In this document: positions 1-64,000 of the stretch, one piece after another
Position numbering within the stretch: position 1 is the stretch's first letter
Layout: each line of letters begins with the position of its first letter
Source of the DNA: Escherichia virus KFS-EC
Direction: 5' to 3' (one strand)
DNA length: 64,000 nt
Sequence record: MH560358
The notes under the pieces: generated by a model
The model's input: the letters and a program-made list of their open reading frames with translations, nothing else
What the model was told of the DNA's origin: nothing
Databases searched by the model: none
Translations under genes and position numbers: made by a program

Positions 1-16
1 ATTTGTTCAACCATTA

Positions 17-349
17 TCACACCTTTAAAGTCATAGACGCATAAACATTAATGCCAGGCCAGTTAGGATCGCAATTATACTCAACATCCCACAAATAAAG
101 CGGTTTAGATGTATCAGCCAAGTTTTTAAAATCTTCTACCCACATTTCAAGGCTATATGATGGATAAACTAGGCTATCATATCCGCCGTAACGTTGGCCT
201 ACTGGTCGGTCAGTAAAAACTACATCAAGATCCGGTAATTCTTTTTCAAGGATAACCGCCAGCGCATAAATCAGACGGTCTTCCTTGTTACGCTGCCGTA
301 GGACCGTTGTCAGTTGGTTTTTCTGGTTCACTAGCAAGCACCTCCACAT
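17..349 (-). CDS. hypothetical protein (about 110 aa)
   Basis: Six-frame ORF; first ATG at 349 (track start 355 is GTG). No recognisable motif. Overlaps the upstream gene by about 60 nt. Confidence 0.35.
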   Translation of the reverse strand: MWRCLLVNQKNQLTTVLRQRNKEDRLIYALAVILEKELPDLDVVFTDRPVGQRYGGYDSLVYPSYSLEMWVEDFKNLADTSKPLYLWDVEYNCDPNWPGINVYASMTLKV

Positions 350-608
350 TTTCACAGAATGAAATTTTCACAGACACAATTTTACCATAAGTGAAGAATG
401 AATATACATTATCGAGATATTCAACGTCACCTACAATCACATCAAACTGCGGATCAGCCACTGCCGCAACATATTCTACCAGTTCATCAAGAGAATGCAA
501 CTTAATTTCATCAATTCGGCTGTATTTGGTTGCATCTTTGATTTTAAAACCACGTTCTTTCAGCTTATCAATTAGAATTTCACGCGGAGTTTCAAACAGT
601 TTGCTCAT
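288..608 (-). CDS. hypothetical protein (106 aa)
   Basis: ORF with GAGG Shine-Dalgarno a few nt upstream of the ATG at 608; no recognisable motif. Confidence 0.45.
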   Translation of the reverse strand: MSKLFETPREILIDKLKERGFKIKDATKYSRIDEIKLHSLDELVEYVAAVADPQFDVIVGDVEYLDNVYSFFTYGKIVSVKISFCENVEVLASEPEKPTDNGPTAA

Positions 609-629
609 AATATAATCCTCACATTAAAT

Positions 630-830
630 CTAAAATTTGTTAACGACGAATTGCATAATTAGACTAATCACAAACATTGCAAACCAAGTATAAATGCAAC
701 AGATAAAAGCTACATACAATTCAATCTGGTCAGAGAATACACCTGGTAAAAGCATTAGCAAAATAACAACAGTAAAAACGCTAGCGATACCCGCAACAAA
801 ACCAATATCATTTTTACTAATCGTCATCAA
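630..830 (-). CDS. small hydrophobic (membrane) protein
   Basis: 66-aa ORF dominated by hydrophobic stretches; tandem with two similar small ORFs. Confidence 0.4.
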   Translation of the reverse strand: MMTISKNDIGFVAGIASVFTVVILLMLLPGVFSDQIELYVAFICCIYTWFAMFVISLIMQFVVNKF

Positions 831-1036
831 GTCACCGTTTTGTAAAGAAACACAATAAAATCCAAGACAAGAAAGACAGTGTAAATGATCATCGTCAAGA
901 CAGTAAACACTGTCAAATTTTCATCGTTAGTTAATTCATAGTCGCCCATCCATACAACCACAAGATATAGCATTGAAAGAATGGAAGCACCTACGAAGTT
1001 AAAAAACATATTCTTGAGCGTCATATTAACAACCAT
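827..1036 (-). CDS. small hydrophobic (membrane) protein
   Basis: 69-aa ORF with two hydrophobic segments; 4-nt stop/start overlap with neighbour. Confidence 0.4.
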   Translation of the reverse strand: MVVNMTLKNMFFNFVGASILSMLYLVVVWMGDYELTNDENLTVFTVLTMIIYTVFLVLDFIVFLYKTVT

Positions 1037-1208
1037 CGCGGCTTAAGTCAACAGCAATTGCATACAGCATAATGAATATGCTAGCCGATCCGAGAATCAA
1101 TACACCCTCACATTTTGAAACTCGCTCATCAAAATGTAACATTATCCATCCGAGGATGTTAAAGGCGCAGACCGCGCCTATGTTCGCTAACCAATTAATC
1201 TTTTTCAT
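1026..1208 (-). CDS. small hydrophobic (membrane) protein
   Basis: 60-aa ORF, hydrophobic core; overlaps neighbour. Confidence 0.35.
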   Translation of the reverse strand: MKKINWLANIGAVCAFNILGWIMLHFDERVSKCEGVLILGSASIFIMLYAIAVDLSRDGC

Positions 1209-1216
1209 AATATACC

Positions 1217-1543
1217 TTAGAAAGAAACAGTTTTCAAGAAATCCAGATTTTTAGTACCGAAAACAGAAAAGTAGTGTTTTCCTTTTTCGGTTTTAGAGAA
1301 AGCGATTGTCTTCTCTACATGGTGACGGAAGCCAGACAGACGATCACCCAGGTCAAGGCGGCAAGCGTAAGTAGTGCCGTTTTCGAAAGTAACCTCGATT
1401 TGAGTTTTGTCGTATTCGCTTTCATAGGCTTTTGCTGCCGCGTCCTGTGCTTTACGCTCGAAGTCTTCGAAGTGGAATACTTCGTTTGCGTTAGCGAATA
1501 CAGAAGATTCAGAGAAGATAACTTTAACAGATACTGGTTTCAT
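1217..1543 (-). CDS. hypothetical protein (108 aa)
   Basis: ORF whose ATG directly abuts a conserved promoter-leader cassette ending ...AGGAGTATCAAAATG. Confidence 0.55.
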   Translation of the reverse strand: MKPVSVKVIFSESSVFANANEVFHFEDFERKAQDAAAKAYESEYDKTQIEVTFENGTTYACRLDLGDRLSGFRHHVEKTIAFSKTEKGKHYFSVFGTKNLDFLKTVSF

Positions 1544-1620
1544 TTTGATACTCCTTAGTAGTTCGTGTTTCGTTTCGATGGGTGTATTATGCTATACACC
1601 CTCTCTCGTGTCAACAACTT
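1544..1620 (-). promoter_or_regulatory. PeSL-like early promoter + stem-loop + leader cassette
   Basis: Minus-strand reading: TTGACA -35, AT-rich -10 within an inverted repeat, conserved CGAAACGAAACAC leader, GGAG SD, ATG. Same cassette recurs at least 10 more times in the window. Confidence 0.6.
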
Positions 1621-1622
1621 TT

Positions 1623-1811
1623 TTAGTCTTTTTTCATAATTTCTAGAGCAGTTTCTACAGCACCTTTCCAACCTTCCCACATAATGGACATAGTAAGGAA
1701 GTTAAAGCACCCGCAGGAATCAACCTTTTTAGAGATAAACCATTCTACAAACGCTTCGCTCATACCATGCTCTTTAGCGGATTCGCGTAATTGTTCAATT
1801 TGGTCTTCCAT
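1623..1811 (-). CDS. hypothetical protein (62 aa)
   Basis: ORF with GAGGTGA SD upstream. Confidence 0.4.
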   Translation of the reverse strand: MEDQIEQLRESAKEHGMSEAFVEWFISKKVDSCGCFNFLTMSIMWEGWKGAVETALEIMKKD

Positions 1812-1833
1812 AGTATCACCTCAACACTTAACG

Positions 1834-2028
1834 TTATTCAAACTCAAACGGTCTATTCATCCTATTGTAAAAGTACATATAACAAGCATAGTTATGTTTT
1901 GGTTGTACCGTATCAGATAGACACGCTTTTACAGCCTCGCGGTCCGATGGGTCTACACCCTCAGCTTTAAGTAATTCTAAAATCTGGTTATAGCGTACTC
2001 TTAGTTGTACTAATGGTTTATCCCCCAT
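1834..2028 (-). CDS. hypothetical protein (64 aa)
   Basis: ORF with AGGGGG SD upstream. Confidence 0.4.
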   Translation of the reverse strand: MGDKPLVQLRVRYNQILELLKAEGVDPSDREAVKACLSDTVQPKHNYACYMYFYNRMNRPFEFE

Positions 2029-2037
2029 ATTACCCCC

Positions 2038-2259
2038 TTATAGTTGATCAGCGATGTAAGCGTGACAAGCGCGGAGTTTCATTAATGCACTACCTTTCAC
2101 TTCGCCTACGATGTTCATAACTTCTAAGCGGTCGGATGGATTCATCTTAGAGCACCAGATCTGGTTAGCCAATTCCAGTTTACTCATATTTGGTTCCATC
2201 TCAAACAGTTCACGCTCAAAGTCGATAATTTCTTTTGCTGCGTCTTTAAAGTTAATCAT
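2038..2259 (-). CDS. hypothetical protein (73 aa)
   Basis: ORF immediately downstream of a PeSL-like cassette. Confidence 0.5.
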   Translation of the reverse strand: MINFKDAAKEIIDFERELFEMEPNMSKLELANQIWCSKMNPSDRLEVMNIVGEVKGSALMKLRACHAYIADQL

Positions 2260-2322
2260 TTTGATTCTCCCGTTTCGTTGATGGTTGTATTGTAGGGGAG
2301 TTATCCTCCCCTGTCAACACTT
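2260..2322 (-). promoter_or_regulatory. PeSL-like early promoter cassette
   Basis: TTGACAGGGGAGGATAACTCCCCTACAATACAACCATCAACGAAACGGGAGAATCAAAATG on minus strand; GGGGAG...CTCCCC inverted repeat spans the -10 region. Confidence 0.6.
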
Positions 2323-2325
2323 TTA

Positions 2326-2511
2326 TCAGAAATATGCAATATAGTTTGCCAGTCCTACAGAGTCATCATTCGGCATTGCTTTTACTGCCAGTTCAAACCC
2401 TGCTTCAACTTTCTGTTTAGCGGATTCTTCGTTATAACCCCAGATTACCAGAATAGCTACTACGTTTTCTTTGCTTACTGCTTTCAGTGCTTTAGTGATG
2501 CGACGTGCCAT
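2326..2511 (-). CDS. hypothetical protein (61 aa)
   Basis: ORF preceded by PeSL-like cassette. Confidence 0.5.
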   Translation of the reverse strand: MARRITKALKAVSKENVVAILVIWGYNEESAKQKVEAGFELAVKAMPNDDSVGLANYIAYF

Positions 2512-2596
2512 AATTTGATTCTCCGTTTAAGAAAGTGTGTTTCGTTTCGATGGGTGTATTATGCTATAGGCCGGGTCTGGTGTCAACAACTTTTTT
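2512..2596 (-). promoter_or_regulatory. PeSL-like early promoter cassette
   Basis: TTGACA at about 2581-2586 (minus strand), conserved leader CGAAACGAAACACACTT and GGAG SD. Confidence 0.6.
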
Positions 2597-2614
2597 AAAA
2601 AAATTTTAGGCAAT

Positions 2615-2638
2615 AAAAAAGCCACTCCGAAGAGTGGC
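2615..2638 (-). terminator. intrinsic terminator (minus-strand orientation)
   Basis: GCCACTC-CGAA-GAGTGGC hairpin followed by a T-run when read on the minus strand. Confidence 0.6.
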
Positions 2639-2789
2639 TTATAGGGAAGGTAGCGAATCTTCCTTGTCTCCAACCTGCTAGCGGCCTAGCAAGTGAATGC
2701 TTTAGCGTACCGGATCGCCCACATACGCTGTAATAAATGCGGCTAGGTGACGTCCAAATCATTCTAACCGCGCTGTCTTTAGTTCACTA

Positions 2790-3008
2790 TTATTTATATC
2801 GCTTTCTCTCGCGACGTTTTTGATCTTCTTCCTTGATAGAGTTAAATGCATCAAAAAGACACATGACACTAATAATAAACATAACCGTATTTTCTACGAT
2901 ATCCCACGGCTTCGCATCAGTACAGATCCCCAAAACGGTAAGAAATGCAAATAAGGCAGAAGAGATCACAAGCATGATACTTGCTAAGATATAAAAAGTC
3001 ATTTTCAT
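2790..3008 (-). CDS. small membrane protein (72 aa)
   Basis: Two hydrophobic segments and a basic C-terminus (RRERKRYK). Confidence 0.45.
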   Translation of the reverse strand: MKMTFYILASIMLVISSALFAFLTVLGICTDAKPWDIVENTVMFIISVMCLFDAFNSIKEEDQKRRERKRYK

Positions 3009-3199
3009 GGTTTTACCTCAATTCTTCGATATTCATCACACATCCACGCAGTAAGCAAGAATCCCAACACATAAGCAACAAAATACGTTAATGCTTCTTC
3101 TGGTTCGGTGCTATGCGTCATCATCAGACCAGCGAGAAAGGTCTTAACAATTACATTTAAAATAATTAGCCACGCAAATAATTTCATCGTTTGCCCCAT
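3005..3199 (-). CDS. small membrane protein (64 aa)
   Basis: Hydrophobic segments; 4-nt overlap with neighbour. Confidence 0.45.
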   Translation of the reverse strand: MGQTMKLFAWLIILNVIVKTFLAGLMMTHSTEPEEALTYFVAYVLGFLLTAWMCDEYRRIEVKP

Positions 3200-3423
3200 T
3201 TCGGTCGAGTCTTTTCAAACTTATACATTCCGTAACAATCTCGAATCATCCACGTAACAAGAGCACCAGTCAACACAGACAATACACAGAAGAAGTAAAA
3301 CGGTCCGGTTGCATTATCAACATGAGCAAGCCAGGTAAAGAAAACACATGCTAAGAATGTAAAGAACATCATAAAGCACAAGAAAGCGAAATATTTTATA
3401 CTACTCATAGCGCCACCATACAA
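3184..3423 (-). CDS. small membrane protein (79 aa)
   Basis: Hydrophobic segments. Confidence 0.45.
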   Translation of the reverse strand: MYGGAMSSIKYFAFLCFMMFFTFLACVFFTWLAHVDNATGPFYFFCVLSVLTGALVTWMIRDCYGMYKFEKTRPKWGKR

Positions 3424-3511
3424 CAGATCATAAGAAAACCCAACGCAATAAGAATTGCATCAAATTTAGTGAACTCAGGTCCACCTATCAAAATCATTCG
3501 TTCTATTTCGT

Positions 3512-3709
3512 TCATAGCGTACAAAGCCATTTAAAAGCACCACATAAAGCGAGCAGAATACTAGGTATAAACGAGACCATAACAAGTTTGCAAAAATCAT
3601 CTAAGGTAACACCGGAATAGCTACCTACTGTAACAACACCGATCATCAGACACAGAAAGAAAACAAATGCAATCATAAACAAAGTATTGCTAAACAGTTT
3701 AGTGATCAT
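3512..3709 (-). CDS. small membrane protein
   Basis: Hydrophobic ORF. Start placed at internal ATG 3709 (GGGGTG SD; 11-nt overlap with upstream gene) rather than track start 3790. Confidence 0.35.
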   Translation of the reverse strand: MITKLFSNTLFMIAFVFFLCLMIGVVTVGSYSGVTLDDFCKLVMVSFIPSILLALCGAFKWLCTL

Positions 3710-3902
3710 TAGACACCCCACGACGATCAATTTCAAAAACTTTTTTATCATCAACGAAGCATGTAACAACTGCCTCGTTGACTTCCGCAAATTGTTGTGT
3801 TACCCACTTAAGGTCAGAGCGAAACAATGTTCTATTAATAACAAATGTTTTACCGCTCTTATCCTTACCCATAAATTTTGCTTTAACCATATCCAATTCC
3901 AT
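3699..3902 (-). CDS. hypothetical protein (67 aa)
   Basis: ORF with AAGGTGA SD upstream of ATG at 3902. Confidence 0.45.
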   Translation of the reverse strand: MELDMVKAKFMGKDKSGKTFVINRTLFRSDLKWVTQQFAEVNEAVVTCFVDDKKVFEIDRRGVSNDH

Positions 3903-3909
3903 ATTATCA

Positions 3910-4068
3910 CCTTATTTGCTAATCGCTAAACCCAATCCGAAGAGAGCACCCGATGCTACAGTATACCCGAAAGTTTCAAATGCAGTAAAGATATCTAAGC
4001 CACCAGCTAACAGAGTTGCAGTAAACAGAGTACCAGCTACGAACATAAAAGTTTTACCGATAAATTTC
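3910..4068 (-). CDS. small membrane protein (52 aa, MKFIGKTFMFVAGTLF...)
   Basis: ORF below the 60-aa track cutoff, found by hand; its ATG abuts a PeSL-like cassette (GGAGAATCAAAATG). Confidence 0.45.
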
Positions 4069-4140
4069 ATTTTGATTCTCCTTTCGTTTGTTTGTGGGGG
4101 GTATCTTACTACCCCCGTTTCATGTTGTCAACTATTTTTA
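4069..4140 (-). promoter_or_regulatory. PeSL-like early promoter cassette
   Basis: TTGACA (4126-4131 minus), GGGGGTAGTAAGATACCCCCC inverted repeat, leader CAAACAAACGAAAGGAGAATCAAAATG. Confidence 0.55.
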
Positions 4141-4515
4141 AGAATATTTTACTTCGTCTACAATGTCTTTCATGACATTGATTTCCATTCCGGTCAGAAC
4201 ACGTTGGAACATGTGCTGCACATACGCTTTCAGGTATTCATTTGATGGCTTACTATCGAAAGTCTTTTTAGTGTAGTAGTCATCACCGAAAGCTACTGTA
4301 ATTACATTTTCGTCGTCGTTCCAAGCGATATAAGCAAATTTGCCGTTATCCCAGAAGCGAGCACTAATTGCTACTTTTGTTGAATCGAATCCTACTTCGC
4401 TGTGAGATTCAAGAACTACTTGCGTACCAGTTTCTTTATGAATGTAGTAGCGGGATACTAAGTCAAAGTTACGGGTGTAGTGACATTCGAATTTATCTTT
4501 AAACATCATCATCAT
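4138..4515 (-). CDS. hypothetical protein (125 aa)
   Basis: ORF preceded by PeSL-like cassette. Confidence 0.55.
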   Translation of the reverse strand: MMMMFKDKFECHYTRNFDLVSRYYIHKETGTQVVLESHSEVGFDSTKVAISARFWDNGKFAYIAWNDDENVITVAFGDDYYTKKTFDSKPSNEYLKAYVQHMFQRVLTGMEINVMKDIVDEVKYS

Positions 4516-4588
4516 TTTGATTCTCCTAAGTGTGTTTCGTTTCTATGTGTGCATTATGCTATAGTCGTTTATGGTTGTCAACACCTAA
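4516..4588 (-). promoter_or_regulatory. PeSL-like early promoter cassette
   Basis: TTGACA (4576-4581 minus), conserved leader and SD. Confidence 0.6.
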
Positions 4589-4592
4589 AAAC

Positions 4593-4618
4593 AAAAAACC
4601 CCGAAAAATTTTCGGGGT
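4593..4618 (-). terminator. intrinsic terminator (minus-strand orientation)
   Basis: CCCCGAAAA/TTTTCGGGG hairpin with T-run on minus strand, just downstream of the 57B-like gene. Confidence 0.6.
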
Positions 4619-4624
4619 ATAAAA

Positions 4625-5095
4625 TTACAGTTTGGTCGTCCACTCCAGGTCTAGATCTTCGACATACTCATGAGATCGGACAATCTCTAAATCGAACTCT
4701 AGGTCAGTGCCAAATTTACGCGCACCAACATCATAAGAAAGCGTGATATGCGGTACATATTCAGGATAATCCCACGTCGCACCTAAAGCAGTGCCGATAT
4801 CGTGTCTGAATTGCATGTAGTCGCTTTCAAATGCCAGCACAAGCGCATTAGTACCGGATTGAGTTTCAAACACTTTCAGATGGCATAGAGAGCCTAAGAA
4901 CTTCTCCCCTTCTTCTGGGATAAACGGAACATAGACACGAGAATATAAGATAGTGCTATGCAGTTTATCACGAGGAACGGCATTAGGCAGATCGTAGAAC
5001 TCCTGCAATTTTTCAATGCGGTCTAGTGTATCCTCAGTGAATTTAACCGCCGCATATGTACCTTTAACGGATTCTCTAAACGGGGTCATAATCAA
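4625..5095 (-). CDS. 57B: 2H-phosphoesterase-family protein, T4 57B-like
   Basis: Two H-x-T/S-x motifs (LHSTIL and PHITLS), the hallmark of 2H phosphoesterases; position immediately downstream of the 57A-like gene. Confidence 0.55.
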   Translation of the reverse strand: MIMTPFRESVKGTYAAVKFTEDTLDRIEKLQEFYDLPNAVPRDKLHSTILYSRVYVPFIPEEGEKFLGSLCHLKVFETQSGTNALVLAFESDYMQFRHDIGTALGATWDYPEYVPHITLSYDVGARKFGTDLEFDLEIVRSHEYVEDLDLEWTTKL

Positions 5096-5358
5096 GCCTC
5101 CGTGATCAGTTCTACTTCCTCTTCTGCGTCTTCCGCTGCTTCGTCTTTAGGGAGAAGTGCTTTCACTTCTTCGACAATAGCATCAAGGGAAACAGTCCCG
5201 TTTTCGTCTGGCTGAATACCCAGAATGCGTACCAGTTCCATCAATACACGCTCACGATCTTTCAGTTGGCCTTCTAAGAATGCGGCCTTTTCTTGAGTGT
5301 CAAACAGACGTACTTTCAGGACATTAATCATTTGTTCATGCTGATTGGACATATTCAC
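5092..5358 (-). CDS. 57A: tail-fibre assembly chaperone gp57A-like
   Basis: 88-aa coiled-coil-like protein with acidic C-terminus, adjacent to gene 1; resembles T4 gp57A as recalled. Confidence 0.55.
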   Translation of the reverse strand: MNMSNQHEQMINVLKVRLFDTQEKAAFLEGQLKDRERVLMELVRILGIQPDENGTVSLDAIVEEVKALLPKDEAAEDAEEEVELITEA

Positions 5359-5384
5359 ATCTCCTACTTGTTGATAACTTTTTA

Positions 5385-6041
5385 TTAAATGTTCGCGAGA
5401 ATCGCGCTTTCAAATTCTTCTAATGTACCATTATTTATGATAATGGTTTCACCGTCAATAGGCAAAATTCCTTTTTCGGTGGAGTGAGTCGATACAATAC
5501 CAGTATCACGCTGAATATGCAACACCTTAGCACCCATAGCACGCATTAGAGCAATTTCAATAGGCTGACGCACATCAACCACTACAAAATACCCTTCTTC
5601 ATTTTTGCGCTTCATAAACTCATTCACGAAGAGATTACACCAATAAAGCGGATTGATCAAGTTAACCATTATATCAGTACCGAGAGTGGTTAACATGAGA
5701 CGAATAGACCAGACGTTATTATGTTTTTCGCCGATCTCATTAACGACCTTGTAAATCTCAGCCAGACGATCACAAGTAAAGGAACTACCGCCATACTTCG
5801 AATCTAGCATAAGCAGACACTGAATAAACCACTTATGCGCGGTATAGGTATCAATACCTAGATCGGCTTCTCTGTCACGCCCTAACCCGTCAAAGTCAAG
5901 ATAAGTCAGACCTAAGTCTGGTTGACATTCGCATAAGATTTCTTTGATCGGTGCTGCCAGTTGATAACTGTGTCCATCAATGATTAACGCGGCAGTATCT
6001 TTTCCTACTCGCTTTTTACCACAAAGTGCAATCAATTTCAT
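5385..6041 (-). CDS. 1: deoxynucleoside monophosphate kinase (gene 1)
   Basis: N-terminal P-loop MKLIALCGKKRVGKDT; size and position match T4 gp1. Confidence 0.75.
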   Translation of the reverse strand: MKLIALCGKKRVGKDTAALIIDGHSYQLAAPIKEILCECQPDLGLTYLDFDGLGRDREADLGIDTYTAHKWFIQCLLMLDSKYGGSSFTCDRLAEIYKVVNEIGEKHNNVWSIRLMLTTLGTDIMVNLINPLYWCNLFVNEFMKRKNEEGYFVVVDVRQPIEIALMRAMGAKVLHIQRDTGIVSTHSTEKGILPIDGETIIINNGTLEEFESAILANI

Positions 6042-6056
6042 TATATAAGCCTCTTA

Positions 6057-6647
6057 TTACTTTCTAAAAGCAGGGTGCATAGCTTTAATACCTTCCACCC
6101 TCTGACGATCCGCCGCCTGAATTGCTGGGCGAGGAACGATCAGTTGACCATCACGTTCAATGCTCATTGTTTTAAAGGGAAGAATTGCAGTACACACCAG
6201 AGATTCATGCATATCATCGGTGTATGTTAACTCAAGTTCCCCCAATTGTGAACACCAACAACCATAAAAGTTAAAAGTGCACACAATGTTACGTCGTTCG
6301 TTGTCCATCATGTGAACTTGAACGGCTTCCGGCATTGAATCCTTCCACGCAGTGGAGTTACCGTTATTGTAGTCTACTATAGAAAGCATCCATGTGTAAA
6401 GGTTTAGATAGCTTTCCAAATGCTCATCGACAATAAACCGGACTACCAACGGGTCAAACTCCACATGACTAGACGGATAATCAGCGACCGCCAAACCATA
6501 TTGACCAGCAACTTGCTTAGTCGGTGGAATGGTTATAGCCGGAAGTGTAACACCTTGAGCATTTAAAGTAAAGCCTTTTGTTAGTTGTCCATCTGGAATA
6601 TTGATCTGCCAGTTGCTGGGGTTAGCATAGTTAAAGAGATTAGACAT
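6057..6647 (-). CDS. 3: gp3-like tail completion / sheath stabiliser
   Basis: Assigned by position between gene 1 and gene 2 homologues and by size (196 aa); no diagnostic motif. Confidence 0.5.
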   Translation of the reverse strand: MSNLFNYANPSNWQINIPDGQLTKGFTLNAQGVTLPAITIPPTKQVAGQYGLAVADYPSSHVEFDPLVVRFIVDEHLESYLNLYTWMLSIVDYNNGNSTAWKDSMPEAVQVHMMDNERRNIVCTFNFYGCWCSQLGELELTYTDDMHESLVCTAILPFKTMSIERDGQLIVPRPAIQAADRQRVEGIKAMHPAFRK

Positions 6648-6724
6648 TACTGATTCCTCAAATGAAAATATTTATTAACAATTGTCGCTTTGCGACGTGC
6701 CGGAGGCACTGACTACTTTTTAAC

Positions 6725-6767
6725 CGAAACAAATTTTTATTATTCTAAAGATCTTTCTTCGTTTTGG
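6725..6767. repeat. copy A of a ~45-bp repeated intergenic element
   Basis: CGAAACAAATTTTTATTATTCTAAAGATCTTTCTTCGTTTTGG; near-identical to sequence at 42904-42961 and 43066-43111. Confidence 0.7.
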
Positions 6768-6836
6768 TTATGTTTTAACCAATAACTATATTTTTATACA
6801 GTAATAAATAAAACGGGTACTATACGAGGACTTCTT

Positions 6837-7091
6837 ATGACAGAAGACATTTTGTTAAAACTCTATGATCGTTTGGATAACGAATTAGCAACATTGCGGG
6901 GTGAAGTTCTCTATTTGTCTAAATGCAATACAGATCTGCTTAAGCAGATTGCAGAAAGGGATGACCAAATAAAATCCCTTTCAGGTGCATTACGTGATCG
7001 CGACAAGGCATTAGAGATTTTACAGCGTGTTACCAATAAGGAAGAATTAAAAGACTTCTTACATGGTTATGCTCATGCTATCGATCTATAA
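6837..7091 (+). CDS. hypothetical coiled-coil protein (84 aa)
   Basis: Plus-strand ORF between minus-strand gene 3 and gene 2 homologues; GAGGA SD upstream; heptad-like sequence. Confidence 0.4.
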   Translation: MTEDILLKLYDRLDNELATLRGEVLYLSKCNTDLLKQIAERDDQIKSLSGALRDRDKALEILQRVTNKEELKDFLHGYAHAIDL

Positions 7092-7092
7092 T

Positions 7093-7116
7093 AAAAAAGC
7101 CCGTCATTGACGGGCT
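7093..7116 (-). terminator. intrinsic terminator (minus orientation)
   Basis: GCCCGTCA-TT-TGACGGGC hairpin with T-run on minus strand, downstream of gene 2. Confidence 0.6.
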
Positions 7117-7121
7117 TAATG

Positions 7122-7943
7122 TTATGCATCCTTCCAAACTTTCCTTGCGTCGTATTTCTTGCCTTTTGACATAAACTGATATGTCGGCATATAGATAATA
7201 TTGCTCCAGTCTTTCGGGCTAATCTCAACAAGTTTTGTTTTAATGTGTCCCGGTAGATATGCTTTGATCATGTGGTCACTACCACGCATACCTTTTACAT
7301 CGCTCCATTTGATTTTTAAGCGTGTTTTATTGCTCAAGGTAGGAGTAGATGCATATTGCTTTAAAAGTGCTTCCAGAAACTGCTGACGGGCTTTAGGCGT
7401 TACATAGTGTAAGTTAAGACCCAGCATAACAGTATTACCCGCTTTTGTCTTAGAATCACCCAGACAAATGATCAGCGGGAAAACATCCCAATATGGCAAA
7501 GTGTCTTTATACTTCGCATCATACATAAAGGTATAGATTCGCCCTACTTGCGGTTTTACAATCTGGTGTCCCTTTATTCCCGCTTTTATTGTTTTAGTAA
7601 ACCACTCCTGTGATTTTTCTTTCGGACGACTCTTTGATACAGCACGCATAGACGCACGAAAATCATTAATCATCATCATTGCGCGTTGCTGCTTATTGAG
7701 ACCCTTTGCGCCTTTCCCTTTTAGTTTTTCAACTTCTATTGCTGTTTTAATTTCGCTGGCATAACGAGACATACTTTTAGTGAAAGTCGCATAGGCTATT
7801 CCCTTAGAATCTGCAAATGCTTTAGCTGTCATGCCTTTGGCTTTTGCTTTCGCAAATTCTACACCCAATTCGACCCACTGTTTAGACTTTCTTTTTTGGG
7901 GAGACGGCTTTTCGTCTTCTGTGATTATTTCAAATACGCTCAT
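7122..7943 (-). CDS. 2: gp2-like DNA end protector protein
   Basis: 273-aa basic protein in the 1-3-2-4 position; size matches T4 gp2 as recalled. Confidence 0.55.
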   Translation of the reverse strand: MSVFEIITEDEKPSPQKRKSKQWVELGVEFAKAKAKGMTAKAFADSKGIAYATFTKSMSRYASEIKTAIEVEKLKGKGAKGLNKQQRAMMMINDFRASMRAVSKSRPKEKSQEWFTKTIKAGIKGHQIVKPQVGRIYTFMYDAKYKDTLPYWDVFPLIICLGDSKTKAGNTVMLGLNLHYVTPKARQQFLEALLKQYASTPTLSNKTRLKIKWSDVKGMRGSDHMIKAYLPGHIKTKLVEISPKDWSNIIYMPTYQFMSKGKKYDARKVWKDA

Positions 7944-7954
7944 AATATTATCCT

Positions 7955-8428
7955 CTATTTGTTAAGCCCTTTAAAGCCAAACACTTTCTTTAATGCATGT
8001 TCGGTTATGATCTTAAACTCCATGTTATGCTTTTGGCATAATTTCACGGCAGCTAACCATTTTTCAGTATTTTTTGTGTATGTCCATACTTCATGCATAT
8101 ATCGTTGCTTTGTCTTCGCGGTCATTCTTTTTGGCTTTTCCGGTGGCCTTGTCTCTTTAGCTGGTTTAACTTCCCATAAATGCTCCTTGCCATCATCAAA
8201 CTTAACGTAAAAATCCATAAAGTATCTGTGTCTTTTTCCGTCTGTTGATGACTCATAAGGAATTACTACGGTCTCAGATCCCCATTTTGCAACTCTAGGA
8301 TTGCGGTCTAGCCACTGCATGATCCATCTTTCCCAGCTTGAACGGTATGTGATCTTACGTATATCCCCTTTATACTTTTCCTTATTCTCAGGAACATACT
8401 TGCCCTTATAAGTGTTAGATCCTCCCAT
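7955..8428 (-). CDS. 4: gp4-like head completion protein
   Basis: 157-aa ORF between the gene 2 and gene 53 homologues. Confidence 0.55.
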   Translation of the reverse strand: MGGSNTYKGKYVPENKEKYKGDIRKITYRSSWERWIMQWLDRNPRVAKWGSETVVIPYESSTDGKRHRYFMDFYVKFDDGKEHLWEVKPAKETRPPEKPKRMTAKTKQRYMHEVWTYTKNTEKWLAAVKLCQKHNMEFKIITEHALKKVFGFKGLNK

Positions 8429-8443
8429 TTTAGCACCCTTTAT

Positions 8444-8451
8444 TATAAATA
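8444..8451 (+). promoter_or_regulatory. T4-type late promoter (TATAAATA)
   Basis: Exact TATAAATA about 33 nt upstream of the gp53 ATG. Confidence 0.6.
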
Positions 8452-8483
8452 CATAATACTATTTATCAATTGAGGGTGATAAA

Positions 8484-9038
8484 ATGCTCTTTTCTTTCTT
8501 CCCTGCCATTGAATACAACGGCAAGATGATTACTGACATTGTGCGCAATTACCGCGCATATTTCAACGCAATAATTTCTGATTATAACATACAAACATAT
8601 TACATTCAAGGTAGTCCACGACCGGAACAAGTTGCATATGAAGTATACGGAAACCAACAACTTTACTGGATCTTGCTGATGCTTAATGACGTATACGATC
8701 CGTTCCATGACTGGATCACCGATCAAGAGACAGCATATGAATCAGCCGAACAACGATATGCAAACGTAGGAGGAAATCAAGTATTATACCACGTTGATAT
8801 TGACGGAAACAAGTATTGGAATCTTACCGAATATCCGAAAGGATCAAGCAATTGGTATGATAAAGGGGATATTCATCATCGTCATTTGCAGTTTCAAGGT
8901 GCATTATCGGCAGTAGACACACTGGAAGATGCGATCCTCCGTAATGAGGAACGACGCAAGATCAAGATCATAGATCCTACACAAATTAAACAATTTATTA
9001 ACGCATTCATTCGAGAAATGGAAAAGGCTGATGTGTAA
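8484..9038 (+). CDS. 53: baseplate wedge protein gp53
   Basis: Position upstream of gp5, size (184 aa), late promoter upstream. Confidence 0.6.
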   Translation: MLFSFFPAIEYNGKMITDIVRNYRAYFNAIISDYNIQTYYIQGSPRPEQVAYEVYGNQQLYWILLMLNDVYDPFHDWITDQETAYESAEQRYANVGGNQVLYHVDIDGNKYWNLTEYPKGSSNWYDKGDIHHRHLQFQGALSAVDTLEDAILRNEERRKIKIIDPTQIKQFINAFIREMEKADV

Positions 9039-9049
9039 GGTGATTAATT

Positions 9050-10849
9050 ATGCTAATGTTTAATAACTCCGTTAAATGGTTTACCGGAATTGTAGAAAAC
9101 AGGGAAGACCCATTAATGCTGGGGCGCGTTCAGGTTAGGATTCATGGTATACATCCCTCGCTATCCGCACACGGTGACATTCAAGGTCTTCCAACCGAAG
9201 ATCTATTATGGATTACGCCAGTACAAGATATTACAAGCGCGGCGATCTCCGGTATAGGTCAAAGCCCTACTGGTATTGTTGAAGGTTCAATGGTATTTGG
9301 TTTGGCTTTAGATGAACGTTATTTAAACTGCGTTATTCTTGGTACTATTGCCGGACAATATACAGAGAAACCACTCACTACAGAAGGTTTTTGCGACCCT
9401 TCTGGTGCATATCCTCGTTATATTGGTAATGATGTTAATATTCTTGCTCGTGGCGGTATTAACCCAGAAACCGGACAAACAACAAAACCTGATAGTGTCT
9501 ATATTCGAGATGAAAACACTGGAGTTGCAGTAAATCCAGACGACGAGCCATTAGACCAAATTCCGGTTGATGATAATCCTGATTTTACAATAGAAAAAAT
9601 GCTGCGTGGCGATGAGGGGTATCGCGAGAAATGGTATCTTGATTCAGAAGGATATCCGACAATAGGCATCGGGCATTTGATCATTTATAAGAAAACCAGT
9701 GATCTTGGTATTATCAATAATGAACTTTCTAAGCTGGTAGGGCGTGAAGTTACAAACGGAAGACTTACAGCCGAAGAAGTTAGTAAAGTATTTGCTGACG
9801 ATATAGAAAAGACTCGTCGTGATATGCGCAAACATCCACGAATTGCACCTGTCTATAATAAATGTAATGCCTCACGTCGTATGGCATTAGAAAATATGGC
9901 GTTTCAAATGGGTGTTAGTGGATTGGGTAAATTTAAGAATAGTCTTGCTGCGATGTTAGCGGAAGAATGGAAACAAGCCTATGATGGATTACGTCAATCG
10001 GTGTGGGCTAACCAAACTCCAGGACGTTCAAGCCGTGTTTCTAAAATTATTCTTACTGGTAACTTAGAATCATATGGCGTAATTGCTCCAAAGAAAGAGG
10101 AATCTGTTTCTGATGATCCGCGAGCACGTTTGAGAAATGCCCGTATTGCTGCCTATAAGACGCAGAGAGCAGAAGAAGACCCAGAAGCACCGTTTACCCC
10201 ACAAGACACACGAATCATGTTTAAAGAGCCTAAGAGTTCGTATTCTGCAAGGTATCCATATAACCATGTATACGAGTCAGAGAGCGGTCATATTATCGAG
10301 ATTGATGATACTCCTTCTCATGAGCGATATCATCGTAAACATCCTTCTGGTACATTTGAAGAAACCAGACCGGACGGAACGAGGGTAGAAAAGATTGAAG
10401 GTGATGATTATCTGATCGTTAAGCAAGGCCGGAAAGTCAACGTTAAGGGTAATTTGCAAGTTGTTGTTGAAGGTGACGCGCAAGTTTATTATATGGGTAA
10501 TGTGATGCAAACCGTTGATGGTAACGTCACTGAATTTATTCGTGGCAATGTTAATCAGACCGTTGAAGGTACTGCTAACATGCATGTTGTCGGTGATGTT
10601 ACCGCTCAGCTTGACGCTAATTTGACGGCTAATGTCAAGGGTAATGCTGAATTAATGATCGAGGGTAACACTACCGAAACAATTAAAGGTAACTATGATT
10701 TAACCGTTGAGGGTAATTTTAATATGACCGTCAATGGCACTAAATCAGATCAGGTTAATGGTGACTGGTCCCGTAATTGTGGTGCAAGCGTTAAAGATAT
10801 TGCATCTGGTACAGTTAAAATTGATGGTAGCCGTATTGATCTTGGGTGA
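9050..10849 (+). CDS. 5: baseplate hub + tail lysozyme gp5
   Basis: Central T4-lysozyme-like segment (DSEGYPTIGIGHLI) and C-terminal periodic VxGNxxxx beta-helix repeats. Confidence 0.9.
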   Translation: MLMFNNSVKWFTGIVENREDPLMLGRVQVRIHGIHPSLSAHGDIQGLPTEDLLWITPVQDITSAAISGIGQSPTGIVEGSMVFGLALDERYLNCVILGTIAGQYTEKPLTTEGFCDPSGAYPRYIGNDVNILARGGINPETGQTTKPDSVYIRDENTGVAVNPDDEPLDQIPVDDNPDFTIEKMLRGDEGYREKWYLDSEGYPTIGIGHLIIYKKTSDLGIINNELSKLVGREVTNGRLTAEEVSKVFADDIEKTRRDMRKHPRIAPVYNKCNASRRMALENMAFQMGVSGLGKFKNSLAAMLAEEWKQAYDGLRQSVWANQTPGRSSRVSKIILTGNLESYGVIAPKKEESVSDDPRARLRNARIAAYKTQRAEEDPEAPFTPQDTRIMFKEPKSSYSARYPYNHVYESESGHIIEIDDTPSHERYHRKHPSGTFEETRPDGTRVEKIEGDDYLIVKQGRKVNVKGNLQVVVEGDAQVYYMGNVMQTVDGNVTEFIRGNVNQTVEGTANMHVVGDVTAQLDANLTANVKGNAELMIEGNTTETIKGNYDLTVEGNFNMTVNGTKSDQVNGDWSRNCGASVKDIASGTVKIDGSRIDLG

Positions 10850-10857
10850 GGTAACTA

Positions 10858-11427
10858 ATGGTTGAAATTCTTCCGATGAGTTCAAAATTGGAGGATATCA
10901 GCGAGCGAGAAATCTTTGAGGTGGTGTTCTCTTATAAAGCAACGCCACCGGATGCAAATACCACATACACGATTAAAGAGTTTAAGATCAGCGAGTATCG
11001 CCCTAATAAGGGCGTTACCGTTGAAGAAACTAAAATATCTGGTGAGTATAGGGATAGTTTTTCGCTTGGCGCGGATTCTCTTAAATATATAACGAAAGAT
11101 CGAATTAAAAAATCTGCCGGAAGTTTTGATGATTTACCAGATCCAACTACCGCAGATCTATATTATTTTAACGCTCCTACACGTCTACAGGAGGTTTATA
11201 CTTATAAAGTAACCCTAACCTATATCCAATCTGTTTCAGAGTCTTCTGGTGGTTCTGGTGAAGGAAATAGTGGTGGTTCCAATAGCCGAGAGGGTGCTGG
11301 TGAAACTAATCCGCCTCCGGTAGTAACCGAGCACACAATAGAGAAAGTTTATACTCAAACCGTTTTTGGAAATTGGGATGTGTGGAGTAAACAGTTAAGA
11401 GATTATGTTAGAAGAAGTGAGGGATAA
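10858..11427 (+). CDS. 5.1: gp5.1-like protein
   Basis: ORF immediately downstream of gp5; positional assignment only. Confidence 0.4.
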   Translation: MVEILPMSSKLEDISEREIFEVVFSYKATPPDANTTYTIKEFKISEYRPNKGVTVEETKISGEYRDSFSLGADSLKYITKDRIKKSAGSFDDLPDPTTADLYYFNAPTRLQEVYTYKVTLTYIQSVSESSGGSGEGNSGGSNSREGAGETNPPPVVTEHTIEKVYTQTVFGNWDVWSKQLRDYVRRSEG

Positions 11428-11428
11428 T

Positions 11429-11968
11429 ATGATTGAAGTAATTCATTACACCAAAGAAGATGAAATTTTATATAATAGACTACATGAACTATTTTATGAA
11501 GTTGACGGAAAGGTTTATAGAAGGTTCTCTCGTGGACGTTCTAAAGCCGGAAGTCTAGTTGGTGGATTGAAGATAAATCCATGTGGATATAGATATTGGA
11601 GACTTGCTGTTGATGGTAAAGAGTTTCAGAGGTCTCATGTTGTTTATCATATGCATCACGGACACACTCCGAGAAAACCACTACAAATAGATCATATTAA
11701 CACAAACTCCCTTGACGACCGAGTTAGCAATTTAAGACCAGCAACCGTTACTCAACAAATGTACAACCAAAATAAACAATCCGATTGCACATCTTCATAT
11801 ATTGGTGTTAATTGGAATAAAAATTCCAAAAAGTGGGAAGCTAGAATTAGAGCCAATGGAAAACGAATCCGTTTAGGTCTATTTGATAATGAAATTGACG
11901 CTGCGATTGCCTATAACACCGCTGCATTATCTAGAGATTCAAAAGTTAACAAATTAAACGATGTATGA
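11429..11968 (+). CDS. HNH homing endonuclease with AP2 DNA-binding domain
   Basis: HNH motif ([10 protein letters not shown]...[17 protein letters not shown]) followed by AP2-like [43 protein letters not shown]; start set at ATG 11429 with GTGAGGG SD. Confidence 0.8.
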
Positions 11969-11981
11969 AGATGGGGTTTTG

Positions 11982-12275
11982 ATGGCTGGTTTATCATATG
12001 ACAAAGCAAAAACTACTGGACATGGTAATTACGGTCCGACAATAATTAATGCAACTCAATCTAAGGTATTTGTTGAGGGTATCCCTGTATTAGTAGAAGG
12101 AGACCCAATTACACCACATACAAAAACAACAAAGCCTTATGATACACACGGGGGAACTACGGTCGCCAGTACCCCGAAAGTATTTGTTACCGGAAAGAAA
12201 GCAATTCAAATGGCAGATCGTATTAGCTGTGGCGATACCGTCGCTATGGCATCACCGAAGGTATTCATAAAATGA
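11982..12275 (+). CDS. 5.4: PAAR-repeat baseplate spike tip protein gp5.4
   Basis: About 97 aa, Gly/Thr-rich PAAR-like sequence directly upstream of gp6; start at internal ATG 11982 (GATGGGG SD). Confidence 0.6.
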
Positions 12276-14176
12276 CAAAGCAAAAGATTACACAAATTCC
12301 TGATATTTTTAATGCTGCTACATTCGATGAAATTAAAAGCGCATTAACAGACTGGATGAGAAACCAGGAAGAATTTAAAGATTTTGATTTTAATGGTGCT
12401 GGTATTAACGTATTGATGGACTTGCTCGCATATAATACCCTTTATATTCAGCAATTCGCCAACGCCGCTCTATATGAATCTTTTATCAGAACGGCAATTA
12501 AGCGTAGTTCAGTTGTTCAAGCCGCGCAAGATTTAGGATATTTGCCAGCAAGTAAAACTAGTGCATCGACTACAATTATGTTGCACGTATCCCATCCGCG
12601 AAATCCGGCAAGTATTCGAATCCCACGAGGAACTAAATTTATTGCAAGTGTGGATCGCCAGACTTCTTACCCGTTTGTTACTACCGAGGATGTTGTAAGC
12701 GTTTTGGGTTCAAATGGTTTATATACGCCTATGCTTAAAGTCGCACAAGGTCGTATTGTTCGTACAGAAATGTTATTTGATCCGAAGAAACAAATTCTGA
12801 TCCGTGATCCTGATATTGACCGCGCTCAGGTTAAGTTGTGGGTAGATGGTGCTGAATGGAAAGACTGGACACGAGAAAGCATTGTTAACGCAACTGGTGC
12901 AAGCAATATTTTCTATATGCGTGAAACCGTAGACGGTCATACAGAAATCTTCTTTGGTGAAGGCGAATCAACTTTATCTGCTGCTGGCGGTGCACTGGAA
13001 GCAAATTATATTGGTGGACTTAAGCCGTCAACTGGTGCTAATATTGTTATCGAATATATCAGCACTAAAGGCGCGGAAGCTAACGGATCTGTCAATTTCA
13101 CATACGCGGATACCCTTGCATCTATCTCTATTGTTAAAATTATTGAGAATCCGACAAATGACCGTGATTATGTCGGTGCAGATGGTGGTGGTGATCCTGA
13201 ATCAATCGAACGTATCCGTGAACTTGCTCCGGTAATGCGTGAATCTCAGCGTCGTTGTGTTACTGCTTCCGACTATGAGGCTTTTGTGTCTAGCCGTTTT
13301 GGTAGTATTGTTCAGGCGGTACAATGTTTCACCGACCGAGAAAAGCCAGGTTATGCTTTTGTTGCTGTTAAGCCGAAATCTGGCTTGCGCTTGACAACTG
13401 TTCAAAAAGAAGATATGCGGGATTATCTGGCAAAATATAACCTTGCCCCTATCACACCGAGCATCATTGACCCTAACTATCTATATATTAAACAGAATAT
13501 TAAAGTTTCATATTCAATCAATGACTTGTCTGAATCAGAACAGTGGCTGCGCGGTGCGGTTATTGATCAGATTGATGCATATTATAACGACGAAGTGGAA
13601 ATCTTTAACCAGACATTTAGTAAGTCTAAAATGCTTGCACGTATTGACAAGGCTGATGTTTCTGTAATAGGTTCTAGTGCAGAGATCGAGATGGTGCGAG
13701 AGATCGACAACTTCTATAAAGCACCTATGGCTGGAATCAAGTTCTTAAACCAATATAAGAGCGGAATCAAGTCTAGTTCTTTCAACTTTGAAAAGGATGG
13801 CAAGCAATACCCTATCCATTATGTAAGTACAGAAATGAACAAAGAATCCGGTTTAGCTAAATTACTGGTTGGACCTTTCCCTGTTGGTTCTACAATCGCT
13901 TTACCGCACTATTCCGGCACTGATTTTGATAAAGAGATTATCGACGGTGCGGACCTATACTTTGAGGTTGGAGAGGTTCAGCATTATGAAGACCTTATTT
14001 CATGGGATCTGGGTAAACTGAATATCAATAGCGATCGCTTTACTGGTTCATATATTGAGTTGACAGCTAAACCGATTGCTGATAACATCTTTACTAAAGA
14101 CGGTTCTTTGATCGTGTTTGAAAACGATCTCCGTCCTCAGTACACAACTATTAGTCTGGAGGCAATTGCTCAATGA
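12272..14176 (+). CDS. 6: baseplate wedge protein gp6
   Basis: 634 aa, position and size; 4-nt overlap with gp7. Confidence 0.75.
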
Positions 14177-17100
14177 TTAAAGCGCCTAGTGTAACTAGCT
14201 TGACAATAGAAAAATTGTCTGCTAATCAGGCGTATATCACATGGGATGACGTAGGCGAAAACTTCTTTTATTTTGTGGAGTTAGCCGAAACCAGAACACG
14301 AGACGGGGAGATCATCCCCGTCGATGAGTTAAGCTGGGTAAACCTGGGATATACTGCCGACCAAAACTGGTTTGAGGACAAAAACCTTTTTCCAGAATAT
14401 TATTACAAATTTCGTGTAGCAGTAGCCGCAGAAGGATTTGAACAAAGTAAATGGGTTGAGACAGAAGAATTTCAGACATTTAAAACAAACGCATATAATT
14501 TTTCTATGATGCGAGAGTTCAACCTTGCAAACGAGTTTGTTAAGCAAAAGTTTACATATGATAATCGTGATTATATTAAATTCAATACTGATTTAATTCA
14601 AGCATCATTGATGCAGGAAGATTTTGTTTTCAGTCCTGAATATGCAAACATCACAAATATTTCTAACAAAATTATTGTTGATGAAAACTTTCATGAAATA
14701 CAGGATCACATAGAAAAAGTTTGTATTGATATAAACCGCACTATGTTAGCGGAAATGAACGGTGTTTTGTACCTTTTCGAACGGTTCCAGCCGATCGTGA
14801 AAGTGTCAAATGATAAAGGTCAATCATGGAAAGCATATAAAGCGTTTAACGACCGTGTAGGCAATCCGGTTTCCCGTACATGCGTTTATCAGTCTAAAAC
14901 CACTACTTACGTTTTAGGATATGATCGAATCTTTTACGGACGACAAGCGAGCGATACTCGATGGAGCGCGGACGATGTTCGATTTAGTGATGATACGATC
15001 ACTTTTGCAAAGGTTGGTGACGAGAACGATTTAGGCTTTGACGTTGAGGTCTTTGGTGTATTTTCCAGATTAACAGGGGACACCACAAAATACGCCGAAG
15101 CTATGGCATGTAGTGATGACTATTTGTGGGTTGGTGCTAAGGATGTTATTCGCCGGATTCGTCTTAAGAATACTCCGGTTGATACCGTACAGGGTTCGCC
15201 TACATTTGGGGAAAAGATATTTGACCCTGATATTATCAGAGTAACAGGAAATGACAAAGCTGTTATTCAGAAAATGGATGTGATCGACGGTAAATTGCTT
15301 GTATTTGTTACTGGTGAAGTTAAACAGCGTTATCAAGATCCAACTAAACCAGAAAACGTTGTTCCGTCAGATGATGCGGGTGTATACTTAATTGGGAGTG
15401 ATGGTCTGTCTTTTCAGAGAGTATTTGGCAACACTCCGCAGGAAAGGGAATATATTCAGCATGGGTTCAGTAATATGTCAACCAATGGTGATGAGGTGTT
15501 TATAAGCCATTATAATCATCACTTCGAAAGCATTTTACCTGATCCAGAAACTGCCGCGAAATATGAATTGGGCGAAGCTGTAAAATATTCTCAGGAGCCA
15601 ACTTATCTAACTGATAAGAAAATACATCAAACTACTTTCAGAGCAAGTTATGATGATTTGCGTATTTGGGAGTTAGGACCGCAAGCGTATTATAATGAAG
15701 CCGACTATACATGGATGCGTCGAAATGGTGTTCGTGTGTGGATCACAAATGATAATCGCCCGTTGGTTGTTTATCCAGAGGTTATCTATACTCAAGAAGT
15801 TGATACGTCTGGCATTCTTGACCAAAATAGGGTCAACCGAGAAGTTTATGATAAAGGGACCGTGACCTGTTATCTTAACAATGTTAAATTTGAAGGATTC
15901 AAACAATATGCATCCGGTGTAATGTTCCATAAAAACACGGGAGAGATCATAGGTTTCTATCAATTTAATTATCGCGTTCGCGATCTGGTTGGTGTATATT
16001 GGAAGCCTACAAATGTAGCATTTGTTGCTGAACTGCAAAATCAGATCCGAGAGGTTCCCTGGGTTCCGGTTCACTACGATCGAGAGCAAGATCCAGATTT
16101 GCGACCTTTACTGAATAAGATGACACCGGATAGTTTTTTACTTGAGAACGAAAATTTCAGAAAATTCTCTGAATATTATCTGCAATTCTTAAGTGATGGT
16201 TCTGGAACATATTATAATAAACTAAAAAATCTGATTAAAAACAAATATCCACGCGAGCAAGATGCATATGAGTATCTTTGGTCAGAGATGAACAAACGAA
16301 ACATCTATGCAGATAAAAACAAGCGAGATGCGGTCGTAAGATTCTTCGAATCCCGCAAATCAGATTTTTATTCCACTAAGGGCGTGGAGGCTTCTTACAA
16401 GTTCTTGTTTAAGTTACTTTATAATGAAGATGTGGAAATTGAGGTTGAATCACAAGCCGGACTAGAGTATGATATTGTTGTTAGTTCAACGAACATTGAC
16501 GAGGATATCGTAGGTCGCACGATCTATACTCCAACCGGACGGGCTAACGTGACTTATCTTGAAAGGGAATATGAAGGTGGACGTCTACGCTGGCGAGTAG
16601 CCATTCATAACCTGATCGGGCGGTTCGAAGAAGGTCAAGTGATCAAATCAGAGAAAACAGCGTTTGAGGGGATGATCCTTGTTGGTGTACGTGGTAAAGA
16701 GTTGTTGAGTAGTTCGATCGACTATATCAACCGCTCACGAAGCCAATACACCATGAAGATTAAAAGTGCATTGCCAGTTTCGCGCTATGCAAATGATGTA
16801 ATGCGATTCGTTCATCCTGTCGGCTTTGGGTTTATCGGTGTTACCCTGCTTACGATGTTCATTAACAGCGGGTTGAGCATGAAGCACACCGAGACTATAA
16901 TTCAATCTCTGAAAAATTATAAGTTTGACAGCGGATTGCCTAGCGTGTATCCTGATCGGGTGGCAGACCTTGACGTTGACGGAAACATTAAGAAAGACCC
17001 GCTTACCGGAAAAGCATTATATTTGACTTCACCTTTAATTAGTGATGAATTTCCGGTTCCTCCTGAATATGATCAGGAGAACAGCGAATTGTTCCACGGA

Positions 17101-17259
17101 CTTAAAGCAAGCGAACGAAGATTTGCAATGAGTCCACTGTTTGACCAGTCGGCGGTAACATTCTCTATGTTCCGTGAACTTGTAGATAAACGGTTGAAAG
17201 ATAATATAGGGAATCCACGCGATCCGAAGAATCCGACACAGAGGAAAATTAATGGCTAA
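14173..17259 (+). CDS. 7: baseplate wedge protein gp7
   Basis: 1028 aa, position and size. Confidence 0.75.
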   Translation: MIKAPSVTSLTIEKLSANQAYITWDDVGENFFYFVELAETRTRDGEIIPVDELSWVNLGYTADQNWFEDKNLFPEYYYKFRVAVAAEGFEQSKWVETEEFQTFKTNAYNFSMMREFNLANEFVKQKFTYDNRDYIKFNTDLIQASLMQEDFVFSPEYANITNISNKIIVDENFHEIQDHIEKVCIDINRTMLAEMNGVLYLFERFQPIVKVSNDKGQSWKAYKAFNDRVGNPVSRTCVYQSKTTTYVLGYDRIFYGRQASDTRWSADDVRFSDDTITFAKVGDENDLGFDVEVFGVFSRLTGDTTKYAEAMACSDDYLWVGAKDVIRRIRLKNTPVDTVQGSPTFGEKIFDPDIIRVTGNDKAVIQKMDVIDGKLLVFVTGEVKQRYQDPTKPENVVPSDDAGVYLIGSDGLSFQRVFGNTPQEREYIQHGFSNMSTNGDEVFISHYNHHFESILPDPETAAKYELGEAVKYSQEPTYLTDKKIHQTTFRASYDDLRIWELGPQAYYNEADYTWMRRNGVRVWITNDNRPLVVYPEVIYTQEVDTSGILDQNRVNREVYDKGTVTCYLNNVKFEGFKQYASGVMFHKNTGEIIGFYQFNYRVRDLVGVYWKPTNVAFVAELQNQIREVPWVPVHYDREQDPDLRPLLNKMTPDSFLLENENFRKFSEYYLQFLSDGSGTYYNKLKNLIKNKYPREQDAYEYLWSEMNKRNIYADKNKRDAVVRFFESRKSDFYSTKGVEASYKFLFKLLYNEDVEIEVESQAGLEYDIVVSSTNIDEDIVGRTIYTPTGRANVTYLEREYEGGRLRWRVAIHNLIGRFEEGQVIKSEKTAFEGMILVGVRGKELLSSSIDYINRSRSQYTMKIKSALPVSRYANDVMRFVHPVGFGFIGVTLLTMFINSGLSMKHTETIIQSLKNYKFDSGLPSVYPDRVADLDVDGNIKKDPLTGKALYLTSPLISDEFPVPPEYDQENSELFHGLKASERRFAMSPLFDQSAVTFSMFRELVDKRLKDNIGNPRDPKNPTQRKING

Positions 17260-18247
17260 TGAAAATAGTGTGATCTATCGCTCAATCATTACTAGCAAAT
17301 TCAGAACAGAAAAACTTCTGAACTTCTATAATTCTGTAGGCGATGGAGCAAATCAAATTACAATTTATGGAACGTTTGGACGTTCGGAGCCGTGGTCAGA
17401 AAACGAAAAAGAGGTGGGCTTTGCCCCACCTTATCCGACCGATTCAACGGCTGGCGTTGTTGACATGTGGACCCATATGATGGGTGCGGTTAAGATTAAC
17501 AAATCACTTCTTGATGCGGTTATCCCCCGTAAAGATTGGGGTGATACCGGACAGGATAACCCGCGCACGTTCTTTATCAATGACGTTGTTGTTGTAAACT
17601 CAGCACCATATAACCGTACAGATGTTGGTAGCGGTTGGATGGTATATCGAGTGACAGATGTTCCTGATCGCGGTTACTGCTCTATTTCAAGCATTGACGC
17701 TAAGGTAGAGTGTTTGAAGCTGGGCGGAAAGTGGACACCTACCCATGAATCAATTGCGCCACCTGTAGGAAAGGGCGATTCTATTGATATGGGTGACGGA
17801 TATCGTTGGGAGTATTTGTACACAATTCCGCCTGATGCGGCTATCAACCGTTGCACCAATGAACATATTGTTGTTCCATTCCCTGATGAACTGCGACAAG
17901 ATCCGGCGCGTTGGGGATATGATAATGTGATCACCTGGTATAATGACTATAATCTGCTTTATCGGCTGAAAGTAGTAACTTTGCGTTTTCAGGCTTATAT
18001 GGACTCTGCGCAATTCACAACTACCGCGTTAGTGGGTAATACTGGTTTCCGTCAGTTAAGCATTATCCTTAACCCATTGGAAAAGAAAGCACGCCCTAGC
18101 GATCCAGACGTTAAAGCGGTTCAAGATAAGTACCGTCCGCAAGACTTAGAGCCACACTCAGGCGAAATGATCTACATGGAAAACCGACAACCTATCGTTC
18201 GGTCATTAGATCAAACAGAACTTGTTTCTGTATTGTTTGAGTTCTAA
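17252..18247 (+). CDS. 8: baseplate wedge protein gp8
   Basis: 331 aa, position and size. Confidence 0.7.
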   Translation: MANENSVIYRSIITSKFRTEKLLNFYNSVGDGANQITIYGTFGRSEPWSENEKEVGFAPPYPTDSTAGVVDMWTHMMGAVKINKSLLDAVIPRKDWGDTGQDNPRTFFINDVVVVNSAPYNRTDVGSGWMVYRVTDVPDRGYCSISSIDAKVECLKLGGKWTPTHESIAPPVGKGDSIDMGDGYRWEYLYTIPPDAAINRCTNEHIVVPFPDELRQDPARWGYDNVITWYNDYNLLYRLKVVTLRFQAYMDSAQFTTTALVGNTGFRQLSIILNPLEKKARPSDPDVKAVQDKYRPQDLEPHSGEMIYMENRQPIVRSLDQTELVSVLFEF

Positions 18248-18257
18248 GTGTATGATT

Positions 18258-18290
18258 TAAAAGCCAATTCGAGAGAGTTGGCTTTTTCCA
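18258..18290 (+). terminator. intrinsic terminator after gene 8
   Basis: AAAAGCCAA...TTGGCTTTTT hairpin with T-run. Confidence 0.6.
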
Positions 18291-18298
18291 TTTTTGGT

Positions 18299-18327
18299 GT
18301 TGACAATCTTATTTGGTAAGGTATAAT
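18299..18327 (+). promoter_or_regulatory. sigma70-type early promoter
   Basis: GTTGACA -35, 16-nt spacer, TATAAT -10, then GGAGGA SD and ATG at 18357. Confidence 0.7.
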
Positions 18328-18356
18328 ACACACATCTAAACAACGGAGGATAAATT

Positions 18357-18614
18357 ATGGCACGTCGTAAATTTACAGATAATTGTGAAGCAATTCAGGT
18401 ATCCCCTTGCGGTTGGGATGTGATCGCGAATGGTGAAAAGATCGGAGAGATCATCGATCATACTCATTCATCACTAGCCGATTATACCGATGAACTATGG
18501 GAGGGTATCAACTTCATGAATGACACTAAACGATTCAAGACTATTGATGAAGCTATACATTTTGTGTATAATCCAACTTTCGGTATGTGGAGTGATAGAA
18601 AATGGCACGCGTAA
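18357..18614 (+). CDS. hypothetical protein (85 aa)
   Basis: First gene of the inserted early module; strong SD. Confidence 0.55.
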   Translation: MARRKFTDNCEAIQVSPCGWDVIANGEKIGEIIDHTHSSLADYTDELWEGINFMNDTKRFKTIDEAIHFVYNPTFGMWSDRKWHA

Positions 18615-18934
18615 ATATTAAATTGCATTACACAATGAATAAAGCTAAGTTCCCAATGCAAAAGCATTACTATGGTCTACGTGCACAAGATCCTAAACTC
18701 TATGGTACTCATTGGTTTTGTAAACATGATAACCAATGGCACACATACGAAGAAATGCACGAGATGATGAAACAGGGTATTGAATTTAGTTATTCTAATT
18801 ATGACCATCGTATAACTTGCATTCGAAAATTGAAACGATGGATTCGTAAGAATCCGCAATTTAAAAACTTTGTGTTCTTTATGTCTCATACTTATCTGGG
18901 GCATAGCGTTACCGTAACAGCAAAGGTTAAATAA
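18602..18934 (+). CDS. hypothetical His-rich protein (110 aa)
   Basis: Second gene of the inserted module; overlaps neighbours. Confidence 0.5.
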   Translation: MARVNIKLHYTMNKAKFPMQKHYYGLRAQDPKLYGTHWFCKHDNQWHTYEEMHEMMKQGIEFSYSNYDHRITCIRKLKRWIRKNPQFKNFVFFMSHTYLGHSVTVTAKVK

Positions 18935-19773
18935 TGGCACGACTTTCTAAACAAGAACAAAAATTACACGACCGAGCAATGGAGTTGATTAATTCAGATC
19001 GTCCATTGACATTTGAAGAAAAAGAATTTTGCTATAATAACTATCATGGCGATGGGCTAGGTGGTTCCGGTGCATTCTTTACCCCAGAATGGCTTGCCTG
19101 GGATTTTACCATTGACGCACACTGCACAGGAAAAGTATTGGACCTTTGTGCTGGGATCGGTCGTTTATCTTTTTGTATGTTGCATCGTTGTAAGCCAGAA
19201 AAGATCGTATGCGTCGAACTCAATCCAGAATTTGCGCGGATTGGCAAGCGACTATTACCGGAGGCAGAATGGATCACCAGCGATGTATTCGAATTTGAGT
19301 CAAACGAGAAATTCGATGTTGTAATTAGCAATCCACCTTTCGGGGAAATCAATACTACCAACACAAAGGATGTATTTGAATATACTGGCGGTGAGTTTGA
19401 ATTTAAGGTTATGACGTTAGGCCAGAAGTTTGCCGATGTAGGTTACTTTATTGTTCCTTCTAGTTCCGCTGGTTTTGCCTATTCCGGCAGACCTTATTAT
19501 GATGAATCAGTGAAGTCTAATAAATATCTAAAATGGAGCAAACAAACTGGTTTGGTGACTTATGCCGGATGTGGGATCGATACATCAGTCTATCGCGATG
19601 AATGGCATAATACCAACGTTTTAACAGAAGTGGTTGAGGTTCGGTATTACGAGAAAGAAGCCGTAGAAGCGCCTAAATCGCGTCCTAACGAACAAATAGA
19701 AGAAAGTAAGGAGATTACCTTACCGAAACAGGAAACAGCGTCTGTGGCGCTCTCAGACTTGTTTGACATTTAA
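18934..19773 (+). CDS. putative N6-adenine (amino) methyltransferase, gamma-class-like
   Basis: Motif order FFTP (motif X-like), VLDLCAGIG (SAM-binding motif I), NPPFG (motif IV catalytic); substrate (DNA, RNA or protein) cannot be decided from sequence. Confidence 0.7.
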   Translation: MARLSKQEQKLHDRAMELINSDRPLTFEEKEFCYNNYHGDGLGGSGAFFTPEWLAWDFTIDAHCTGKVLDLCAGIGRLSFCMLHRCKPEKIVCVELNPEFARIGKRLLPEAEWITSDVFEFESNEKFDVVISNPPFGEINTTNTKDVFEYTGGEFEFKVMTLGQKFADVGYFIVPSSSAGFAYSGRPYYDESVKSNKYLKWSKQTGLVTYAGCGIDTSVYRDEWHNTNVLTEVVEVRYYEKEAVEAPKSRPNEQIEESKEITLPKQETASVALSDLFDI

Positions 19774-19777
19774 TTAT

Positions 19778-19804
19778 AAGCCGTCCTCGTGGGCGGCTTT
19801 TTTG
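19778..19804 (+). terminator. intrinsic terminator
   Basis: AAGCCGTCC...GGGCGGCTTTTTTG. Confidence 0.55.
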
Positions 19805-19813
19805 TATGTATTT

Positions 19814-19821
19814 TATAAATA
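19814..19821 (+). promoter_or_regulatory. T4-type late promoter (TATAAATA)
   Basis: Exact TATAAATA about 28 nt upstream of the gp9 ATG. Confidence 0.6.
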
Positions 19822-19848
19822 ATACATCATAACACGAGGAATTAAACA

Positions 19849-20703
19849 ATGGCACAAGTTCCAAAGAAAAGAATAGACACTGGTACAGTCGGCAATCCAT
19901 CGACTGGCGATATCTTATATGATGGCGGTAATAAAATTAACGATAACTTTGATTCGATCTATGACGCATTTGCGGACCAACGTCTAAAAGAGATTGATCA
20001 TGGTGCTGGTCGAATGGTTATTCATGCCACTGGATACTATCAGAAACACCCACGACAAAATTATGCAGGAACGGCGGTAGAGATTGGCAGTCTGCATGAT
20101 ATTGACACAACTCAAGGCGCATTAATAGCAATCCTTCCTAAAGCTAAAGTTGGTGAGGGTGTTGTGTTCATAAATAGTAACGGTAGCTTTTCGGCAACAA
20201 CACCACTAAACATTAGAACTCAAGCAGGAGATTCTATTAGCGGGTATTCCGGTGACGCGGTAATAACTCAACCTTTCTCAAAAGTCACCGTCTGGTGTAC
20301 TGCCGTCGAAGGTAGTAGGGTTACATGGCGGCTGGGCATCGAAAGTATGTTTACCGACACAACCACACCACTAGATAGGACAGTTAATGTAACTGGAGTT
20401 GCAACCAACGTTGCTATTGCAGCAAAAACAGAATATGTATCAATTAAACTACTAACAACCGCTAGCAATACGACGGGTTCAAAAATGCGCTCAAGCGAAA
20501 CTCTATTGATGATTGATGCCAGAGCCGGAAAAGTTTACGCGACAGAATATGCGGTTTTACAGAAAACAGAAGACGAATTATACACGGTTCGTTATTTCAT
20601 TGGTTCCGGCGATAAAGTATATGCAGAGTATAAGGCTACTGGCGAAAATATTCGTTTAGCAGTTAAAGCCACAGACACTATTAAAATCGGGGTTGCTACA
20701 TGA
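19849..20703 (+). CDS. 9: baseplate wedge / long-tail-fibre socket protein gp9
   Basis: N-terminus PKKRIDTGTVGNPSTGDILYDGGNKINDNF matches the recalled T4 gp9 N-terminus. Confidence 0.85.
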   Translation: MAQVPKKRIDTGTVGNPSTGDILYDGGNKINDNFDSIYDAFADQRLKEIDHGAGRMVIHATGYYQKHPRQNYAGTAVEIGSLHDIDTTQGALIAILPKAKVGEGVVFINSNGSFSATTPLNIRTQAGDSISGYSGDAVITQPFSKVTVWCTAVEGSRVTWRLGIESMFTDTTTPLDRTVNVTGVATNVAIAAKTEYVSIKLLTTASNTTGSKMRSSETLLMIDARAGKVYATEYAVLQKTEDELYTVRYFIGSGDKVYAEYKATGENIRLAVKATDTIKIGVAT

Positions 20704-22502
20704 AACAATTAATTAATATCGGTAACGTTGTAGATGACGGTACTGGTGATTATCTAAGAAAAGGCGGTCAAAAGATCAACGACAACTTTTCTGAACTTTA
20801 TACTAAGCTGGGGGATGGCGATACCCCCCACGCATCCGGTGCATGGAAAACGCATACAGATCCATTATTAAAGCCTAATTTTGGTGATGCGTGGGCTATC
20901 AATACAACAAACAACGCTGTGTCGGTAGAGCTTCCTAAAGGTGGCGTTGGTGATTATAACAAGACAATTAAACTTCGTGATGTTTGGCGCTCGTGGGCGT
21001 CTCACAACGTAACACTTAAGCCAGCGCAAGGCGATACAATTAAAGGATCACCAATCGACCGAGAATTGTATAAAGACTTCATGGACGTTGAATTGGTTTA
21101 TTGTGCGCCTGGACGTTGGGAATATATCGAAAACAAGAGAGTTGACACGATCACCACGTCTGATCTAAGCACAGTAGCTAAGGAAGTTTATATTGCCACA
21201 GAAGGGCAAACAGATTTCCCTAATGTATTTGGTTCCAACACATATAACACGCGAAATGTGGAAGTATATTATCGAGGAAACCTTTTATATTATGGCAAGT
21301 CTTTTAGTAATGACTCTAACTACGGTTCAATCGGTGAGGATGGATCACTTGTTGAACTTGATGGCAAAAGCATAAAACTTCGTTTTCCTTGTTCTGCTGG
21401 GGACACCGTTCAAATTATTACATATATGGACGGAATTGCGTCTTTCCGTTCTAGTTATATCACGCACACAATTAGAGTGTATGATACCGGAATGACAGCA
21501 CTAGAAACTATTCCGGGTGAAGTATGGGTTGGTGATTTGTCTAAGAAAAAAGAATTTACTAATGCTGATTTGGGCGTTAGTAAACGTGATATAATTAACC
21601 CAAATTCATTTGAGTTATTAATAAATGGTACTCAAATGATTAAAGCTGGTGATGCTGATCTTCCTTCGTTTGTCTGTGAAGGTGCTGACGGAGAAACCGA
21701 AGAGAGTTGCGCACTTGCTGGCGGTCAGTGGGTACAGTCTGGAGAAGATTATTCACTGGTATTTGATGAGAATAGCATTGTAACAGGGATTAAATTAGCT
21801 AAAGCGTTGGACAATAGAGATACTATAACAATTCGTTGGTTTAATAACGATATCGGAACTCTATTAGAATGGGATGGTGTCGGCGGAATTAAAGAAAAAG
21901 CAGACAAGATTTATCTCAATAACGAAGACGAAGTTAATTTAACAAAACAAATTGAATATACAGACTTCCAGAATCCTAGCCAGAAAAACACTCGTCCGGC
22001 GGAAGAGTATTCAGGTCGAATTATGGATATATATTCACTGTTTGATATTTTCCATCCGGTCGGCACGATATACGAAAACGCACATAACCCAGCTAACCCA
22101 GCGACCTATATGGGGTTTGGTATCTGGGTTCGGTATGCGGAAGGAGAATTTCTTGCTGGTTGGTCTTCCGATGCCAGCGACCAGAATTTTGCATTAAACA
22201 ATAACGATCTTGATGTTCATGGACAACCTACACACACCGCTGGCGGTACTGGTGGTGATGTTGCCTATCAAATCAAGAAAAATATGATTCCTGAATTACA
22301 ATCCAGCGATCGTGTTTTGGTGAAAGACGATACAGGGTCGATTATCATTGGTGGCTGTCAAGTTGATCCCGATGCGGAAGGTCCAGCGTTTACGAAATAT
22401 CGAGAGGATATCGTAAAAGTTAATTCTGGAAATGTTGACCCATCAATGATGGGTATTCTTCCTCCATATCGCACCGTTCATCGCTGGTTAAGGGTAGGTT
22501 AA
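20700..22502 (+). CDS. 10: baseplate wedge protein gp10
   Basis: 600 aa; position between gp9 and gp11. Confidence 0.8.
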   Translation: MKQLINIGNVVDDGTGDYLRKGGQKINDNFSELYTKLGDGDTPHASGAWKTHTDPLLKPNFGDAWAINTTNNAVSVELPKGGVGDYNKTIKLRDVWRSWASHNVTLKPAQGDTIKGSPIDRELYKDFMDVELVYCAPGRWEYIENKRVDTITTSDLSTVAKEVYIATEGQTDFPNVFGSNTYNTRNVEVYYRGNLLYYGKSFSNDSNYGSIGEDGSLVELDGKSIKLRFPCSAGDTVQIITYMDGIASFRSSYITHTIRVYDTGMTALETIPGEVWVGDLSKKKEFTNADLGVSKRDIINPNSFELLINGTQMIKAGDADLPSFVCEGADGETEESCALAGGQWVQSGEDYSLVFDENSIVTGIKLAKALDNRDTITIRWFNNDIGTLLEWDGVGGIKEKADKIYLNNEDEVNLTKQIEYTDFQNPSQKNTRPAEEYSGRIMDIYSLFDIFHPVGTIYENAHNPANPATYMGFGIWVRYAEGEFLAGWSSDASDQNFALNNNDLDVHGQPTHTAGGTGGDVAYQIKKNMIPELQSSDRVLVKDDTGSIIIGGCQVDPDAEGPAFTKYREDIVKVNSGNVDPSMMGILPPYRTVHRWLRVG

Positions 22503-22503
22503 T

Positions 22504-23148
22504 ATGATTTCTAAAACACGTTCTAAAGCAAGCGTATTTTCTAGTGACGCAGCATTCATTTCATACGATCCGGGGTTGAAAGACCCCGTTATTGGCAACA
22601 TTCGCCCAATTGGTGGATTAAACGTAGACCAATCTCGCAAAGGTTCTTTTATTAACAACGTGCAGTCGGCAATTGATGACCTGTATAGCATTTCTATGCT
22701 TAATGTTGGTGATGTATTGGTAACTACAAATTCAACTCCACCGGAAGCGGCAGGACAAATAGAAACTCTTTCTTTCACTGGAACGGTAACAAATAAACAC
22801 GATCCAGCCGCGCAAAAAGTTGTAATTGAAGTTTTGGGCTATCCATTTGTTGTTAATGTTGGAACATCGAATGTTGCATTGTGCGAGACAGTTGCAGAAA
22901 AATTTACTGAATTGAAAGACAAAAGCATCCTGTTCTCTAAAGTTCAGAGGAAAGGCACTGGCAACGATCAAATAGAGATTCAGTATATTGATTCAAACGC
23001 ACACGAAGCAACGGTCGTAGAAAAATATGGTATTAGCGTTCGTGGGGAAATAAATTCCCCTGCTCGTTATGGTTATGGTGCATGGTCCAAATTGGGAACG
23101 GAAGAAAAATTTGATACAACACTATTTTATTTTAAGCGTATTGCGTAA
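22504..23148 (+). CDS. 11: baseplate wedge protein gp11
   Basis: 214 aa; C-terminal ...LFYFKRIA similar to recalled T4 gp11 end. Confidence 0.8.
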   Translation: MISKTRSKASVFSSDAAFISYDPGLKDPVIGNIRPIGGLNVDQSRKGSFINNVQSAIDDLYSISMLNVGDVLVTTNSTPPEAAGQIETLSFTGTVTNKHDPAAQKVVIEVLGYPFVVNVGTSNVALCETVAEKFTELKDKSILFSKVQRKGTGNDQIEIQYIDSNAHEATVVEKYGISVRGEINSPARYGYGAWSKLGTEEKFDTTLFYFKRIA

Positions 23149-23158
23149 GGTGTAAATT

Positions 23159-24562
23159 ATGAATAACACTATTAATCACATAAAAGACGATGCACAGTAT
23201 GTTAAGTTTGACCCTACCGGAAATTGGCCTAGCAATATAAAAAACGTACAAGCGGCATTAGCCGCTATTCAGGGGTTTGCTATTGCAGGTCTTCCAACGG
23301 CAACCGAAGAAACAGCGGGTATTGCTGAAATTGCTACTCAAAAAGAAGTAGATGATGGGTTGGATGGAACTAAAATTGTTACCCCAAAAACATTGGCTGT
23401 TAAGCTGTCAAGACCGGACGCAACAAAATTTGTTAAAGGGATCACTCGCTATGCTAATAACGACGAAGCTATGGGCGATACTCCAAATATTGCAATTGGT
23501 CCTGATACATTAACCCATGTATTCGAGAAGAAGAAAGCAACGGAAACCGTACAGGGTACAATTAAAATTTGTTCTATGGATGCGGCAAAAATCGGTAGCG
23601 ATGACACTATGGCAGTTACGCCTAAAAAGATGCACGCTGCTATTGCTCAGATTGTTCCTGGGTTGATTCCAGAACAAAACACGGCGACCGAGTCCCGTGA
23701 GGGTTTAGTTAGACTGGCGACAAGCCAACAAACGCTTGCTGGTACTATCAGAGAAGGATTTGCCGTTAGTCCATATGCATTTTCCAACGCAAGAGCAAAT
23801 GAAAATCAGGCGGGTACGGTTAAAATTGCCTCATCCCAACAAATGATTGACGGTAATGACAACACAGTAGTAGTATCAGCACAAAAATTTGCGAACACTA
23901 AAGCAACCACTGGACAATTCGGTGTTGTTAAGCTAACAGATAATCCCGGTTCCGGTGAAGCAAATGCTGCGTTATCTGCAAATGCTCGTGTATTGCCTCT
24001 AAGCGGTGGTGTCGTTACCGGTGATGTGTATCGTCATAGCGGAGGCGACGGAAACCAGTTTACCACTAAAAACGAAATGGATGCATGGTGTATGCCAATT
24101 GGTGCAATTATTCTAACTGCATTCAATAGCAATGATCATGGCGCATTTAAAATTTGTAACGGGCAATGGTTGAATAAACACCAATATCCTACGCTATTTG
24201 CTCGCATCGGATTTACATATGGTGGTGACGGTGGAGACCATTTTGCTGTTCCAGATATGCGCGGTCTTGTTGCTCGTGGGTGCGATTGGGGAAGAGGTTT
24301 AGACCCAGGTCGTGGATTTGGTACTTATCAAGACGACACCATGCAACATATGACAGGTAACTTCCCTGTAGCTAACCGCTATCGCGGTTGGACTGGTGGT
24401 GCATTTACCATCACAGGTGGTCAATGGAGCACGAACTATAAAAACGGTGGCGGCGATGATTGGGGTAGTATTGTTAACTTTGACAGCGCAAGACAGGTTA
24501 GAACGTCTGGCGAAACTCGCGTTAAAAGCCTTGCATTAAACTACGTTATAAGGGTACAATAA
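23159..24562 (+). CDS. 12: short tail fibre protein gp12
   Basis: N-terminal YVKFDPTGNWP..., C-terminal ...ALNYVIRVQ similar to recalled T4 gp12. Confidence 0.85.
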   Translation: MNNTINHIKDDAQYVKFDPTGNWPSNIKNVQAALAAIQGFAIAGLPTATEETAGIAEIATQKEVDDGLDGTKIVTPKTLAVKLSRPDATKFVKGITRYANNDEAMGDTPNIAIGPDTLTHVFEKKKATETVQGTIKICSMDAAKIGSDDTMAVTPKKMHAAIAQIVPGLIPEQNTATESREGLVRLATSQQTLAGTIREGFAVSPYAFSNARANENQAGTVKIASSQQMIDGNDNTVVVSAQKFANTKATTGQFGVVKLTDNPGSGEANAALSANARVLPLSGGVVTGDVYRHSGGDGNQFTTKNEMDAWCMPIGAIILTAFNSNDHGAFKICNGQWLNKHQYPTLFARIGFTYGGDGGDHFAVPDMRGLVARGCDWGRGLDPGRGFGTYQDDTMQHMTGNFPVANRYRGWTGGAFTITGGQWSTNYKNGGGDDWGSIVNFDSARQVRTSGETRVKSLALNYVIRVQ

Positions 24563-26331
24563 TGATCGAACAATTAAACATTCGAAAGATCCCTAACGTC
24601 GATGGTGTCCCCGGAGAGGGACAACATTCTATTAGCTGGATTAAAAATGGTGAATGTCTAAGCGCAGCAACCACAGAAACAGGACACGAGGGGACGCTTA
24701 ACCGCGCCCCTTATGCGATTCAAGAAAATATTGTTCGTCTGGATGAAAATTCTAAGACAACGGTAACAAAAGTTAACGAAGTTGTTACAGCAGTTAATGA
24801 TATTAAAACTACTTTAGGCGCGGTTGCTGATGGTAGTATTATTGATATTGTCAATCAAACTATTGCAAAGGTTGAGTCTGTAGAAGAAAATTTAGGAGAA
24901 ACTTCAAGGACATTACAAACCACAGTAGATGAACTGGCGGAGACAGGAAAGAAAATTGGTGTTCGTCCGGCAGCAGATCCGAGTACACGAACAATATATG
25001 ATGATATTTCTTTCATCAAACAAGAATTGGGTGCTTTCCCTAACTTCAACATCAACGGTTATCCAGATCCAGGTAGTTCCGGTTCCGGTATCAAATATCG
25101 AGTTATCCAGAATACGGAAGCATTAAACAACCACGGTCAGCGAATCCGCCAACTAGAAAACGACTGGCAAGATTCTGACGTTGGAGAGCTAACAAAACAA
25201 GTTAACAAAATGCGAAGCGAGCTAGGCGACCCATCACTAGCAACACAGGACAATGTTTATCTTCGTCTTCGTACCAACACTCGCAATATCGCTAGTATAT
25301 CAAACGAAGTTCAGGAAGTAAAGAAAGCGATTCTATTTGAATCAATTCCTGATATCGGTACTAAAGTAACCAAGCTACAATCTGATTATACACAGCTTAA
25401 TGATGAAGTCAACGGCGTTGACGCTGGTATCCGTCCTCGTTTAACTCGTCTGGAAAATAAGATTGGCAATCCTCAATCCGCTGGAAGTATTGATTATCGA
25501 TTGACTAATCAAGAACGGGAATTTGTAGATCTTAAATCTATTGTCGGTTTCAGTGGTGCTGATGGCCTACGTGGTGAGGTTGCACGAATCACTAACACCG
25601 TCGGCACGGATAACGAGCGTCACACAATCGCTGGTCGACTGAAAATCGTCGAAAACACGCAAGGGCGTTTAGAAGCAAACGTGCAGGATATCGAGCAAAT
25701 GATCGGCAATCGAGATTCCGGTCTAATCGCTGGGGTTATTAAGCTGTCAAGCGACATGTACGGCAATCCAGAAGGAAGCACGCAGTTTGAACAAGATGGG
25801 ATCGTGAAAACTGTTAAGGCATTGAGCACGTCAAATGAAAGCAAGGTAACAGACGTTCCTGATGATGGGTTCCACTATCTCCGCAAACACGGAGAATGGG
25901 TCCAAGTTGCGTGGGCTGCTGGTGCATTTAAAAACACCACTCAGATTGATCTTACTCTAGACGAACAAGACCAATACAAAGGAATCCCGCTTACTGACAT
26001 GACCGCAGAAGTTCCAGTGCGTGGATTGGTTAAGAGCGAATCTCTTGTTACGGTTAACGACAAAGGCTTATTCCGTTGTGTTTTCCGTTGTTCTGTACAC
26101 GCGGCACATAACGCTACTTTCGTAGTCGGTATTGCTAAAAATGGTCAGATTGTACATGAGGTACGAAATGGTCATTATGGAACTGATGAATTAATTAGCT
26201 ATTCTACCAGTGCTTTCCTAAATATTGAAAAGGGCGACCGGATCGATATTCGTATTAAGGGTGTATCCGTAGAAGCATTAGCGCAACCGCTACAAATTAA
26301 AGAGTTCCTCTTTGGGATTTCTCCGGTATAA
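24562..26331 (+). CDS. wac: fibritin (whisker) with C-terminal extension
   Basis: N-terminus NVDGVPGEGQHSISWIKNGE, long coiled-coil-like middle, foldon-like FHYLRKHGEWVQV, then ~140 extra residues. Confidence 0.85.
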   Translation: MIEQLNIRKIPNVDGVPGEGQHSISWIKNGECLSAATTETGHEGTLNRAPYAIQENIVRLDENSKTTVTKVNEVVTAVNDIKTTLGAVADGSIIDIVNQTIAKVESVEENLGETSRTLQTTVDELAETGKKIGVRPAADPSTRTIYDDISFIKQELGAFPNFNINGYPDPGSSGSGIKYRVIQNTEALNNHGQRIRQLENDWQDSDVGELTKQVNKMRSELGDPSLATQDNVYLRLRTNTRNIASISNEVQEVKKAILFESIPDIGTKVTKLQSDYTQLNDEVNGVDAGIRPRLTRLENKIGNPQSAGSIDYRLTNQEREFVDLKSIVGFSGADGLRGEVARITNTVGTDNERHTIAGRLKIVENTQGRLEANVQDIEQMIGNRDSGLIAGVIKLSSDMYGNPEGSTQFEQDGIVKTVKALSTSNESKVTDVPDDGFHYLRKHGEWVQVAWAAGAFKNTTQIDLTLDEQDQYKGIPLTDMTAEVPVRGLVKSESLVTVNDKGLFRCVFRCSVHAAHNATFVVGIAKNGQIVHEVRNGHYGTDELISYSTSAFLNIEKGDRIDIRIKGVSVEALAQPLQIKEFLFGISPV

Positions 26332-26337
26332 GAAATT

Positions 26338-26361
26338 AAAGGGGCGTTAAGCCCCTTTTTC
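26338..26361 (+). terminator. intrinsic terminator after wac
   Basis: AAAGGGGCGTTAAGCCCCTTTTT. Confidence 0.65.
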
Positions 26362-26377
26362 GTTTATAGGTGATATT

Positions 26378-27310
26378 ATGTCAGGATATGTAACCAATAA
26401 CCCCAGAGAATTAAAAGACGCTATTCTGCGTCGTTTAGGCGCACCAGTAATTAACGTAGAAGTCACAGAAGACCAGATTTACGATTGTATTCAGAGAGCA
26501 CTAGAACTCTATGGAGAATATCATTTCGATGGTGTGAATAAAGGATATAAAGTATTTCGTGTTAGTGCAGAGCAAGCGCAACACGGGGTATTTGATTTAA
26601 GCGATTCTGGAGTATTCGCAGTAACTAAAATAATTCGAACAAACGTAGGTAGCGCGGCTACGATGGATGGTACTGCCGTTTATCCGTGGTTTACTGACTT
26701 TCTGTTGGGTTTAGCGGGTGTAAATGGCGGTTTAGGATCTGGCTGTAGTAAATTTTATGGTCCAAATGCAATGGGTGGTGATCTAGGATATTTCGAACAT
26801 CTTATGAGCTATAGAGCCACTATGCAAAATATGCTCAATCCGCTGCCAGATTACTGGTATAATAGCGCAAACGGACAACTTAAGATTACAGGAAACTTCC
26901 GAGAAGGTGATCTCATTGTTGTTGAATTATATGTTAAAAGCTATGTAGACGTTCCTGATATGATCGGCGCGGTTGCTGGTTATGCTCATGCGGGAGGATG
27001 TTCTACCGCTGGCGGGATTAGCGCCGTTTATGATAATCCAACTGCTGGTTTAAGCGGGATTGTTGCTGGCATGGGACCGATCAGTGAGAACAAGCAGGGC
27101 GCATATAATAACCGTTGGGTTAAAGACATGGCAACCGCTTTCACTAAGGAGGTGTGGGGGTCCATCATGGCTAAACATCAAGGTCTGCAATTACCCGGCG
27201 GTGTCACTGTTGATGGTATCCGAATCATTGAAGAAGCACGCGCCGACATTGAGAAATTGCGACAAGAACTACTTGACTTAGATCCACCATTTGGTATACT
27301 AATGATATAA
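26378..27310 (+). CDS. 13: neck protein gp13
   Basis: 310 aa; position and size. Confidence 0.7.
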
Positions 27311-27363
27311 AATAAATATGGGTATATGTTATCATATACCCTATGTAATATCGGAGATACTAA

Positions 27364-28179
27364 ATGGAACATTATGTATACAAAATAACCAACAAAATAA
27401 ACGATAAGATTTATGTCGGTGTTCGGTCTTGTGATGGATTAGCCGAAGACGATACAAAATACATGGGAAGTGGAAAAATAATAAAACAAGCTATTAAACA
27501 TCATGGATTAGAAAATTTCACCAAAGAGATATTGTCAAAATTTGATAGCAGAGAAGATGCGGATAAAGAAGAGGCAAGGATTGTTACGGTTGATTTTGTC
27601 AAGAGAGAAGACACGTATAATATAGCAGAAGGCGGTGGAACTGTTTGTATGTGGAAGGTTTCTGATGAAGCAAAGATAGAAGAAATGAGAAAAAAGATCT
27701 CAGAGAAAAATACTGGAAGAAAACATACTAAAGATACAAGACAAAAGATGTCCGCATCTCAAAAGGGAAGGAAGCATACGGAAGAAACAAAAGAAAAGAT
27801 GAGGCAAAATAACTTAGGAAAAGTTATTGCAGAAGAGACAAAAGAAAAGTTAAGGATGATTAATTTAGGAAAAAGACACACCGAAGAAACGCGAAGAAAA
27901 ATGTCTGATTCACATAAGGGTCTATCCTTATCCGATGAGGTGAAGGATAAGATAAGACAAAAACACACAGGACGTGTTTTTACTAAAGAATGGAGAGAAA
28001 GAATTAGCAAATCTAGAATCGGAATAACTAGCACTAGATCAAGAAGAATAAGCATCAACGGAGTGATATACAATAGCATAGGAGAAGCTGTTATAAAATT
28101 AAACGTTAAGAGAGGATTGATTGTCGGAAGACTTAAATCAAATACCGATAAAAACAAAAATTATTTCTTCGTAGATTAA
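27364..28179 (+). CDS. GIY-YIG homing endonuclease with NUMOD3-like repeats
   Basis: N-terminal YVYKITNKINDKIYVGV (GIY-YIG) and repeated GRKHTxET(K/R)xKM motifs. Confidence 0.8.
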   Translation: MEHYVYKITNKINDKIYVGVRSCDGLAEDDTKYMGSGKIIKQAIKHHGLENFTKEILSKFDSREDADKEEARIVTVDFVKREDTYNIAEGGGTVCMWKVSDEAKIEEMRKKISEKNTGRKHTKDTRQKMSASQKGRKHTEETKEKMRQNNLGKVIAEETKEKLRMINLGKRHTEETRRKMSDSHKGLSLSDEVKDKIRQKHTGRVFTKEWRERISKSRIGITSTRSRRISINGVIYNSIGEAVIKLNVKRGLIVGRLKSNTDKNKNYFFVD

Positions 28180-28215
28180 TAAATTGGGGGAATACTCCCC
28201 CATTTGGAGTAACAT

Positions 28216-28956
28216 ATGTTTAACAACACTCTTTTTGCTCGCCTTGAATCGCAGAAGGACTACGAGAATACACGACAAACAGAGATTTTAAATCCGTGGG
28301 TGAATTTTAATTCACATACAAACACCCAGACGTTAGCCGACGTTATGGTCGCCGAAGCTATTCAGATGCGAGGTGTAGAATTATATTACATCCCTCGTGA
28401 ATTTGTCAAACCAGATATGATATTTGGTGAGGATGTTCAAAGCAAATTTACTAAAGCATGGAAATTTGCGGCTTATATTAACTCATTTGATGGGTATGAA
28501 GGAGCGGGTAACTTCTTCTCTAGTTTCGGTTATCAAGCCAATGATGAACTAACTTTTACGGTTAACCCCAACCTATTCAAGCATCAAGTAGATGATCAAG
28601 AGCCAAAATCAGGTGACTTAATTTATATTCCAATGAGTAATGATCTCTTTGAAATTAATTACGTCGAGCCATATCAGCCGTTTTTTCAGGCTGGCAAAAA
28701 TGCCATGCGTAAAATTATTGCAGAGAAATTCGTGTATAGCGGTGAGGAATTGCGACCAGAATTACAACGCAATGAGGGAATTAATGTTGATGAGTTTGCG
28801 GATCTGGACCTTGCACCGATCACTAATCTGGACGGATTAACAGATATCAACTTAGAACAGTACAAAGAAGATAAGCAATTCAGAAGCGAAGGACAAGATT
28901 TTATTGACCCGTTTGATCCTATTAATGGCAAGGGTTCACCTTTTGCTAATTTTTGA
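28216..28956 (+). CDS. 14: neck protein gp14
   Basis: 246 aa; position and size. Confidence 0.7.
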
Positions 28957-28982
28957 TAAATACTCATAAACAAGGGGGTCAA

Positions 28983-29816
28983 ATGTTCGGTTGGCACTAT
29001 AATTCGTCAATTAGACGGTATATTGTATTGCTGGGTAATTTATTCTCCGGCGTACAAATTAAAAGGGTGCGTAGTGACGGTGAGCGGTTTATTAAAGTTC
29101 CTATCACCTACGCAAAGAAAGAAAAATTCATGATGAGTCTGGACAAATATAACAATATCTCAAGTGAGGAAGACGTAGCAAAGGTAGAAACTATTTTACC
29201 GCGCATGTGTCTTTCTTTGATTGATATGACATACGCCCAGAACTTTAAAACCAATATTGCAAATAAGACAGTTCCAAAATATACGGCTGATGGAATAAGG
29301 AGCGTAACACAATATAACCCCGTACCATATAAGTTTACCTTCGAGTTGGGGATTTATACACGTAACGAAGATGATATGTTTCAGATAATTGAACAGATTC
29401 TTCCTTACTTCCAGCCTCATTTTAACTGTAAGATTAAAGAACTACACGGTAATGATGTATGGATTGATCGAGATATTCAGGTCACAATTAGTTCTATTAC
29501 TCCAGATGAACAGGTAGGCGAAGATAAGTTTTCTCGTCGTCGTCTTGAGTGGACCATTATGTTTGAGTTCATCGGGTTTATCTATCCTCCAGCTACCGAC
29601 GTTAAGGGGGAAATCAGAACGATTTATCTTGATTTTCATGCTAATTCTCGTGAATTAAATCCTAGCGGTAATTTTGAATCGGTGGACCATGAAGTTGTTA
29701 AACGTGACGTCGAGCAAGAAGAATGGGATGGAACTGTCAAAGAATCATATTCTAGTGATATTCCAATACCAGTTGCACCAACTCCACCGGGTCCACGTAT
29801 TGTAAGAGAATTTTAA
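28983..29816 (+). CDS. 15: tail sheath stabiliser / tail terminator gp15
   Basis: Start at MFGWHYNSSIRRY (AGGGGG SD), similar to recalled T4 gp15 N-terminus. Confidence 0.75.
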   Translation: MFGWHYNSSIRRYIVLLGNLFSGVQIKRVRSDGERFIKVPITYAKKEKFMMSLDKYNNISSEEDVAKVETILPRMCLSLIDMTYAQNFKTNIANKTVPKYTADGIRSVTQYNPVPYKFTFELGIYTRNEDDMFQIIEQILPYFQPHFNCKIKELHGNDVWIDRDIQVTISSITPDEQVGEDKFSRRRLEWTIMFEFIGFIYPPATDVKGEIRTIYLDFHANSRELNPSGNFESVDHEVVKRDVEQEEWDGTVKESYSSDIPIPVAPTPPGPRIVREF

Positions 29817-29829
29817 GAGGTAATTTATT

Positions 29830-32150
<2,321 letters not shown>

Positions 32151-32181
32151 CGATAATGCATAAAAAGATGAGGAAATTCTA

Positions 32182-34185
32182 ATGACTCTATTATCACCGG
32201 GTTTCGAAACGAAAGAAACTACTCTCTCCACTACCATTGTGCAATCTGCGACTGGTCGCGCTGCACTGGTAGGTAAATTCCAATGGGGTCCAGCTTTCCA
32301 GATTATTCAAGTAACTAATGAAGTTGAATTAGTTAATAAATTTGGTCAGCCGGATAATAACACCGCAGACTATTTCATGAGCGGGGCTAACTTCCTCCAG
32401 TATGGCAATGACCTGCGTGTTGTTCGTGTATTGAATAAAGAAAAAGCGAAAAACGCAACTGCCCTAGCTGGTAACGTCGAGTTTGAAATCACAAACGAAG
32501 GTTCAAACTATGAAGTAGGCGATACCATCAAGATTAAACATAACCGTCAAGATATTGAAACGGCTGGTAAAGTAACTAAAGTTGATGGTGATGGTAAAGT
32601 TAAGGGCGTATTTATCCCAACTGGTAAAATTATCGCTCACGCTAAAGCAATCGGTGTATATCCAGAACTTGATGGCGGTTGGACGGCAGAGTTCACTTCT
32701 TCGTCAGGTAACGGTAGTGCGGCGCTGTCAGTAACTAAAATTGTTACTGATTCCGGTCTTCTGTTAACGGATCTGGAAACTTCCCGCGCCAATATCACAA
32801 ATCAGACTTTCTTGACTAAACTCCAGAAGTATGATATGCCAGCGGTAAGCGCGATCTATGCTGGTGAGATTGGCAACTCGCTGGAAGTTGAAATTCTGGC
32901 ACGTAGCGCGTTCAGTGGCGCGGTAGCACCTGAATTAACTATGTATCCGTTCGGCGGAACTCGTGCCGCAGCACGCAACCTGATTCCATATGCACCGCAG
33001 AATGATAATCAATATGCATTTATTGTTCGTCGCGATGGTGTTGTGGTAGAATCCTATGTACTGTCTACTCTGAAAGGGGATAAAGACGTATACGGCAATT
33101 CTATCTACATGGACGACTTCTTTGCTCGTGGTTCTAGCCAGTACATCTATGCAACCGCTCAAGGGTGGGTAGATGGTTTCAGTGGTATTATCTCTCTTGC
33201 TGGTGGTGTTTCTGCTAACGAAGCAACGACTGGTGGAGTTGGTGCTGATCCGTTCATCGGTGCGATGATGCAAGGTTGGGATCTGTTTGCTGAACGAGAA
33301 TCTATTCACGTAAACCTGTTGATCGCTGGTGCATGTGCTGGCGAAGGCGATGCGTTCTCTACCGTACAGAAACATGCTGTTTCCATCGGTGATGAGCGTC
33401 AGGATTGCTTAGTAATGGTTTCTCCGCCGCGTAGCACTGTTGTTAATATTCCGGTGACTACCGCAATTGATAACCTGATTGCATGGCGCGAAGGTTCAGG
33501 AAACTATAATGAAAACAACATGAACATTAATACCACTTACGCGGTTATTGATGGTAACTACAAATATCAGTATGACAAATACAACGACGTAAACCGTTGG
33601 GTTCCGTTGGCTGCTGATATTGCTGGTTTGTGCGCTCGCACTGATGCTGTATCCCAGCCGTGGATGAGTCCGGCAGGTTATAACCGTGGTCAGATCATGA
33701 ACGTGGTTAAACTGGCAATTGAGCCTCGCAAGGCGCACCGCGATCGTCTGTATCAGGCCGCAATTAACCCGGTAATCGGTGCTGGTGGTGAAGGGTTTAT
33801 CCTGATGGGTGATAAAACCGCTACGACTGTTCCTAGCCCGTTTGACCGCATTAACGTTCGTCGTCTGTTTAACATGCTGAAAAAGAATATCGGCGATTCA
33901 AGCAAATACAAACTGTTTGAAAACAACGATAACTTTACTCGCGCTTCCTTCCGTATGGAGGTTTCGCAATATCTCAGCACGATTCGCTCTCTGGGTGGCA
34001 TTTATGACTTCCGAGTACAATGCGACACCACGAATAACACGCCGGATGTAATTGATCGTAACGAATTTGTTGCTAGTATGTTCATCAAACCAGCAAAATC
34101 GATCAACTATATCATGCTCAATTTCACTGCTGTTGCAACTGGTTCTGATTTTGACGAAATTATCGGTCCAGCTAACCAGGCATAA
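32182..34185 (+). CDS. 18: tail sheath protein gp18
   Basis: 667 aa, position and size. Confidence 0.9.
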   Translation: MTLLSPGFETKETTLSTTIVQSATGRAALVGKFQWGPAFQIIQVTNEVELVNKFGQPDNNTADYFMSGANFLQYGNDLRVVRVLNKEKAKNATALAGNVEFEITNEGSNYEVGDTIKIKHNRQDIETAGKVTKVDGDGKVKGVFIPTGKIIAHAKAIGVYPELDGGWTAEFTSSSGNGSAALSVTKIVTDSGLLLTDLETSRANITNQTFLTKLQKYDMPAVSAIYAGEIGNSLEVEILARSAFSGAVAPELTMYPFGGTRAAARNLIPYAPQNDNQYAFIVRRDGVVVESYVLSTLKGDKDVYGNSIYMDDFFARGSSQYIYATAQGWVDGFSGIISLAGGVSANEATTGGVGADPFIGAMMQGWDLFAERESIHVNLLIAGACAGEGDAFSTVQKHAVSIGDERQDCLVMVSPPRSTVVNIPVTTAIDNLIAWREGSGNYNENNMNINTTYAVIDGNYKYQYDKYNDVNRWVPLAADIAGLCARTDAVSQPWMSPAGYNRGQIMNVVKLAIEPRKAHRDRLYQAAINPVIGAGGEGFILMGDKTATTVPSPFDRINVRRLFNMLKKNIGDSSKYKLFENNDNFTRASFRMEVSQYLSTIRSLGGIYDFRVQCDTTNNTPDVIDRNEFVASMFIKPAKSINYIMLNFTAVATGSDFDEIIGPANQA

Positions 34186-34258
34186 TCAGTAAATTAGCAT
34201 AGATTAAAAGTTAAATCAAGCGGGGAGAAAATCCCCGCTCTATTAAGGAATATCAATT

Positions 34259-34753
34259 ATGGCACTCGATTTGAATGATATTACACGCGGTTTCGAGTCT
34301 GGCGATTTTGCTCGTCCTAACCTGTTTGAAGTTGAGATCCCGTATCTGGGGCAAAACTTTAAGCTGATGTGTAAGGCTGCGACTGTCCCGGCTGCTACCG
34401 TAGAAAAAATTGCTATAGGCTATCAAAACCGTAAAATTAACATCGCTGGCGACCGTGTATACGACGACTGGACCATCACTGTATTCAACGATGACGCACA
34501 CAAGATCCGTGATGCTATCGTTGCATGGAGCGATCAGACACACGGCACTGGTTCGGCGATCACGGGTGCAACTCCTGCACAATATAAGAAACAAGCTATT
34601 GTTCGTCAACTTAACCGTAACACCGAATCAACTAGCGAAAAAACATTGTACGGTATTTTCCCGACCAACGTTGGTGAAGTAACCCTCGATTGGGAACAAA
34701 ACAACGAAGTTGAAACGTTTGAAGTTACTTTTGCTATCGATTGGGTAGAATAA
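34259..34753 (+). CDS. 19: tail tube protein gp19
   Basis: 164 aa, follows the sheath gene; hairpins flank it. Confidence 0.85.
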   Translation: MALDLNDITRGFESGDFARPNLFEVEIPYLGQNFKLMCKAATVPAATVEKIAIGYQNRKINIAGDRVYDDWTITVFNDDAHKIRDAIVAWSDQTHGTGSAITGATPAQYKKQAIVRQLNRNTESTSEKTLYGIFPTNVGEVTLDWEQNNEVETFEVTFAIDWVE

Positions 34754-34811
34754 ATATATTATCATGCGGGGAGAAGTTCCCCGCCTAATTTCTCCCAATT
34801 CGAGGTGAATA

Positions 34812-36377
34812 ATGTTTAGTAGATTAAAAATGCTTGCGCGTTGGGCTGATTTTGACAACGACAAATACGAAGAACAAATTAAAGATAAAGCAGAGTCTAT
34901 CGCCGCACCTAAAAACAATGATGGTGCTACGGAAGTAGAAATTAATGATAATTTACCTGCTAGCGCGTGGAACTCTCTTACCCAGCAATTTTACAGCACC
35001 GACCAGAAAATCAGCACAACTAAGCAATTAGTTAACACATATCGCGGTTTGATGAATAACCATGAAGTCGAAAACGCTGTACAAAATATCGTTAACGATG
35101 CGATTGTATTTGAAGAAGGTCATGAAGTTGTTTCATTAAATCTTGAGGCGACTGGCTTTAGTGAATCTGTAAAAGAGCGCATTCATGAAGAATTTAAAGA
35201 TCTTTTAAACACTATCCAGTTTGATAGGCGCGGTCAGGATATGTTCCGTCGCTGGTATGTCGATTCGCGTATTTTCTTCCATAAAATCATCGGCAAAAAT
35301 CCAAAAGATGGTATCGTAGAATTACGCCAGCTTGACCCACGTAATCTTGAATACGTTCGAGAGATCATTACAGAAGACACACCGGAAGGTAAAATTTATA
35401 AAGCAACGAAAGAATATTTCATTTACACTGTAGGCAATAGCTCTTATTGCGCAGGTGGTCAAGTATTCTCTCCTAATAGTCGCGTTAAAATCCCGCGTAG
35501 TGCTATTACATACGCTCACAGCGGCTTGATGGATTGTGATGATAAATATATCATTGGTTATTTGCATCGGGCTGTTAAGCCAGCAAACCAGCTTAAATTG
35601 TTGGAAGACGCAATGGTCGTTTATCGTATCACGCGTGCACCGGAACGCCGAGTGTTCTTTATTGATACCGGAAACATGAACAACCGCAAGGCTGCACAGC
35701 ACATGAACTCAGTGGCACAGTCTTTTAAAAACCGCGTTGTTTATGATGCATCGACTGGTAAACTTAAAAACCAGCAAGCAAATCTATCAATGACAGAGGA
35801 CTACTGGTTACAGCGTCGAGATGGTAAAGCAATAACCGACGTTACTACTTTACCCGGTGCATCCGGTATGAGTGATATCGATGATATTCGCTACTTTAAC
35901 CGTAAATTGTATGAAGCGTTGCGTGTACCATTGTCACGCAGTAATCTCTCCGATGCTAATATGGTGATCGGTGGTGACGGTTCAGAAATTACTCGCGATG
36001 AGTTGGAATTTTCGAAATTCATTAGAACTCTGCAATCACAGTTTTCGGAAGTATTGCGCGATCCTCTGAAATATAATCTGATTCTCAAAAATGTAATTAC
36101 GGAAGACGATTGGGATCGTGAAATAAATAATATCAAGGTGGTTTTCCATCGGGACTCTTATTATACAGAAGTTAAAGACGCGGAAATTTTAGAACGTCGA
36201 ATCGGTCTAATCGAACGTATTACACCTTACATTGGTAAATATTTCTCTAACCAGACAGTGATGCGTGACATTCTGAAATATACCGATGACCAGATGGACA
36301 CCGAGAAGAAACAGATCGAAGAAGAAGCGAACGATCCGCGCTTTAAACAAACTCCCGATGAAATAGAGGATTTTTAA
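34812..36377 (+). CDS. 20: portal vertex protein gp20
   Basis: 521 aa, position upstream of the prohead core genes. Confidence 0.85.
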   Translation: MFSRLKMLARWADFDNDKYEEQIKDKAESIAAPKNNDGATEVEINDNLPASAWNSLTQQFYSTDQKISTTKQLVNTYRGLMNNHEVENAVQNIVNDAIVFEEGHEVVSLNLEATGFSESVKERIHEEFKDLLNTIQFDRRGQDMFRRWYVDSRIFFHKIIGKNPKDGIVELRQLDPRNLEYVREIITEDTPEGKIYKATKEYFIYTVGNSSYCAGGQVFSPNSRVKIPRSAITYAHSGLMDCDDKYIIGYLHRAVKPANQLKLLEDAMVVYRITRAPERRVFFIDTGNMNNRKAAQHMNSVAQSFKNRVVYDASTGKLKNQQANLSMTEDYWLQRRDGKAITDVTTLPGASGMSDIDDIRYFNRKLYEALRVPLSRSNLSDANMVIGGDGSEITRDELEFSKFIRTLQSQFSEVLRDPLKYNLILKNVITEDDWDREINNIKVVFHRDSYYTEVKDAEILERRIGLIERITPYIGKYFSNQTVMRDILKYTDDQMDTEKKQIEEEANDPRFKQTPDEIEDF

Positions 36378-36617
36378 ATGAAACAATTTATCGAAGCAAT
36401 TAAAACTCGCGATCTAACGCTGATCGAAAAAGAATTTGATAAGATCATGGAGGCTAAAAAAGCCCAGATCATCGAATCACAGCGTGTCGAAATCGCATCC
36501 AGTATCATGATCGAAGGTGAAGAAGAAAAAGACCGCGATGATGAAGATATGGATTATGAGGACGACGAAGACGAAGATCGCAAAGACGATAAAAAAGATA
36601 AAGAAGACGACGAATAA
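36378..36617 (+). CDS. 67: prohead core protein gp67
   Basis: 79 aa with highly acidic C-terminal tail (DDEDMDYEDDEDEDRKDD...). Confidence 0.7.
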   Translation: MKQFIEAIKTRDLTLIEKEFDKIMEAKKAQIIESQRVEIASSIMIEGEEEKDRDDEDMDYEDDEDEDRKDDKKDKEDDE

Positions 36618-36629
36618 TAGGAAGCCAAC

Positions 36630-37037
36630 ATGATTAAAGATTTTACTCCTAAAGCTGACTTAGAAACTTTTCTGCCGGAAGCACAGGAAAAATTGGACAT
36701 GTTGGCTATGTTTGAGTCAGAAGAACTATTGAAAATCGTTGAAGGTATCTCCGAGGATGAGCCGGAACTGGCGGTAGCAATGCTGTCTATCATCGACGGA
36801 ATTACTGTAAATGAAGCAATGGTTAAACATGTAAACGCACGCGGGGAAGTTGCACGTAAGAAAGATCGCAAAACCCGTGAGCGTAATGCTTACATGACTA
36901 CTGGCCTAAGCAAAGCTAAACGCCGTCAAATTGCCCGTCGTGCTGCAAAAACCAAACGTGCAAATCCATCTATCGAACGTCATGCGGAACGTAAGCGCAA
37001 AAAAGCAATGCGTAAACGTAAGGCGTTAGGATTATAA
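36630..37037 (+). CDS. 68: prohead core protein gp68
   Basis: 135 aa with basic C-terminus; position. Confidence 0.65.
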   Translation: MIKDFTPKADLETFLPEAQEKLDMLAMFESEELLKIVEGISEDEPELAVAMLSIIDGITVNEAMVKHVNARGEVARKKDRKTRERNAYMTTGLSKAKRRQIARRAAKTKRANPSIERHAERKRKKAMRKRKALGL

Positions 37038-37048
37038 CAGGAAACAAC

Positions 37049-37744
37049 ATGGAAAAGAACGAATTACTGATCGAACAATGGGGCGTTCCTTGTGCTCGCG
37101 GTAGTTCGTCATTGCTTGAATCATTTGATGATAAGGCTACAGGAAATCTCTATATTCAAGGGATTTTCCTGCAAGCCGAAACGGTAAACCGCAATAAACG
37201 CTGGTATCCTCGCAGTGTTCTAGAAAATGCGGTTACTAAATACATACATGAACAAGTTGAGACACATCAAGCTCTAGGCGAACTTAATCACCCAGCAAGA
37301 GCAATGCCAGATCCATCTAATGCTTGCATCATAATTGAAAAATTATGGTGGGAAGGTAATAACGTGATGGGTAAAGCCCGTGTTATTGAAGGGGATAAAG
37401 GCGCAGGTGATAAACTTGCTGCACTGATTCGCGCTGGCTGGATTCCTGGCGTTTCCTCCCGTGGGTTGGGTCGGTTGAAAGACTCTGGTCGCGGATACAA
37501 TATTGTACAGGAAGGTTTTGTGTTGACGGTTGGTGTTGATGTTGTATGGGGTCCGAGCGCACCTGATGCGTGGGTAACTCCTGTTGTTGAGTCAACGGAT
37601 AGCGATTCTAGCGCGTCAGACGCACCAGAAAGCGATAAAACCGAAAAAGTGACTAACCCTACAGCCTCACAACAAAACATCGTAGAATTGAATAATAGCG
37701 CGTTTATGGCGCTCGCAGAAGCGTTATCTAAACGCTATAAATAA
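37049..37744 (+). CDS. 21: prohead core protease gp21
   Basis: LIEQWGVP..., ALGELNHP, GDKLAALIRAGWIPGVSSRGLG closely match the recalled T4 gp21. Confidence 0.9.
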   Translation: MEKNELLIEQWGVPCARGSSSLLESFDDKATGNLYIQGIFLQAETVNRNKRWYPRSVLENAVTKYIHEQVETHQALGELNHPARAMPDPSNACIIIEKLWWEGNNVMGKARVIEGDKGAGDKLAALIRAGWIPGVSSRGLGRLKDSGRGYNIVQEGFVLTVGVDVVWGPSAPDAWVTPVVESTDSDSSASDAPESDKTEKVTNPTASQQNIVELNNSAFMALAEALSKRYK

Positions 37745-37775
37745 TAACGTCGTTATCAACAAGAAGGTTATAACC

Positions 37776-38570
37776 ATGCTTAAAGAAATGCTGCTCGAAG
37801 AAGCAAAACAGATCACCGTAGACGTTGCTCTCGATGACCTGTTTGAATCCGTCGAACTGTCGCCGGAAGTAAAAGAAAATTTTGGTACTATCTACGCTCA
37901 GGCGGTAAAAGCTAATGCTGTTGCTCTGGCAGAAAGCCACATTGAAAAAATCGCCGCTAAAGCCGATGAACTGGTAGAATCAAAGGTCGAAGAAGCACGC
38001 ACCGAGATTGAAACCAAACTGTACGAAGATGCAGATAAATTCCTGAATCACTTAGGCGCTAAATGGCTGGCAGAAAATAAAGAAGCCGTTACCCGTAATA
38101 TTAAAGCGGATCTGTGCGAATCCCTGATTGGTTCTCTGAAAGATGTTTTCGTTACTCACAATGTTGTAGTACCGGAAGAATCTGTAGACGTTGTTGCTGA
38201 ACTTGACGAAGCACTCAAAGAAGAAAAAGAAAAAACCTCTGAACTCTTTGATGCCAAACTGCAACTTGAAAGCGAAATTCGTGGCATGAAGCGCGAACAA
38301 GCGATCAATGAAAGCACTCGTGATCTTTCCGATACTCAGAAAGAAAAAGTAACCGCGCTGATTGAAGGTCTGGAATATAGCGAAACTTTCGATAAGAAAT
38401 TAACTGCAATTGTCGAAATGGTTGCTAAGAAAGAAGACAAACCAGCGAAGATTGAAGAATCACTAAATACTGATGCCGACAAGCTGAATGTTATTGCAGA
38501 AGCTGTCGAAGAATCAGAGAAAAAGGCAACTGTAGATTCCGGCGTATCCCGCTACCTGAATTTCATCTAA
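37776..38570 (+). CDS. 22: prohead core scaffold protein gp22
   Basis: 264 aa, acidic coiled-coil-like. Confidence 0.8.
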   Translation: MLKEMLLEEAKQITVDVALDDLFESVELSPEVKENFGTIYAQAVKANAVALAESHIEKIAAKADELVESKVEEARTEIETKLYEDADKFLNHLGAKWLAENKEAVTRNIKADLCESLIGSLKDVFVTHNVVVPEESVDVVAELDEALKEEKEKTSELFDAKLQLESEIRGMKREQAINESTRDLSDTQKEKVTALIEGLEYSETFDKKLTAIVEMVAKKEDKPAKIEESLNTDADKLNVIAEAVEESEKKATVDSGVSRYLNFI

Positions 38571-38588
38571 TGTAATTCAAATCTACTT

Positions 38589-38596
38589 TATAAATA
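38589..38596 (+). promoter_or_regulatory. T4-type late promoter (TATAAATA)
   Basis: Exact TATAAATA about 34 nt upstream of the gp23 ATG. Confidence 0.65.
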
Positions 38597-38629
38597 CTTT
38601 AGGTTAACAACAAACAAGGTTTAAAGAAC

Positions 38630-40216
38630 ATGAAAACTACCAAAGAACTGATGGAAAAATGGTCCCCGCTGCTGGAAAACGAAAAACTGCCGGAAATCGC
38701 AACTGCGTCTAAGCAGAAACTGGTTGCTAAAATTCTGGAATCTCAGGAAGCGGATTTTGCTGTAGACCCGATCTATAAGGATGAAAAAGTTGTTGAAGCA
38801 TTCGGTGGCTTTATCGCAGAAGCCGAAGTTGCTGGCGACCACGGTTATGACGCATCTCAGATCGCGGCTGGTCAGACTACTGGTGCAATCACCAACGTAG
38901 GTCCGGCTGTTATCGGTATGGTTCGCCGTGCTATTCCTAACCTGATCGCATTTGATATTTGTGGCGTTCAGCCGATGAGCACTCCGACTAGCCAGATCTT
39001 TGCAATCCGTTCTGTATACGGTCCAGATCCGCTGAAATCTGGTGCTCGCGAAGCATTCCATCCGATGTATGCACCTGATGCGTTCCATAGCTCTCTTGCT
39101 GCTAAAGGTGCAACTGTAGGTTCACCAACTGGTACTGCATTCGCTAAACTAACTCTCAGCACTCCGATTGAAGCAGGTGATATTGTACACCACACCTTCG
39201 CAGAAACTGGCATTGCATATCTGCAAAACGTTACCGCAGGACAAGTAACCCCGACCCAAGCTGGCAGCGAGTCAGATGATGAAGTTGTCATGAAGCTGAT
39301 GGAAGAAGGTAAACTGGCTGAAATCGCTTTCGGTATGGCTACTTCCATTGCCGAAATTCAGGAAGGCTTTAACGGTTCCAGCAATAACCCGTGGGCTGAA
39401 ATGTCAATGCGTATTGACAAACAGGTTGTTGAAGCGAAATCTCGCCAACTGAAAGCCCGTTACTCTATCGAAGTTGCGCAGGATCTGCGTGCTGTACACG
39501 GTATGGATGCTGACGCTGAACTGAATGCTATCCTGGCTAACGAAGTTCTGCTGGAAATCAACCGTGAAATCGTTGACGTCATCAACTTTACCGCTCAGGT
39601 TGGTAAGACTGGTATGACTCAGACCGTTGGTTCTAAAGCTGGTGTATTTGACCTGCAAGATCCGATCGATACTCGCGGTGCTCGTTGGGCTGGTGAATCC
39701 TTCAAATCTCTGATCTACCAGATCGACAAAGAAGCTGCTGAAATCGCTCGTCAGACTGGTCGCGGTGCTGGTAACTTTGTTATCGCTTCCCGTAACGTTG
39801 TAAACATTCTGGCTTCTGCTGATCAGGGTATCAGTCTTGCTATGCAGGGTGCTGCAAAAGGTCTGAATACCGACACCACTAAAGCTGTTTTCGCTGGTGT
39901 TCTGGCTGGTAAGTACAAAGTATTCATCGACCAGTATGCTCGTCAGGACTACTTCACCGTAGGTTACAAAGGCGATAACGAAATGGATGCTGGTATCTAC
40001 TATGCTCCGTATGTTGCTCTGACTCCGCTGCGTGCAACTGATCCGCAGTCTTTCCACCCGGTTCTGGGCTTCAAGACTCGCTACGGCATCGGTATTAACC
40101 CGTTTGCAGACAGCAAATCCCAGGCACCGTCCGCTCGCATCACCTCCGGTATGTTGAGCAAAGACAGCGTAGGTAAAAACGCATACTTCCGTCGTGTATG
40201 GGTTAAAGGTTGCTAA
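38630..40216 (+). CDS. 23: major capsid protein gp23
   Basis: LPEIA, GDHGYDASQIAAGQTTGAITNVGPAVIGMVRRAIPNLIAFDICGVQPM closely match the recalled T4 gp23. Confidence 0.95.
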   Translation: MKTTKELMEKWSPLLENEKLPEIATASKQKLVAKILESQEADFAVDPIYKDEKVVEAFGGFIAEAEVAGDHGYDASQIAAGQTTGAITNVGPAVIGMVRRAIPNLIAFDICGVQPMSTPTSQIFAIRSVYGPDPLKSGAREAFHPMYAPDAFHSSLAAKGATVGSPTGTAFAKLTLSTPIEAGDIVHHTFAETGIAYLQNVTAGQVTPTQAGSESDDEVVMKLMEEGKLAEIAFGMATSIAEIQEGFNGSSNNPWAEMSMRIDKQVVEAKSRQLKARYSIEVAQDLRAVHGMDADAELNAILANEVLLEINREIVDVINFTAQVGKTGMTQTVGSKAGVFDLQDPIDTRGARWAGESFKSLIYQIDKEAAEIARQTGRGAGNFVIASRNVVNILASADQGISLAMQGAAKGLNTDTTKAVFAGVLAGKYKVFIDQYARQDYFTVGYKGDNEMDAGIYYAPYVALTPLRATDPQSFHPVLGFKTRYGIGINPFADSKSQAPSARITSGMLSKDSVGKNAYFRRVWVKGC

Positions 40217-40302
40217 TATAAGCCAATTCCTGAAAAACTCCGGTCGGGTGAAATACCCGACTTATCATAAACCTTATGACAGTGTAAAGTGTTAATTCCA
40301 AA

Positions 40303-40331
40303 GGGAAGACTCGAAAGGGTCTTCCCTTTTT
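40303..40331 (+). terminator. intrinsic terminator after gp23
   Basis: GGAAGAC-TCGAAAGG-GTCTTCC hairpin + T-run. Confidence 0.7.
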
Positions 40332-40347
40332 GCGTATTATAACCTGT

Positions 40348-40355
40348 TATAAATA
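40348..40355 (+). promoter_or_regulatory. late-promoter-like TATAAATA
   Basis: Exact TATAAATA at the start of the 23-24 intergenic region. Confidence 0.4.
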
Positions 40356-40716
40356 AGGTTGCAAGCCTATATTCTATTGGGAGCGAAAATCGATACACAC
40401 AACAAAGACAGGAAGATGCGGAACATCGGTGGGTTGCTAGCCTAAATCCGGTGGATATGATATGTGATTTCTTTTGATGCTGGATTTATTAAAACACAAC
40501 AAACAATTCCACCAATTTTCGTAGTAACTGCATGGCAAAGGGACCAATGAATGAAATGAGCGTTCATGTTGATATTGGGTCGGATAGATTTGGTAGATAT
40601 ACAGATCTGGTGTATGCCGACCTTGTTATGACATTCCAGCGTGACGCTAGCGATAATTTTTGGTTTTGGTACGCTGTTCCCTGAATTAACCCAAAATTCT
40701 CCATAAGGAGGAATGC

Positions 40717-40869
40717 ATGAGTAAGAAAGAAAACAGCTATGTTATGACTCGTAAGGAATACAACGAATTGATGTTAGCATTAGCTTATGCAATTATTCGT
40801 TCTGATCATGCAATTAATCTGGTAAACAAAGTTAACCGTAGCGTTGATAATGTTTCTAGGAAGAAGTAA
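40717..40869 (+). CDS. small hypothetical protein (50 aa, MSKKENSYVMTRKEYNELM...)
   Basis: Below track cutoff; strong TAAGGAGG SD upstream and a hairpin + T-run terminator directly downstream. Confidence 0.5.
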   Translation: MSKKENSYVMTRKEYNELMLALAYAIIRSDHAINLVNKVNRSVDNVSRKK

Positions 40870-40879
40870 GTTTATTTTT

Positions 40880-40906
40880 GGAATCCTTCGGATTCCTTTT
40901 TCTTTT
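40880..40906 (+). terminator. intrinsic terminator
   Basis: GGAATCC-TTC-GGATTCC hairpin + T-run. Confidence 0.65.
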
Positions 40907-40908
40907 TG

Positions 40909-40916
40909 TATAAATA
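40909..40916 (+). promoter_or_regulatory. T4-type late promoter (TATAAATA)
   Basis: Exact TATAAATA 38 nt upstream of the gp24 ATG at 40954. Confidence 0.6.
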
Positions 40917-40953
40917 TGATATATCCATTAAGGCAAATACAGGATTCATAAGC

Positions 40954-42195
40954 ATGACTCATATTTTTACTGAACTGTTGCGGGAATCTACTTCCTCAGT
41001 AGCTAACCAGACAGCGCGACCGCAACTATTATCATTAACTCGCGCGGTAAACAACCTGATTTTCTCTGATCTGGTAGCAATCCAACCAACGGATCAACCA
41101 GTATCTGCATTGTACGGCCTACGTTATCTTAATCGTGATGGTCAGATGACTTTCCGAACTGCTGCAACCTACGGTGGCGCGGCTGGTGATCGCACAGAGA
41201 TTGAAGAGTTTTCAAAAGAAAAATCTTATGACGAAGGCGCACTGTTCAAATCAGGCGATGTTGTATACGAAGTTGTGACCGCTGGTACAGTCGGTGAAGA
41301 TGCCGAAACTCCAGAATCTGCGATCTTTAAAGGCGTAATGACAAACAAAATTCGTTTCTATAGCGATTGTGCATCGGTAGAATACTTTGAAGATAAAAAC
41401 ACCGAAATTGTGTCTACCTCTATGCAGTTTGACAAGTGGCAAGTTAATGTAGGTTCTCGTAAACTGAAAACCTCGTTCACCACTGAATTAATGCAGGATC
41501 TTGAGGCAAGCCAAATCAACTCTGAAAACTCTGTAATTGATCTTCTGGCTACTGTTGCTTCCGAAGAGATCAACAAAGATATTATTCAGAAGTTGATCAC
41601 TGTATCATCTCGCTATAAAATTAAAGGGATCACCCCTGATGGCGTACTTTCTCTCGTTAGCGTTCAGGATGCACCATCACAAGCGCGTGAACTTTACCGC
41701 TATGCTTGCGAGATGAGCAATCAAATGTTGCGGACTTCCTCCTTTGCTGGTACATACGTTTTGGCGTCTTCTCGCGTGGTTGGCCTCCTGCAATCATCCG
41801 GTTGGATGGAAGAAACCGACAATGCTCTAAGCGAAGGTCGTCTACGTTGCGGTCTGGAAGTGTACGCAGACACGACAACACCTTTCGATTATATGCTCGT
41901 TGGTTGTAAGCACATGATCGGTGATATGGAGAGTGTAGGTTCTCTGTTCTACTCCCCATATACAGAAGCCGACGGCGCTGGCGCGTATAAGAGCGTAATT
42001 GACCCTAATAGCTTCCAGCATCATGTAGCTATTATGAATCGTTATTCACTCTCTGTCAACCCATACACATCAAAAGTTGATCAGGAAGAACACCAGGTCA
42101 TCAAGGGTGACGATTGGGGTAAAATGGCTGGACGTTCAGAAATGTCCTACATTTTAGGAATCGAACTGCCACCACTTGAGATTGACAACGCTTAA
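40954..42195 (+). CDS. 24: head vertex protein gp24
   Basis: ELLRESTSS...RPQLLSLTRA matches the recalled T4 gp24 N-terminus; track start 40906 lies within the late promoter so 40954 is preferred. Confidence 0.9.
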   Translation: MTHIFTELLRESTSSVANQTARPQLLSLTRAVNNLIFSDLVAIQPTDQPVSALYGLRYLNRDGQMTFRTAATYGGAAGDRTEIEEFSKEKSYDEGALFKSGDVVYEVVTAGTVGEDAETPESAIFKGVMTNKIRFYSDCASVEYFEDKNTEIVSTSMQFDKWQVNVGSRKLKTSFTTELMQDLEASQINSENSVIDLLATVASEEINKDIIQKLITVSSRYKIKGITPDGVLSLVSVQDAPSQARELYRYACEMSNQMLRTSSFAGTYVLASSRVVGLLQSSGWMEETDNALSEGRLRCGLEVYADTTTPFDYMLVGCKHMIGDMESVGSLFYSPYTEADGAGAYKSVIDPNSFQHHVAIMNRYSLSVNPYTSKVDQEEHQVIKGDDWGKMAGRSEMSYILGIELPPLEIDNA

Positions 42196-42783
42196 CTAAA
42201 TATCTAACCAAGACAAGTCAGATCCGCCCAAGATTTTTTCGACGGCGGATCTATTTTCTTGATGATATAAGTTAAAACATGGTATCCCATGTCTACGGGC
42301 AACATAAACAGCAATTCTAGTTCCTCCCGAAACGATTCCATTAACTTCTTTCGCCCAGAATATCACACAATCTACAGGATCATCAAGTGTCTCACCTAAG
42401 ACTTGAGCAACATTTCTAGAAAACAGATTTTGCATGTATAACGGTATAGAACGAGGATTATCATAAACGTGTTCTAATTCATCCATCGCCAGATTTTTTT
42501 GTTCTAAGGTTTGCCATGCAATCACATCATGACCGTTATGCTTGTGGTCATAAAACTTCCAATTTGGAATGAAAATTTTTCTATACTCTGGATCGTAATA
42601 CTTCATGAAAGCATTGTCCATACCGTAAGCCCCTCCAGAATGCGCTACAACGCGATTTTCTGACAATACCCTCCCAATGGTACTAGCCATTATCAAAATG
42701 TCGCTAGGCGCTTTTCTAGAGCCGATTAAAGCACATCTACGAAGTGGTTTTACTCCAAATAGATCTTGTAACTGGTCAAACAT
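42196..42783 (-). CDS. DprA/Smf-like (SLOG-type Rossmann fold) protein
   Basis: ALIGSRKAP...VVAHSGGAYGMDNAF and later IVSGGTRIAVYVARRHGIPCFNL resemble the DprA/SLOG nucleotide-binding signature; convergent with gp24. Confidence 0.45.
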   Translation of the reverse strand: MFDQLQDLFGVKPLRRCALIGSRKAPSDILIMASTIGRVLSENRVVAHSGGAYGMDNAFMKYYDPEYRKIFIPNWKFYDHKHNGHDVIAWQTLEQKNLAMDELEHVYDNPRSIPLYMQNLFSRNVAQVLGETLDDPVDCVIFWAKEVNGIVSGGTRIAVYVARRHGIPCFNLYHQENRSAVEKILGGSDLSWLDI

Positions 42784-42903
42784 AATATTTCCTCCATAGA
42801 AAGCAATATCATACTACAAGTTAATAACAAATACAAGTATCCGCGTAGCGGAAGCGAGCACAGCGAGCAATAAAACACTTCCAGTAATTGATTAATAAAT
42901 GTT

Positions 42904-42961
42904 CGAAACAAATTTTTATTATTCTATAAGATAAGTCTTCGTTTTGATCATAATTTAATCA
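42904..42961. repeat. copy B of ~45-bp repeated intergenic element
   Basis: CGAAACAAATTTTTATTATTCTATAAGATAAGTCTTCGTTTTGATCATAATTTAATCA. Confidence 0.7.
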
Positions 42962-43065
42962 TACATGTAAAAAACTACACAAAAGGATATCGCTTCGCGA
43001 ACTCCTACGGAGTATAACATTTGTGTTACAATATGTAGTGATTAATAATTAACCAAAGATACATT

Positions 43066-43111
43066 TTCTATGTTCTAAAGATCTTTCTTCGTTTTGATCA
43101 TAATTTAATCA
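43066..43111. repeat. copy C of ~45-bp repeated intergenic element
   Basis: TTCTAAAGATCTTTCTTCGTTTTGATCATAATTTAATCA; 24-nt identical to copy A, 26-nt identical to copy B. Confidence 0.7.
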
Positions 43112-43168
43112 AACAGTATTAATATTGTGCACATGTAAACTAAAATTATGTTAATAACAGATACAAAA

Positions 43169-43188
43169 AGCCGCCCCTAAGGACGGCT
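43169..43188 (-). terminator. possible terminator (minus orientation)
   Basis: AGCCGCC...GGACGGCT imperfect hairpin with T-run on minus strand, downstream of the 145-aa ORF. Confidence 0.4.
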
Positions 43189-43196
43189 AATGTTAA

Positions 43197-43634
43197 TTAT
43201 TTGTTGATAACGATCTGATTTCGGCGAATGGTAACATTACTCTTAGAGATGATCAGATCATCCGGCACTACGTTAGTTTTGTATGGCTGGAAGCGAACAA
43301 GCATCTGATTGCGTTTAGACCCTTCCTTAATCTTGATTTCCATCTGGATATTGTTGCCTACGTGAGCAACCGCAATTTCACCTTTATTCTCATAGACCCA
43401 CTTGCTGGTAACGTCTCCCGCAAAAGCCTTAATAACTTGCAATGCTTCGTCGTATGCGGTAGAGCTGTGAACTTTCAGAAGGCCAGCCGTAGCAAGACGG
43501 GAGCAGGTGATCGCCGGAGATTGCCAAACATCAACATTAATTTGCTCAATCAGCGTAACACCGCCCTGATCAACTGCTTTGAATGCTTCGAACATTGCCT
43601 TTTTCATTGCTACGTGGTTTTTACGGAATTTCAT
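43197..43634 (-). CDS. hypothetical protein (145 aa)
   Basis: ORF; no recognisable motif. Confidence 0.5.
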   Translation of the reverse strand: MKFRKNHVAMKKAMFEAFKAVDQGGVTLIEQINVDVWQSPAITCSRLATAGLLKVHSSTAYDEALQVIKAFAGDVTSKWVYENKGEIAVAHVGNNIQMEIKIKEGSKRNQMLVRFQPYKTNVVPDDLIISKSNVTIRRNQIVINK

Positions 43635-43680
43635 AATTAGTCACCTCTATTGATTAGTTATTCAGAATATTAATTACAAA

Positions 43681-44064
43681 TCAGGACATTGCCCGTTTGA
43701 ATGCGTCCATTATAACAGTGTTATTTGGCATGTCAACACGTTTTTGAACTTTATTTTTAAATTTTTTGTTGATGTGGTGTTTACGATAAACAACCTTTTC
43801 ACGGTTGGCGTAAGCCTCTCGTGCATCTTTTACCATCAACCATGCCTTAGCCGCATCTTGTCCGCTGATCCCGCCAATCTTTTTAGCAATATCAACAAAA
43901 TTAAGACCGTGGTCTTCGCGTAGCATGTAAACCATTAACGCTGTTTTCTTGTCCATCACTTCGCCCCATTGACGATTAACAGGATAGTGATCAGCACCGG
44001 AAACTGGATCATGACAGTACCAATAAACCGGATAAACGCATTTTCTGACTTCCACACATGACAT
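43681..44064 (-). CDS. hypothetical protein (127 aa)
   Basis: ORF; possible helix-turn-helix-like segment LNFVDIAKKIGGISGQDAAKAW (weak). Confidence 0.45.
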   Translation of the reverse strand: MSCVEVRKCVYPVYWYCHDPVSGADHYPVNRQWGEVMDKKTALMVYMLREDHGLNFVDIAKKIGGISGQDAAKAWLMVKDAREAYANREKVVYRKHHINKKFKNKVQKRVDMPNNTVIMDAFKRAMS

Positions 44065-44317
44065 GCGACTAGCTGATAGACCATTGTTGCAACCAAAGCC
44101 AGAAAATACATCTCGATTGGTGCTTCTTTGATCAATCGTACAATCTCATTCATACTTCACCTCATACATTCATAAACACAACAACGAATAATACAGTAAC
44201 AGTTATTAAAGCCATTTTCAACCCCATATTCATAATATTTTCTTCGCCTCACTATGACAGTAGCATGTCGATGCGTGCCATTATAGGCATCTAAATCGCT
44301 CTGTCAAGCACTAAAAA

Positions 44318-44348
44318 CAAAAAAGCCACCCCGAAGGATGGCTGATAG
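44318..44348 (-). terminator. intrinsic terminator downstream of hoc
   Basis: AGCCATCC-TTCG-GGGTGGCT hairpin + T-run on minus strand. Confidence 0.6.
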
Positions 44349-44354
44349 ATTTCA

Positions 44355-45581
44355 TTAAGCAGGATGCGTTTCACGAATGCGTAGAACTCGATCTGACGTC
44401 TCTCGGTCCAGTTTATGGAACTCTTTGGAATGATACATGAAACCATTGCGAGATTCCATGCAAGTGCAATCACTATATTTTTCTTCCGCTGCCGCGATTG
44501 TCTCCAGATCTTTGGCGTACTTGCTGGTAGAATAAACTTCTCGGTCACGCCACTCTAACCCAGCCTTATTGTATTTAACGATCTCGTCAAATACCCACCA
44601 TCCAATGTAGATAAATGAAGTTTTGCGCCACGGGATCGGGTGTACGTAACGAAACATTTTATGAAGAGATTCAACAACTTCCATTGAACATTTTCTGCTT
44701 GCACTTGATGCAACTTCTACTGTTTCCTCTTCGATCTGTTGATATAGTTTAGCAACACACCAGAATTTGGCTGTGTCATCGTAAGTAGCACGCTCTTTGA
44801 ATAGATGACCGTCTGGCATGATAGAAAATCCTTCCAGTGCTTCGCCGTCCTCACTACCGATCAGAGTCGGTGACGGTTGCCCTTCGCGCTGCAAATACCA
44901 GTTATGTTTGATCGTCAATTTAGGCATACCGCTAGAATCGCCTACAATGTCCTCTGACACAACATAATTAAGTAAGATCTCCTTACCTAGTGCCACGGTC
45001 TTTGATTCCACCACATCCTGATCTACGTTCATTGTTGCCAGCATGATTTTAGTCGATGCGCTATCGGCTGAATCTTCCGACTCACCCCACACTTTTACAG
45101 TATACACGCCGTTTTTATCTGCTGTAAATTCTTTGATTGTAATATTCTGTTTTGTGTCTATAACTTCTTCGCCCTTACTCCAACTATAATGTAGTTCATA
45201 GTTGTCTGCTGGAGTCTTCCCACCCGAAAATTTTACTGTTGCATGTAATTCTACGTCTTTTTGTGATGATACGTAGAAATGCGGCGGTTCGGTGATATTT
45301 ACGATTAATTCAGCTTCTTCCATGAGGAAAACGTCAGATTCTACTGATGTCGTCGTATCGGTATCTTGTACCGTTACTTTATAGCTACCCGCATTTTCAC
45401 TTGTTGCGTCTGCTACAGTTAGCGTAGCTGTGCTATTTTCATGCGGTTGGTCGTCTTTTGTCCATGTATATGTCAAATTGCTGGGTAATGGTTCGTCACC
45501 CGTTACAGTCGCCGTTAAGGTGAAACCATCGCCAGCAAGAAAACATCTTTTGTCAGATTTAATTGATACTGTGAAAGCCAT
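44355..45581 (-). CDS. hoc: head outer capsid protein Hoc (Ig-like domains)
   Basis: N-terminal MAFTVSI..., repeated Ig-like TYTW/KVTV segments, C-terminal YVHPIPWR...IGWWVFDEIV...ESRNG matching recalled T4 Hoc C-terminus. Confidence 0.8.
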   Translation of the reverse strand: MAFTVSIKSDKRCFLAGDGFTLTATVTGDEPLPSNLTYTWTKDDQPHENSTATLTVADATSENAGSYKVTVQDTDTTTSVESDVFLMEEAELIVNITEPPHFYVSSQKDVELHATVKFSGGKTPADNYELHYSWSKGEEVIDTKQNITIKEFTADKNGVYTVKVWGESEDSADSASTKIMLATMNVDQDVVESKTVALGKEILLNYVVSEDIVGDSSGMPKLTIKHNWYLQREGQPSPTLIGSEDGEALEGFSIMPDGHLFKERATYDDTAKFWCVAKLYQQIEEETVEVASSASRKCSMEVVESLHKMFRYVHPIPWRKTSFIYIGWWVFDEIVKYNKAGLEWRDREVYSTSKYAKDLETIAAAEEKYSDCTCMESRNGFMYHSKEFHKLDRETSDRVLRIRETHPA

Positions 45582-45846
45582 ATAAAGCCACTCCCATAGA
45601 AAATCCGAATTTAATTAATTGAAATAGTTGATTGCCATCAACCAGATAACCATTGCGAGATTCCAATACATGAGTATTAGAATAGTGATGCAACGAGGCC
45701 GAAATAGTATCGATCTCGTCTGGGTATTTGTTCTGTTTGATGTAATACATTGATTTTGTTAGACATGTAGTATCCTCTTTTTAATTGCATAACGGAACTA
45801 CAATTAAAATTATAACAAATATTTCACAACTTTTATCACCCAAAAA

Positions 45847-46572
45847 TTACTTGAGTGTGTGGAATTGGCTATGTTTAGTCTCTCGCACCTTGACAGACCC
45901 ATCGCGTTTGATATAATAGATCAGTGACTTGAGGGTGTCGTGTACATACGCGTGCGGGAAACGCTCTGGATACTTCTTCCAATCTGGAGTATTAACGATC
46001 CAGTCGAAAATCCACCACGGGCAGGAGTAGTAACCACGACCGCCACCGATCAAGCAAATGGTCGGACGGAAGCCAGTAAGATCGCAAAATGAATCAGTGT
46101 CATGTGCTGGGGAACGATGCTCTGCTTCGTTAGAGAAAATGTTGGCTACCGGAGATTCCACTTTAACTTCCGGTGCTTCTTCAACATCTGACTTAACTTC
46201 TTCGACCACTGGTTCAACTGCTGGAGATTCTTCTTTTGTTTCTTCAATGGCGATCTCAGGTTCTTTCATTGCTTCAACCAGAGACGGATCAACTTCGTCG
46301 AATACCACTTTATCATCTGCGGTGTCTGCTGCCAGAATAAGATCGTTAATACTGGTTCCTTCTGCCGGAGTTTCTTCTTCCATTTCGGAAGCCAGTTTAG
46401 TTAATTCGGTTTCTACGAACTCGATCATGTTCTCTAGTGATAAAGTCTTTTTGACCTTAATATCAAATTGTTTTGCGTAGTCAGCTAATTCTGTTTTAGC
46501 TGTTTTCTGTGCTTCTTTGTCGTCGGACGCCGCAATAGCGCGGAGTTCTTCGAAATATTCTTTATCAAACAT
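45847..46572 (-). CDS. inh: Inh-like protein with Hoc-type C-terminal WW motif
   Basis: Position between hoc and uvsW as in T4; acidic middle; C-terminal CPWWIFDWIV parallels Hoc IGWWVFDEIV. Confidence 0.45.
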   Translation of the reverse strand: MFDKEYFEELRAIAASDDKEAQKTAKTELADYAKQFDIKVKKTLSLENMIEFVETELTKLASEMEEETPAEGTSINDLILAADTADDKVVFDEVDPSLVEAMKEPEIAIEETKEESPAVEPVVEEVKSDVEEAPEVKVESPVANIFSNEAEHRSPAHDTDSFCDLTGFRPTICLIGGGRGYYSCPWWIFDWIVNTPDWKKYPERFPHAYVHDTLKSLIYYIKRDGSVKVRETKHSQFHTLK

Positions 46573-46598
46573 GTTATTCTCCTGATTGGGGGTGTTTG

Positions 46599-46606
46599 TA
46601 TAAATA
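46599..46606 (+). promoter_or_regulatory. T4-type late promoter (TATAAATA)
   Basis: Exact TATAAATA 37 nt upstream of the uvsW ATG. Confidence 0.55.
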
Positions 46607-46642
46607 TTTGTATACTGTATTTATTGAGTGAGGCTATTCGCT

Positions 46643-48145
46643 ATGCAAGATATTAAAATTCACTTTCTGAACTACTCCCATGTTCAAATTGAATGTAGCG
46701 ATTCAATTTTATTAGAAATGCGAGATTATTTTAGTTTTGAAGTCGAGGGAGCGCGGTTTCAAAAAAGATTTAAGTATGGTGGATGGGATGGGCGTATTCG
46801 TCTTTTAGATTACAACGGAAAGCTGCCAATCGGCCTAACTAAAACCGTGGGAATCTTCGCTAAAAATATGGGCTATAGCGTATGGGTAGATCCTCGCTTA
46901 TTCGAAAAAGAACAAGTTACAGAAGAAGAAATTACAAAATGGTGTAATGACTTAGAATTATATTCCGGTGCTAACAGGATCACCCCGCATTGGTATCAAT
47001 CAAAGGCTGTCTTTGAAGGTATCCATCATAAACGCCGTATGTTAGTTTTGCCTACGTCCGCTGGTAAATCTGCGATTGCTTGTATGTTGTCTCGCTGGTA
47101 CTTAGAGAACTACGAAGGGAAAGTGCTGATCATCGTTCCTACCACGTCGCTAGTGCTGCAAATGCGTGATGATTTTGTTGATTATCGCCAGTTTCCGTAT
47201 GAAGCAATTCATACTATCATGAGCGGTACTAGTAAACACGTAGGTGATCGCCTGATCGTTGTTAGTACGTGGCAATCAGCATGTAAACAGCCTCGTGAGT
47301 GGTTCCAACAATTTGGGATGGTAATTGTTGATGAATGTCACAAAGCCACTGCTAAAAACCTGCTAAACATCGTTACTGATATGGCTCATTGCCAATTTAA
47401 GATCGGCATGACTGGTTCCCCTCGTGACGGGAAAGCTAACATGATGCAGTATGTCGGGCTTTTCGGTGATATTTCCAAGATCGTGAGTATTGACCGCCTG
47501 ATGGAAGAAGGGCAGGTGACAAAACTGAAAATTAACTGTCTTTTCCTTCGTTATACCGATGAGGAATGTAGCGCGGTTAAGGGGCGAGAATATGCGGAAG
47601 AGATCAAGTATATTACGTCTAACCCACGACGAAATAAGTTTGCTTGTAATTTGGCGCTAAAACTCGCTAAGAAGGGCGAAAACGTATTCCTTATGTTCCG
47701 CAATACTAAGCACGGAAAACTTATGTATGACGCGTTACAGAAGGTACACGACAAGGTTTATTATATTGACGGTGGAGTTAAGACAGAAGAACGTGATGAA
47801 TTTAAGAAAATGGCGGAGGGTGACACCGGGATCATTTGTGTTGCGTCTTATGGTGTATTCTCTACTGGTGTTTCAATTAAGAATTTGCATCATGTTATTT
47901 TCGGTCATCCAGTGAAGGAATCAACTATCGTTCGTCAGAGTATCGGTCGTGCATTGCGTAAACATGGTTCGAAAGACATTGCAACGGTCTGGGATCTTAT
48001 AGATCATCTGGCGGTGAAGACAAAGAGCAAGAATGCTAAGAAACAGTTTAGCCACCTTAATTATGCTCTTAAACATGCGCTTGAAAGAATAAAAATTTAT
48101 AACACCGATCGATTCGAATATGTCACGAAAACAATCGAGATTTAA
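46643..48145 (+). CDS. uvsW: UvsW SF2 DNA helicase
   Basis: MQDIKIHF N-terminus like recalled T4 UvsW; Walker A LPTSAGKS, DECH box (VVDECHKAT). Confidence 0.85.
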   Translation: MQDIKIHFLNYSHVQIECSDSILLEMRDYFSFEVEGARFQKRFKYGGWDGRIRLLDYNGKLPIGLTKTVGIFAKNMGYSVWVDPRLFEKEQVTEEEITKWCNDLELYSGANRITPHWYQSKAVFEGIHHKRRMLVLPTSAGKSAIACMLSRWYLENYEGKVLIIVPTTSLVLQMRDDFVDYRQFPYEAIHTIMSGTSKHVGDRLIVVSTWQSACKQPREWFQQFGMVIVDECHKATAKNLLNIVTDMAHCQFKIGMTGSPRDGKANMMQYVGLFGDISKIVSIDRLMEEGQVTKLKINCLFLRYTDEECSAVKGREYAEEIKYITSNPRRNKFACNLALKLAKKGENVFLMFRNTKHGKLMYDALQKVHDKVYYIDGGVKTEERDEFKKMAEGDTGIICVASYGVFSTGVSIKNLHHVIFGHPVKESTIVRQSIGRALRKHGSKDIATVWDLIDHLAVKTKSKNAKKQFSHLNYALKHALERIKIYNTDRFEYVTKTIEI

Positions 48146-48188
48146 TAAATAGGGGCTTTAATGCCCCTTTATTCTACGGAGATTAAAA

Positions 48189-48425
48189 ATGATTAGCTTT
48201 AAACGTTTTTTGGTTGAGGCCGCTATTGACGGTTTCATGCGTAAGATTTATTCTTGTAATACTATCGAGGGATTAAATGAACTTGAGGCATATTATGAGA
48301 AGCGCAAGAAAGAAACAGAATTGAAACCTGCTGATGATATTTCGATCCGTGATGCCATCGCCGGACGCCGTAAGCAATTGGAAGCGGACAACGAGCCAGA
48401 AGAGGAGCCGGAAGAAGATTTTTAA
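48189..48425 (+). CDS. uvsW.1: UvsW.1-like small protein
   Basis: 78-aa ORF directly after uvsW; acidic C-terminus. Confidence 0.6.
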   Translation: MISFKRFLVEAAIDGFMRKIYSCNTIEGLNELEAYYEKRKKETELKPADDISIRDAIAGRRKQLEADNEPEEEPEEDF

Positions 48426-48430
48426 GATAT

Positions 48431-48458
48431 AAAAAAGCCCCATCAATGATGGGGCAAA
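48431..48458 (-). terminator. intrinsic terminator (minus orientation)
   Basis: GCCCCATC-AA-GATGGGGC hairpin + T-run on minus strand. Confidence 0.6.
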
Positions 48459-48488
48459 ATAAACCAATTAAAATCGGTTATCAACAAA

Positions 48489-48665
48489 TTACATTAACAG
48501 CATTGTTTGCTCTACGAGTTGTTCTTGTTCTTCGCCGTTCGCATCTTCACTAATCGAACGTTCTGTTACTAGCTGTAAGCAGTAGCCAGTGTGAACAACG
48601 CCGTTTTCTGTCTGGACGGCTAACGCATCCTCGACAGGTTGTTTACAACAAATACAGATTTTCAT
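48489..48665 (-). CDS. small Cys-rich protein (58 aa, MKICICCKQPVED...)
   Basis: Below track cutoff; strong AGGAGG SD; lies between uvsW.1 and uvsY where T4 has small uvsY.-x ORFs. Confidence 0.45.
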   Translation of the reverse strand: MKICICCKQPVEDALAVQTENGVVHTGYCLQLVTERSISEDANGEEQEQLVEQTMLLM

Positions 48666-48686
48666 AAAAATTCCTCCTGCATGTAT

Positions 48687-49094
48687 TTAGCGTCCAGATT
48701 CCAGCATACGCAATTCTATAGCATTCTTGATCGCAAATCCACGAGATTTAACGATATCAAGTGCGCGACCAGCAAAATCCATTACCATCTGGTAATATGC
48801 AATTTTCGTATCAAGCGGTAAGATCTCGTCGTCTGCTGCCATGACAACTTTCAATTCTGATTTCTCATATTCAGCGCGACACCAGTCATCACTACGGTTA
48901 GTGTAAAAGTCAAGACGATTTTTCATAGCCTTTTTCTTTTTAGCCTCAAGAGCAATCGTCTCTCTTTTCGCCTCGCTGTAAATCCTTAACCACTTTGAGT
49001 ATACTACCGGATTATTCAGCGCCTCCCATTGCAACTTAGTCGCATCGATCTTCATGTCAGCTTCTAATTGTTCTTTCAAATCGTTTAGGTCCAT
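48687..49094 (-). CDS. uvsY: recombination mediator UvsY
   Basis: DLNDLKEQLEADMKIDATKLQWEA...KSRGFAIKNAIELRMLE matches the recalled T4 UvsY. Confidence 0.9.
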   Translation of the reverse strand: MDLNDLKEQLEADMKIDATKLQWEALNNPVVYSKWLRIYSEAKRETIALEAKKKKAMKNRLDFYTNRSDDWCRAEYEKSELKVVMAADDEILPLDTKIAYYQMVMDFAGRALDIVKSRGFAIKNAIELRMLESGR

Positions 49095-49141
49095 AATATC
49101 CCCTTATTCACACTAAGACCTATATCATATCACACACAAAA

Positions 49142-49528
49142 TCACTTTGCAAGTCTTATGCGTAGTTGTTCAAGATCATCTGGGTTATCTATTACTGAAA
49201 AGTAGATTGATACTATGATCGAGTTGTCATCATACTGCGGAGTTACTTCTACTGTCAGGTTTCGGACCCGTGGTTCATAGTTTCGGATCGCCTCATTGAT
49301 GTTTTTTGATAAGGTATCCACTGTCAGTGGGTTCATGTTCTCAAACAGTGATTTATTGAGATCGCATCCAAACAGTGGATCAAATGGACGAGATCCCTTG
49401 CGAGTAGTCACGATCAGTAGAATAGAATCCTTAACCGCTTTAATCCCTATGTTCTTTTTAACGTCGTTATTCCACGATCTGGATATATTGAGATCCAAAT
49501 CAGTATACATCTGATTAATAGTTGCCAT
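49142..49528 (-). CDS. 25: baseplate wedge protein gp25
   Basis: TTRKGSRPFDPLFGCDL...IYFSVIDNPDDLEQL matches recalled T4 gp25; start at ATG 49528 with GAGGT SD. Confidence 0.9.
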   Translation of the reverse strand: MATINQMYTDLDLNISRSWNNDVKKNIGIKAVKDSILLIVTTRKGSRPFDPLFGCDLNKSLFENMNPLTVDTLSKNINEAIRNYEPRVRNLTVEVTPQYDDNSIIVSIYFSVIDNPDDLEQLRIRLAK

Positions 49529-49536
49529 GTTATACC

Positions 49537-50166
49537 TCAAAGAATTTTAAGGAAACTGGATAGACCTGATAATGAATATACACCAGATTCCCCGCATTCG
49601 CACTTGATCGGTACTGCCAGCGTGATTTGATTTCTTGTTAGCTCGTCGATCACTTCTTCCACTTTATCCGTGGTAAGCATATCCAGCACGCGGTCAAAGT
49701 CCTGTGCGTTCAGGTCGTCTATATTGAATTGCTGATCTCCGATCACGATATATTCGATACATGCAATTACCATCTGCATAATATCAACATCTTCTGTAAA
49801 CTTAGGTTGACGAAATTTGATTTTTACTTGCCCTAAGTCCAGAATATACGGTTCAACTTCTGGTATCTGTGTGCGTGAAACATCAAGAGAGTATACTTTC
49901 TCTTTATTGCATACACCACACACCCAAGTAGCATCAAATTTCATCTTATTGAGGCTGTGACACCATAAGAGAAGAAAAATATATTCTGCTTCGCATTTCT
50001 CTAGCTCTAATGCATTGATCCCCGTACATTCATGTATGATCTCTATAACAACCTCTGACAGCTTGCCAGTCTCTTTTGCTGCTACCAGTTTTTGAAATTC
50101 GCCGAAGGTGAAAGCACGGGCGTGTATCAACTTTTCGCCTAATTGGATCTTGAACAAGTATTGCAT
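49537..50166 (-). CDS. 26: baseplate hub protein gp26
   Basis: 209 aa; position between gp25 and gp51. Confidence 0.65.
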   Translation of the reverse strand: MQYLFKIQLGEKLIHARAFTFGEFQKLVAAKETGKLSEVVIEIIHECTGINALELEKCEAEYIFLLLWCHSLNKMKFDATWVCGVCNKEKVYSLDVSRTQIPEVEPYILDLGQVKIKFRQPKFTEDVDIMQMVIACIEYIVIGDQQFNIDDLNAQDFDRVLDMLTTDKVEEVIDELTRNQITLAVPIKCECGESGVYSLSGLSSFLKIL

Positions 50167-50208
50167 AATAAAACACCCTTTATAAACACATAGAATTATT
50201 TAGTATTT

Positions 50209-50216
50209 TATAAATA
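50209..50216 (+). promoter_or_regulatory. T4-type late promoter (TATAAATA)
   Basis: Exact TATAAATA about 21 nt upstream of the gp51 ATG (short leader). Confidence 0.5.
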
Positions 50217-50236
50217 CCCGAAAGGGGGATTATACC

Positions 50237-51007
50237 ATGAATATTATCCGAATAAAACTACCGGAAGGTGTGCAGAGATTTAAACCATTCACGGTAAAAG
50301 ATTATAGAGATTTCCTTCTGGTGTCAACTGAAATTAAGATGAATCCAGAAGAAGAACAAACGATTCTTGATGAGCTATTAGAAGAAATATATCCAGACGT
50401 AGATCCGGCATTTCGTGAATATATTTTCCTGAATGTCTTTACTAGTTCAATTGGTAAAACTAAGATACCGCTTTGTTTTACTTGCCCGACTTGCAACAAA
50501 GAAAGAAGAATGTTGCTTAACTTACAGGTTGAAGCCCTAAAACCAATCGTTCTAGAGGCCGCAGGGCTTAAAATAACTTTCCGGTATGTTAAACCATCAA
50601 CCGACTATGCAAAAACGTTTCTGGATGCGATAGAGCGTGTATCTGATGGTATTAATGATTATCTATGGACTGAATTACCGGAAGAAGTTAGAGAACAGGT
50701 TATCGATTCAATCTCATTTGCTGAATTTGAAGAAGTTGTCAAGCAGATGCACACAATCAAGATCGAACAAAAGATATCTTGTTGTGAAAGTCATGACCTG
50801 AAATACATAGGTCTTCTTCCATTATTCAAATTGTTGTTGAATCCAGATGAGTTATTCATCTTTTATCGAATAAACCATCTATTGGCAAAATCAAATTATT
50901 CTATCAGTGATCTTATGGATATGTTACCCGTCGAGAGAAACATTGCACTGACACTGGTCGAGAAAGACGTAAAAGAGGCAAATAATGCAAAGAACGGGGT
51001 TTCCTAA
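50237..51007 (+). CDS. 51: baseplate hub assembly protein gp51
   Basis: 256 aa; position. Confidence 0.65.
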   Translation: MNIIRIKLPEGVQRFKPFTVKDYRDFLLVSTEIKMNPEEEQTILDELLEEIYPDVDPAFREYIFLNVFTSSIGKTKIPLCFTCPTCNKERRMLLNLQVEALKPIVLEAAGLKITFRYVKPSTDYAKTFLDAIERVSDGINDYLWTELPEEVREQVIDSISFAEFEEVVKQMHTIKIEQKISCCESHDLKYIGLLPLFKLLLNPDELFIFYRINHLLAKSNYSISDLMDMLPVERNIALTLVEKDVKEANNAKNGVS

Positions 51008-52094
51008 TGTCTCAATAAAACTTTATCAGGATTATGAGGCATTTCTAAATCATCGCTTTATAGAATTGGGCGCTACCTTTGTTACAATGACTCTGCGTGA
51101 TTCGATTCGTGGGGTGAACGAAGGATTGTTGCAATTCTATGATAATAAGGCGATGCATACAAAATTAAACGGGAGAGAGATCATTCAGATTTCGCTATCC
51201 ACTGCTAATACAGATGAAGTGTTTAACCGAATCTATGGGATCTCTCATAGTAATGTAACAATTGACCAAAAATCCGACAACATTTTAACATTCCAGTTAA
51301 AGAGCTATCACGAATCATTAAACCTTAAATTTTCTCGCTCATTGACAAATAACGCGGTTAATAACGTAACTAGCATGATTGATGCCATCTATAAGGAAGT
51401 TCCTTTATGGAAACCTACTATAAAGGGTGATAACGTTGTTATTCCTCGTTGTCCGTGGGTTAGTACCATAAATGACTATATGGATTTTGTGAGGGCATAC
51501 GGGCAAAGCGTAGAAACCGAGTCTTTCGTGTATTGCTGGGAAGATTTTGATGGTATAACGATCGCTGGACACGATACAATATTAAAAAATGAGCCAATAC
51601 CAGCTATAATCTGTGAGCCTAGACTCATGGGGCAGTTTATTGATATGTCGCCTAATCTGATGGTTTTTAATTTCGAGTGGCAGACTAAGAGCAATGCTAA
51701 AGTTAAAAATTCATTTAGCAATGTGACATACACAACTATTGATTTTGTTACTAAGCAGTATAATAAAATTATTGTTGGTAATGGGGATAATATTGCACAC
51801 TTTGCTCATGGTGGCGCTTATGGCGATTTAACTTATAAGAATGCGTTTTTGGAAGGTTCTAAACTTGCCACAATAGAACAATATGATTCATATGCTACCG
51901 CCGTGTGTCACGGTAATTTTTCGTTGCGCCCCGGCATGGTTATTCGATTCTTTGATGAGAAGCAACAAGCACGCAATGATTTTATTGTTGACGAAGTGGT
52001 GCATGAAATTAGCCGAGAGCAATCATTAACTCACCTGTATATGATCGGTAATAGCGAAGAATTACAGGAAGTCAACTTTGAAGGTAAGATATAA
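50985..52094 (+). CDS. 27: baseplate hub protein gp27
   Basis: 369 aa; position. Confidence 0.7.
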   Translation: MQRTGFPNVSIKLYQDYEAFLNHRFIELGATFVTMTLRDSIRGVNEGLLQFYDNKAMHTKLNGREIIQISLSTANTDEVFNRIYGISHSNVTIDQKSDNILTFQLKSYHESLNLKFSRSLTNNAVNNVTSMIDAIYKEVPLWKPTIKGDNVVIPRCPWVSTINDYMDFVRAYGQSVETESFVYCWEDFDGITIAGHDTILKNEPIPAIICEPRLMGQFIDMSPNLMVFNFEWQTKSNAKVKNSFSNVTYTTIDFVTKQYNKIIVGNGDNIAHFAHGGAYGDLTYKNAFLEGSKLATIEQYDSYATAVCHGNFSLRPGMVIRFFDEKQQARNDFIVDEVVHEISREQSLTHLYMIGNSEELQEVNFEGKI

Positions 52095-52612
52095 TGACAG
52101 AAACTAAACCTATGTTAAAATTTGTTGTTCCTGTAAAAAAAATAGAGATAAACGGGAAACATATCAAGATCCCAAAAATGGGGATTAAGCAACATCGATT
52201 ATTAAAAGATGTTCGTAGCTGTGATGAAACATTAAAGATTCTTCTTGATTCAATCTGTCCTGGGTTAAACGCTGCCGAGTCTGAATTGGTTATGCTTAAC
52301 CTTTGTGCGTTTAATGGTAAGTGTCTGGAAGAAAAAGATGGTCTTAAGCTGTCTGATGTGTATATTTGTACAGAGACTGAATTTACTTTAAATGGTAAAG
52401 TCTTTAAATTTAAAAATCCAATGTATACTTCTGACCCCATTATCGATGACGCTGATTTCTTGAGTCATCATTATCACGATCCTAGCGTAGACTTCCATGA
52501 TTTCCCAGCTTTTATTATGGATTGGGCTACAGGATTAAGAAAAACTATTGCACTGGATACACCGGAAGGTACTATCTATGGTGGAATTAACATATTGGAT
52601 CGCCTATCATGA
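52094..52612 (+). CDS. 28: baseplate hub distal protein gp28
   Basis: 172 aa; position. Confidence 0.65.
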   Translation: MTETKPMLKFVVPVKKIEINGKHIKIPKMGIKQHRLLKDVRSCDETLKILLDSICPGLNAAESELVMLNLCAFNGKCLEEKDGLKLSDVYICTETEFTLNGKVFKFKNPMYTSDPIIDDADFLSHHYHDPSVDFHDFPAFIMDWATGLRKTIALDTPEGTIYGGINILDRLS

Positions 52613-54342
52613 ATGACGCATTAACATCATTTCGCGGGATGCGCAAGGAAGCGGAAGAAAACCCGATTGATAAACTTAACAAATTAGATAAACTTGATTC
52701 TATTGATAATTTGCAAGCCGCTACCGAATTGGTGGCTGAGACAGTGGAACAAAAATCTAATGAAGTTGTTGGTGCGGTAGAGGATAACACCGCAGCCAAT
52801 GAATTGACGGCAGAAAATACACAATCTACCGCTGGCAATACCCAAAAAACTTATGAAGAATTGCAAAAACTCAATAATTTCTCTTCTCAGATGAATGAGA
52901 AATTACGTGGTTTTGGTGTTATGATGGAACGTAGATTTGGTGTTGTCAGTAAAATGGCTAGCGGTATTGGTGCGATTGAAGAAGCATTGAAAAAACCGGA
53001 ACAACCGCAAACAATGCCATCACCTCAGCCAGTTTTGCCTACTGTGCCGGAACAGCCTAATAATGACAACTATCAAGGTCTTCCAAAGAAAAAACCAGAT
53101 GTTGAGGAACGGAAGAAAAAGAACGCCACAGATAAGCGTAATGCAGATTCTATGGAAAATCTTCTTAAAGTTGTTCGTGGAGGATTTAAAGAAACCATAG
53201 GTATCTCTAATAAGGTCTTAGGGATGTTATTTAAGATCACTTTGACCGCTATGGCAGAAGCCGCAAAATGGGGTGCTATTTTGATGGGTATTGTTTTTGT
53301 CATTGATACCCTGATGGTTCATTTCAGATATTGGAGCGATTTATTCGAGACAAAGTTCAGTGAATTTATGGATAAGGCCGGAGAATGGGCTGGTCCTATT
53401 AGCGATATTTTAACTACTGTTCGTCAGGTTCGAGATTATTGGTCTAAAGGCGAATATGGGGAGTTAATTAAATCTCTTGTTATGGGTATTGGTGATGCAT
53501 TCTATAAAACCTTTATCCAACTTGATCGAATTATCACTACTGGTATTGCTAAAATTCTTCGCATGATCCCTGGTATGGGTGATTATGCCGATAAGTTAGA
53601 ATATGGTGCTTTAAAATCTGCTGTCGCTCAAGGCTATACGCCAAATGAAAGAGAACTCGAATTAATGGATAAGATCGAGTCTGAACACGAAGAAGACAAA
53701 TATGGAGAGCGCACAGGATGGACAGGAAAAGCCCGTGATATTGGCGAAGCTATTGGGGATTCTATTAAGGATAAAGTTAACGAAGGTCTTGTTAGTCTGG
53801 GCTGGAGAGATCAAAAGGATGTTGACGCAGAGAAACGACAAGAAGAATTAAAACGCGGGGAATATAAGTCTGTTTCTGCTGAACAACGATCTGCTAGTCG
53901 TAAACTTAGAATTAAAAGCGAGGGCGCGATCAATAATATTAATGAAGTTATGGAGAATTTGAGCGGTGACTATGACAAAGAAAGAATGGGAGAGTTGAAA
54001 AAGGATATTGATGTTTACCGTGAGCAAGTTCAAGATCCTACATTAGTTGAAAGTGATCGTTCTCAGTTAGAGCGTCTTATTGAAAAATTTGATGAGATGT
54101 ATGCTGATAAAACTAAGGGTGTGGTTCCAACTAATCCTGTTCCTGCAACTGAAACGGAAACAGCAAAACAAGCGGAACGTACTGAACAAATGCAGAAACA
54201 AGCTGCAATCCAGCAACAAACGACAAATCAGACCTCAAACGTAAATAATACACAAATTGTAACAAACAATAGAACTATTAAACAGGGTGCACCAACAACT
54301 AGAATTGATGCTCCCGGTACAATTAATATGGGGAACTTTTAA
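52609..54342 (+). CDS. 29: tail length determinator / baseplate hub protein gp29
   Basis: 577 aa; hydrophobic central segment; position. Confidence 0.7.
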   Translation: MNDALTSFRGMRKEAEENPIDKLNKLDKLDSIDNLQAATELVAETVEQKSNEVVGAVEDNTAANELTAENTQSTAGNTQKTYEELQKLNNFSSQMNEKLRGFGVMMERRFGVVSKMASGIGAIEEALKKPEQPQTMPSPQPVLPTVPEQPNNDNYQGLPKKKPDVEERKKKNATDKRNADSMENLLKVVRGGFKETIGISNKVLGMLFKITLTAMAEAAKWGAILMGIVFVIDTLMVHFRYWSDLFETKFSEFMDKAGEWAGPISDILTTVRQVRDYWSKGEYGELIKSLVMGIGDAFYKTFIQLDRIITTGIAKILRMIPGMGDYADKLEYGALKSAVAQGYTPNERELELMDKIESEHEEDKYGERTGWTGKARDIGEAIGDSIKDKVNEGLVSLGWRDQKDVDAEKRQEELKRGEYKSVSAEQRSASRKLRIKSEGAINNINEVMENLSGDYDKERMGELKKDIDVYREQVQDPTLVESDRSQLERLIEKFDEMYADKTKGVVPTNPVPATETETAKQAERTEQMQKQAAIQQQTTNQTSNVNNTQIVTNNRTIKQGAPTTRIDAPGTINMGNF

Positions 54343-55400
54343 TGAAAATTAGTGTTATCAATGATGCCGTTGATAGCTTTAAAGCGGGGGTTAAAACCTC
54401 CGCTGGTTTTACCTCAAAAAATAAAGGGAAAACATTAACCGCTCAATTCCCCGCTGAACGTGCTAGCGGTAATGATGCTAGCGGTTATTATATCAACGAC
54501 TTATATAATAATGGTCTGTTATTCACTGCATACGATTATACATCTCGTACTACTGGTTCGTTGCGTGATTTCAGGAAAAAGAAAAATGTTGCTAGCGGTT
54601 TTGGCGGTAGCGTTAATATCGCTGGTTTTGATTTAAATTTGGGTGGGAGAAATGCTGCATTTGACCGAGAGGCAATTGCTAATATTCTTCTTCCTCGTAG
54701 TCAATCTGACGTTGACGCTGCCAGCCATAAGTTTAATGATGTTGGTGAATCTGTTATTTCTCGCGGCGGTGGTACTTTAGGCGGTGCTCTTTCTAATATG
54801 GCATCTACTGCCGTTTTTGGTGGTATCGAAAGTATTACTGGTGGATACCTTGCCGATCACGGTGAACAGATTTATAATACTGCGCGAAGCATGTATGCGG
54901 GTGCTGACGCACGAACGAAAAACTACGTATGGCATCTAACCCCACGTAGTATTGAAGACCTTCGCAATATTCTGATCATATACGAAACGTTTTTAGAATT
55001 GTCTTATGGTTCTAGTGGTATTTCCAGCACCGCAAAAGAATTAAAAGCGGAAGTTGATGCGTGGTATAAAAATACACTATTGAGAAAATCCACTCCAGAG
55101 GAAGCGAAGAGAAATGATACTCTGTTTGAAGGGATCACCGATTTTCTATCAAACGTAATTACTGTATCTAACCCGACAATATGGATGATCTCTAACTTCG
55201 GCAAGCGTACATCGTTTGAAGGGCGTAGCGATGCATTTGGTCCCGCTCAGATCTCAAGTGTACGTCTGGACAAGTCGCCTGATGGTAAGTTTAATGGCCT
55301 TGCTATTTCTCCTAACTTGCCGAGTACCTTTGTTCTGGAAGTATCATTTAGAGAGATCTTGACACTTTCCCGTGGTACTATATTTGGGAGTGCGGCATAA
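54342..55400 (+). CDS. 48: baseplate tail-tube junction protein gp48
   Basis: 352 aa; position. Confidence 0.7.
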   Translation: MKISVINDAVDSFKAGVKTSAGFTSKNKGKTLTAQFPAERASGNDASGYYINDLYNNGLLFTAYDYTSRTTGSLRDFRKKKNVASGFGGSVNIAGFDLNLGGRNAAFDREAIANILLPRSQSDVDAASHKFNDVGESVISRGGGTLGGALSNMASTAVFGGIESITGGYLADHGEQIYNTARSMYAGADARTKNYVWHLTPRSIEDLRNILIIYETFLELSYGSSGISSTAKELKAEVDAWYKNTLLRKSTPEEAKRNDTLFEGITDFLSNVITVSNPTIWMISNFGKRTSFEGRSDAFGPAQISSVRLDKSPDGKFNGLAISPNLPSTFVLEVSFREILTLSRGTIFGSAA

Positions 55401-56332
55401 TGTTTGATTTAAATGACTTTAACGAACAAGCCGCTAACCTTGACTTTCAGCGATCTAACTTATTCAGCGTGGCATTTGCCACCACTCCAAGTAATAAGAC
55501 ACAAGCGATCCTAGAAAGTATGGGCGGTGCGGTATATGATATTATACCAAATGCATTAAATGACTATTTCGGGATTACTCGTGGTGATTATACTGACGCA
55601 TTAACAAATCTTGCTGTACAGGGTGTTAGGCGTGCTGTTGATTCATCTGGTGTCAAAAAGTATCTTTTAGGTGCAATGTCATCCCGCGTAGTTCAATCTC
55701 TTCTGGGGCAATTTGATGTTGGTACGTATGCTCTTGACTGGTTCAATATGGCATATAAGACAAGCGGTCTTCTGGTGTATGCTGTTAAGGTTCCAGAAAA
55801 CAGATTGAATTATGAAATGGACCGCAATCACAATGCACCAAACATTCGAATTACCGGACGTGATTTTGACCCGCTTGTATTGAGCTTTAGAATGGACTCT
55901 AGCGCATCAAACTATAGAGCAATGCAGGATTGGGTTAACTCAGTAGAAGACCCAGTTACAGGGCTTCGTGCGCTTCCTGTTGACGTTGAAGCAGATATTC
56001 AGGTTAACTTACATAACCGAATGGGAGTTCCTCACACGATCATGATGTTTAATGGTTGTGTTCCTGTTGGTGTGAGTGCACCGGAATTAAACTATGAAAA
56101 CAACAACGAAATCACAACATTCGATGTTACTTTCGCATATCGTTCTATGCAAACTGGTGCTGTAGGAGAGCAAGCCGCGCGAGAATGGATTGAGGATAAG
56201 GCAATAAACGCAATAACAAACACTTTCGGCAATAATTTACTTGATAGTGGGTTATCTGCTGCTGGTAATGCTTTATCGCGTCTAAATGGCGTTGGTGGGC
56301 GTGTGGTGAATACTGTCACTAACTGGTTCTGA
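55400..56332 (+). CDS. 54: baseplate tail-tube initiator gp54
   Basis: 310 aa; position. Confidence 0.7.
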   Translation: MFDLNDFNEQAANLDFQRSNLFSVAFATTPSNKTQAILESMGGAVYDIIPNALNDYFGITRGDYTDALTNLAVQGVRRAVDSSGVKKYLLGAMSSRVVQSLLGQFDVGTYALDWFNMAYKTSGLLVYAVKVPENRLNYEMDRNHNAPNIRITGRDFDPLVLSFRMDSSASNYRAMQDWVNSVEDPVTGLRALPVDVEADIQVNLHNRMGVPHTIMMFNGCVPVGVSAPELNYENNNEITTFDVTFAYRSMQTGAVGEQAAREWIEDKAINAITNTFGNNLLDSGLSAAGNALSRLNGVGGRVVNTVTNWF

Positions 56333-56341
56333 TGAACGAAA

Positions 56342-56365
56342 GGCGGGGATTATCCCCGCCTTTTT
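56342..56365. terminator. bidirectional intrinsic terminator
   Basis: GGCGGGGA-TTA-TCCCCGCC hairpin flanked by A-run and T-run. Confidence 0.7.
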
Positions 56366-56834
56366 ATTTTGCTAAATCATTGCAATATTTTAGTGCCTTA
56401 GTTTGAAATTCTGCGCTGTTAAGTTCTTCATAACGGTCATAATCACCGTTTAATGCTGCCTTTCTTGCTTCTTGCTCTATCTGCATGTCAGACATGATAA
56501 TACAGCGATCCCGCGCTTTCATCTTCTCAAGTTGTATAGACTCTTCTTTCTGCTTGCGCAATTCTTCTTGACGCTTCTTTTCTTCTTGTGCTTCTTTGAT
56601 TGCATCCTTGAACATCTGCGTTTGTGGTGCTAAACCAACTTTAACGCGATCCACGTCTCGACGTTCCATTTTAGAAATAAAGCACGATTCGATCTGATCA
56701 TCACTTGCATATGCTGCTTTACATTCACGAAGCAAGAAAACCGGATCTGATTTAGCATTCATCATAGCTTCCATGTTGGCACAACCAGTAAGCATGAATG
56801 CAGCCGCAAGACCAATCAGTTTAATCATTTTCAT
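56364..56834 (-). CDS. predicted lipoprotein (156 aa)
   Basis: Signal peptide with lipobox LTGC (MKMIKLIGLAAAFMLTGC); charged coiled-coil-like middle; own GAGGTGA SD inside the 3' end of the upstream gene. Confidence 0.6.
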   Translation of the reverse strand: MKMIKLIGLAAAFMLTGCANMEAMMNAKSDPVFLLRECKAAYASDDQIESCFISKMERRDVDRVKVGLAPQTQMFKDAIKEAQEEKKRQEELRKQKEESIQLEKMKARDRCIIMSDMQIEQEARKAALNGDYDRYEELNSAEFQTKALKYCNDLAK

Positions 56835-57655
56835 TTAGTCACCTCACCGAAAATTGTAAATTGTCTACGATTCTCATCGCCGAAAGATTCTACTACGTCG
56901 TTTACCTTGACGCAAGTCCCGCGCGGTAAAATTACTTCACATTCGCAAGGGTTCCATGCAATTGACCCAACAACAAAACCTTTATGATCTTTTACGTCAA
57001 TTACCCATGATACATTACAAGAATGTTGCATCTTTCCGGTCATTGATTCATATCGATTCTCACAATAAAGGCTAGTGCTGTTTGATAGCCATCCTCCAAA
57101 GATGATTGGTGTCATGCTGGTTGACACAAAGTTTTTAAAGGTAAATTCCTTATCTTCAATAATACGCTCTATTGTCTGAATGTCAAGATGTTGACCGCGA
57201 TAAAGAGTACCGTTTAACTTTTCGGTTTTATCCATGACACAATCCATCAAATCGACAATCTCTGATATCTCATCGGTCATGTCTTCTTCCCCTAAGAGAG
57301 CACCATTTACCCATTCGTATTGCTCAGACACATAATCACAGATTGCATTATATTCTGCTGGTGTTATGTTGTTATGTTTGTAATGTTTGAATACATTATC
57401 TCCAAAGTCTTCGGAGTGTACTTCATACATCACATTAATGATTTTCTTGACAAATCCATAATCTTGTGTCTCACGCTCAAGGAAGCGGATAACCTTCACA
57501 TAATCATCAAAGTTAATCTGATCGCTGATCATCTCAGTGATCATGTAACCATTAATCCCCTCAATGTCATATGTTTCGATGTAATTATCCATACGTTCCA
57601 TCATTGATTCGCGTGATTCTTCTGAAAGACGAAAATCCTGTAATTTCTTGAACAT
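56831..57655 (-). CDS. Alt-like ADP-ribosyltransferase paralogue (274 aa)
   Basis: R-S-ExE triad: LYRG, FVSTS, ECEVILPRG, parallel to YRG / YVSTS / ECEILLPRG in the adjacent Alt. Confidence 0.7.
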   Translation of the reverse strand: MFKKLQDFRLSEESRESMMERMDNYIETYDIEGINGYMITEMISDQINFDDYVKVIRFLERETQDYGFVKKIINVMYEVHSEDFGDNVFKHYKHNNITPAEYNAICDYVSEQYEWVNGALLGEEDMTDEISEIVDLMDCVMDKTEKLNGTLYRGQHLDIQTIERIIEDKEFTFKNFVSTSMTPIIFGGWLSNSTSLYCENRYESMTGKMQHSCNVSWVIDVKDHKGFVVGSIAWNPCECEVILPRGTCVKVNDVVESFGDENRRQFTIFGEVTK

Positions 57656-57666
57656 TTTAAGCCTCC

Positions 57667-57700
57667 CATATAACAGAAAACGGGGCTAGTATAAAACTAG
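57667..57700. terminator. bidirectional hairpin terminator
   Basis: Perfect palindrome AAAACGGGGCTAGT...ACTAGTCCCCGTTTT. Confidence 0.65.
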
Positions 57701-57733
57701 TCCCCGTTTTAGTCAACCATTATTTCTTAAAAA

Positions 57734-59785
57734 TTACATTTTAAATTTATCTGGCATTGCGTCTACAGATACCAGATCAGCGATAAGCTGACGTAGAGTT
57801 GCCTTATCTGCTTTCTTACGTTCGGTTTTAGCTTCGCTAATGAAGCTGGAGAAAGACAGGTCAGAAGCAGGTTTAACAACACCTTCACGGATGAATGCAT
57901 CACCGTCCGCGATCATCTCGCCAGATTCTTGTAATGCTGCCAGTTCATTTTTGTTCATAATATGTGCCTCAATGTAATAAGTTTCTTGTGAATCCGTCGA
58001 TGCCGTAGCACGAGTTACCGTATCAAAGGATAACACAACACCGCGAGGAAGTAAAATCTCGCATTCTTTGTAAGCAAATGCTTTGTTACCTACTGGCAAG
58101 ACAGGGAGGTTTTCCGCGCCAGCAATGGAGAAAGCAACATTAGCGCCACCTTCACCACGAGAGCCAGCCATAGAATCAACACCAGCAACGGCACTAGCCA
58201 CGTTTGCATTCCAGCCGCCAAAAATGTTAGGTGCAAGGGAAGTGCTCACATAGTTTTTAAAGTAAAACGCTTTTTGCTTACGTGCAGTTTCCCACATTTG
58301 CGACCGGAAGTCCATACCACGATACAGAATAGTACCCGGATCAAGTTTAACGCCATAGTTGGAGAAGGCATTATCCAGTGCATCGCACATCTTGACCAAT
58401 TCTTCTGGATCTGAGATGCCTTCAAACTCTTCCAGCTTACGGTCGGTTAGGAAGTTGTTCATATTGATGTATGCTGCATCGGCATATTCGCTCAACACAA
58501 AACCTTCCGCGCCTGGCAGATCAAGATCAATATCTGCCATCATTTCACCCATGTTGCTAGCAATTGCTTCAAACATACCGGAAGCAACATTACGTAGGGC
58601 ATCGGTTTTAATCTGGGTGATGTGACTACGCAGCATTTCAGCTTTTACATCTGCTGGCATAGACTGGTCTACTCGAACCATTGCTAGGGCGGTGATCTTG
58701 TTTTCGAATACTTCCTCGCTCATGATTTCTTTTAAGCGTTTGATTGATGCTGCGATAACTTCCGCAGACAACGGATCATATTGATCCTGAACTTTTACCA
58801 GTTCGCTTACTGCGTATTTTGCATCGGCTTCGCTTTCAAAAATAGTACGCATGAAACCATAGCGAGTGATAATATCACTTGTCCAGTCATTCAGAGAACG
58901 GGCGGTTGAACGTTCTAAGGCTTGACGATCAATCAGAGTATTAAACTGTTTCTTAGGTTCGGCTTCGGTGATATCTTCTTCCGGTTTAAGATTAATTTTT
59001 TCTGGATGATTCACATAGTCGCTGTTATAGGTCGCTTGAGTTTTCAGCATTTCTTCTTTAGTCAAACGAGATTTAGCCGCTACGCGTTGTTCCGCTTCCG
59101 CGTTTCGTTCTTCTTCTGACACAAGACTAGCCGCATACGCCTCATCTTTAGTCAGTGATTCACCAGTAGCCTTAGATACCCAGCGATCACCTAAATCACT
59201 TTCTACTTTAGTGAACAAGGATTCATCAAGTTTAATCCCTTTAATCTTATCAATCGCCATACCGCGACGCTTGACAACAACTAAAGCGATCTTTTTGCTG
59301 GTCATTACTTCCTGCTGGAATACTTCAAACTTCGGTGTACGACGCACCAAACGCTCTATAACGCGCTTAACCAGTTCGGTCTTACCTTTCATGCGGGATA
59401 CGTTAAAACGGAACATAACAGCGTCTAATTGCGCTTTACGGGCTGTTTCCATAACCACATCAAAAGCACTTGCCATGACTGCAATCGGGTTATCGCCTAG
59501 ACCATTTTTAAGCTGTACAATACGACCGCTTTTGTTCATTTCGCACAGTACAACATGTGCGGTCTTGTCACCCATACGAATGATTTTAGGTGTTTTGTTG
59601 GTGAAGTTACAAAGACGGACAATCACATCTTTATCGCGTGTCTGTACTGCAAAAAGCTGTTTAGGATTCTGCTTAGGCTTTAAGCACTGTACAGGAGCAA
59701 TACTGCCAAAGTTTTCTTCCTCTTCCGTCAACAGCCATTTCTCGAAAGATTCAATCATTAGATCGTCGATTTCTAAGTTAAACAT
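57734..59785 (-). CDS. alt: ADP-ribosyltransferase Alt
   Basis: 683 aa, C-terminal R-STS-ExE motifs; position after gene 54 as in T4. Confidence 0.85.
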   Translation of the reverse strand: MFNLEIDDLMIESFEKWLLTEEEENFGSIAPVQCLKPKQNPKQLFAVQTRDKDVIVRLCNFTNKTPKIIRMGDKTAHVVLCEMNKSGRIVQLKNGLGDNPIAVMASAFDVVMETARKAQLDAVMFRFNVSRMKGKTELVKRVIERLVRRTPKFEVFQQEVMTSKKIALVVVKRRGMAIDKIKGIKLDESLFTKVESDLGDRWVSKATGESLTKDEAYAASLVSEEERNAEAEQRVAAKSRLTKEEMLKTQATYNSDYVNHPEKINLKPEEDITEAEPKKQFNTLIDRQALERSTARSLNDWTSDIITRYGFMRTIFESEADAKYAVSELVKVQDQYDPLSAEVIAASIKRLKEIMSEEVFENKITALAMVRVDQSMPADVKAEMLRSHITQIKTDALRNVASGMFEAIASNMGEMMADIDLDLPGAEGFVLSEYADAAYINMNNFLTDRKLEEFEGISDPEELVKMCDALDNAFSNYGVKLDPGTILYRGMDFRSQMWETARKQKAFYFKNYVSTSLAPNIFGGWNANVASAVAGVDSMAGSRGEGGANVAFSIAGAENLPVLPVGNKAFAYKECEILLPRGVVLSFDTVTRATASTDSQETYYIEAHIMNKNELAALQESGEMIADGDAFIREGVVKPASDLSFSSFISEAKTERKKADKATLRQLIADLVSVDAMPDKFKM

Positions 59786-59853
59786 TTTATATCCTCTAGT
59801 TGATAACCTATAAACCTATATTTATGAAAACGGGGATTAACGCCCCCTTTTTA

Positions 59854-60066
59854 TTATAATGCACCATCAAGCAATTGCTCTAAGGTGTATCCTGAATAGT
59901 CTTTTTCAATCAGGATATATTTTCCTACTCGTTTAATACAACCACGCATTTCAACGTATTCTGCGTAGTTGATGGTACGAGTTGTTCCATCTTCCAGTAA
60001 TGCAGTACCGATTTCGTTAATGCGGTCATAAGTTACGTCGGTAATGATGATTTCGATGTTAGCCAT
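59854..60066 (-). CDS. hypothetical protein (70 aa)
   Basis: Start set at ATG 60066, which abuts the PeSL-like cassette; the track's N-terminal extension is translation of the leader. Confidence 0.5.
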   Translation of the reverse strand: MANIEIIITDVTYDRINEIGTALLEDGTTRTINYAEYVEMRGCIKRVGKYILIEKDYSGYTLEQLLDGAL

Positions 60067-60140
60067 TTGATACTCCTTAGTAGTTCGTTTCGGTATGTGT
60101 GCATTATAGGGGATCACCGATCCCCTGTCAACAACTTTTT
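60067..60140 (-). promoter_or_regulatory. PeSL-like early promoter cassette
   Basis: TTGACA (60126-60131 minus), GGGGATC...GATCCCC inverted repeat, leader CGAAACGAACTACTAAGGAGTATCAAATG. Confidence 0.6.
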
Positions 60141-60657
60141 AGTTATTTTTTAATTGTTCATCTTGCAATAATGCAATCACATGCTGGCGATGTTCTTCCG
60201 ATTGAGGTACACCGAAAAAGTTTGTTTTGTAGAAATACTCTAATCGGTCTTCTCGTGTGCTCTCTTCCATCATGATCGCGGGTAGTCCGAGATTTCGGAA
60301 ACGTCGCTTTTCTGCTGGCGTAAAATCACTGTAATACAACATAGAATCATCATTACAAGCAATGCTAAACTCATCTTTCATAAAGGAGAATATTGCGTTT
60401 AAACGCTGTTTACCGTCCACGATTTCGATCTCATAGCGAGAGCCATCATCAATCTTAGCCATTGCGATAGCACCAACCGGAAAATCATTAATCAGGTTTT
60501 CGATAAACATACGTTTGTTTTCGGTGTCCCATACCAAAGGACGCTGATAATCTGGGTTCATGTTGATATAGCCATCTTCTAACCATGCTTCGTAAACAGA
60601 GATGACAAAGTTTTTAGTATTGGTATAGTAACGGCGTTTAGGCGTTAAACGGTTCAT
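60139..60657 (-). CDS. DUF262 / ParB-like nuclease-domain protein
   Basis: DYQRPLVWDTENKRMFIENLINDFPVG...VDGKQRLNAIFSF fits the DUF262 signature (Y-x-RP-x-VW ... DGQQR); start at 60657 with AGGAG SD. Confidence 0.65.
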   Translation of the reverse strand: MNRLTPKRRYYTNTKNFVISVYEAWLEDGYINMNPDYQRPLVWDTENKRMFIENLINDFPVGAIAMAKIDDGSRYEIEIVDGKQRLNAIFSFMKDEFSIACNDDSMLYYSDFTPAEKRRFRNLGLPAIMMEESTREDRLEYFYKTNFFGVPQSEEHRQHVIALLQDEQLKNN

Positions 60658-60658
60658 G

Positions 60659-60991
60659 TTATAGTCTCCTGAATGGATCATCACGTAAATCAATATCTTT
60701 TAAGAACTCATCCCATGAATGGCGGATATTGTTCTTAATTCTCCAGATAAGCGCAGGGATTGAACGCTCTCCCATCTGGAAGTATGGATCATATGATCCG
60801 TATGACCAATATGCTACTACAATTCCACAATCAGCGCAATAGTATTCTATTTCACTTGCTGGCGACCAAAGTCCATCAATATGATCGGTGATCTTGCTTT
60901 CGATGTTATGGCTATGACAATCAGGGCAACGGATGCAATGACCTTGTTTATCGTAATTTGACGTTAGAGAATACTTAAACAATCTCATCAT
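60659..60991 (-). CDS. Cys4 zinc-ribbon protein (110 aa)
   Basis: CIRCPDCHSH...CADCG metal-binding pattern. Confidence 0.5.
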   Translation of the reverse strand: MMRLFKYSLTSNYDKQGHCIRCPDCHSHNIESKITDHIDGLWSPASEIEYYCADCGIVVAYWSYGSYDPYFQMGERSIPALIWRIKNNIRHSWDEFLKDIDLRDDPFRRL

Positions 60992-61704
60992 GGATCCTTA
61001 TTTGCTTCAAATACTGCCTTTGCGAATCCTCGCGGGGTAAGTGACCTGATAGTCTTTGTTTTCGTTCCTTTCCCGCCTAGCTTAGAATGCTGTTTACTGT
61101 ACCCTTTATTAATCTGCACCGGTTTCTTTTCTGGCATTATAAAGCCTTGTCCGGTCCATAAGCAAGTCTTTTTTGGGTACATATCACGGGCGGCAATATA
61201 CTCAGGAAACGTAGGATGCTTATCATCTTCCGGCAAATAACCGCCATATTCCCACGGATGGAACATGTAATCAGGCTTACGCCACATGCTAGAGATAACG
61301 CTTACAGGATTCTCTATCATGTAGGGAACTCCTAGCCATTCACCCAAATAAGCGGTTATTTTAGCTGCCCGTACATCATGAACTTGAATCAATGGTCCTT
61401 GTTCTAGTTTCTTTCGTTCAAAGTGCGCAGCGCCACTAACAGCTAAATTGGTGCACGGTGGGAATGCAAAGATAATATCCGGTTTCCCCCATTCAAGGTC
61501 CATTGCTCTTTCCAGCCAGTTCAAATCAACCCAGGTGTTTACATAGGTAATGTTTTGATGTTCAAATCGGGTATTATATTTTTTGTATGTACCGTGGTCG
61601 CCATCGTCAGCATTAAAGCAGATCACCTTATGACCCGCTTTAGCCCATTCTAACCCCATTATCCCCGATCCGTCAAAGTTGCAGAATATTAATTTTTGTT
61701 TCAT
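60988..61704 (-). CDS. compact DNA C5-cytosine methyltransferase-like protein
   Basis: Motif I-like FCNFDGSGIMG, motif IV IIFAFPPCTNLAVSG (catalytic Pro-Cys), motif VI MIENPVS in canonical order and spacing; no recognisable target-recognition region or motifs IX/X. Confidence 0.6.
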   Translation of the reverse strand: MKQKLIFCNFDGSGIMGLEWAKAGHKVICFNADDGDHGTYKKYNTRFEHQNITYVNTWVDLNWLERAMDLEWGKPDIIFAFPPCTNLAVSGAAHFERKKLEQGPLIQVHDVRAAKITAYLGEWLGVPYMIENPVSVISSMWRKPDYMFHPWEYGGYLPEDDKHPTFPEYIAARDMYPKKTCLWTGQGFIMPEKKPVQINKGYSKQHSKLGGKGTKTKTIRSLTPRGFAKAVFEANKDP

Positions 61705-61946
61705 ATACTCCCCTTTAATCCAACACAGATTTTAGAAGGTTCTTTGCCGTGCCACATTAAGTAAAGTCCGTTAATGCGGCCTTGTTTTGTATATGATTCT
61801 TTTCTGATCTTCTTATAGTGTCGTGTTTCCTCAGCCGATTGTTTAGAATACCAATCATAAAGGAAGATGAACAAAGGCCACCCATTAGCGGCCTTAATGC
61901 AGTTATTCAAAAATTCCTTATTGCGTTTAATTAATTTTCTTTTCAC
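61701..61946 (-). CDS. hypothetical protein (81 aa)
   Basis: ORF, stop/start overlap with neighbours. Confidence 0.45.
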   Translation of the reverse strand: MKRKLIKRNKEFLNNCIKAANGWPLFIFLYDWYSKQSAEETRHYKKIRKESYTKQGRINGLYLMWHGKEPSKICVGLKGSI

Positions 61947-62194
61947 GCTGCCCCCATTGGTTTGATAGTAACAGAATCTAAAAGACCTTTGTTAGCCAGT
62001 TCGCGGCAAGTTTTCAGATCCGCAACTTCCCAGCCAGCCGCAATCAGGTTATCGATTAGGCTGTTAGCAACTTCTTCGCTCATGAAAGAGCACTGTTTGC
62101 CGATGGTGTAGCGTACACGCTGTAATTTCAGTTTACGGAAGCCTTTAACGTTCAGGTCTTTAGCGATTTTCTTTGCGGTTTCGATGTTAGCCAT
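61943..62194 (-). CDS. hypothetical protein (83 aa)
   Basis: First gene after a PeSL-like cassette. Confidence 0.5.
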   Translation of the reverse strand: MANIETAKKIAKDLNVKGFRKLKLQRVRYTIGKQCSFMSEEVANSLIDNLIAAGWEVADLKTCRELANKGLLDSVTIKPMGAA

Positions 62195-62275
62195 TGTTTG
62201 ATTCTCCTAAGTGGTATCTCGTCTTGATGGTTGTATTGTAGGGGGAGTTATCCTCCCCTGTCAACACTTTTTATA
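62195..62275 (-). promoter_or_regulatory. PeSL-like early promoter cassette
   Basis: TTGACAGGGGAGGATAACTCCCCCTACAATACAACC...GGAGAATCAAACAATG (minus strand). Confidence 0.6.
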
Positions 62276-62278
62276 AAA

Positions 62279-62446
62279 TTATTTGTTAATTTCTGGTGCG
62301 TTGCTAGGATAGTAACCTTCTTTAACTCCGAGATATTTCGCAACCATCCCTACAATCTTCTGTGCTACTACAATGTCAAATTTCAGATAATCTTCGCCGT
62401 GGGTTTCAATGATATATGCTTCACATGCTGCTTTAGTCTCGAACAT
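62279..62446 (-). CDS. small hypothetical protein (55 aa)
   Basis: Below track cutoff; ATG abuts a PeSL-like cassette. Confidence 0.45.
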   Translation of the reverse strand: MFETKAACEAYIIETHGEDYLKFDIVVAQKIVGMVAKYLGVKEGYYPSNAPEINK

Positions 62447-62520
62447 TTTGATTCTCCTATTTCGTTTCGTTATGTGTGTATTATAGGGGATCTCCCGATC
62501 CCCGTCAACAACTTTTTTAA
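62447..62520 (-). promoter_or_regulatory. PeSL-like early promoter cassette
   Basis: TTGACG variant -35, GGGGATCGGGAGATCCCC inverted repeat, conserved leader. Confidence 0.55.
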
Positions 62521-62522
62521 AA

Positions 62523-62804
62523 TTATTCGTGATTAGTTTCGATGTTGTGCATTTTGCACCAGTTCAGCCAATCACCCAGATCCTGATAGTTAATGCTTTT
62601 ATCTGCTGCCATCGTTTTTGTCTTGATACCCATATGTGCGTTATGAGTAAGCATTTTTACAGTGAACTCAATTTTATCACCTTTAGCTTTAACATCAACC
62701 AGTTTGGTCCACTGGCTACCAGCGCCGCGAATGTTCATACCAACGATGTTTCCGATGTATGCTTCTTTGTTTTTCAGGATTTCGGTTGCTTTGATGAATT
62801 TCAT
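62523..62804 (-). CDS. hypothetical protein (93 aa)
   Basis: ORF preceded by PeSL-like cassette. Confidence 0.5.
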   Translation of the reverse strand: MKFIKATEILKNKEAYIGNIVGMNIRGAGSQWTKLVDVKAKGDKIEFTVKMLTHNAHMGIKTKTMAADKSINYQDLGDWLNWCKMHNIETNHE

Positions 62805-62878
62805 TTTTGATTCTCCAGTTCGTTTCGGTATGTGTGTATTATGCTATGTTCTTACTTTGGTGTCAACAACTTTTTTAG
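62805..62878 (-). promoter_or_regulatory. PeSL-like early promoter cassette
   Basis: TTGACA (62861-62866 minus) plus conserved leader. Confidence 0.6.
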
Positions 62879-63144
62879 ATATTTTCAGAAATAAATTTTA
62901 AAACTTGACGTAAATGTTTCTCATCTTTGATAGTCGCCGGAAGTTCTTCTTTTACTTCCTGTGCAAGATAGATATTTCCGTTCCAAGTGAAAGATCCGTC
63001 TTCGTTTACGCGATAGCTGAACATCCACTCGCAATCATTTTCGATTTCATATACACACAGAAGGGTGTAATCGTTAAAGTTATTGATTTCAAGGTCGAAG
63101 CCGTGACGTTTTGCAAAGTTGGTAGTGGTTTTAGTCAGCGCCAT
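62875..63144 (-). CDS. hypothetical protein (89 aa)
   Basis: ORF preceded by PeSL-like cassette. Confidence 0.5.
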   Translation of the reverse strand: MALTKTTTNFAKRHGFDLEINNFNDYTLLCVYEIENDCEWMFSYRVNEDGSFTWNGNIYLAQEVKEELPATIKDEKHLRQVLKFISENI

Positions 63145-63225
63145 TGTTTGATTCTCCTAAGTGGTATCTCGTTTCGATGTGTGTATTATGCTATAGGCGT
63201 GATTTGGTGTCAATGCCTTTTTTAA
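63145..63225 (-). promoter_or_regulatory. PeSL-like early promoter cassette
   Basis: TTGACA (63208-63213 minus) plus conserved leader. Confidence 0.6.
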
Positions 63226-63238
63226 AATTTTATGCAAT

Positions 63239-63263
63239 AAAAAGCCGACGCTAAGGTCGGCTA
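63239..63263 (-). terminator. intrinsic terminator (minus orientation)
   Basis: AGCCGAC-GCTAAG-GTCGGCT hairpin with T-run on minus strand. Confidence 0.6.
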
Positions 63264-63269
63264 ATAAAA

Positions 63270-63578
63270 TCATTTAGACAAATAATCATTCTGTGCAATC
63301 CGGTCGGCGTATGCTGGTGTTATGTCAATCGCCAACACTTTAACGCGTGCTTTCTTGCGACCTGGGTTTTCTCGTAACCAGTGCTCATGACCGTGAACAT
63401 TTTTATACTGAGATGCTTCTTCGAAGGTACGGATCGGACCTGGGTAATCAGCGTAAAGGATCTCTAGGTCATCGGTGATGTAAAAATATACATCATAATT
63501 ACTGTTCTCTAGTTTAAGCAGAGAGTTGCGAAATTGTGGTAAATTCTCGCGGGTAAATTCAACTACAAGATTTTTCAT
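63270..63578 (-). CDS. hypothetical protein (102 aa)
   Basis: ORF; no recognisable motif. Confidence 0.45.
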   Translation of the reverse strand: MKNLVVEFTRENLPQFRNSLLKLENSNYDVYFYITDDLEILYADYPGPIRTFEEASQYKNVHGHEHWLRENPGRKKARVKVLAIDITPAYADRIAQNDYLSK

Positions 63579-63628
63579 AGTGATATCCTCATTCAGATAG
63601 ATTAAAAGGGGGCTTAACGCCCCGTATA

Positions 63629-63916
63629 TTAAAACAGTCCTTCCTGTACACCGTAGTAGAGTTCGTCGCTGATAATTTCATTAATGCGACGGTGTGCATA
63701 TTCCTGATTTGCGAAGTTGTCAGCAAGTTCTACTTTAGTTTCGCCGTCATGAGTCCATTTAGTGATAACTTTACCATCTGCAAATTTGAAGTTGAACTCT
63801 TTAGCTACTGCATCGCGTACCAGACGTGCGAACTTGTTGTTACGGATTGCATTATCGGTTTCGTGTGCAGCGTGAGCGAATTTGTTAACTTTCAGAGTGA
63901 TAGTAATGTATGCCAT
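63629..63916 (-). CDS. hypothetical protein (95 aa)
   Basis: ORF preceded by PeSL-like cassette. Confidence 0.5.
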   Translation of the reverse strand: MAYITITLKVNKFAHAAHETDNAIRNNKFARLVRDAVAKEFNFKFADGKVITKWTHDGETKVELADNFANQEYAHRRINEIISDELYYGVQEGLF

Positions 63917-64000
63917 AATTTGATTCTCCTAGTTAGAAAGTGTATCTCGTTTCGATGGGGATATTATGCTATATCCCCGATCCGGTGTCAACACTTTTTA
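63917..64000 (-). promoter_or_regulatory. PeSL-like early promoter cassette (runs to window edge)
   Basis: TTGACA (63986-63991 minus), GGGGATAT...ATATCCCC inverted repeat, conserved leader. Confidence 0.55.

Follow-up and report, generated by a model that had tools for sequence, protein, structure and literature searches.

What occupies the spacer between inh and hoc in Escherichia virus KFS-EC, and why do a 63-codon open reading frame in it (ORF63) and the end of the neighboring Inh protein both carry motifs of the Hoc capsid-binding domain? The window that we analyzed is a stretch of 64,000 nucleotides of this phage (MH560358), a Krischvirus and thus an RB49-like, T4-type phage, and synteny comparison shows the gene order uvsW-inh-hoc as in T4. 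A preliminary description had taken the spacer for a partially duplicated or frameshifted capsid-binding module shared between Hoc and Inh, and all motifs that it quoted are indeed found on the minus strand (IGWWVFDEIV and CMESRNGFMYH in Hoc, CPWWIFDWIV and YYIKRDG in Inh, and MYYIK and ESRNG in ORF63). We consider it very likely that the spacer is instead a scar left by the deletion of a second hoc gene and that the C-terminus of Inh is homologous to the Hoc capsid-binding domain.

The capsid-binding domain of Hoc comprises ca. [quoted passage not shown] 2023, PMC10385173). The same study does not mention Inh and reports no structural relatives of the domain (PMC10385173). Resident Hoc of the window phage has Pfam matches to Ig_2, Ig_3, and PKD, and its amino acids 1-303 match the crystal structure of RB49 Hoc (3SHS; E = 8.8e-183), while amino acids 308-385 correspond to T4 Hoc residues 289-364 in 5VF3/8T1X (E = 4.3e-13 for the C-terminal domain). 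The Pfam search returned no match for the C-terminal domains of Hoc and Inh or for ORF63. A search of the minus strand between positions 44200 and 46700 for late promoters of the form TATAAATA, exact or with one mismatch and a TATA start, gave no match.

Table 1. Coordinates of the features discussed in the text, as positions in the window.
Feature	Position	Strand	Basis or details
hoc	44355..45581	-	phrog_1149, E = 1.6e-81
Resident Hoc ESRNG (aa 376-380)	44442..44456	-	within CMESRNGFMYH
Resident Hoc WW (aa 328-329)	44595..44600	-	within IGWWVFDEIV
ORF63, chimeric 63-codon ORF	45559..45750	-	phrog_32100, E = 8e-49
ORF63 ESRNG (aa 30-34)	45649..45663	-	
Former large-hoc/hoc spacer, with hoc ribosome-binding site GGAG	45582..45618	-	sequence comparison
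Large-hoc 3' remnant: last 36 codons KYPDEIDTISASLHHYSNTHVLESRNGYLVDGNQLF and former stop, now CAA (45619-45621)	45619..45730	-	comparison with intact genes
Frame-A ORF, 29 codons: MSNKINVLHQTE, then out-of-frame QIPRRDRYYFGLVASLF	45677..45766	-	phrog_19377, E = 9.6e-16
Deletion junction between the 5' remnant (frame A) and the 3' remnant (frame B)	45730..45731	-	BLAST breakpoints and direct reading
Large-hoc 5' remnant: Shine-Dalgarno AAGAGGA, ATG 45764-45766, 12 codons MSNKINVLHQTE	45731..45777	-	matches intact gene starts
inh (241 aa)	45847..46572	-	phrog_1051, positions 1-229 of 229, E = 1.4e-76
Inh C-terminal domain, ca. aa 165-241	45850..46080	-	homologous to Hoc capsid-binding domain
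Inh loop R-E-T-K-H-S (aa 230-235)	45868..45885	-	
Inh WW (aa 186-187)	46012..46017	-	within CPWWIFDWIV

Remnants of a large hoc gene in the spacer

Six Krischvirus records (SSG23, SFHK24, Brandy, JK32, UPWr_E1, and G2248) carry an intact gene for a protein of 846/847 amino acids between inh and hoc. The product is a large Hoc with ca. eight Ig-like domains followed by a Hoc capsid-binding domain, and it adjoins a short Hoc of 408-410 amino acids whose capsid-binding domain is related. Only the two ends of the large gene align to the window, and its interior has no counterpart there: Positions 45900-45731 correspond to upstream sequence and the first ca. 32 nt of intact large hoc at 88-92% nucleotide identity, and positions 45730-45504 correspond to its last 112 nt and the start of hoc at 73-89%. 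The 5' remnant matches the intact gene starts (MSDKINILHQT.../MSNKINVLHQTE...) of SSG23, UPWr_E1, Brandy, and G2248 at the same 88-92% nucleotide identity, and the C-terminus of the intact gene has the same residue at 33 of the 36 positions encoded by the 3' remnant. The primary deletion measures 2,309 nt on the scale of SSG23 and 2,312 nt on that of UPWr_E1, both of which are 3n+2, and relative to Phi1, whose 5' piece is 75 nt longer, the window has a second deletion, which lies between CAGAA repeats. In each of the four intact copies that we examined, large hoc ends with the stop codon TAA, in place of which the window has CAA, while the terminator hairpin of intact genomes (GCCGACCTTCGGGTCGGC), annotated between large hoc and hoc in G2248, has shrunk to TTCGGA; no terminator was called in the former spacer of the window. 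As a separate observation, the additional "head outer capsid protein" that the annotation of phage phiS lists after hoc proved to be a spurious ORF spanning terminator and spacer.

Most relatives of the window phage have deleted large hoc, and the same deletion is seen in ca. 50 independent genome records including RB49, JSE, Phi1, and Sf20, with the longer, Phi1-like form of the scar in 12 of them and the short form in ca. 37. We propose that an ancestor with the order uvsW / inh / large hoc (ca. 846 aa) / hoc would have undergone an out-of-frame deletion of ca. 2.3 kb that spared the first ca. 40 and the last 37 codons, giving the state found in Phi1-type phages and annotated as ORFan168.1. 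A later loss of the 75 nt between the two repeats would have left 12 N-terminal codons, as in the window, RB49, JSE, and Sf20, and taken out a frame-B stop; together with the TAA-to-CAA change and the loss of the terminator hairpin, this would have created an accidental ORF of 63 codons. These alignments make the spacer at 45582-45846 a scar left by a second hoc gene, and the role remaining to it is that of carrying the ribosome-binding site of hoc.

Phi1 ORFan168.1 and RB49 ORF168 had been listed as ORFans near the variable hoc gene, with their origin unexplained (Arbiol et al. 2010, PMC2839356). ORF63 is RB49 gp168 (as named in the Sf20 annotation) at the same locus, and the frame-A ORF, which begins at the old Shine-Dalgarno sequence and ATG of large hoc, is a shortened counterpart of the 54-amino-acid ORFan168.1. 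Comparison with the intact genes shows RB49 gp168 and Phi1 ORF168.1 to be overlapping readings of one large-hoc pseudogene scar, which settles two "ORFan" annotations, the former being phrog_32100 and the latter phrog_19377.

Composition and rival readings of ORF63

Codons 1-6 of ORF63 read the 5' remnant out of frame, codon 7 spans the deletion junction, codons 8-43 are the genuine C-terminus of the large-hoc gene including ESRNG, and codons 44-63 result from readthrough of the old stop and the spacer into hoc, with which ORF63 overlaps by 23 nt. The resemblance of ORF63 to Hoc around ESRNG that had been pointed out before goes beyond chance, since amino acids 7-45 match amino acids 353-391 of resident Hoc (BLASTP, E = 8e-8; 33% amino acid identity) and comparison with PHROG places ORF63 at the very C-terminus of the Hoc profile phrog_1149 (positions 1107-1145 of 1150; E = 2.9e-6). 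ORF63 also matches phrog_14282 (E = 7.4e-5), and its ca. 257 weaker tblastn matches all fall on hoc genes of other T4-like phages, at their 3' ends; IMG/VR yielded two related loci only. Residues 8-43 of ORF63 and the C-terminus of Inh belong to the same family as the C-terminal domain of T4 Hoc (8T1X/8T9R), with elements in like order, including two strands that flank a loop of E-S-R-N-G type, which in Inh has a variant form. Because ORF63 is a reading of the deletion scar, it has only the last third of this domain (helix 3, strand 3, the ESRNG loop, and strand 4), equivalent to Hoc amino acids 354-389 or ca. 36 of the ca. 95 domain residues. ORF63 lacks the HP[IL]PxR strand, WW helix, and DWK segment, and with strands 1-2 and helices 1-2 the elements that form the hydrophobic core are gone.

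In all likelihood, ORF63 is a pseudogene fragment without function. It could alternatively be a functional small gene, encoding a stand-alone, capsid-binding mini-peptide or a factor modulating how Hoc attaches that has been kept as useful, and this would fit with an open frame that is 95-100% conserved across ca. 37 records, was lengthened by the loss of the old stop codon, keeps the ESRNG loop and its flanking strands intact, and has a PHROG family of its own. Stand-alone Hoc C-domain proteins do occur, such as one of 91 amino acids in Klebsiella phage Tauntaun, and ORF63 could conceivably be translated through leaky initiation or re-initiation. Nevertheless, we find a functional gene improbable: The ATG of ORF63 has no Shine-Dalgarno sequence upstream (the nearest, 22 nt upstream, serves the other frame), its first seven codons are an out-of-frame accident, too little of the domain is left to include the core, and the frame is broken by a stop codon in Phi1-type genomes (nine phages). 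In addition, ORF63 is no better conserved than the DNA around it. Across the 36 retained codons, comparisons between intact copies give nonsynonymous to synonymous counts of 0:20, 0:19, 1:18, and 1:7, as opposed to 4:3 on the branch to the remnant with the stop loss included (Fisher p = 0.002-0.003, from only seven substitutions), and by these counts the remnant shows relaxed constraint. As for a programmed frameshift from frame A to frame B, reading of the junction sequence revealed no obvious slippery motif.

ORF63 could also be read as a recent partial duplicate of the 3' end of resident hoc or as a detached, frameshifted tail of inh, with Inh and ORF63 having once formed a single protein, as the WW half of the domain is seen in Inh and the ESRNG half in ORF63 and as YYIK occurs both at the start of ORF63 and near the C-terminus of Inh. 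We see next to no chance of either. ORF63 and resident hoc share 56% nucleotide identity in codon register with a sole identical stretch of 18 nt at the ESRNG codons, well short of the identities to large hoc given above, and their similarity is, as far as alignment can tell, old paralogy only. Inh contains the entire domain, an equivalent of the ESRNG loop included, and its C-terminus falls on the same residue in ca. 95 clusters, intact relatives have a separate gene of 846 amino acids between inh and hoc, and the YYIK echo is a coincidence, as MYYIKQ represents the NVLHQTE codons of ancestral ...INVLHQTE read out of frame. What stands of the proposed module is its sharing between Hoc and Inh and the decayed, frameshifted nature of ORF63, whereas the duplication of hoc and the inh tail do not hold. 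Relatives with a single long intact ORF at this position, named beforehand as a sign of a sequencing or assembly frameshift, do exist, but such an artefact is barely conceivable for a difference of ca. 2.3-2.4 kb instead of 1-2 nt and a junction shared by ca. 50 independently sequenced records.

The C-terminal domain of Inh

The inh gene of the window is the orthologue of T4 inh (43% identity between the proteins), and Inh is found in 1,421 phage records; what we add here is the assignment of its C-terminus to a domain family. Metagenomic matches of Inh carry the precomputed assignment PF26098.1. The protein consists of a helical N-terminal module (amino acids 1-66), an acidic linker of low confidence (ca. 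amino acids 67-160), and the C-terminal Hoc-type domain, and in the full-length AF2 model, pLDDT exceeds 95 at either end of the protein and is 55-75 across the linker. It resembles Hoc in this outline of N-terminal module, flexible acidic linker, and C-terminal domain, though the N-terminal part is helical and acidic and not made of Ig domains as in Hoc.

[quoted passage not shown] 20 Hoc proteins at a probability of ca. 1.0. The similarity around WW between Inh and Hoc that had been noticed from the sequence proves real and highly significant in profile-to-profile and structural comparison, though pairwise BLASTP of the two is not significant (E = 0.79). Alignment of the Inh and Hoc C-termini with hhalign gives 97.4% probability (E = 1.5e-11 over 71 columns) and, with 95 Inh representatives, 98.0% (E = 1.8e-13) at a score of 68.9 compared to a maximum of 15.7 among shuffled controls. 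The alignments were built from GenBank phage loci; the protein-homologue search had provided one Hoc C-domain match and four Inh fragments. Among 8 Inh and 13 Hoc C-termini, the motifs [WY]W[IV]xD[WE][IM] ... DWK ... [IV][RQ]E[ST]RN[SG] are shared in the same order. Compared to T4 Hoc, Inh has the full domain with another N-terminal strand motif, the Hoc strand-1 motif HP[IL]PxR with the gp23-contacting Arg300 not being conserved, and with a variant loop. Across the Inh family, the consensus of this loop is R-E-T-R-N-S, in which E and S never vary while R and N are conserved to at least 90%; the window protein reads R-E-T-K-H-S.

Among 177,635 PDB sequences, T4 Hoc (residues 292-359) ranks first for the Inh profile, though with a marginal E = 0.054, and against 1.84 billion proteins the profile retrieved ca. 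95 Inh clusters and no Hoc among 100 significant matches. The link between the two families needs profile-profile or structural comparison. The insignificant pairwise BLASTP and the failure of HMM-versus-sequence searches to join the families at database scale would also be expected if the resemblance were due to convergence or a chance motif match and not to common descent, a reading that we judge very unlikely. As sequence profiles and predicted structures show, Inh ends in a stretch of ca. 75 residues that is homologous to the complete Hoc capsid-binding domain and has the same fold. We found no literature on a relationship between Inh and Hoc and no experimental data on the localization of Inh.

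Inh may dock on the capsomer of the major capsid protein gp23 via its C-terminal domain, which would explain how the shell recruits this "minor head protein". At a little less than an even chance, the Hoc anchor would have a third user in Inh, which would dock on the gp23 capsomer possibly at or near the Hoc site and possibly already in the prohead, with the long acidic linker tethering its helical module to the shell. Hoc is known to bind expanded capsids only, from the outside, whereas an inhibitor of the protease would be expected to work within the prohead, so that the binding site of Inh may differ from that of Hoc; the putative function of Inh as inhibitor of the gp21 prohead protease is a name from annotation only.

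Hoc number and Inh in Krischvirus and T4-like phages

Two Hoc proteins are known from other T4-like phages, i.e., Serratia phage Muldoon (1174 and 314 aa) and Enterobacter phage PG7 (Fokine et al. 2023, PMC10385173). The six Krischvirus records with intact large hoc have the same arrangement; the window differs in that the long copy is destroyed, with presence and absence of this gene being polymorphic within the genus. The window phage would thus display one Hoc species on its capsomers and not two competing ones, and Krischvirus phages exhibit a natural polymorphism of one versus two Hoc proteins. Because Hoc fibers mediate adhesion and dispersion, this polymorphism is relevant to the capsid surface, to phage display, and to isolates for phage therapy.

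With Inh, the Hoc capsid-binding domain gains a second family that is near-universal among T4-like phages, and the set of natural scaffolds on the Hoc anchor is widened. An obscure minor head protein thereby becomes a testable candidate for a capsomer-binding protein. If true, docking would provide a physical basis for the recruitment of Inh, a little-understood "protease inhibitor / minor head protein", and would imply competition or a hand-over between Inh and Hoc at the centers of the capsomers.

A decayed large hoc gene between inh and hoc

The region is 97-99% identical to ca. 50 Krischvirus genomes (RB49-like T4-type coliphages), with Shigella phage Sf20 as its closest match (99%), and carries inh, the 63-codon ORF63 (gp168 of RB49) and hoc in this order on the minus strand. 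Its Hoc is essentially that of RB49 with the three crystallised Ig domains (3SHS, E = 8.8e-183). All motif strings quoted in the preliminary description were found in their places, and ORF63 indeed resembles Hoc: its residues 7-45 align without gaps to Hoc residues 353-391 at 33% identity (E = 8e-8), it matches the PHROG Hoc profile at its very C-terminal end (E = 2.9e-6), and its weak tblastn matches in other genera (ca. 257) all lie on hoc 3' ends. A partial duplication of the resident hoc, as had been proposed, is contradicted by the nucleotide alignment to the hoc 3' end, which gives 56% identity in codon register with a single identical run of 18 nt at the ESRNG codons and thus argues for an old paralogue instead of a recent duplicate.

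Features of the inh-hoc locus
Feature	Position	Strand	Product	Remarks
inh	45847-46572	-	241 aa	
ORF63	45559-45750	-		
hoc	44355-45581	-	408 aa	
uvsW	46628-48145	+		
Hairpin terminator, strong	44343-44324	-		directly 3' of hoc
Promoter, perfect	44307-44280	-		TTGACA-16-TATAAT; after the hoc terminator hairpin
Sigma-70 promoter, perfect (12/12)	45890-45917	+		TTGACA, 16 nt, TG-n-TATAAT; within inh 3' end

In Shigella phage SSG23, tblastn matches ORF63 (77% identity) to the end of a protein of 846 aa, annotated as "hypothetical protein", that is encoded exactly between inh and hoc, contains multiple Ig domains (six stretches match Pfam Ig_3) and terminates in ...RYVHPIPWRRTSFQYQGYWVLDEIDRCNREGLNWLEDFTHTKYPDEIETIAASLHHYSNTHVLESRNGYLVDGTQLF*, a complete Hoc capsid-binding domain. 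This large hoc gene (846-847 aa) is also intact in SFHK24, Brandy, JK32, UPWr_E1 and G2248, always in the order uvsW / inh / large hoc / hoc. The window aligns with both of its ends and nothing between: positions 45900-45731 match the upstream region and first codons (MSNKINVLHQTE, with AAGAGGA before them) at 88-92%, and positions 45730-45504 match its final 112 nt together with spacer and hoc start at 73-89%. ORF63 is thus what a deletion left of large hoc. The primary deletion extends from codon 41 as far as base 2 of the Thr codon preceding KYPDE and spans 2,309 nt on the scale of SSG23 or 2,312 nt on that of UPWr_E1; since both are 3n+2, the two remaining pieces are out of frame.

Two states of this scar are found. 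The Phi1-type (9 phages, 12 records) retains 75 nt more of the large-hoc 5' end (MSNKINVLHQTEDPVYGSVGHPLLLKIVVSTADF...), so that the old Shine-Dalgarno sequence and ATG read 37 genuine codons and then nonsense, forming the 54-aa ORFan168.1, and a stop blocks the ESRNG frame. Arbiol et al. 2010 (PMC2839356) had listed ORFan168.1 as an ORFan specific to Phi1 and close to hoc, a variable gene, whereas we read it as a scar of large hoc. In the window-type (ca. 37 records, RB49 and JSE among them), an additional 75-nt deletion between two CAGAA repeats took out this stop. In the window, CAA has also replaced TAA at the old large-hoc stop, and only TTCGGA is left of the terminator hairpin GCCGACCTTCGGGTCGGC. 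With these changes, an ATG within I-N-V codons now opens the 63-codon ORF. Because this ATG is out of frame, the initial MYYIKQ is frame noise, and the YYIK echo between ORF63 and Inh that had caught attention is a coincidence. Residue N7 lies across the junction, the genuine part is K8-F43, and Q44-N63 arise where the frame runs on through the former spacer into hoc.

ORF63 retains only ca. 36 of ca. 95 domain residues and has no Shine-Dalgarno sequence of its own, the sole one (22 nt upstream) serving the other frame. Across the 36 retained codons, nonsynonymous to synonymous counts of 0:20, 0:19, 1:18 and 1:7 among intact copies compare with 4:3 on the branch to the remnant, stop loss included (Fisher p = 0.002-0.003), and one further nonsynonymous change separates Phi1 from the window. 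While ORF63 may be expressed, we conclude that it is a pseudogene scar produced by ordinary gene decay, with carrying the hoc ribosome-binding site as its remaining role.

Downstream of hoc, terminator and promoter resemble the promoter-early stem-loop (PeSL) cassettes associated with hoc by Arbiol et al. 2010 (PMC2839356). The promoter inside inh is antisense to this gene and directed at uvsW ca. 700 nt away. A 65-aa ORF of phiS downstream of hoc (L003:3784-3981) labelled "head outer capsid protein" spans terminator and spacer without Hoc similarity, and the label looks spurious.

A common C-terminal domain of Inh and Hoc

Inh and Hoc proteins were collected from T4 and from phages of Acinetobacter, Aeromonas, Klebsiella, Citrobacter, Proteus, Salmonella and Erwinia. 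The "WW" match of Inh and Hoc is pairwise insignificant (E = 0.79); the common pattern extends beyond it, reading ...P[WY]WI.DW[IM]...PDWK...LKSL.YYI.RDGSV.IRE[TS]RNS.F.. in Inh and ...G[WY]WV.DEI...G.DWK...VQESRNGYI.. in Hoc, and Aeromonas phage 50AhydR13PP has VPYWIHDWM/RESRNSKF in Inh versus VPYWVHDWM/QESRNGYI in Hoc. With RETKHS, the window Inh has its own ESRNG counterpart and therefore needs no help from ORF63. Alignment of 8 Inh with 13 Hoc C-termini by hhalign gave 97.4% (E = 1.5e-11, 71 columns), and 95 representatives of Inh clusters, drawn from a search of 1.84 billion proteins, gave 98.0% (E = 1.8e-13) with a score of 68.9 versus at most 15.7 in 30 column-shuffled controls. Among all PDB sequences, the best match of the Inh profile was to residues 292-359 of T4 Hoc, with borderline significance (E = 0.054). 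The AF2 model of Inh residues 152-241 (pLDDT 87.7) has two terminal strands flanking the RETKHS loop, and BFVD returned Inh proteins first and then ca. 20 Hoc proteins. The two share a common fold. In the full-length AF2 model, a helical N-terminal module (aa 1-66) and a low-confidence acidic linker precede the C-domain (pLDDT 95-98). The preliminary description was sound in its observation and partly right in its interpretation: hhalign, AF2 and BFVD bear out a capsid-binding module common to Hoc and Inh, and ORF63 is neither a partial duplicate of the resident hoc nor a frameshifted tail of inh.

For the Inh C-terminus, a precomputed table gives Pfam entry PF26098.1, which was seen on metagenomic Inh fragments (P0044-P0047); a Pfam-A set lacking this entry yielded no family on any Inh or Hoc C-domain scanned. 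Residues 230-235 of Krischvirus Inh (45868-45885) read R-E-T-K-H-S, compared to R-E-[TS]-R-N-S in nearly all other Inh, so that this genus shows divergence in the loop presumed to contact the capsomer. Klebsiella phage Tauntaun encodes a 91-aa Hoc-type protein that has the capsid-binding domain and nothing else (L018:6165-6440), and forms of 166-177 aa with one small N-terminal module also exist, e.g., in Erwinia phage Cronus (L007:2120-2620).

Fragments of inh in E. coli prophages

Krischvirus inh fragments of 256-465 bp (86-99% identity) reside within prophages of 17 out of 5,426 complete E. coli genomes, between tail/endolysin genes and a serine recombinase (matched window stretches 46014-46535, in inh, and 48358-48416; loci L012, L013 and L022). 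They form ORFs of 98-153 aa that retain N-terminal and linker parts of Inh but never reach the Hoc-type domain, stopping either at F168 or precisely at W186 in the WW motif. Strain UTME-9 has its fragment fused to part of the small ORF that lies downstream of uvsW, suggesting capture of a phage segment and later deletion of uvsW from it. The prophage genes on either side belong to the homing endonuclease type with T5orf172/CapR domains (GIY-YIG-like), with relatives just past uvsW in Krischvirus JK32, and PADLOC gave no defence match. Endonuclease-associated exchange between lytic and temperate phages is the likely cause of these fragments, which may also have a decoy or defence role.

Implications for capsid decoration

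A search of the accessible literature found no published link between Inh and Hoc, and both the scar interpretation and the domain homology appear to be unreported. From homology, we infer that Inh may dock onto gp23 capsomers via its Hoc-type domain. Its site may differ from that of Hoc, however: Hoc is not known to bind other than expanded capsids and attaches from the outside, whereas the prohead interior is where a protease inhibitor would be expected to work, and Inh does not conserve the strand-1 motif of Hoc that includes Arg300. Loss of the long Hoc would have made the short one the sole Hoc at capsomer centres. The domain relationship of Inh and Hoc adds a finding that is modest but real and can be put to the test.

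Follow-up and report, generated by a model that had tools for sequence, protein, structure and literature searches.

What links an ADP-ribosyltransferase (ART) to a lipoprotein when the genes of the two overlap in a lytic phage genome? The question arises from a locus in the 64,000-nucleotide stretch of DNA analysed here (the window; Escherichia virus KFS-EC, sequence record MH560358), which belongs to a Krischvirus, i.e., an RB49-like, T4-like coliphage. On the minus strand, the gene of the full-length Alt ADP-ribosyltransferase, alt (57734..59785; 683 aa; phrog_802, E 5e-179), is directly followed by that of a 274-aa Alt-type enzyme with the Alt catalytic core only (56831..57655; phrog_15144, E 3e-198; RB49p183 or ORF183c in RB49), hereafter the short ART. 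Next comes the gene of a 156-aa lipoprotein precursor (56364..56834, minus strand), an allele of RB49p182 (phrog_16112) labelled "putative lipoprotein" in W115, on which the baseplate gene 54 converges from the plus strand (55400..56332). The stop codon of the short ART gene and the start codon of the lipoprotein gene share the four nucleotides ATGA (56834..56831, minus strand), the overlap that the original prediction had described. A Shine-Dalgarno sequence for the lipoprotein gene, GGTGAGGTGA (56839..56848, minus strand), lies within the last ART codons, 4 nt ahead of its ATG, and a second one, GGGAGG (57662..57667, minus strand), can be read from the sequence ahead of the short ART gene.

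The interval from alt to gene 54 holds a conserved two-gene accessory operon of Krischvirus phages. The locus is present in all 57 of 57 Krischvirus records, and the order alt, short ART, lipoprotein and convergent gene 54 is found in seven loci that have all four genes (the window, RB49, W115, Whisky, JK32, 011D4, and L021) and, up to the contig ends, in seven more metagenomic loci (L007, L008, L009, L012, L013, L015, and L023). For L014 the order is deduced from short flanking ORFs, and L010 and L011 stop at the ART stop codon. In every examined locus the ART and lipoprotein genes are adjacent, down to identities of 39-47% for the ART and 24-30% for the lipoprotein, and their spacing is tight or overlapping throughout (-4, -1, -8, or +1 nt). 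That gene order and translational coupling have been kept so strictly across deeply diverged loci could reflect a hidden functional link. The base composition of the region is unremarkable, and no Rfam match to an RNA family is found in 54000-61000.

Profile, motifs, and predicted fold all identify the 274-aa protein as a true R-S-ExE ADP-ribosyltransferase. It matches PF03496 over aa 82-266 (E 4e-16; 59.3 bits against a cut-off of 23.4), and the catalytic signature that had been recognized in the Alt paralogue (LYRG, STS, and ECE) proves invariant in the alignment at its catalytic positions: Arg153 in L151-Y-R153-G (57197..57199, minus strand), in register with the arginine of Alt and Mod; S178-T179-S180 (57116..57124, minus strand); and E238 and E240 in E238-C239-E240 (56936..56944, minus strand), where 9 of 9 short-ART loci have ECE or ENE. 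R153, STS178-180, and E238-x-E240 align with the corresponding residues of T4 Alt, ModA/ModB, Tre1, and SpvB. The E-x-E motif predicts arginine specificity, which makes the protein a candidate arginine-specific mono-ADP-ribosyltransferase. Its AlphaFold2 model (pLDDT 82, pTM 0.80) retrieves 139 PDB matches at E <= 1e-3 in Foldseek, headed by C3bot2, Vis, Certhrax, iota Ia, and CDT(a) (E 1e-10 to 1e-8, probability 1.0), so that the predicted structure has the ART fold that the original prediction called for. Given these motifs and this fold, the short ART is very probably active as an enzyme. It carries no signal peptide and would be cytoplasmic. A conserved loop shared by the short ARTs, NSTSLYCENRY, is unlike that of Alt and suggests a distinct substrate. 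The paralogue itself is not new: it has been annotated as RB49p183 since RB49 was sequenced, more than 20 years ago, and RB49ORF183c has been recorded as an alt paralogue (PMC1524935). Alt copies adjoining gene 54 are common among T4-like phages, with three tandem full-length copies near gene 54 in PspYZU05 and two in Riv-10.

By blastp, the short ART is 31% identical to T4 Alt over 181 aa (E 9e-23) and 37% identical to the resident Alt over 109 aa, and it aligns to positions 330-602 of the 674 in phrog_802 only. It lacks the N-terminal 330 aa of Alt (PF26846, Tevenvirinae_ADPRT, which is recorded for the neighbouring alt) and the C-terminal tail with KFKM that is present in Alt and its longer relatives. 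In T4, gpAlt is a prohead-core protein from which the gp21 protease cleaves off a small N-terminal peptide (PMC9958956). The short ART has LSE at aa 10-12, and the gp21-type motif L/I-x-E is too degenerate to decide packaging. No blastp match to ModA or ModB is found at E <= 10. RB49 has one Mod gene only, the homologue RB49p014, and RB49-type phages would thus total three ARTs (Alt, one Mod, and the short ART), the same number as T4. Whether either ORF of the operon corresponds to T4 alt.-1, alt.-2, or alt.-3 had been left open in the original prediction, and blastp rules this out for both: alt.-1 and alt.-2 match aa 27-126 of the window Alt and duplicate its N-terminal part, and alt.-3 (96 aa) has no lipobox and no blastp match among the window proteins compared.

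The operon has regulatory signals at both ends. Upstream of the short ART gene is a PeSL-type cassette (57670..57725, minus strand), in which an AT-rich stretch is followed by sigma-70 hexamers and a stem-loop. The -35 hexamer TTGACT (57716..57711) and the -10 hexamer TATACT (57693..57688) are separated by a 17-nt spacer and match the consensus at 10 of 12 positions; the G/C stem-loop (57704..57682; dG -22.3 kcal/mol, z -6.3) overlaps the -10 hexamer and is predicted to double as a terminator or attenuator after alt. The pattern TTGAC[TA]-17-TATACT plus stem-loop is kept upstream of the ART in loci whose proteins are 43-48% identical, and two of the stem pairs show compensatory changes. With its sigma-70 hexamers, AT-rich upstream sequence, G/C stem-loop, Shine-Dalgarno sequence, and start codon, the element has every part of a PeSL as defined from RB49 and phi1 by Arbiol et al. 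2010 (PMC2839356), and promoter and terminator activities have been demonstrated experimentally for other RB49/phi1 PeSLs (PMC2839356). At the far end, a bidirectional intrinsic terminator (56338..56364, both strands), with a 12-bp stem, 7 GC pairs, and T-runs on either side, separates the lipoprotein gene from gene 54, and a hairpin occupies this position in six loci. Between the ART and lipoprotein genes we find neither a PeSL nor a terminator. A possible internal promoter for the lipoprotein gene (TTGACA-16-TATTAT, 57186..57159; 11/12 match) is taken as chance because it is kept only in near-identical DNA and L007 has no such motif at this place.

Upstream of alt, a terminator (59847..59832, minus strand) is followed by the late-promoter-like sequence CATAAATA, where T4 has TATAAATA at the equivalent place. 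A scan of the window for the late-promoter sequence TATAAATA gives 10 matches, the nearest of which ends at 50216, and none upstream of the short ART, where there is a sigma-70-type promoter instead. On the strength of these signals and their conservation we are fairly confident that the two genes are transcribed as an early bicistronic operon; readthrough from the late promoter of alt could also express them late. Since the short ART lacks the N terminus and tail of Alt, and since it is preceded by a PeSL where alt has a late-type motif, we read it as an early cytoplasmic enzyme of the ModA/ModB kind, which is likely not packaged in the virion. Our search of the literature returned no Krischvirus virion proteome and nothing relevant on Krischvirus transcriptomes or on the lipoprotein.

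The second protein of the operon has the features of an exported lipoprotein. Its N terminus, MKMIKLIGLAAAFMLTGC, fits a PROSITE-type lipobox rule, as had been proposed, with K2 and K5, an uncharged stretch, and the lipobox L15-T-G-C18 (56792..56781, minus strand), which leaves a signal peptide of aa 1-17 and a mature part of 139 aa. The pattern applied, of PS51257 type, asks for a basic n-region, a hydrophobic h-region, and [LVI][ASTVI][GAS]C with its Cys no later than residue 35. All members of the family carry L[TVNF]GC. A lipobox regular expression run over about 97% of the genome has the lipoprotein as its only plausible match; the expression is strict, missing the o-spanin, and its one other match is to a TTG-start ORF that runs antisense to alt. 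At +2 every allele has Ala or Ser (CAN, CAG, CSS, and CAV) and none has Asp, from which sorting to the outer membrane by Lol is predicted. Four Cys are invariant in the family, making two disulfides probable. The model of this protein of about 16 kDa is all-alpha (pLDDT 84) and has a long charged helix (aa 72-129), which at 58 residues is about as long as Braun's lipoprotein and within which length varies, by -5 aa in the window and +11 aa in P0026. At a dN/dS of 0.08-0.09 the lipoprotein is a selected protein, and positive selection on it is unsupported where it can be measured.

As an ORFan, the lipoprotein occurs in Krischvirus-like phages only, and its model has no match among known folds. 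Searches of Pfam, NCBIfam, and PADLOC gave sub-threshold noise only. Among 1.84 billion cluster representatives its profile finds 11 matches, 10 of them from the same phage family; the eleventh is a spurious eukaryotic phosphatase. Foldseek returns nothing below E 0.6 from the PDB and its own family only from BFVD. Homology to Cor (phrog_1119; E 0.0015-0.006) was rejected, as the matches reach little past the signal peptide (aa 1-53 of 169 at best). T4 Imm.1 (DUF5481, phrog_1754) came into consideration as a remote homologue through a four-Cys likeness and a match of the Whisky allele at E 4e-5, and was likewise rejected: hhalign of the mature lipoprotein against mature Imm.1 gives a probability of 0.1%, Pfam DUF5481 has no match to the lipoprotein at E <= 10, and in the Imm.1 of Mosigvirus the N-terminal pair of Cys is missing. 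When the signal peptide is kept, the hhalign probability against T4 Imm.1 or Sp is 5-8%. By tblastn, no homologues of T4 Sp or Imm are found in the RB49 genome, which is weak evidence for proteins so small and fast-evolving; the sole match (E 0.05) falls inside gene 41. The o-spanin identity was rejected too, in that the gene upstream is an ART gene, no i-spanin gene is adjacent, and the mature part is helical with 2 Pro only. RB49 has its own spanins, pseT.3/pseT.2, at the T4-syntenic place, including a Pro-rich o-spanin with the lipobox ALSSC, and it also has holin t and rI. Neither the spanin-like protein nor the alt.-x homologue that the original prediction had allowed for is supported.

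What makes the lipoprotein variable is the replacement of its alleles and not an elevated dN/dS. Between the window and 011D4, a block that coincides with the mature coding part (56389..56805, minus strand) has about 40% nucleotide identity, and its flanks are 97-100% identical; Whisky and JK32 have the same left breakpoint. In Whisky, JK32, and 011D4 the ART is 98-100% identical and the lipoprotein 28-30% identical at the amino acid level. The two gp38 types (95-100% against 80-84% identity to RB49) are each found with both lipoprotein classes, so that every one of the four possible pairings is represented (RB49 and Sf20 against Whisky and JK32). Linkage of the lipoprotein alleles to the baseplate module, hinted at by Whisky and JK32, is broken by 011D4, PHB13, and G37-3. 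The alleles thus track neither the ART nor gp38 nor gp48. This independence, together with the replacement in 011D4, speaks against a toxin/immunity pair, and also against a receptor blocker that would go with the adhesin of its own phage. We infer that the lipoprotein is a polymorphic, recombination-shuffled envelope or superinfection-exclusion factor.

These results bear on each of the ways in which the two genes might belong together. A toxic ART neutralized by its co-translated lipoprotein, as in Tre1-Tri1 or other ART-immunity pairs, was one proposal in the original prediction, and it would suit genes so tightly coupled and always adjacent; the nearest solved sequence by phmmer is indeed the T6SS ART toxin Tre1 (6dre_B), but at E 0.07, and the fold matches include an ART-ARH toxin-immunity entry, 8za7_B. 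Contact between the mature proteins is not to be expected, however, because their compartments differ: no signal peptide is present in the ART, and the lipoprotein carries a lipobox along with four Cys, as is usual in an oxidizing compartment. The two do not co-vary either, the lipoprotein having been exchanged beside an ART of 99.6-100% identity, and a strictly lytic phage needs no protection of its host from its own takeover enzyme. We know of no immunity partners of T4 Alt, ModA, or ModB. Neutralization is in our view extremely improbable. The pair might instead act in one pathway across the envelope, the ART modifying a cytoplasmic or inner-membrane component (for example, of secretion, Lol, cell division, or a defence sensor) and the lipoprotein handling the periplasmic or outer-membrane side, with co-translation setting their ratio. 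Adjacency and overlap that persist at the lowest identities, the uninterrupted junction between the two genes, and the loop peculiar to the short ARTs, with its suggestion of a distinct substrate, are all consistent with such a pathway, for which no precedent was found. The replacement of the lipoprotein allele beside an unchanged ART argues against it, and the synteny would follow just as well if the two genes had no recombination site between them, cassettes bounded by PeSLs being transferred whole (PMC2839356). We consider a shared pathway quite unlikely, and from topology and allele swaps together we conclude that there is probably no direct partnership between the two proteins.

Separate roles can be imagined in more than one form. 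The original prediction also offered a packaged internal ART alongside a receptor-blocking lipoprotein; the ART would be a second one injected like Alt, and the lipoprotein would act on the receptor of its own phage, in the manner of T5 Llp or Cor. Tandem alt copies by gene 54 in other T4-like phages (PspYZU05 and Riv-10), the possible readthrough from the late-type promoter of alt, L-S-E near the N terminus, and the weak matches to Cor phrog_1119 lean that way, but the short ART is without the Alt N-terminal part and tail, has a conserved sigma-70 promoter of its own in place of a late-type motif, and is parted from alt by the stem-loop. As for receptor blocking, the Cor matches barely leave the signal peptide, the gene does not lie by the adhesin genes, and the lipoprotein alleles assort independently of those of gp38. 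We give this combination only a small chance. The lipoprotein could also serve the envelope outside exclusion, in lysis timing or inhibition, in a spanin-like role, or as a stabilizer of the peptidoglycan or outer membrane. Its predicted outer-membrane anchor and the Braun-like length and length polymorphism of its long helix speak for such a role, which we nonetheless rate as unlikely: RB49 already has a spanin pair, holin t, and rI; the promoter is early, no i-spanin is adjacent, and prolines number two only; and alleles that diverge so deeply between near-identical phages are to be expected of conflict genes more than of lysis machinery.

As the best overall explanation we favour an early operon for a stand-alone, non-packaged ART and a separate envelope lipoprotein, to which we give roughly even chances. 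The PeSL would supply a sigma-70 early promoter together with a stem-loop that terminates or attenuates alt transcription, and the resulting bicistronic mRNA would end at the bidirectional terminator. Its first cistron would yield a free-standing Alt-type catalytic domain, made early, that modifies cytoplasmic host proteins with a timing and role like those of T4 ModA/ModB; the second, translationally coupled, would yield the exported all-helical lipoprotein. Placed in different compartments, the two proteins would be tied by co-expression and not by physical neutralization. The lipoprotein may alter the envelope early in infection and so block competing or superinfecting phages, or else lysis from without. 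Exclusion, which the original prediction had raised as well, would be its most likely job, an assignment that we make tentatively. A further elaboration, speculative and on balance doubtful, is to see the lipoprotein as a determinant of exclusion (kin discrimination) that is kept in balanced polymorphism. Several deeply diverged and in part mosaic alleles, all built on one helical scaffold braced by disulfides and each with its own exclusion spectrum, would be swapped as a 0.4-kb cassette among about 99% identical genomes, with crossovers in the conserved sequence for the signal peptide and at the terminator and gene 54 end; obligatory early co-expression with a dedicated ART would then tie envelope closure to host takeover.

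The ART alone adds little, because alt paralogues by gene 54 are common and this one has long been annotated. Even so, RB49-type phages appear to have turned the Alt catalytic domain into an early, non-packaged enzyme, and a T4-like set of three ARTs may be reached in them by a different route. The lipoprotein gene, replaced alone between near-identical phages, behaves like a conflict-type hotspot in the region. RB49-type phages are in use in phage-therapy cocktails. If the lipoprotein is an exclusion factor, it would affect competition between such phages and their combination in cocktails, and it would stand for a new family of phage envelope effectors, one that falls into no structural class.

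Comparison with known systems places the operon among several T4 relatives. T4 Alt shares the R, STS, and ExE residues and the C3-like fold with the short ART, but has 682 aa against 274. The interval between alt and gene 54 is occupied in T4 by alt.-1, alt.-2, and alt.-3, of which alt.-1 and alt.-2 are also remnants of alt duplication (PMC1524935) and, unlike the short ART, have no catalytic domain. ModA and ModB are likewise small, free-standing early ARTs, with the role, timing, and R...ExE chemistry that we suppose for the short ART, but they lie at another locus, and the short ART falls in the Alt clade and not in the Mod clade. Compared with the PeSL cassettes of RB49 and phi1, the ART cassette carries two coupled genes of known type and not one ORFan, and it lies at the edge of the hyperplastic region from alt to gene 30; the lipoprotein alleles are exchanged by crossover at the signal-peptide sequence and the terminator/gene 54 end, and not at two PeSLs.

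For the lipoprotein, the receptor-blocking phage lipoproteins T5 Llp and Cor (of phi80, N15, and T1-like phages) provide a working analogy. Past the signal peptide it has no homology to either. The Krischvirus protein differs from them in being larger (139 aa when mature), helical, and furnished with four Cys, in having its gene away from the receptor-binding protein genes, and in having alleles independent of gp38. T4 Sp, Imm, and Imm.1 are T-even envelope proteins for superinfection immunity and have no homology to it. The gene of the Imm.1 lipoprotein adjoins imm in T4, and imm and sp in Mosigvirus, and Imm.1 occurs in two deeply diverged classes (95-100% against about 32% identity), as does the Krischvirus lipoprotein.

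Downstream of the 683-aa alt gene (57734..59785, minus strand), and separated from it by 78 nt, lies a 274-aa Alt-type ADP-ribosyltransferase ORF (56831..57655, minus strand; the short ART), whose stop codon overlaps the start of a 156-aa lipoprotein ORF (56364..56834, minus strand; starting MKMIKLIGLAAAFMLTGC) in an ATGA tetranucleotide. The baseplate gene 54 (55400..56332, plus strand) converges on this pair; a 12-bp G/C hairpin (56338..56364), flanked on each side by T-runs, separates it from the lipoprotein ORF. The ORF list and raw sequence bear out the whole description of the locus in the original prediction. The region is 98–98.6% identical in DNA to RB49, Sf20, JSE, Phi1, and a further 53 Krischvirus records, each containing the entire locus; the short ART is RB49p183 in RB49 and the lipoprotein is RB49p182 (hypothetical), annotated as “putative lipoprotein” in phage W115. 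The window's 156-aa lipoprotein matches the Escherichia virus KFS-EC allele exactly. Since the ART paralogue is annotated in RB49 and RB49ORF183c is listed, together with T4 alt.-1 and alt.-2, as a paralogous duplication of alt (Nolan et al. 2006, PMC1524935), it is not new: annotation already records it, and within the Alt/VIP2 family it is an ordinary enzyme. No studies of the lipoprotein were found in the literature searched. As far as that literature shows, neither an early operon of a catalytic-core-only Alt paralogue, putatively driven by a PeSL (a composite sigma-70 early promoter and stem-loop cassette), nor cassette-like allele replacement of a coupled lipoprotein has been described; both add new detail to kinds of things already known.

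The short ART scores well above the threshold of PF03496 (Pfam) and covers PHROG 15144 end to end. Its AlphaFold2 model (pLDDT 82, pTM 0.80) has the ART fold on which the original prediction depended, matching the Vis, C3, Certhrax, CDTa, and iota toxin ARTs with probability 1.0. Invariant columns in an alignment of relatives down to 23% identity include Y108, N117, L151-Y-R153-G, S178-T-S180, E238, E240, and L243-P-R245, and the ExE motif is kept in every locus compared. In the R-S-E clade, E-x-E rather than Q-x-E predicts arginine specificity, and the short ART is predicted to be arginine-specific. A poorly modeled loop, GGW.SNSTSLYCENRY, is conserved among short ARTs, differs from Alt, and is a candidate substrate-recognition element. 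The short ART aligns to Alt positions 330–602 only and resembles the adjacent Alt (E 7e-16) less than it does T4 Alt (E 9e-23), which makes the duplication an old one. Neither ModA nor ModB shows significant similarity to it. RB49 has a single Mod gene, in the T4-syntenic place and closer to ModB, and Krischvirus therefore has three ARTs, the same total as T4, its third being of Alt descent. Neither member of the pair corresponds to the T4 alt.-x ORFs: alt.-1 (61 aa) and alt.-2 (67 aa) match only residues 27–126 of full-length Alt, and alt.-3 (96 aa) has no lipobox and no match within this locus.

On the coding strand, the alt–ART spacer contains an AT-rich stretch, TTGACT, 17 nt, and TATACT, then GGGAGG and ATG, with a stem-loop (CGGGGACTAG/CTAGCCCCG; dG -22.3 kcal/mol, z -6.3) overlapping the -10 hexamer. 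The TTGAC[AT]-17-TATACT arrangement and stem recur in metagenomic relatives that share only 35–48% identity with the window in Alt, ART, and lipoprotein; across loci, column identity over the element averages 87%, and at two stem pairs both sides have changed. This element fits the description of the PeSLs of RB49 and phi1 as composite early-promoter/terminator cassettes, of which other copies have demonstrated promoter and terminator activities in reporters (PMC2839356). Upstream of alt there is instead a terminator, together with CATAAATA (in a distant relative, AATAAATA) at the position that the late promoter TATAAATA occupies in T4 alt. Because these upstream signals differ (PeSL versus late-type motif) and T4 gpAlt is a prohead-core protein with its N-terminus trimmed by gp21 (PMC9958956), we infer that alt is late and packaged and that the short ART and lipoprotein form one early transcription unit ending at the 56338–56364 terminator, although late read-through expression of the pair is possible. 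In the most distant relative (L013, 1504–1529) the spacer is just 26 nt, without a stem-loop, and a promoter-like TTGACA-17-TATGAT overlaps the ART start codon; early ART expression may fail to hold in that lineage. Inside the window ART gene, a strong promoter-like TTGACA-16-TATTAT (57159–57186, minus strand; 11/12 match) precedes the lipoprotein start by ~330 nt; it is conserved in near-identical genomes only, is missing at that position in the metagenomic locus L007, and is probably due to chance. Elsewhere, a perfect sigma-70 consensus, TTGACA-17-TATAAT (60103–60131, minus strand), upstream of a small ORF (59854..60117), has the palindrome GGGGATCGGTGATCCCC as its spacer and is a further PeSL, belonging to the type whose stem separates the -35 and -10 hexamers. 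Also beside alt in the early region is a 184-aa ORF (60139–60693, minus strand); its W115 counterpart is annotated as a “DUF262 domain protein,” and the counterpart in a metagenomic relative has Pfam GmrSD_N (PF03235) on record. This phage-borne ORF is related to the N-terminal domain of a type IV restriction enzyme.

The order alt, short ART, lipoprotein, and convergent gene 54 is seen directly in the seven loci with all four genes (window, RB49, W115, Whisky, JK32, 011D4, and L021), as far as the contig extends in seven more metagenomic loci (L007, L008, L009, L012, L013, L015, and L023), and by inference from short flanking ORFs in L014; the L010 and L011 contigs stop at the ART stop codon and are uninformative downstream. 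The junction is tight throughout (-4, -1, -8, or +1 nt), and no promoter or terminator separates the two genes in any locus compared, down to those most distant from the window (ART 39–47% and lipoprotein 24–30% identity). The lipoprotein family is tiny, with 41 matches among 5.8 billion proteins and ten real clusters plus one spurious match in a profile search of 1.84 billion cluster representatives. All members have 155–174 aa, a lipobox L[TVNF]GC, a G-[DN]-Y motif, Ala or Ser but never Asp at +2, and four invariant cysteines in the mature protein (C38, C51, C111, and C151 in window numbering). The mature window protein (139 aa, pI 5.4, 39% charged, two prolines only) is modeled by AlphaFold2 (pLDDT 84) as all-helical, with one 58-residue helix (aa 72–129). 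We found no counterpart in the PDB, only its own family in BFVD, and nothing significant in Pfam, NCBIfam, or PADLOC. The central charged helix varies in length: relative to RB49, the window protein is without 5 aa, AREEK (~56590–56624, minus strand), and one metagenomic allele has 11 aa more. These non-heptad indel sizes suggest a single charged helix acting as a spacer, not a coiled coil. Further alleles include shorter forms of 154 or 146 aa. From a dN/dS of 0.08–0.09 (against two lineages with measurable dS), the gene is under selection.

Compared with the window, Whisky and JK32 have 99.4% identical Alt and 97.8–99.6% identical ART, whereas their mature lipoproteins are just 28–30% identical; the signal peptide is identical in Whisky and nearly so in JK32. 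Their DNA identity falls from ~100% to ~45% at ~56800, just past the lipobox Cys codon, and milder divergence runs on into genes 54 and 48. The last ~125 nt of gene 54 (56207–56332, plus strand) are far more diverged (48–76% nt) than the rest in both phages, so their recombination tract reaches the gp54 C-terminus. Gene 29 (L003 6517–8195; tape measure/hub, 577 aa in the window) appears in the Whisky annotation as a pair of ORFs, 178 and 370 aa long, which could reflect a frameshift, an error in sequencing, or a genuine split. Phage 011D4 settles that the mature lipoprotein is replaced alone: it is 97–100% identical to the window on both flanks (alt, ART, and signal peptide; terminator, gene 54, and gene 48), with only ~56805..56389 replaced (~40% nt identity) and no extension into the gp54 C-terminus. 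Its allele is a mosaic, with an N-terminal half unlike Whisky's and a C-terminal part 74–80% nt identical to it. In comparisons with the L021 and L023 lineages, dS is 0.32–0.39 for the ART versus 1.1–1.3 for the lipoprotein, which also places a boundary between the histories of the two genes. Lipoprotein class is independent of gp38 adhesin class (all four combinations occur) and also of gp48 class, because 011D4, PHB13, and G37-3 combine a diverged lipoprotein (28–30% to the window allele) with RB49-type gp48.

We read the short ART and lipoprotein as a co-expressed yet functionally separate pair, in which the former would be an early Alt-derived host-takeover enzyme and the latter an outer-membrane-anchored, periplasm-facing, polymorphic envelope factor. 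A toxin/immunity pair, as originally proposed, needs partners that meet and co-vary, and we reject it: the ART is predicted to be cytoplasmic, the lipoprotein is predicted to be exported, with disulfide-type cysteines, and lipoprotein alleles are exchanged while the ART is unchanged. The suggestion of a packaged second ART is disfavored by the missing Alt termini and the predicted early promoter of its own. Likewise disfavored is a lipoprotein that blocks the phage's own gp38 receptor, since it neither co-varies with gp38 nor is linked to the fiber genes. An o-spanin is excluded, as RB49 already has pseT.3/pseT.2 with a typical Pro-rich o-spanin, in addition to holin t and rI. The 150-aa RB49 pseT.2 “Rz-like spanin” ORF (L020 10607–11059) carries its lipobox, ALSSC, at residues 65–69; translation of the o-spanin probably begins at an internal Met (MFKKAHKNF...), and the start given in RefSeq therefore seems to lie too far upstream.

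Exclusion of superinfecting or competing phages, taken to include protection against lysis from without, is for us a tentative assignment for the lipoprotein, with other envelope roles together carrying the larger share. It draws on the polymorphic, recombining alleles, since deep allelic classes among near-identical genomes are expected of phage–phage or phage–host conflict genes; on the exclusion proteins Imm and Sp being made early in T-even phages; and, as weak evidence, on there being no detectable Sp or Imm homologue in RB49. That these proteins form a polymorphic exclusion or kin-discrimination family seems to us rather unlikely.

In other genera, two or three copies of full-length alt lie beside gene 54, without the lipoprotein: three in tandem in Pseudomonas phage PspYZU05 (L017 3501–9288) and two in Aeromonas phage Riv-10 (L018 1122–4999). 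In T4-like phages generally, this junction of alt with gene 54 is a hotspot at which ART genes are amplified. RefSeq misnames T4 Imm.1 (L019 10637–11014; DUF5481, lipobox LAGC) as “iduronate sulfatase”; the protein is not a homologue of the window lipoprotein. In Mosigvirus AV110 (L025 1495–2530), imm.1, imm, and sp are clustered in that order at a genomic place different from that in T4, which suggests that Imm.1 belongs functionally with superinfection immunity. By analogy only, Imm.1 is likewise a lipoprotein, adjoining imm in T4 and imm and sp in Mosigvirus, and likewise exists in two deeply diverged classes.

Follow-up and report, generated by a model that had tools for sequence, protein, structure and literature searches.

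Does the block of five early genes near one end of the Escherichia virus KFS-EC sequence, which includes genes for a methyltransferase-like, a zinc-ribbon and a DUF262 protein, encode a DNA modification or anti-defence machine, or do these genes merely travel side by side? The window, i.e. the whole 64,000-nucleotide stretch analysed here (record MH560358), belongs to a Krischvirus, an RB49-like coliphage, and is 98.7% identical to Shigella phage Sf20. We consider the block to be a mosaic of five independently acquired accessory genes in an early unit bounded by PeSL elements, forming no system, with the 238-aa protein as a stand-alone methyltransferase; we put the probability of this reading at about 0.7. 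The layout of the genes, the promoters, the fold, the family assignment and the absence of linkage were computed here and the activity of a homologue is taken from the literature, while we infer the activity of the window's own 238-aa copy, its target and biological role, and the roles of its neighbours.

Organization of the cassette

The cassette genes match RB49 p190 to p187 and adjoin alt, in a hyperplastic region of the RB49-like phage. In regions of this type, ORFans are shuffled by PeSL cassettes (PMC2839356, Arbiol et al. 2010). The following features were assigned, in the direction of transcription:

62235..62264, minus strand: PeSL-type early promoter (TTGACA, 18-nt spacer with a GGGGAG...CTCCCC hairpin, TACAAT; 11/12 consensus positions)
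61943..62194, minus strand: 83-aa ORF, RB49p190 homologue (phrog_14908, E 5e-59)
61701..61946, minus strand: 81-aa ORF with GTG start, RB49p189.1 homologue (phrog_7065, E 6e-38)
60988..61704, minus strand: 238-aa putative compact Dcm-like cytosine-C5 methyltransferase, RB49p189 homologue (phrog_757, E 2e-89)
60659..60991, minus strand: 110-aa Cys4 zinc-ribbon protein, RB49p188 homologue (phrog_2993, E 1e-33)
60139..60657, minus strand: 172-aa DUF262-only protein, RB49p187 homologue (PF03235, E 5e-20)
60103..60131, minus strand: next PeSL, downstream limit of the cassette (TTGACA, 17-nt spacer with a GGGGATC/GATCCCC hairpin, TATAAT)
59832..60066, minus strand: following single-gene cassette (70-aa ORF 60066-59854, phrog_10679, and terminator-like hairpin 59847-59832)

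The PeSL class of elements, a consensus sigma-70 promoter combined with a GGGG...CCCC hairpin, was defined in RB49 and phi1 (PMC2839356). Both PeSLs bordering the cassette, at 62264-62235 and 60131-60103, agree with the RB49-type definition in having sigma-70 −35 and −10 hexamers (11-12 of 12 positions) and a G/C-rich hairpin (stems of 6-7 bp) with ORFans between them. They are an instance of this element and nothing essential distinguishes them from the PeSL cassettes of RB49 and phi1. Besides the one at 60131-60103, further PeSL sites lie at 62508-62480 and 2317-2289 of the window. The preliminary description had proposed five packed minus-strand genes behind an early PeSL-like promoter. All five ORFs were found as claimed, the promoter is real, and the PeSLs flanking the block support a single early PeSL-driven transcription unit.

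Three of the gene junctions are 4-nt overlaps (GTGA, ATGA and ATGA) and the fourth is a 1-nt gap. Early genes of phages are normally packed with stop/start overlaps, and such packing is no proof of functional coupling. The overlaps reported earlier stand, but not as a sign that the products work together; adjacency and translational coupling within a region shuffled by PeSLs should not be taken for a functional system. The last ORF had been given as 184 aa, which corresponds to an upstream TTG at 60693. The ORF is there, but the ATG at 60657, which is preceded by AGGAG 8 nt upstream and is the start annotated in RB49, gives 172 aa, the length of the database product.

The 238-aa protein and its family

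As described earlier, the 238-aa protein contains the C5-methyltransferase motifs I (F10-D-G-S-G14), IV (P82-P-C84) and VI (E131-N-P133) in canonical order. Its key residues are F10-G14, the catalytic C84, E131 and K178/K179. C84 and E131 did not vary among 36 close and 54 distant homologues, and the other motif residues were invariant or nearly so. Several profile searches speak against the preferred reading. The PF00145 search suggested as a check gave 13.2 bits (E 0.058) over residues 10-93 only, below the gathering cut-off of 22 bits, and just one of 54 diverse members of the family reached E 0.01. NCBIfam returned no match for either the 238-aa methyltransferase or the DUF262 protein, no C5-methyltransferase was retrieved by sequence from PDB chains with the 238-aa protein or with two family profiles, and a scan of genome contigs with the window protein as sole query yielded no match. 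When the family was aligned with E. coli Dcm by hhalign, PPC and ENP fell in register with PC and ENV, but the alignment was not significant (E 0.17), so "Dcm-like" is used here as a functional label and not as a statement of orthology.

Structure prediction of the 238-aa protein alone, also proposed as a check, was positive: the predicted domain is complete, with seven strands and a C-terminal helix, and its class I Rossmann methyltransferase fold resembles solved C5-methyltransferases most closely. Its best structural neighbours are DNA enzymes, not RNA enzymes, and DNMT2-type tRNA methyltransferases also occur among the neighbours. Judged by PHROG 757 membership, motif order and predicted fold, the 238-aa protein is thus a compact C5-cytosine-methyltransferase-like enzyme, as had been suggested. 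The further claim that it has no room for a target-recognition domain (TRD) or motifs IX/X holds in part. There is no large variable TRD, but a conserved insert of about 70 aa (residues 149-219) occupies its place, and this insert is even more conserved than the catalytic half (mean top-residue frequency 0.57 vs 0.44). The most conserved stretch of the protein is the C-terminal IRSLTPRGFAKAVFEAN segment, which by our reading stands in for motifs IX/X.

M.HhaI, M.HaeIII and E. coli Dcm, all of PF00145, share with the window protein the motif order I-IV-VI, the Rossmann domain, the PC loop and the ENV-type glutamate. The window protein is, however, approximately 90-230 residues shorter, carries the conserved 70-aa insert in place of a variable TRD, scores below the PF00145 gathering cut-off and has no significant alignment to E. 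coli Dcm. The catalytic domains of DNMT3A/3B, with 14-17% identity, are eukaryotic and work in DNMT3L-containing oligomers with regulatory domains. The family itself is very large, with 1,519 phage records and with over 7,300 clusters when grouped at 90% identity and 1,150 when grouped at 50%. Nearly all members are single-domain proteins of 200-260 aa, and their gene neighbours vary from lineage to lineage with no fixed partner. Members are very frequent among enterobacterial phages, yet the family stays under the Pfam and NCBIfam thresholds.

One member has been tested. A full-length match (55% identity, E 1e-94) links the 238-aa protein to tiwna_64, a Drexlerviridae Dcm of 236 aa (711 bp), and C84/E131/K178/K179 align with C82/E128/K175/K176, exactly the residues mutated in the Dcm of phage K42. 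By matched gene length and the numbering of these four residues, rather than by sequence, the tiwna/FritzSarasin protein corresponds to K42 Dcm. K42 Dcm expressed alone in E. coli raised 5mC in retron msDNA as measured by LC-MS, whereas the mutant did not raise it, and the protein was identified as the trigger of retron Ec86/Eco1; the study is a preprint that used a dcm+ host, and CCWGG specificity was assumed, not mapped (bioRxiv 10.1101/2023.08.16.553469). The two proteins agree in PHROG 757 membership, length (236 vs 238 aa), the Cys, Glu and Lys-Lys residues, the stand-alone single domain and a DNMT3A-like predicted fold. They differ in that the K42 protein comes from Drexlerviridae and the window protein from Straboviridae, with other gene neighbours, and in that the activity of the window copy is a prediction. 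Since the family triggers retron Eco1, Krischviruses may be sensitive to this retron through their methyltransferase gene.

Does the enzyme modify phage DNA?

Krischvirus TB34 carries the same gene, and no modified nucleoside was detectable by HPLC/MS in its virion DNA (PMC13390438), so methylation of the phage DNA is sparse or absent. It could follow that the methyltransferase-like protein does not protect phage DNA at all and either has another substrate (the host chromosome, single-stranded or structured DNA, or RNA) or, in this lineage, is a near-silent relic. The BASEL Drexlerviridae with these genes, which are mostly very sensitive to restriction-modification, and the absence of a link between methyltransferase genes and resistance in BASEL (PMC8594841) point in this direction, as do retron msDNA being the sole documented substrate and the DNMT2-type tRNA methyltransferases in the structural neighbour list. 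We nevertheless regard this explanation as unlikely. The invariance of all catalytic and SAM-binding residues in very many lineages speaks for selection on an enzymatic function, and the top structural matches are DNA enzymes. Moreover, a CCWGG-like target would lead to methylation of only about 0.2% of cytosines, which HPLC could probably miss with ease. The window contains 27 CCWGG sites in 64 kb, a two-fold under-representation. These statistics were considered as a clue to specificity and set aside because under-representation does not discriminate between the models. The TB34 result also counts against our preferred reading.

The zinc-ribbon and DUF262-only proteins

The 110-aa protein contains the CxxC...CxxC pattern of the Cys4 zinc ribbon proposed earlier, although its matches to Pfam zinc-ribbon profiles are weak (best E 6e-4). 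Homologues were found in Nonagvirus (40% identity), where they sit amid unrelated genes, and in Felixounavirus, with no adjoining methyltransferase gene. The assignment of the last gene as DUF262/ParB-like was confirmed by a significant match to PF03235 (72.9 bits, cut-off 33.2 bits). The protein contains YQRxxVW, DGKQR and NFxGVPQSEEH, and YQR and DGKQR are invariant in the subfamily alignment. Its predicted model, of low confidence (pLDDT 63), was nearest to ParB, Noc, KorB and BrxU; these matches were not significant but are consistent with the Pfam match. PADLOC matched it to the N-terminal regions of NsnA and PD-T4-2_A, and it covers positions 9-183 of 417 in phrog_1583 and 47-187 of 385 in the NsnA model.

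With GmrSD, BrxU and SspE, the 172-aa protein shares the N-terminal NTP-binding DUF262 domain with its QR and DGxQR motifs. The C-terminal DUF1524/HNH nuclease domain of those proteins is missing, as the protein ends at residue 172 and is followed by the downstream PeSL. It is therefore not a restriction enzyme of the GmrSD/BrxU/SspE type. DUF262-only proteins of 160-180 aa form a subfamily of their own in Straboviridae and in metagenomic phages. Homologues occur alone in RB43, Slopekvirus and related phages, with unrelated genes around them in RB43 and Slopekvirus. A literature search on the role of phage DUF262-only proteins returned nothing relevant. As a minimal protein conserved in several Straboviridae genera, it is a candidate modulator of DUF262-type defences; our guess is that it acts as a decoy or modulator of such host proteins. 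The genes upstream in RB43 and Slopekvirus (112 and 107 aa) were considered as zinc-ribbon equivalents and rejected, since they have neither a Cys4 motif nor BLAST similarity.

Linkage of the cassette genes

The five-gene set is conserved across 55 Krischvirus records, in which the genes were never found apart. This counts against their being passengers, and it means that gene linkage has to be judged from loci outside the genus. Among 79 non-Krischvirus phage loci with the methyltransferase, searched by tblastn and HMM, none had a homologue of the zinc-ribbon or the DUF262 protein at 5 kb or less. The co-occurrence check thus gave the opposite of what the module proposed earlier, split or multi-subunit and serving DNA modification or anti-defence, would require by comparison with systems such as split M.AquI or the Dnd/Dpd type with its ParB-like partner: the components do not co-occur across independent lineages, and the methyltransferase, zinc-ribbon and DUF262-only genes were each seen without the others in other phage genera. 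In Erwinia phage pEp_SNUABM_01, the methyltransferase and DUF262 homologues are both present but approximately 95 kb apart, and the small DUF262-only genes on metagenomic phage contigs had no methyltransferase nearby. When viral contigs were scanned with the zinc-ribbon and DUF262 proteins as single query sequences, just Krischvirus contigs and one weak match came up; the distant homologues surfaced by tblastn against annotated phages.

Other DNA-modification systems do come with ParB-like proteins (DndB, DpdB and ParB-methylase fusions). Together with the adjacency, translational coupling and co-conservation of the three genes in 55/55 Krischvirus records, and with an insert of just 70 aa in the place of the larger TRD of other enzymes, this speaks for a Krischvirus-specific multi-subunit machine, in which a compact methyltransferase without its own target recognition would be joined by the zinc ribbon as a DNA reader and the DUF262 protein as an NTP-driven DNA clamp. 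We find such a machine improbable. Besides the results on linkage, the catalytic subunit does not appear incomplete without a partner: its model is complete and the homologue at 55% identity was reported to be active by itself. The putative recognition region outconserves the catalytic half, which agrees with an enzyme that needs no partner and has one target common to the family. It is slightly less probable still that the methyltransferase, zinc-ribbon and DUF262-only proteins formed a working partnership only in Krischvirus or, as a separate matter, that the family is the smallest natural DNA C5-methyltransferase with an undescribed mode of recognition. A partnership of this kind would turn the cassette into a three-part module for modification or counter-defence, specific to the lineage; the place or timing of methylation could, for instance, be shifted by a ParB-like clamp gated by NTP and a zinc-ribbon DNA reader.

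An undescribed system, for which the block had been a candidate in the preliminary description, is not supported either. The RB49 homologue is annotated as "DNA methyltransferase" in RefSeq (NP_891760.1), and dozens of RB49-like phages with sequenced genomes already have the cassette, with annotation. With a tested member in the methyltransferase family as well, the locus carries small weight as a discovery.

Pathways combining a phage methyltransferase, TET and a glycosyltransferase exist, and a C5-methyltransferase-like enzyme could be the first step of a hidden post-replicative route from 5mC through 5hmC to a sugar. Such a route would account for the hmC and glucosyl-hmC reported for Krischvirus SAP, described as fully modified although Krischviruses have no dCMP hydroxymethylase and no known glucosyltransferases (PMC13390438). 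It can practically be dismissed, since TB34, 99.96% identical to SAP and with the same methyltransferase, is unmodified, the two phages differ at the locus by nothing other than a 79-bp PeSL downstream of the DUF262 gene, which is duplicated in SAP, and the authors found no glucosyltransferase genes, could not identify a modification pathway and obtained for SAP the same modification profile as for seven Tequatrovirus phages in their collection (PMC13390438). A mixed stock would probably be a simpler explanation of the SAP modification.

Proposed mode of action

Under the preferred reading of independent genes, the 238-aa enzyme would be made early from the sigma-70 promoter. It would bind SAM, the methyl donor, by the FDGSG loop. 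The target cytosine would be flipped out, with Cys84 (PPC loop) as the nucleophile at C6 and Glu131 (ENP) as the proton donor to N3. Instead of a large variable target-recognition domain, the conserved insert of 70 residues would hold the DNA together with the KK/C-terminal segment. Sparse sites in phage DNA would be methylated, and host or retron DNA incidentally. The likely purpose would be to blunt restriction activity, with the side effect that retron Eco1-type sensors can be triggered. The zinc-ribbon protein would be a separate small protein and the DUF262-only protein a separate, nuclease-free NTP-binding protein of ParB/Srx fold, both probably independent of the methyltransferase. The 83-aa ORF at the head of the cassette gave a weak PADLOC match to the C-terminal segment of RT_UG35 (E 2.6e-5).

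Methyltransferase

The 238-aa protein of the cassette had been called C5-methyltransferase-like in the preliminary description of the sequence. This was right in substance, although the Pfam search proposed there gave a match to PF00145 below the cut-off (13.2 bits against 22, E 0.058) and over residues 10-93 only. PADLOC type II methyltransferase models were matched with an E value of about 0.01, and neither the NCBIfam profile search nor the PDB sequence searches with the protein and with its family profiles produced a match. Judged by sequence profiles, the assignment is borderline. The protein matched PHROG 757, 'DNA methyltransferase', with E 2e-89, and its homologues, nearly all of 200-260 aa, fall into 7,309 clusters when grouped at 90% identity and into 1,150 when grouped at 50%. 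Motifs I (FDGSG), IV (PPC) and VI (ENP) are invariant or nearly invariant among them. The expected fold was borne out by a confident AlphaFold model of the protein alone (pLDDT 91.9, pTM 0.90), in which the class I methyltransferase sheet is present with its seven strands; the PPC loop follows strand 4, and ENP lies where strand 5 ends. The top Foldseek matches of the model were DNMT3A, DIM2 and DNMT1, and hhalign paired PPC and ENP with PC and ENV of E. coli Dcm at the correct spacing in an alignment that was not significant. On this evidence, the protein is a minimal and very divergent C5-methyltransferase.

The suggestion that the protein has no room for a target-recognition domain or motifs IX/X was only partly right, as a putative recognition region is present in residues 149-219 and the C-terminal segment IRSLTPRGFAxAV. 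These are the most conserved parts of the family, in contrast to type II enzymes, whose target recognition domains are variable. We infer from this sequence conservation that the whole compact family may have one common substrate-recognition mode.

A homologue has been studied experimentally, in work available as a preprint. Mutants of Drexlerviridae phage K42 escaping retron Ec86 map to a 711-bp 'dcm' gene, whose product was modelled on DNMT3A with C82, E128, K175 and K176 named as catalytic or substrate residues; expressed alone, the gene increased 5mC in msDNA as measured by LC-MS, whereas the quadruple mutant caused no increase (bioRxiv 10.1101/2023.08.16.553469). The CCWGG specificity of K42 Dcm was assumed from E. 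coli Dcm, its sole support being an msDNA stem mutation in a dcm+ host (bioRxiv 10.1101/2023.08.16.553469). The 711-bp methylase gene of phage tiwna is 99.3% identical in DNA to that of the 'Dcm-like C5 cytosine methyltransferase' of FritzSarasin (BASEL), and positions 82, 128, 175 and 176 of the tiwna protein are occupied by exactly Cys, Glu, Lys and Lys. Judged by the length of its gene and the numbering of its residues, K42 Dcm is presumably a protein of this type. The tiwna protein is 55% identical to the 238-aa protein over the whole length (E 1e-94), with C84, E131, K178 and K179 aligned to these residues, which would make the window protein a member of a family of stand-alone enzymes that has experimental support.

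Zinc-ribbon and DUF262 genes

The cassette had been proposed to encode an undescribed multi-subunit system. We examined 80 viral-contig loci with a methyltransferase homologue of 52-64% identity, located on contigs of 40-55 kb or 120-145 kb and on one Krischvirus contig, using tblastn searches for the remaining four proteins of the cassette and HMMs for the DUF262 and zinc-ribbon families. Both methods found cassette neighbours within 5 kb of the methyltransferase solely in the Krischvirus contig (0/79 of the other loci); in those other loci the flanks held helicase and primase genes and small ORFs specific to the lineage. In annotated phages, 1,519 records contain the methyltransferase (Drexlerviridae, Dhillonvirus, Vequintavirus, Klebsiella siphoviruses and even Arthrobacter phages), 228 the zinc-ribbon protein (beyond Krischvirus, Nonagvirus with 40% identity, Felixounavirus and others) and 325 the DUF262-only protein (beyond Krischvirus, RB43, Slopekvirus, Karamvirus-type and more distant phages). 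Neither the methyltransferase nor a counterpart of the other partner was found around the DUF262 genes of RB43 and Slopekvirus or the Nonagvirus zinc-ribbon gene, and metagenomic DUF262-only genes (160-176 aa) are surrounded by unrelated phage genes. Erwinia phage pEp_SNUABM_01 has homologues of both the methyltransferase and the DUF262 protein, approximately 95 kb apart. The three genes thus have three distinct sets of relatives, as is expected of a mosaic hyperplastic region and unlike a functional system. With neither partner within 5 kb of the methyltransferase in the 79 non-Krischvirus loci and different relatives for each gene, the multi-subunit proposal is unsupported. The methyltransferase is a known gene type, a compact phage Dcm-like orphan methyltransferase, and it lies in a cassette of the known PeSL type (PeSL, an early σ70 promoter with a hairpin between −35 and −10) together with two unrelated small accessory genes, those of the zinc-ribbon and DUF262 proteins.

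The DUF262 assignment itself was correct, since the Pfam GmrSD_N threshold was passed. The protein resembles the N-terminal parts of the defence proteins NsnA and PD-T4-2_A and keeps the nucleotide-binding motifs YQRxxVW and DGKQR, together with NFxGVPQSEEH, a motif specific to its subfamily. In full-length relatives a second domain follows, whereas the window protein ends before that point and so cannot be a GmrSD-type nuclease. Its low-confidence model was nearest to ParB, Noc, KorB and BrxU, which is the expected fold class, with matches that were not significant. As a guess, it could modulate host DUF262 proteins or act as their decoy, or it could be a small DNA-binding protein gated by NTP.

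DNA modification in Krischvirus

Krischvirus DNA has been described as containing ordinary cytosine (PMC6563267), and HPLC/MS detected no modified nucleosides in TB34 DNA in a 2026 study (PMC13390438). A CCWGG-like target would lead to 5mC at only about 0.2% of cytosines, a level that could easily be missed; sparse methylation, or a substrate other than packaged DNA, is therefore compatible with the data, and heavy non-specific methylation is incompatible with them. CCWGG (the Dcm/EcoRII site) is avoided two-fold in the 64-kb window, with 27 occurrences where dinucleotide-preserving shuffles predict 54.5 ± 7.7.

Phage SAP, which shares 99.96% identity with TB34, is reported to contain hmC and glycosylated hmC with no known pathway (PMC13390438). 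In our view the cassette does not explain this. At the locus, SAP differs from TB34 by a tandem duplication of the approximately 79-bp PeSL just downstream of the DUF262 gene (OZ034687.1, locus positions 2520-2680) and otherwise solely at four gapped positions in a 4.4-kb alignment upstream. Seven Tequatrovirus phages in the same collection have a modification profile identical to that of SAP (PMC13390438). We see no reason to link the duplication with the modified cytosines.

Cassette layout and promoters

All five ORFs were confirmed at the positions originally described, as was their tight packing (three 4-nt overlaps and one 1-nt gap). The DUF262 gene had been read as 184 aa from TTG 60693; the ORF is present, but it more probably starts at ATG 60657, because AGGAG lies upstream and the resulting 172 aa is the length annotated in RB49 and seen in databases. 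The proposed early promoter is a textbook PeSL, and similar elements lie on the same strand:

62264-62235, minus strand, PeSL: TTGACA, 18-nt spacer with GGGGAG/CTCCCC hairpin, TACAAT
62508, minus strand, similar PeSL element
60131, minus strand, similar PeSL element
2317, minus strand, similar PeSL element

In RB49 and phi1, PeSLs have been characterised as strong early σ70 promoters carrying a hairpin of the terminator or attenuator type; they lie on either side of ORFans, whose shuffling in hyperplastic regions they mediate (PMC2839356). In view of this role and of the flanking PeSLs, the five genes are therefore one PeSL-to-PeSL cassette.

Of the 62 phage records that match region 59800-62500, 55 do so over 80% or more of it; Shigella phage Sf20 is the closest (98.7%), and RB49 and further Krischvirus genomes come next. 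The RefSeq equivalents in RB49 are RB49p190, p189.1, p189, p188 and p187, located just past alt within a long series of small minus-strand ORFs. RB49p189 is labelled 'DNA methyltransferase', its TB34 counterpart 'Hypothetical C-5 cytosine DNA methylase', and those in other records Dcm.

In two adjacent PeSL cassettes, the leading ORFs begin with the same 16 nt, ATGGCTAACATCGAAA, which encode the peptide MANIE (62194-62179 and 60066-60051, minus strand). The homology through which PeSLs recombine therefore reaches into coding sequence. RB49p186 (59 aa) and its PeSL, which lie between the DUF262 gene and a 70-aa ORF in RB49 (locus positions 4337-4516), TB34 and most Krischviruses, are absent from the window (approximately 60066-60139) and from Sf20, a PeSL-mediated presence/absence polymorphism.

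Directly downstream of the cassette, an Alt-like ADP-ribosyltransferase gene encodes 683 aa (57734-59785, minus strand; phrog_802, E 5e-179); in RB49, a second, shorter Alt-C-terminal paralogue adjoins it. The 83-aa product of the first cassette gene (61943-62194, minus strand) matched positions 722-785 of 938 of the PADLOC RT_UG35 (DRT) model (E 2.6e-5); this small phage protein thus resembles a stretch from the C-terminal part of a reverse transcriptase involved in defence. A weaker σ70-like site within the 5' end of the methyltransferase gene (61647-61676, minus strand; TTGACG, 18-nt spacer, TAGAAT; 10/12 positions) is probably a chance match.

Follow-up and report, generated by a model that had tools for sequence, protein, structure and literature searches.

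The right-hand end of the 64,000-nt stretch analyzed here (the window, from Escherichia virus KFS-EC; MH560358) very probably belongs to a Krischvirus, i.e., an RB49/phi1-type T4-like coliphage, and carries its HPR3 cluster of promoter-early stem-loop (PeSL) cassettes. The region at 59.8-64.0 kb is 96-98% identical to the Krischvirus phages phi1, RB49, JSE, GEC-3S, and G37-3, was matched as a whole in 52 Krischvirus genomes at 96-98% identity, and aligns gene for gene with phi1 ORF185-198 and RB49p185-198, corresponding to HPR3 of RB49. The initial annotation had identified the cassettes as PeSL-like, and their identity of 96-98% to the phi1/RB49 cassettes at HPR3 bears this out; judging from the sequence comparison, we regard them as orthologues of the founding phi1/RB49 PeSLs and not merely as PeSL-like units. 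PeSLs were first defined in coliphages phi1 and RB49 at the same locus by Arbiol et al. (2010; PMC2839356), who distinguished five subclasses by stem position and, around ORF192, counted 'eight PeSLs in an ~5-kb area'; the concept was later carried to other T4-like phages (Comeau et al., 2014; PMC4122927). Thus, the repeated ~80-bp units are genuine and the finding is correct, but it is already known, since the phi1/RB49 PeSLs at HPR3 were described in 2010. The window phage shares with phi1 and RB49 the A/T tract, sigma-70 promoter, G4/C4 hairpin, Shine-Dalgarno sequence (SD), and ATG, as well as the association with indel breakpoints, and differs at the strain level only. Compared with phi1 and RB49, ORF186 is absent and one chimeric PeSL is found instead, as in G37-3 and PTE-Eco09; compared with RB49, ORF192 and ORF195/196 are lacking.

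All six minus-strand cassettes reported previously were found, each of ~75-90 bp and with ATGs at 60066, 62194, 62446, 62804, 63144, and 63916:

60067-60146, minus strand: PeSL of the ORF185 homologue; -35 TTGACA 60126-60131, -10 TATAAT 60103-60108 (12/12 hexamer positions); hairpin GGGGATC-GGT-GATCCCC 60109-60125, filling the 17-nt spacer (centroid -12.8 kcal/mol); predicted +1 60096, 30-nt leader; GGAGTATCAAA 60066-60076, the final base being the A of ATG
62195-62279, minus strand: PeSL heading the ORF190-189.1-189-188-187 run; -35 62259-62264, -10 TACAAT 62235-62240; hairpin GGGGAG-GATAA-CTCCCC 62242-62258 in an 18-nt spacer (z = -3.07); predicted +1 near 62228; GGAGAATCAAA 62197-62207
62447-62523, minus strand: PeSL of the ORF191 homologue; -35 TTGACG 62503-62508, -10 TATAAT 62480-62485; hairpin GGGGATC-GGGA-GATCCCC 62486-62503; predicted +1 near 62473; GGAGAATCAAA 62447-62457
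62805-62881, minus strand: hairpin-free PeSL-type promoter and leader of the ORF193 homologue; -35 62861-62866, -10 CATAAT 62838-62843; predicted +1 near 62831; GGAGAATCAAA 62806-62816; MFE -2.8 kcal/mol, z = +1.18
63145-63262, minus strand: PeSL of the ORF194 homologue, promoter without hairpin; -35 63208-63213, -10 CATAAT 63185-63190; predicted +1 near 63178; GGAGAATCAAA 63147-63157
63243-63262, minus strand: canonical terminator AGCCGAC-CTTAGC-GTCGGCT followed by TTTTT, in the AT-rich tract upstream of the promoter of the 63145 cassette
63917-64000, minus strand: PeSL of the ORF198 homologue; -35 63986-63991, -10 CATAAT 63963-63968; hairpin GGGGATAT-AGCATA-ATATCCCC 63957-63978, overlapping the -10 (z = -2.86); predicted +1 63956; GGAGAATCAAA 63919-63929; upstream AT tract cut off by the window end

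These cassettes are the top six sigma-70 matches in 57-64 kb, with 11-12 of the 12 hexamer positions. The -35 TTGACA ascribed to each copy is present in five of the six, while the sixth has TTGACG at 62508. The conserved leader running up to the ATG was recovered as CGAAACGA in five copies and as CAAGACGA in the remaining one; AGGAGAATCAAA is exact in four of the six and carries a one-base mismatch in the other two. The predicted start, set at the A after the 6-nt discriminator (ACACAC, ACACCC, or ATCCCC), is derived from the -10 position and the RB49 early-promoter consensus, which has T or C at -12, is C-rich at -3 to -1, and was stated to fit 5'-end mapping (PMC1524935). The predicted 5' UTRs are of 22-40 nt. 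Promoter strength is established in the literature, where lacZ fusions demonstrated the promoter activity of PeSL206/205 (PMC2839356).

The cargo genes at 59854-63916, named after the phi1 ORF numbers, and two stand-alone hairpins are as follows:

59832-59847, minus strand: terminator-like hairpin 3' of ORF185, upstream of alt; the GEC-3S and G37-3 annotations list it as a terminator
59854-60066, minus strand: ORF185
60139-60657, minus strand: ORF187, GmrSD_N/DUF262 domain
60659-60991, minus strand: ORF188, weak zinc-ribbon match under the Pfam cutoff
60988-61704, minus strand: ORF189, annotated DNA methyltransferase
61701-61946, minus strand: ORF189.1
61943-62194, minus strand: ORF190
62279-62446, minus strand: ORF191
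62523-62804, minus strand: ORF193
62875-63144, minus strand: ORF194
63270-63578, minus strand: ORF197
63609-63623, minus strand: intrinsic-terminator-like hairpin GGGGC GTTAA GCCCC, then CTTTT, between ORF198 and ORF197, without promoter
63629-63916, minus strand: ORF198

A Pfam scan of 10 cargo proteins (all but ORF198) assigned no family to eight of them. The description of the cargo as single small genes does not apply to the cassette at 62264, which precedes five overlapping ORFs (62194 down to 60139), or to that at 63991, with two ORFs. The hairpins at 59832-59847, 63243-63262, and 63609-63623 have the form of true U-tract terminators and are separate from promoters.

Searching the 64-kb window with a profile built from the cassettes yielded 10 strong minus-strand copies with E-values of ~1e-14 to 1e-20 (5e-14 at most), of which six make up the 60-64 kb array and four lie at 1.5-4.6 kb; a divergent eleventh was also picked up. 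For the 11-mer GGAGWATCAAA, 11 occurrences were counted and 0.08 expected. The copies outside the array, and a unit of unrelated sequence, are:

1542-1629, minus strand: PeSL copy at the left end; hairpin GGGTGTAT-AGCATA-ATACACCC over the -10; z = -2.84; profile E = 5e-19
2258-2332, minus strand: PeSL copy, profile match; spacer with the same hairpin, GGGGAG-GATAA-CTCCCC, that is found at 62242-62258; z = -3.51
2512-2601, minus strand: PeSL copy with hairpin-free promoter; profile E = 2e-20; a strong terminator adjoins upstream (2612-2644)
4069-4144, minus strand: divergent PeSL; TTGACA, 17-nt spacer, TAAGAT; hairpin GGGGGTA-GTAAGA-TACCCCC over the -10, then GGAGAATCAAAATG; profile E = 0.008
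4514-4596, minus strand: PeSL copy with hairpin-free promoter, profile match; terminator hairpin CCCCGAAAATTTTTCGGGG plus T-run adjoins upstream
57650-57725, minus strand: PeSL-like unit directly after the alt stop codon; TTGACT, 17-nt spacer, TATACT; 13-14-bp hairpin AAAACGGGGACTAG / CTAGCCCCGTTTT over the -10 (-19.7 kcal/mol), then GGAGGCTTAAAATG

The proposal that the cassettes serve as a recombination substrate was upheld. The recombination role is directly visible because all large indels relative to eight relatives break within cassettes. Against Phi1, GEC-3S, RB49, JSE, G2494, and Brandy, the breakpoints are at 60066-60142, 62516-62527, 63166-63261, and 62278-62286/62447, each of them inside a cassette or at its edge. 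The last pair flanks ORF191, which is missing at that position in Brandy; in Brandy and PTE-Eco09, a second locus holds the ORF191 module (86-88% identity). At the upstream edge of cassette 62447-62523, RB49 and G2494 have ORF192 and JSE another ORF (PMC2839356), and RB49 and Brandy have ORF195/196 inserted at cassette 63145-63262. Cassette 60067-60146 is a chimera of phi1/RB49 PeSL187/186 (5' half) and PeSL186/185 (3' half), with ORF186 lost and the crossover within the leader common to both parents. Mini-circles containing ORFs 191-194 or ORFs 192-193 have been sequenced, with crossovers mapping to the stretch from the -10 to the SD or ATG (PMC2839356).

Hairpins reside inside the promoter in four of the six cassettes: in three, the hairpin takes up the -35/-10 spacer, and in the fourth it overlaps the -10. 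An inverted repeat had been said to embed the -10 in every copy, and this is true at 63957-63978 but not in the other five cassettes; the examples given, GGGGATC/GATCCCC (60109-60125, 62486-62503) and GGGGAG/CTCCCC (62242-62258), are within the 17-18-nt spacer. The promoters at 62805-62881 and 63145-63228 folded into no hairpin (~0 kcal/mol). With two of the six promoters devoid of an internal hairpin, the stem-loop of the PeSL definition is supplied at 63145 only by the separate upstream terminator, and cassette 62805-62881 thus departs from that definition in having none. Every promoter hairpin ends at or before -1 of the predicted start, a geometry also reported for RB49 early promoters (PMC1524935). 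Like Rho-independent terminators, these are G+C-rich intergenic hairpins, but the promoter-embedded ones are followed by UAUAAU or the discriminator instead of a U-tract, and a consensus terminator scan called none of them. In experiments, the stem-loop of PeSL211/210 showed terminator activity, cutting downstream lacZ expression as strongly as rrnB T1 (PMC2839356). By extrapolation from this single published test, each window hairpin may act likewise.

The variable hairpin and conserved leader had been read as a sign of a selected 5' UTR RNA structure; on this view, the structure would form in the cassette's own mRNA and control its translation or stability. The hairpins are indeed strong (-12 to -15 kcal/mol), and there is one compensatory double change, from GGGTGTAT/ATACACCC to GGGGATAT/ATATCCCC. 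The covariation check did reveal compensatory variation, but of only about one event (two pairs changed on both sides at once; 70% paired cells vs 67% in shuffles), and stem swapping by recombination could yield the same pattern. Moreover, the hairpins lie between -35 and -1, and the cassette's own transcript should lack at least the 5' arm (RB49 consensus, PMC1524935); being upstream of the predicted +1, they would be absent from the 5' UTR, and their RNA form would arise only in read-through transcripts from upstream. In all 10 copies folded, the leader is predicted to stay single-stranded, and two hairpin-free cassettes carry the same leader. We thus consider a structure in the own 5' UTR highly improbable. 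Unlikely, albeit far less so, is that the G4...C4 palindromes act mainly as DNA, either as a cruciform/hairpin protein target (endonuclease VII or a recombination factor) or as a rigid G+C-rich spacer tuning the promoter. Such a role agrees with the absence of a T-run after the embedded hairpins and with the retention of the G-run/C-run (usually four G, range three to five) despite a changing loop and inner stem. phi1 PeSL206/205 and the PeSL upstream of phi1 ORF210 share the hairpin GGGGATC-ACC/GGT-GATCCCC with window 60109-60125, and the 17-nt palindrome is present in both orientations, the loops GGT and ACC being exact reverse complements, which implies a DNA-level event; Arbiol et al. also speculated that GGGG...CCCC may be a protein target (PMC2839356). 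Nevertheless, the sole published functional test found strong transcription termination by the hairpin class (PMC2839356), the crossovers of the chimera and the mini-circles are in the -10-to-SD leader and not at the hairpin, and hairpin-free cassettes are also at indel breakpoints (63166-63261).

The likeness of the cassettes might also reflect functional convergence on a strong promoter and ribosome-binding site, with no part in gene shuffling. Function alone would conserve the -35, -10, and SD, but conservation extends to sequence that has no known part in promoter or SD function, namely the ACACAC discriminator, the CGAAACGA leader, and positions 5-11 following GGAG. Against the cassette breakpoints, the chimera, and the experimentally sequenced mini-circles, we find convergence hardly credible.

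The RegB/S1 endoribonuclease target in T4 early mRNAs has the consensus GGAGRAYARAA (Durand et al., 2006; PMC1702504), and the cassette block resembles it as an 11-nt single-stranded block with GGAG first, in an early-mRNA SD, and with an A-rich tail. The block GGAGAAUCAAA agrees with the consensus at 10 of 11 positions, its conservation (1.1-2.0 bits) drops to 0.36 bits exactly past position 11, and RB49 encodes RegB. GGAG(A/U)AUCAAA is, by sequence likeness, a candidate RegB/S1 cleavage site. Yet 49 of 53 distinct copies have C at position 8, whereas T4 RegB sites strongly prefer A and RB49's own regB site, GGAUAAUAAAA, has A there; the poorly cut T4 gene 1 RNA has C at positions 8 and 10.

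The T-even IP (internal-protein) loci likewise combine repeated early promoters, an A-rich upstream tract, nearby hairpins, and hypervariable small genes, but their elements are analogues, not homologues, of PeSLs according to Arbiol et al. (PMC2839356), with a T4-type early promoter (GTTTAC -35) and weaker A/T-rich stems in contrast to the canonical TTGACA -35 and G4/C4 stems here. Integron cassettes and lambdoid 'morons' resemble PeSL modules as small accessory genes mobile with or beside expression signals. Unlike integrons, PeSL modules have no integrase or attC-type site and move when their repeated regulatory linkers undergo general homologous recombination; what sets them apart from morons is that the regulatory sequence itself is the vehicle (PMC2839356).

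Altogether, we propose that the PeSL cassette is a self-contained expression linker of four parts between small accessory genes. An A/T-rich, UP-element-like tract with the stop codon of the upstream gene would be followed by a near-consensus sigma-70 early promoter, used by host RNA polymerase right after infection. In most copies, a G4...C4 hairpin within the spacer, across the -10, or ahead of the -35 would stop or attenuate transcripts coming from upstream. A short, probably unstructured leader would then run from +1 (A[U][A][C]CGAAACGA...) to the invariant ribosome-binding block GGAG(A/U)AUCAAA. As the cassettes share 60-90 near-identical nt in direct orientation, the phage recombination system would cross over between them, and such crossovers would delete, insert, swap, or circularize the flanked ORFs while a promoter and a ribosome-binding site stay with every gene.

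On the minus strand between 59.8 and 64.0 kb of the window, 11 short ORFs are separated by six near-identical units of ~80 bp, and the coordinates that the initial annotation had given for six cassettes were accurate to the base. This region shares 96-98% identity with 52 Krischvirus genomes, including phi1, RB49, JSE, GEC-3S, ECD7 and G37-3, corresponds gene for gene with phi1 ORF185-ORF198, and represents HPR3, a hyperplastic region of RB49/phi1. The cassettes, named here by the ends of their -35 elements, are as follows.

60067-60146, minus strand: cassette 60131, with a G4/C4 hairpin of 6-7 bp filling the spacer
62195-62279, minus strand: cassette 62264, with a spacer-filling hairpin of the same kind
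62447-62523, minus strand: cassette 62508, with a spacer-filling hairpin of the same kind
62805-62881, minus strand: cassette 62866
63145-63262, minus strand: cassette 63213
63917-64000, minus strand: cassette 63991, with an 8-bp hairpin (GGGGATAT/ATATCCCC) covering the -10

Promoter-early stem-loops (PeSLs) were defined from a comparison of phi1 and RB49, and combine an A/T-rich tract and a sigma-70 consensus promoter with a stem-loop, frequently of polyG...polyC type, and a final Shine-Dalgarno sequence (SD) and ATG (Arbiol et al., 2010; PMC2839356). The same study counted 52 PeSLs in phi1 and 51 in RB49, and singled out the part of HPR3 around ORF192 for 'eight PeSLs in an ~5-kb area' (PMC2839356). 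In the GEC-3S record, a promoter is already annotated at every corresponding position. The array is real and was correctly recognized, but it has already been described, at this very locus: the PeSL cassettes named in the initial annotation are the same element as in phi1/RB49 and, since Arbiol et al. (2010) described PeSLs there, the identification was right and the finding is not new.

All six cassettes carry a PeSL-type promoter (TTGACA, a 16-18-nt spacer and a TATAAT-like -10), with TTGACG in place of TTGACA once, spacers of 17 or 18 nt, and TATAAT, CATAAT or TACAAT as the -10 hexamer. They are also the top six matches of a sigma-70 scan of 57-64 kb, at 11-12 of the 12 hexamer positions. 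At the 5' end, the stop codon of the upstream gene lies within the A/T-rich tract (TAA...AAAAAGTTG or AAAAAGTG); TAA, an A/T run, and GTTG or GTG before the -35 were found in all five cassettes whose upstream part is inside the window, the sixth being cut by the window end. The 6-nt discriminator is ACACAC or GCACAC in four copies, ACAACC at 62229-62234 and ATCCCC at 63957-63962, and the leader starts with A[TA]CCGAAACGA... or ATCGAAACGAGAT... in five copies and with ATCAAGACGAGAT... in cassette 62264. Every cassette closes with GGAG(A/T)ATCAAA followed by the ATG, at a distance of 0-4 nt in all six, with a one-base overlap at 60066. The location in a hyperplastic region before ORFans is likewise shared with the PeSLs of phi1/RB49. 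A profile built from the cassettes retrieved ten copies in the 64-kb window with E-values of 1e-14 to 1e-20, all on the minus strand, six at 59.8-64.0 kb and four at 1.5-4.6 kb; a divergent eleventh copy lies at 4069-4144. The 11-mer GGAGWATCAAA occurs 11 times in the window against 0.08 expected. No Rfam covariance model matched either strand of 57000-64000 at E <= 1, and ARAGORN found neither tRNA nor tmRNA in the whole window.

The hairpins are less uniform than first described. An inverted repeat embedding the -10 had been claimed for each copy, but three hairpins fill the spacer, one lies over the -10, and two cassettes have no hairpin in the promoter. Folding gave -12 to -15 kcal/mol for the embedded hairpins of the four promoters and 0 to -0.2 kcal/mol, with no hairpin, for the promoters of cassettes 62866 and 63213. 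Five PeSL subclasses are distinguished by stem position, the commonest having the stem in the -35/-10 spacer or across the -10 (PMC2839356). A canonical U-tract terminator at 63243-63262, in the A/T tract 5' of cassette 63213, would together with that cassette fit the subclass with the stem upstream of the -35. A stem-loop is found inside the promoter in four of the six cassettes and upstream in a fifth (63145-63262), and is missing from 62805-62881, where no hairpin was found inside the promoter or upstream (0 kcal/mol).

Intrinsic terminators have a U-tract directly after the hairpin, whereas the embedded cassette hairpins are followed by TATAAT, TACAAT or ATCGAA. None of them was called by a terminator scan of 57-64 kb, which called three separate hairpins at 59832-59847, 63243-63262 and 63609-63623. 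For individual phi1/RB49 elements, a promoter activity of ~13,000 Miller units (PeSL206/205) and a stem-loop terminator activity comparable to rrnB T1 (PeSL211/210) have been reported (PMC2839356). Terminator or attenuator activity of the embedded hairpins would be an extrapolation from that single tested stem-loop. We read the hairpin of phi1 PeSL206/205 as GGGGATC-ACC-GATCCCC, and that of the phi1 PeSL upstream of ORF210 as GGGGATC-GGT-GATCCCC, the latter being identical to window 60109-60125. These two forms of the 17-nt spacer palindrome are exact reverse complements of each other, so the hairpin has been flipped in place in some copies. Either form carries two GATC (Dam) sites, and a Dam is encoded by RB49. 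A unit of PeSL architecture but unrelated sequence was also noted beside the alt gene.

60109-60125, minus strand: palindrome in the window; the palindrome forms were also recorded at L004 (JSE), L006, L007 and L010:470-500
57734-59785: alt gene, just downstream of the cassette region
57650-57725, minus strand: PeSL-architecture unit of unrelated sequence, directly after the alt stop codon

The latter unit has TTGACT and TATACT separated by a 17-nt spacer; a hairpin of 13-14 bp lies over the -10 (-19.7 kcal/mol) and is followed by GGAGGCTTAAAATG. This hairpin was also called by the terminator scan, on the plus strand.

The initial annotation had further proposed a selected RNA structure in the 5' UTR. 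The early-promoter consensus of RB49, which is stated to agree with 5'-end mapping, has T or C at -12 and is C-rich from -3 to -1 (Nolan et al., 2006; PMC1524935), and the (T/C)ATAAT followed by ACAC(A/C)C of the cassettes conforms to it. If +1 is taken as the A after the 6-nt discriminator, all hairpins end at or before -1, and the cassette's own mRNA would consequently be devoid of the hairpin. On this geometry relative to the predicted +1, we reject the hairpin as a part of the cassette's own 5' UTR. Furthermore, ten copies were folded, and in each centroid structure the leader, of 22-40 nt, was predicted to stay single-stranded. A structure in the 5' UTR is thus unsupported, and this detail of the first reading is wrong. 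As RNA, the hairpin would exist only in transcripts reading through from upstream, in which it may act as a terminator or attenuator, the role published for it.

Whether the stem itself is maintained was approached through covariation in the -10-overlapping hairpins (19 distinct copies, taken from the window and from eight relatives). Two pairs carried substitutions in both arms (U-A to G-C, G-C to A-U), but in a single stem variant, about half of the copies in this class being unpaired and the 70% of cells that pair exceeding the 67% in shuffles only marginally. On these figures, we do not regard the stem as proven by covariation. Among the spacer-class hairpins, for which the alignment was gapped and which were judged by eye only, there were G-U substitutions (GGGGGTC...GATCCCC), a paired insertion in phi1 (GGGGGATC...GATCCCCC), a T-A to G-C change (GGGGAT/ATCCCC vs GGGGAG/CTCCCC) and a loop flip. 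The stem variation is consistent with stem maintenance, albeit not strongly. As cassettes recombine, replacement of a whole stem is as good an explanation as stepwise compensation.

The proposed role of the cassettes as recombination substrates was borne out by comparison with relatives. The indel junctions against six relatives are all within cassettes, as expected of PeSLs. Where the window has a single cassette, Phi1, GEC-3S, RB49, JSE, G2494 and Brandy possess ORF186 together with a second PeSL, and two alignment blocks overlap there at 60066-60142 or 60066-60107. The nucleotide alignment resolves 60067-60146 as a chimera, in which the A/T tract, -35, hairpin and -10 are from PeSL187/186, and the ACTACTAAGGAGTATCAAATG leader and ORF185 are from PeSL186/185. 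The crossover lies within the shared ACAC(A/C)CATACCGAAACGA segment, which is also the crossover zone of the published mini-circles, namely the inverse PCR circles of ORFs 191-194 and 192-193, whose crossovers fall in the interval from the -10 to the ATG or SD (PMC2839356). The arrangement with a single cassette and no ORF186 is common to G37-3 and PTE-Eco09. ORF192 is present in RB49 and G2494 at window 62522-62527 and an unrelated ORF in JSE at 62516-62522, both positions being the upstream edge of cassette 62447-62523; ORF195/196 of RB49 and Brandy lie between duplicated copies of a cassette (63166-63261); ORF191 is absent from this position in Brandy, which has a copy elsewhere (88% identity), and two copies are found in PTE-Eco09. 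That the cassettes are merely convergent promoters is rejected, since the indel breakpoints fall in them and one is a chimera. Altogether, these comparisons confirm the role in recombination and add one new example at strain level. The first 16 nt of ORF185 and ORF190 (ATGGCTAACATCGAAA, codons MANIE) are in common, although the proteins are otherwise unrelated.

60051-60066, minus strand: one occurrence of the shared 16-nt gene start
62179-62194, minus strand: the other occurrence

Cassette homology thus extends a few codons into the coding sequence, probably the trace of an earlier crossover within the 5' end of a gene.

One gene per cassette, as initially described, does not apply throughout: cassette 62264 heads five overlapping or abutting ORFs (190, 189.1, 189, 188 and 187), and cassette 63991 precedes two, ORF198 and, after a hairpin, ORF197, which lacks its own promoter. 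Pfam gave no family for eight of ten cargo proteins, one confident match and one weak match, and nothing that explains the cassettes. ORF187 has a GmrSD_N (DUF262) domain (E = 5e-20), ORF188 matches a zinc ribbon weakly, short of the Pfam cutoff, and ORF189 is a Dcm-type DNA (cytosine) methyltransferase by annotation in relatives. Within the five-gene run, 60139-61704 (minus strand) looks like a DNA-modification or anti-restriction cluster in the hyperplastic region. Two further features were noted elsewhere in the window.

2606-2792, minus strand: non-coding stretch of 187 nt with G+C above its surroundings
6733-6789, 42928-42965 and 43063-43119, plus strand: a different repeat of ~40-57 nt (AAGATCTTTCTTCGTTTTGATCATAATTTAATCA...), its three occurrences all outside PeSL regions

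The non-coding stretch separates a series of small membrane-protein ORFs from the PeSL at 2512-2601, with a strong terminator at its end and a predicted fold of -61.7 kcal/mol (z = -3.17). It had only sub-threshold matches in Rfam, is 96-100% identical in 57 Krischvirus records, where it is never annotated as RNA, and was not found outside these records in the phage collection searched. We regard it as a candidate small RNA or structured 3' UTR.

The invariant GGAG(A/U)AUCAAA closing every PeSL might be a cleavage site for phage RegB with ribosomal protein S1, a reading suggested by sequence resemblance that we consider possible but rather unlikely. The RegB/S1 target is an 11-nt single-stranded site starting with GGAG, with the general consensus GGAGRAYARAA and the T4 consensus GGAGAAUAAAA (Durand et al., 2006; PMC1702504). 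GGAGAAUCAAA agrees with the RegB/S1 consensus at 10 of 11 positions. RegB/S1 sites have an invariant GGA plus G (or U) at position 4 in the SD of early genes, and all cassette copies have GGAG. The tail RAYARAA has A at positions 6, 8, 10 and 11, a pyrimidine at 7, and no C at 5, 6 or 9; the cassette tail A/U-A-U-C-A-A-A agrees at positions 6, 7, 9, 10 and 11, and at position 5 in five of the six flagged cassettes, the copy at 60066-60076 having U. In contrast, 49 of the 53 distinct copies have C at position 8, at which A is strongly preferred in RegB/S1 sites, and C occupies positions 8 and 10 of a T4 RNA that is cut poorly. These 53 variants were collected from the window, from eight loci and from 30 kb of RB49. 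In the sequence that follows the GGAG anchor, their information content is 1.1-2.0 bits at positions 5-11 and 0.36 bits at position 12; the 11-nt block keeps its place relative to GGAG, whereas the ATG follows at a variable distance of -1 to +4 nt. The target is single-stranded, and the cassette leader and SD were predicted as unpaired in all ten centroids. regB is annotated in RB49 (L009, 21557-21979), outside the window here, with GGAUAAUAAAAUG as its SD, and a review reports in vivo cleavage by RB49 RegB at the GGAU SD of its own mRNA. RegB goes unmentioned in the PeSL paper.

PeSLs provide one of the clearer mechanisms on record by which large lytic phages can shuffle accessory genes and keep regulation intact, the repeated promoter/terminator linkers doubling as expression signals and recombination sites. 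The window adds the loss of ORF186 via a leader-to-leader crossover and leaves the overall picture unchanged. The RegB/S1 match is the one point that could add something: if true, a PeSL would stop incoming transcription, fire a strong early transcript, and mark its ribosome-binding site for destruction minutes later, so that any ORF landing behind it would inherit a complete early-burst expression programme, and gene mobility would be linked to timed mRNA decay.
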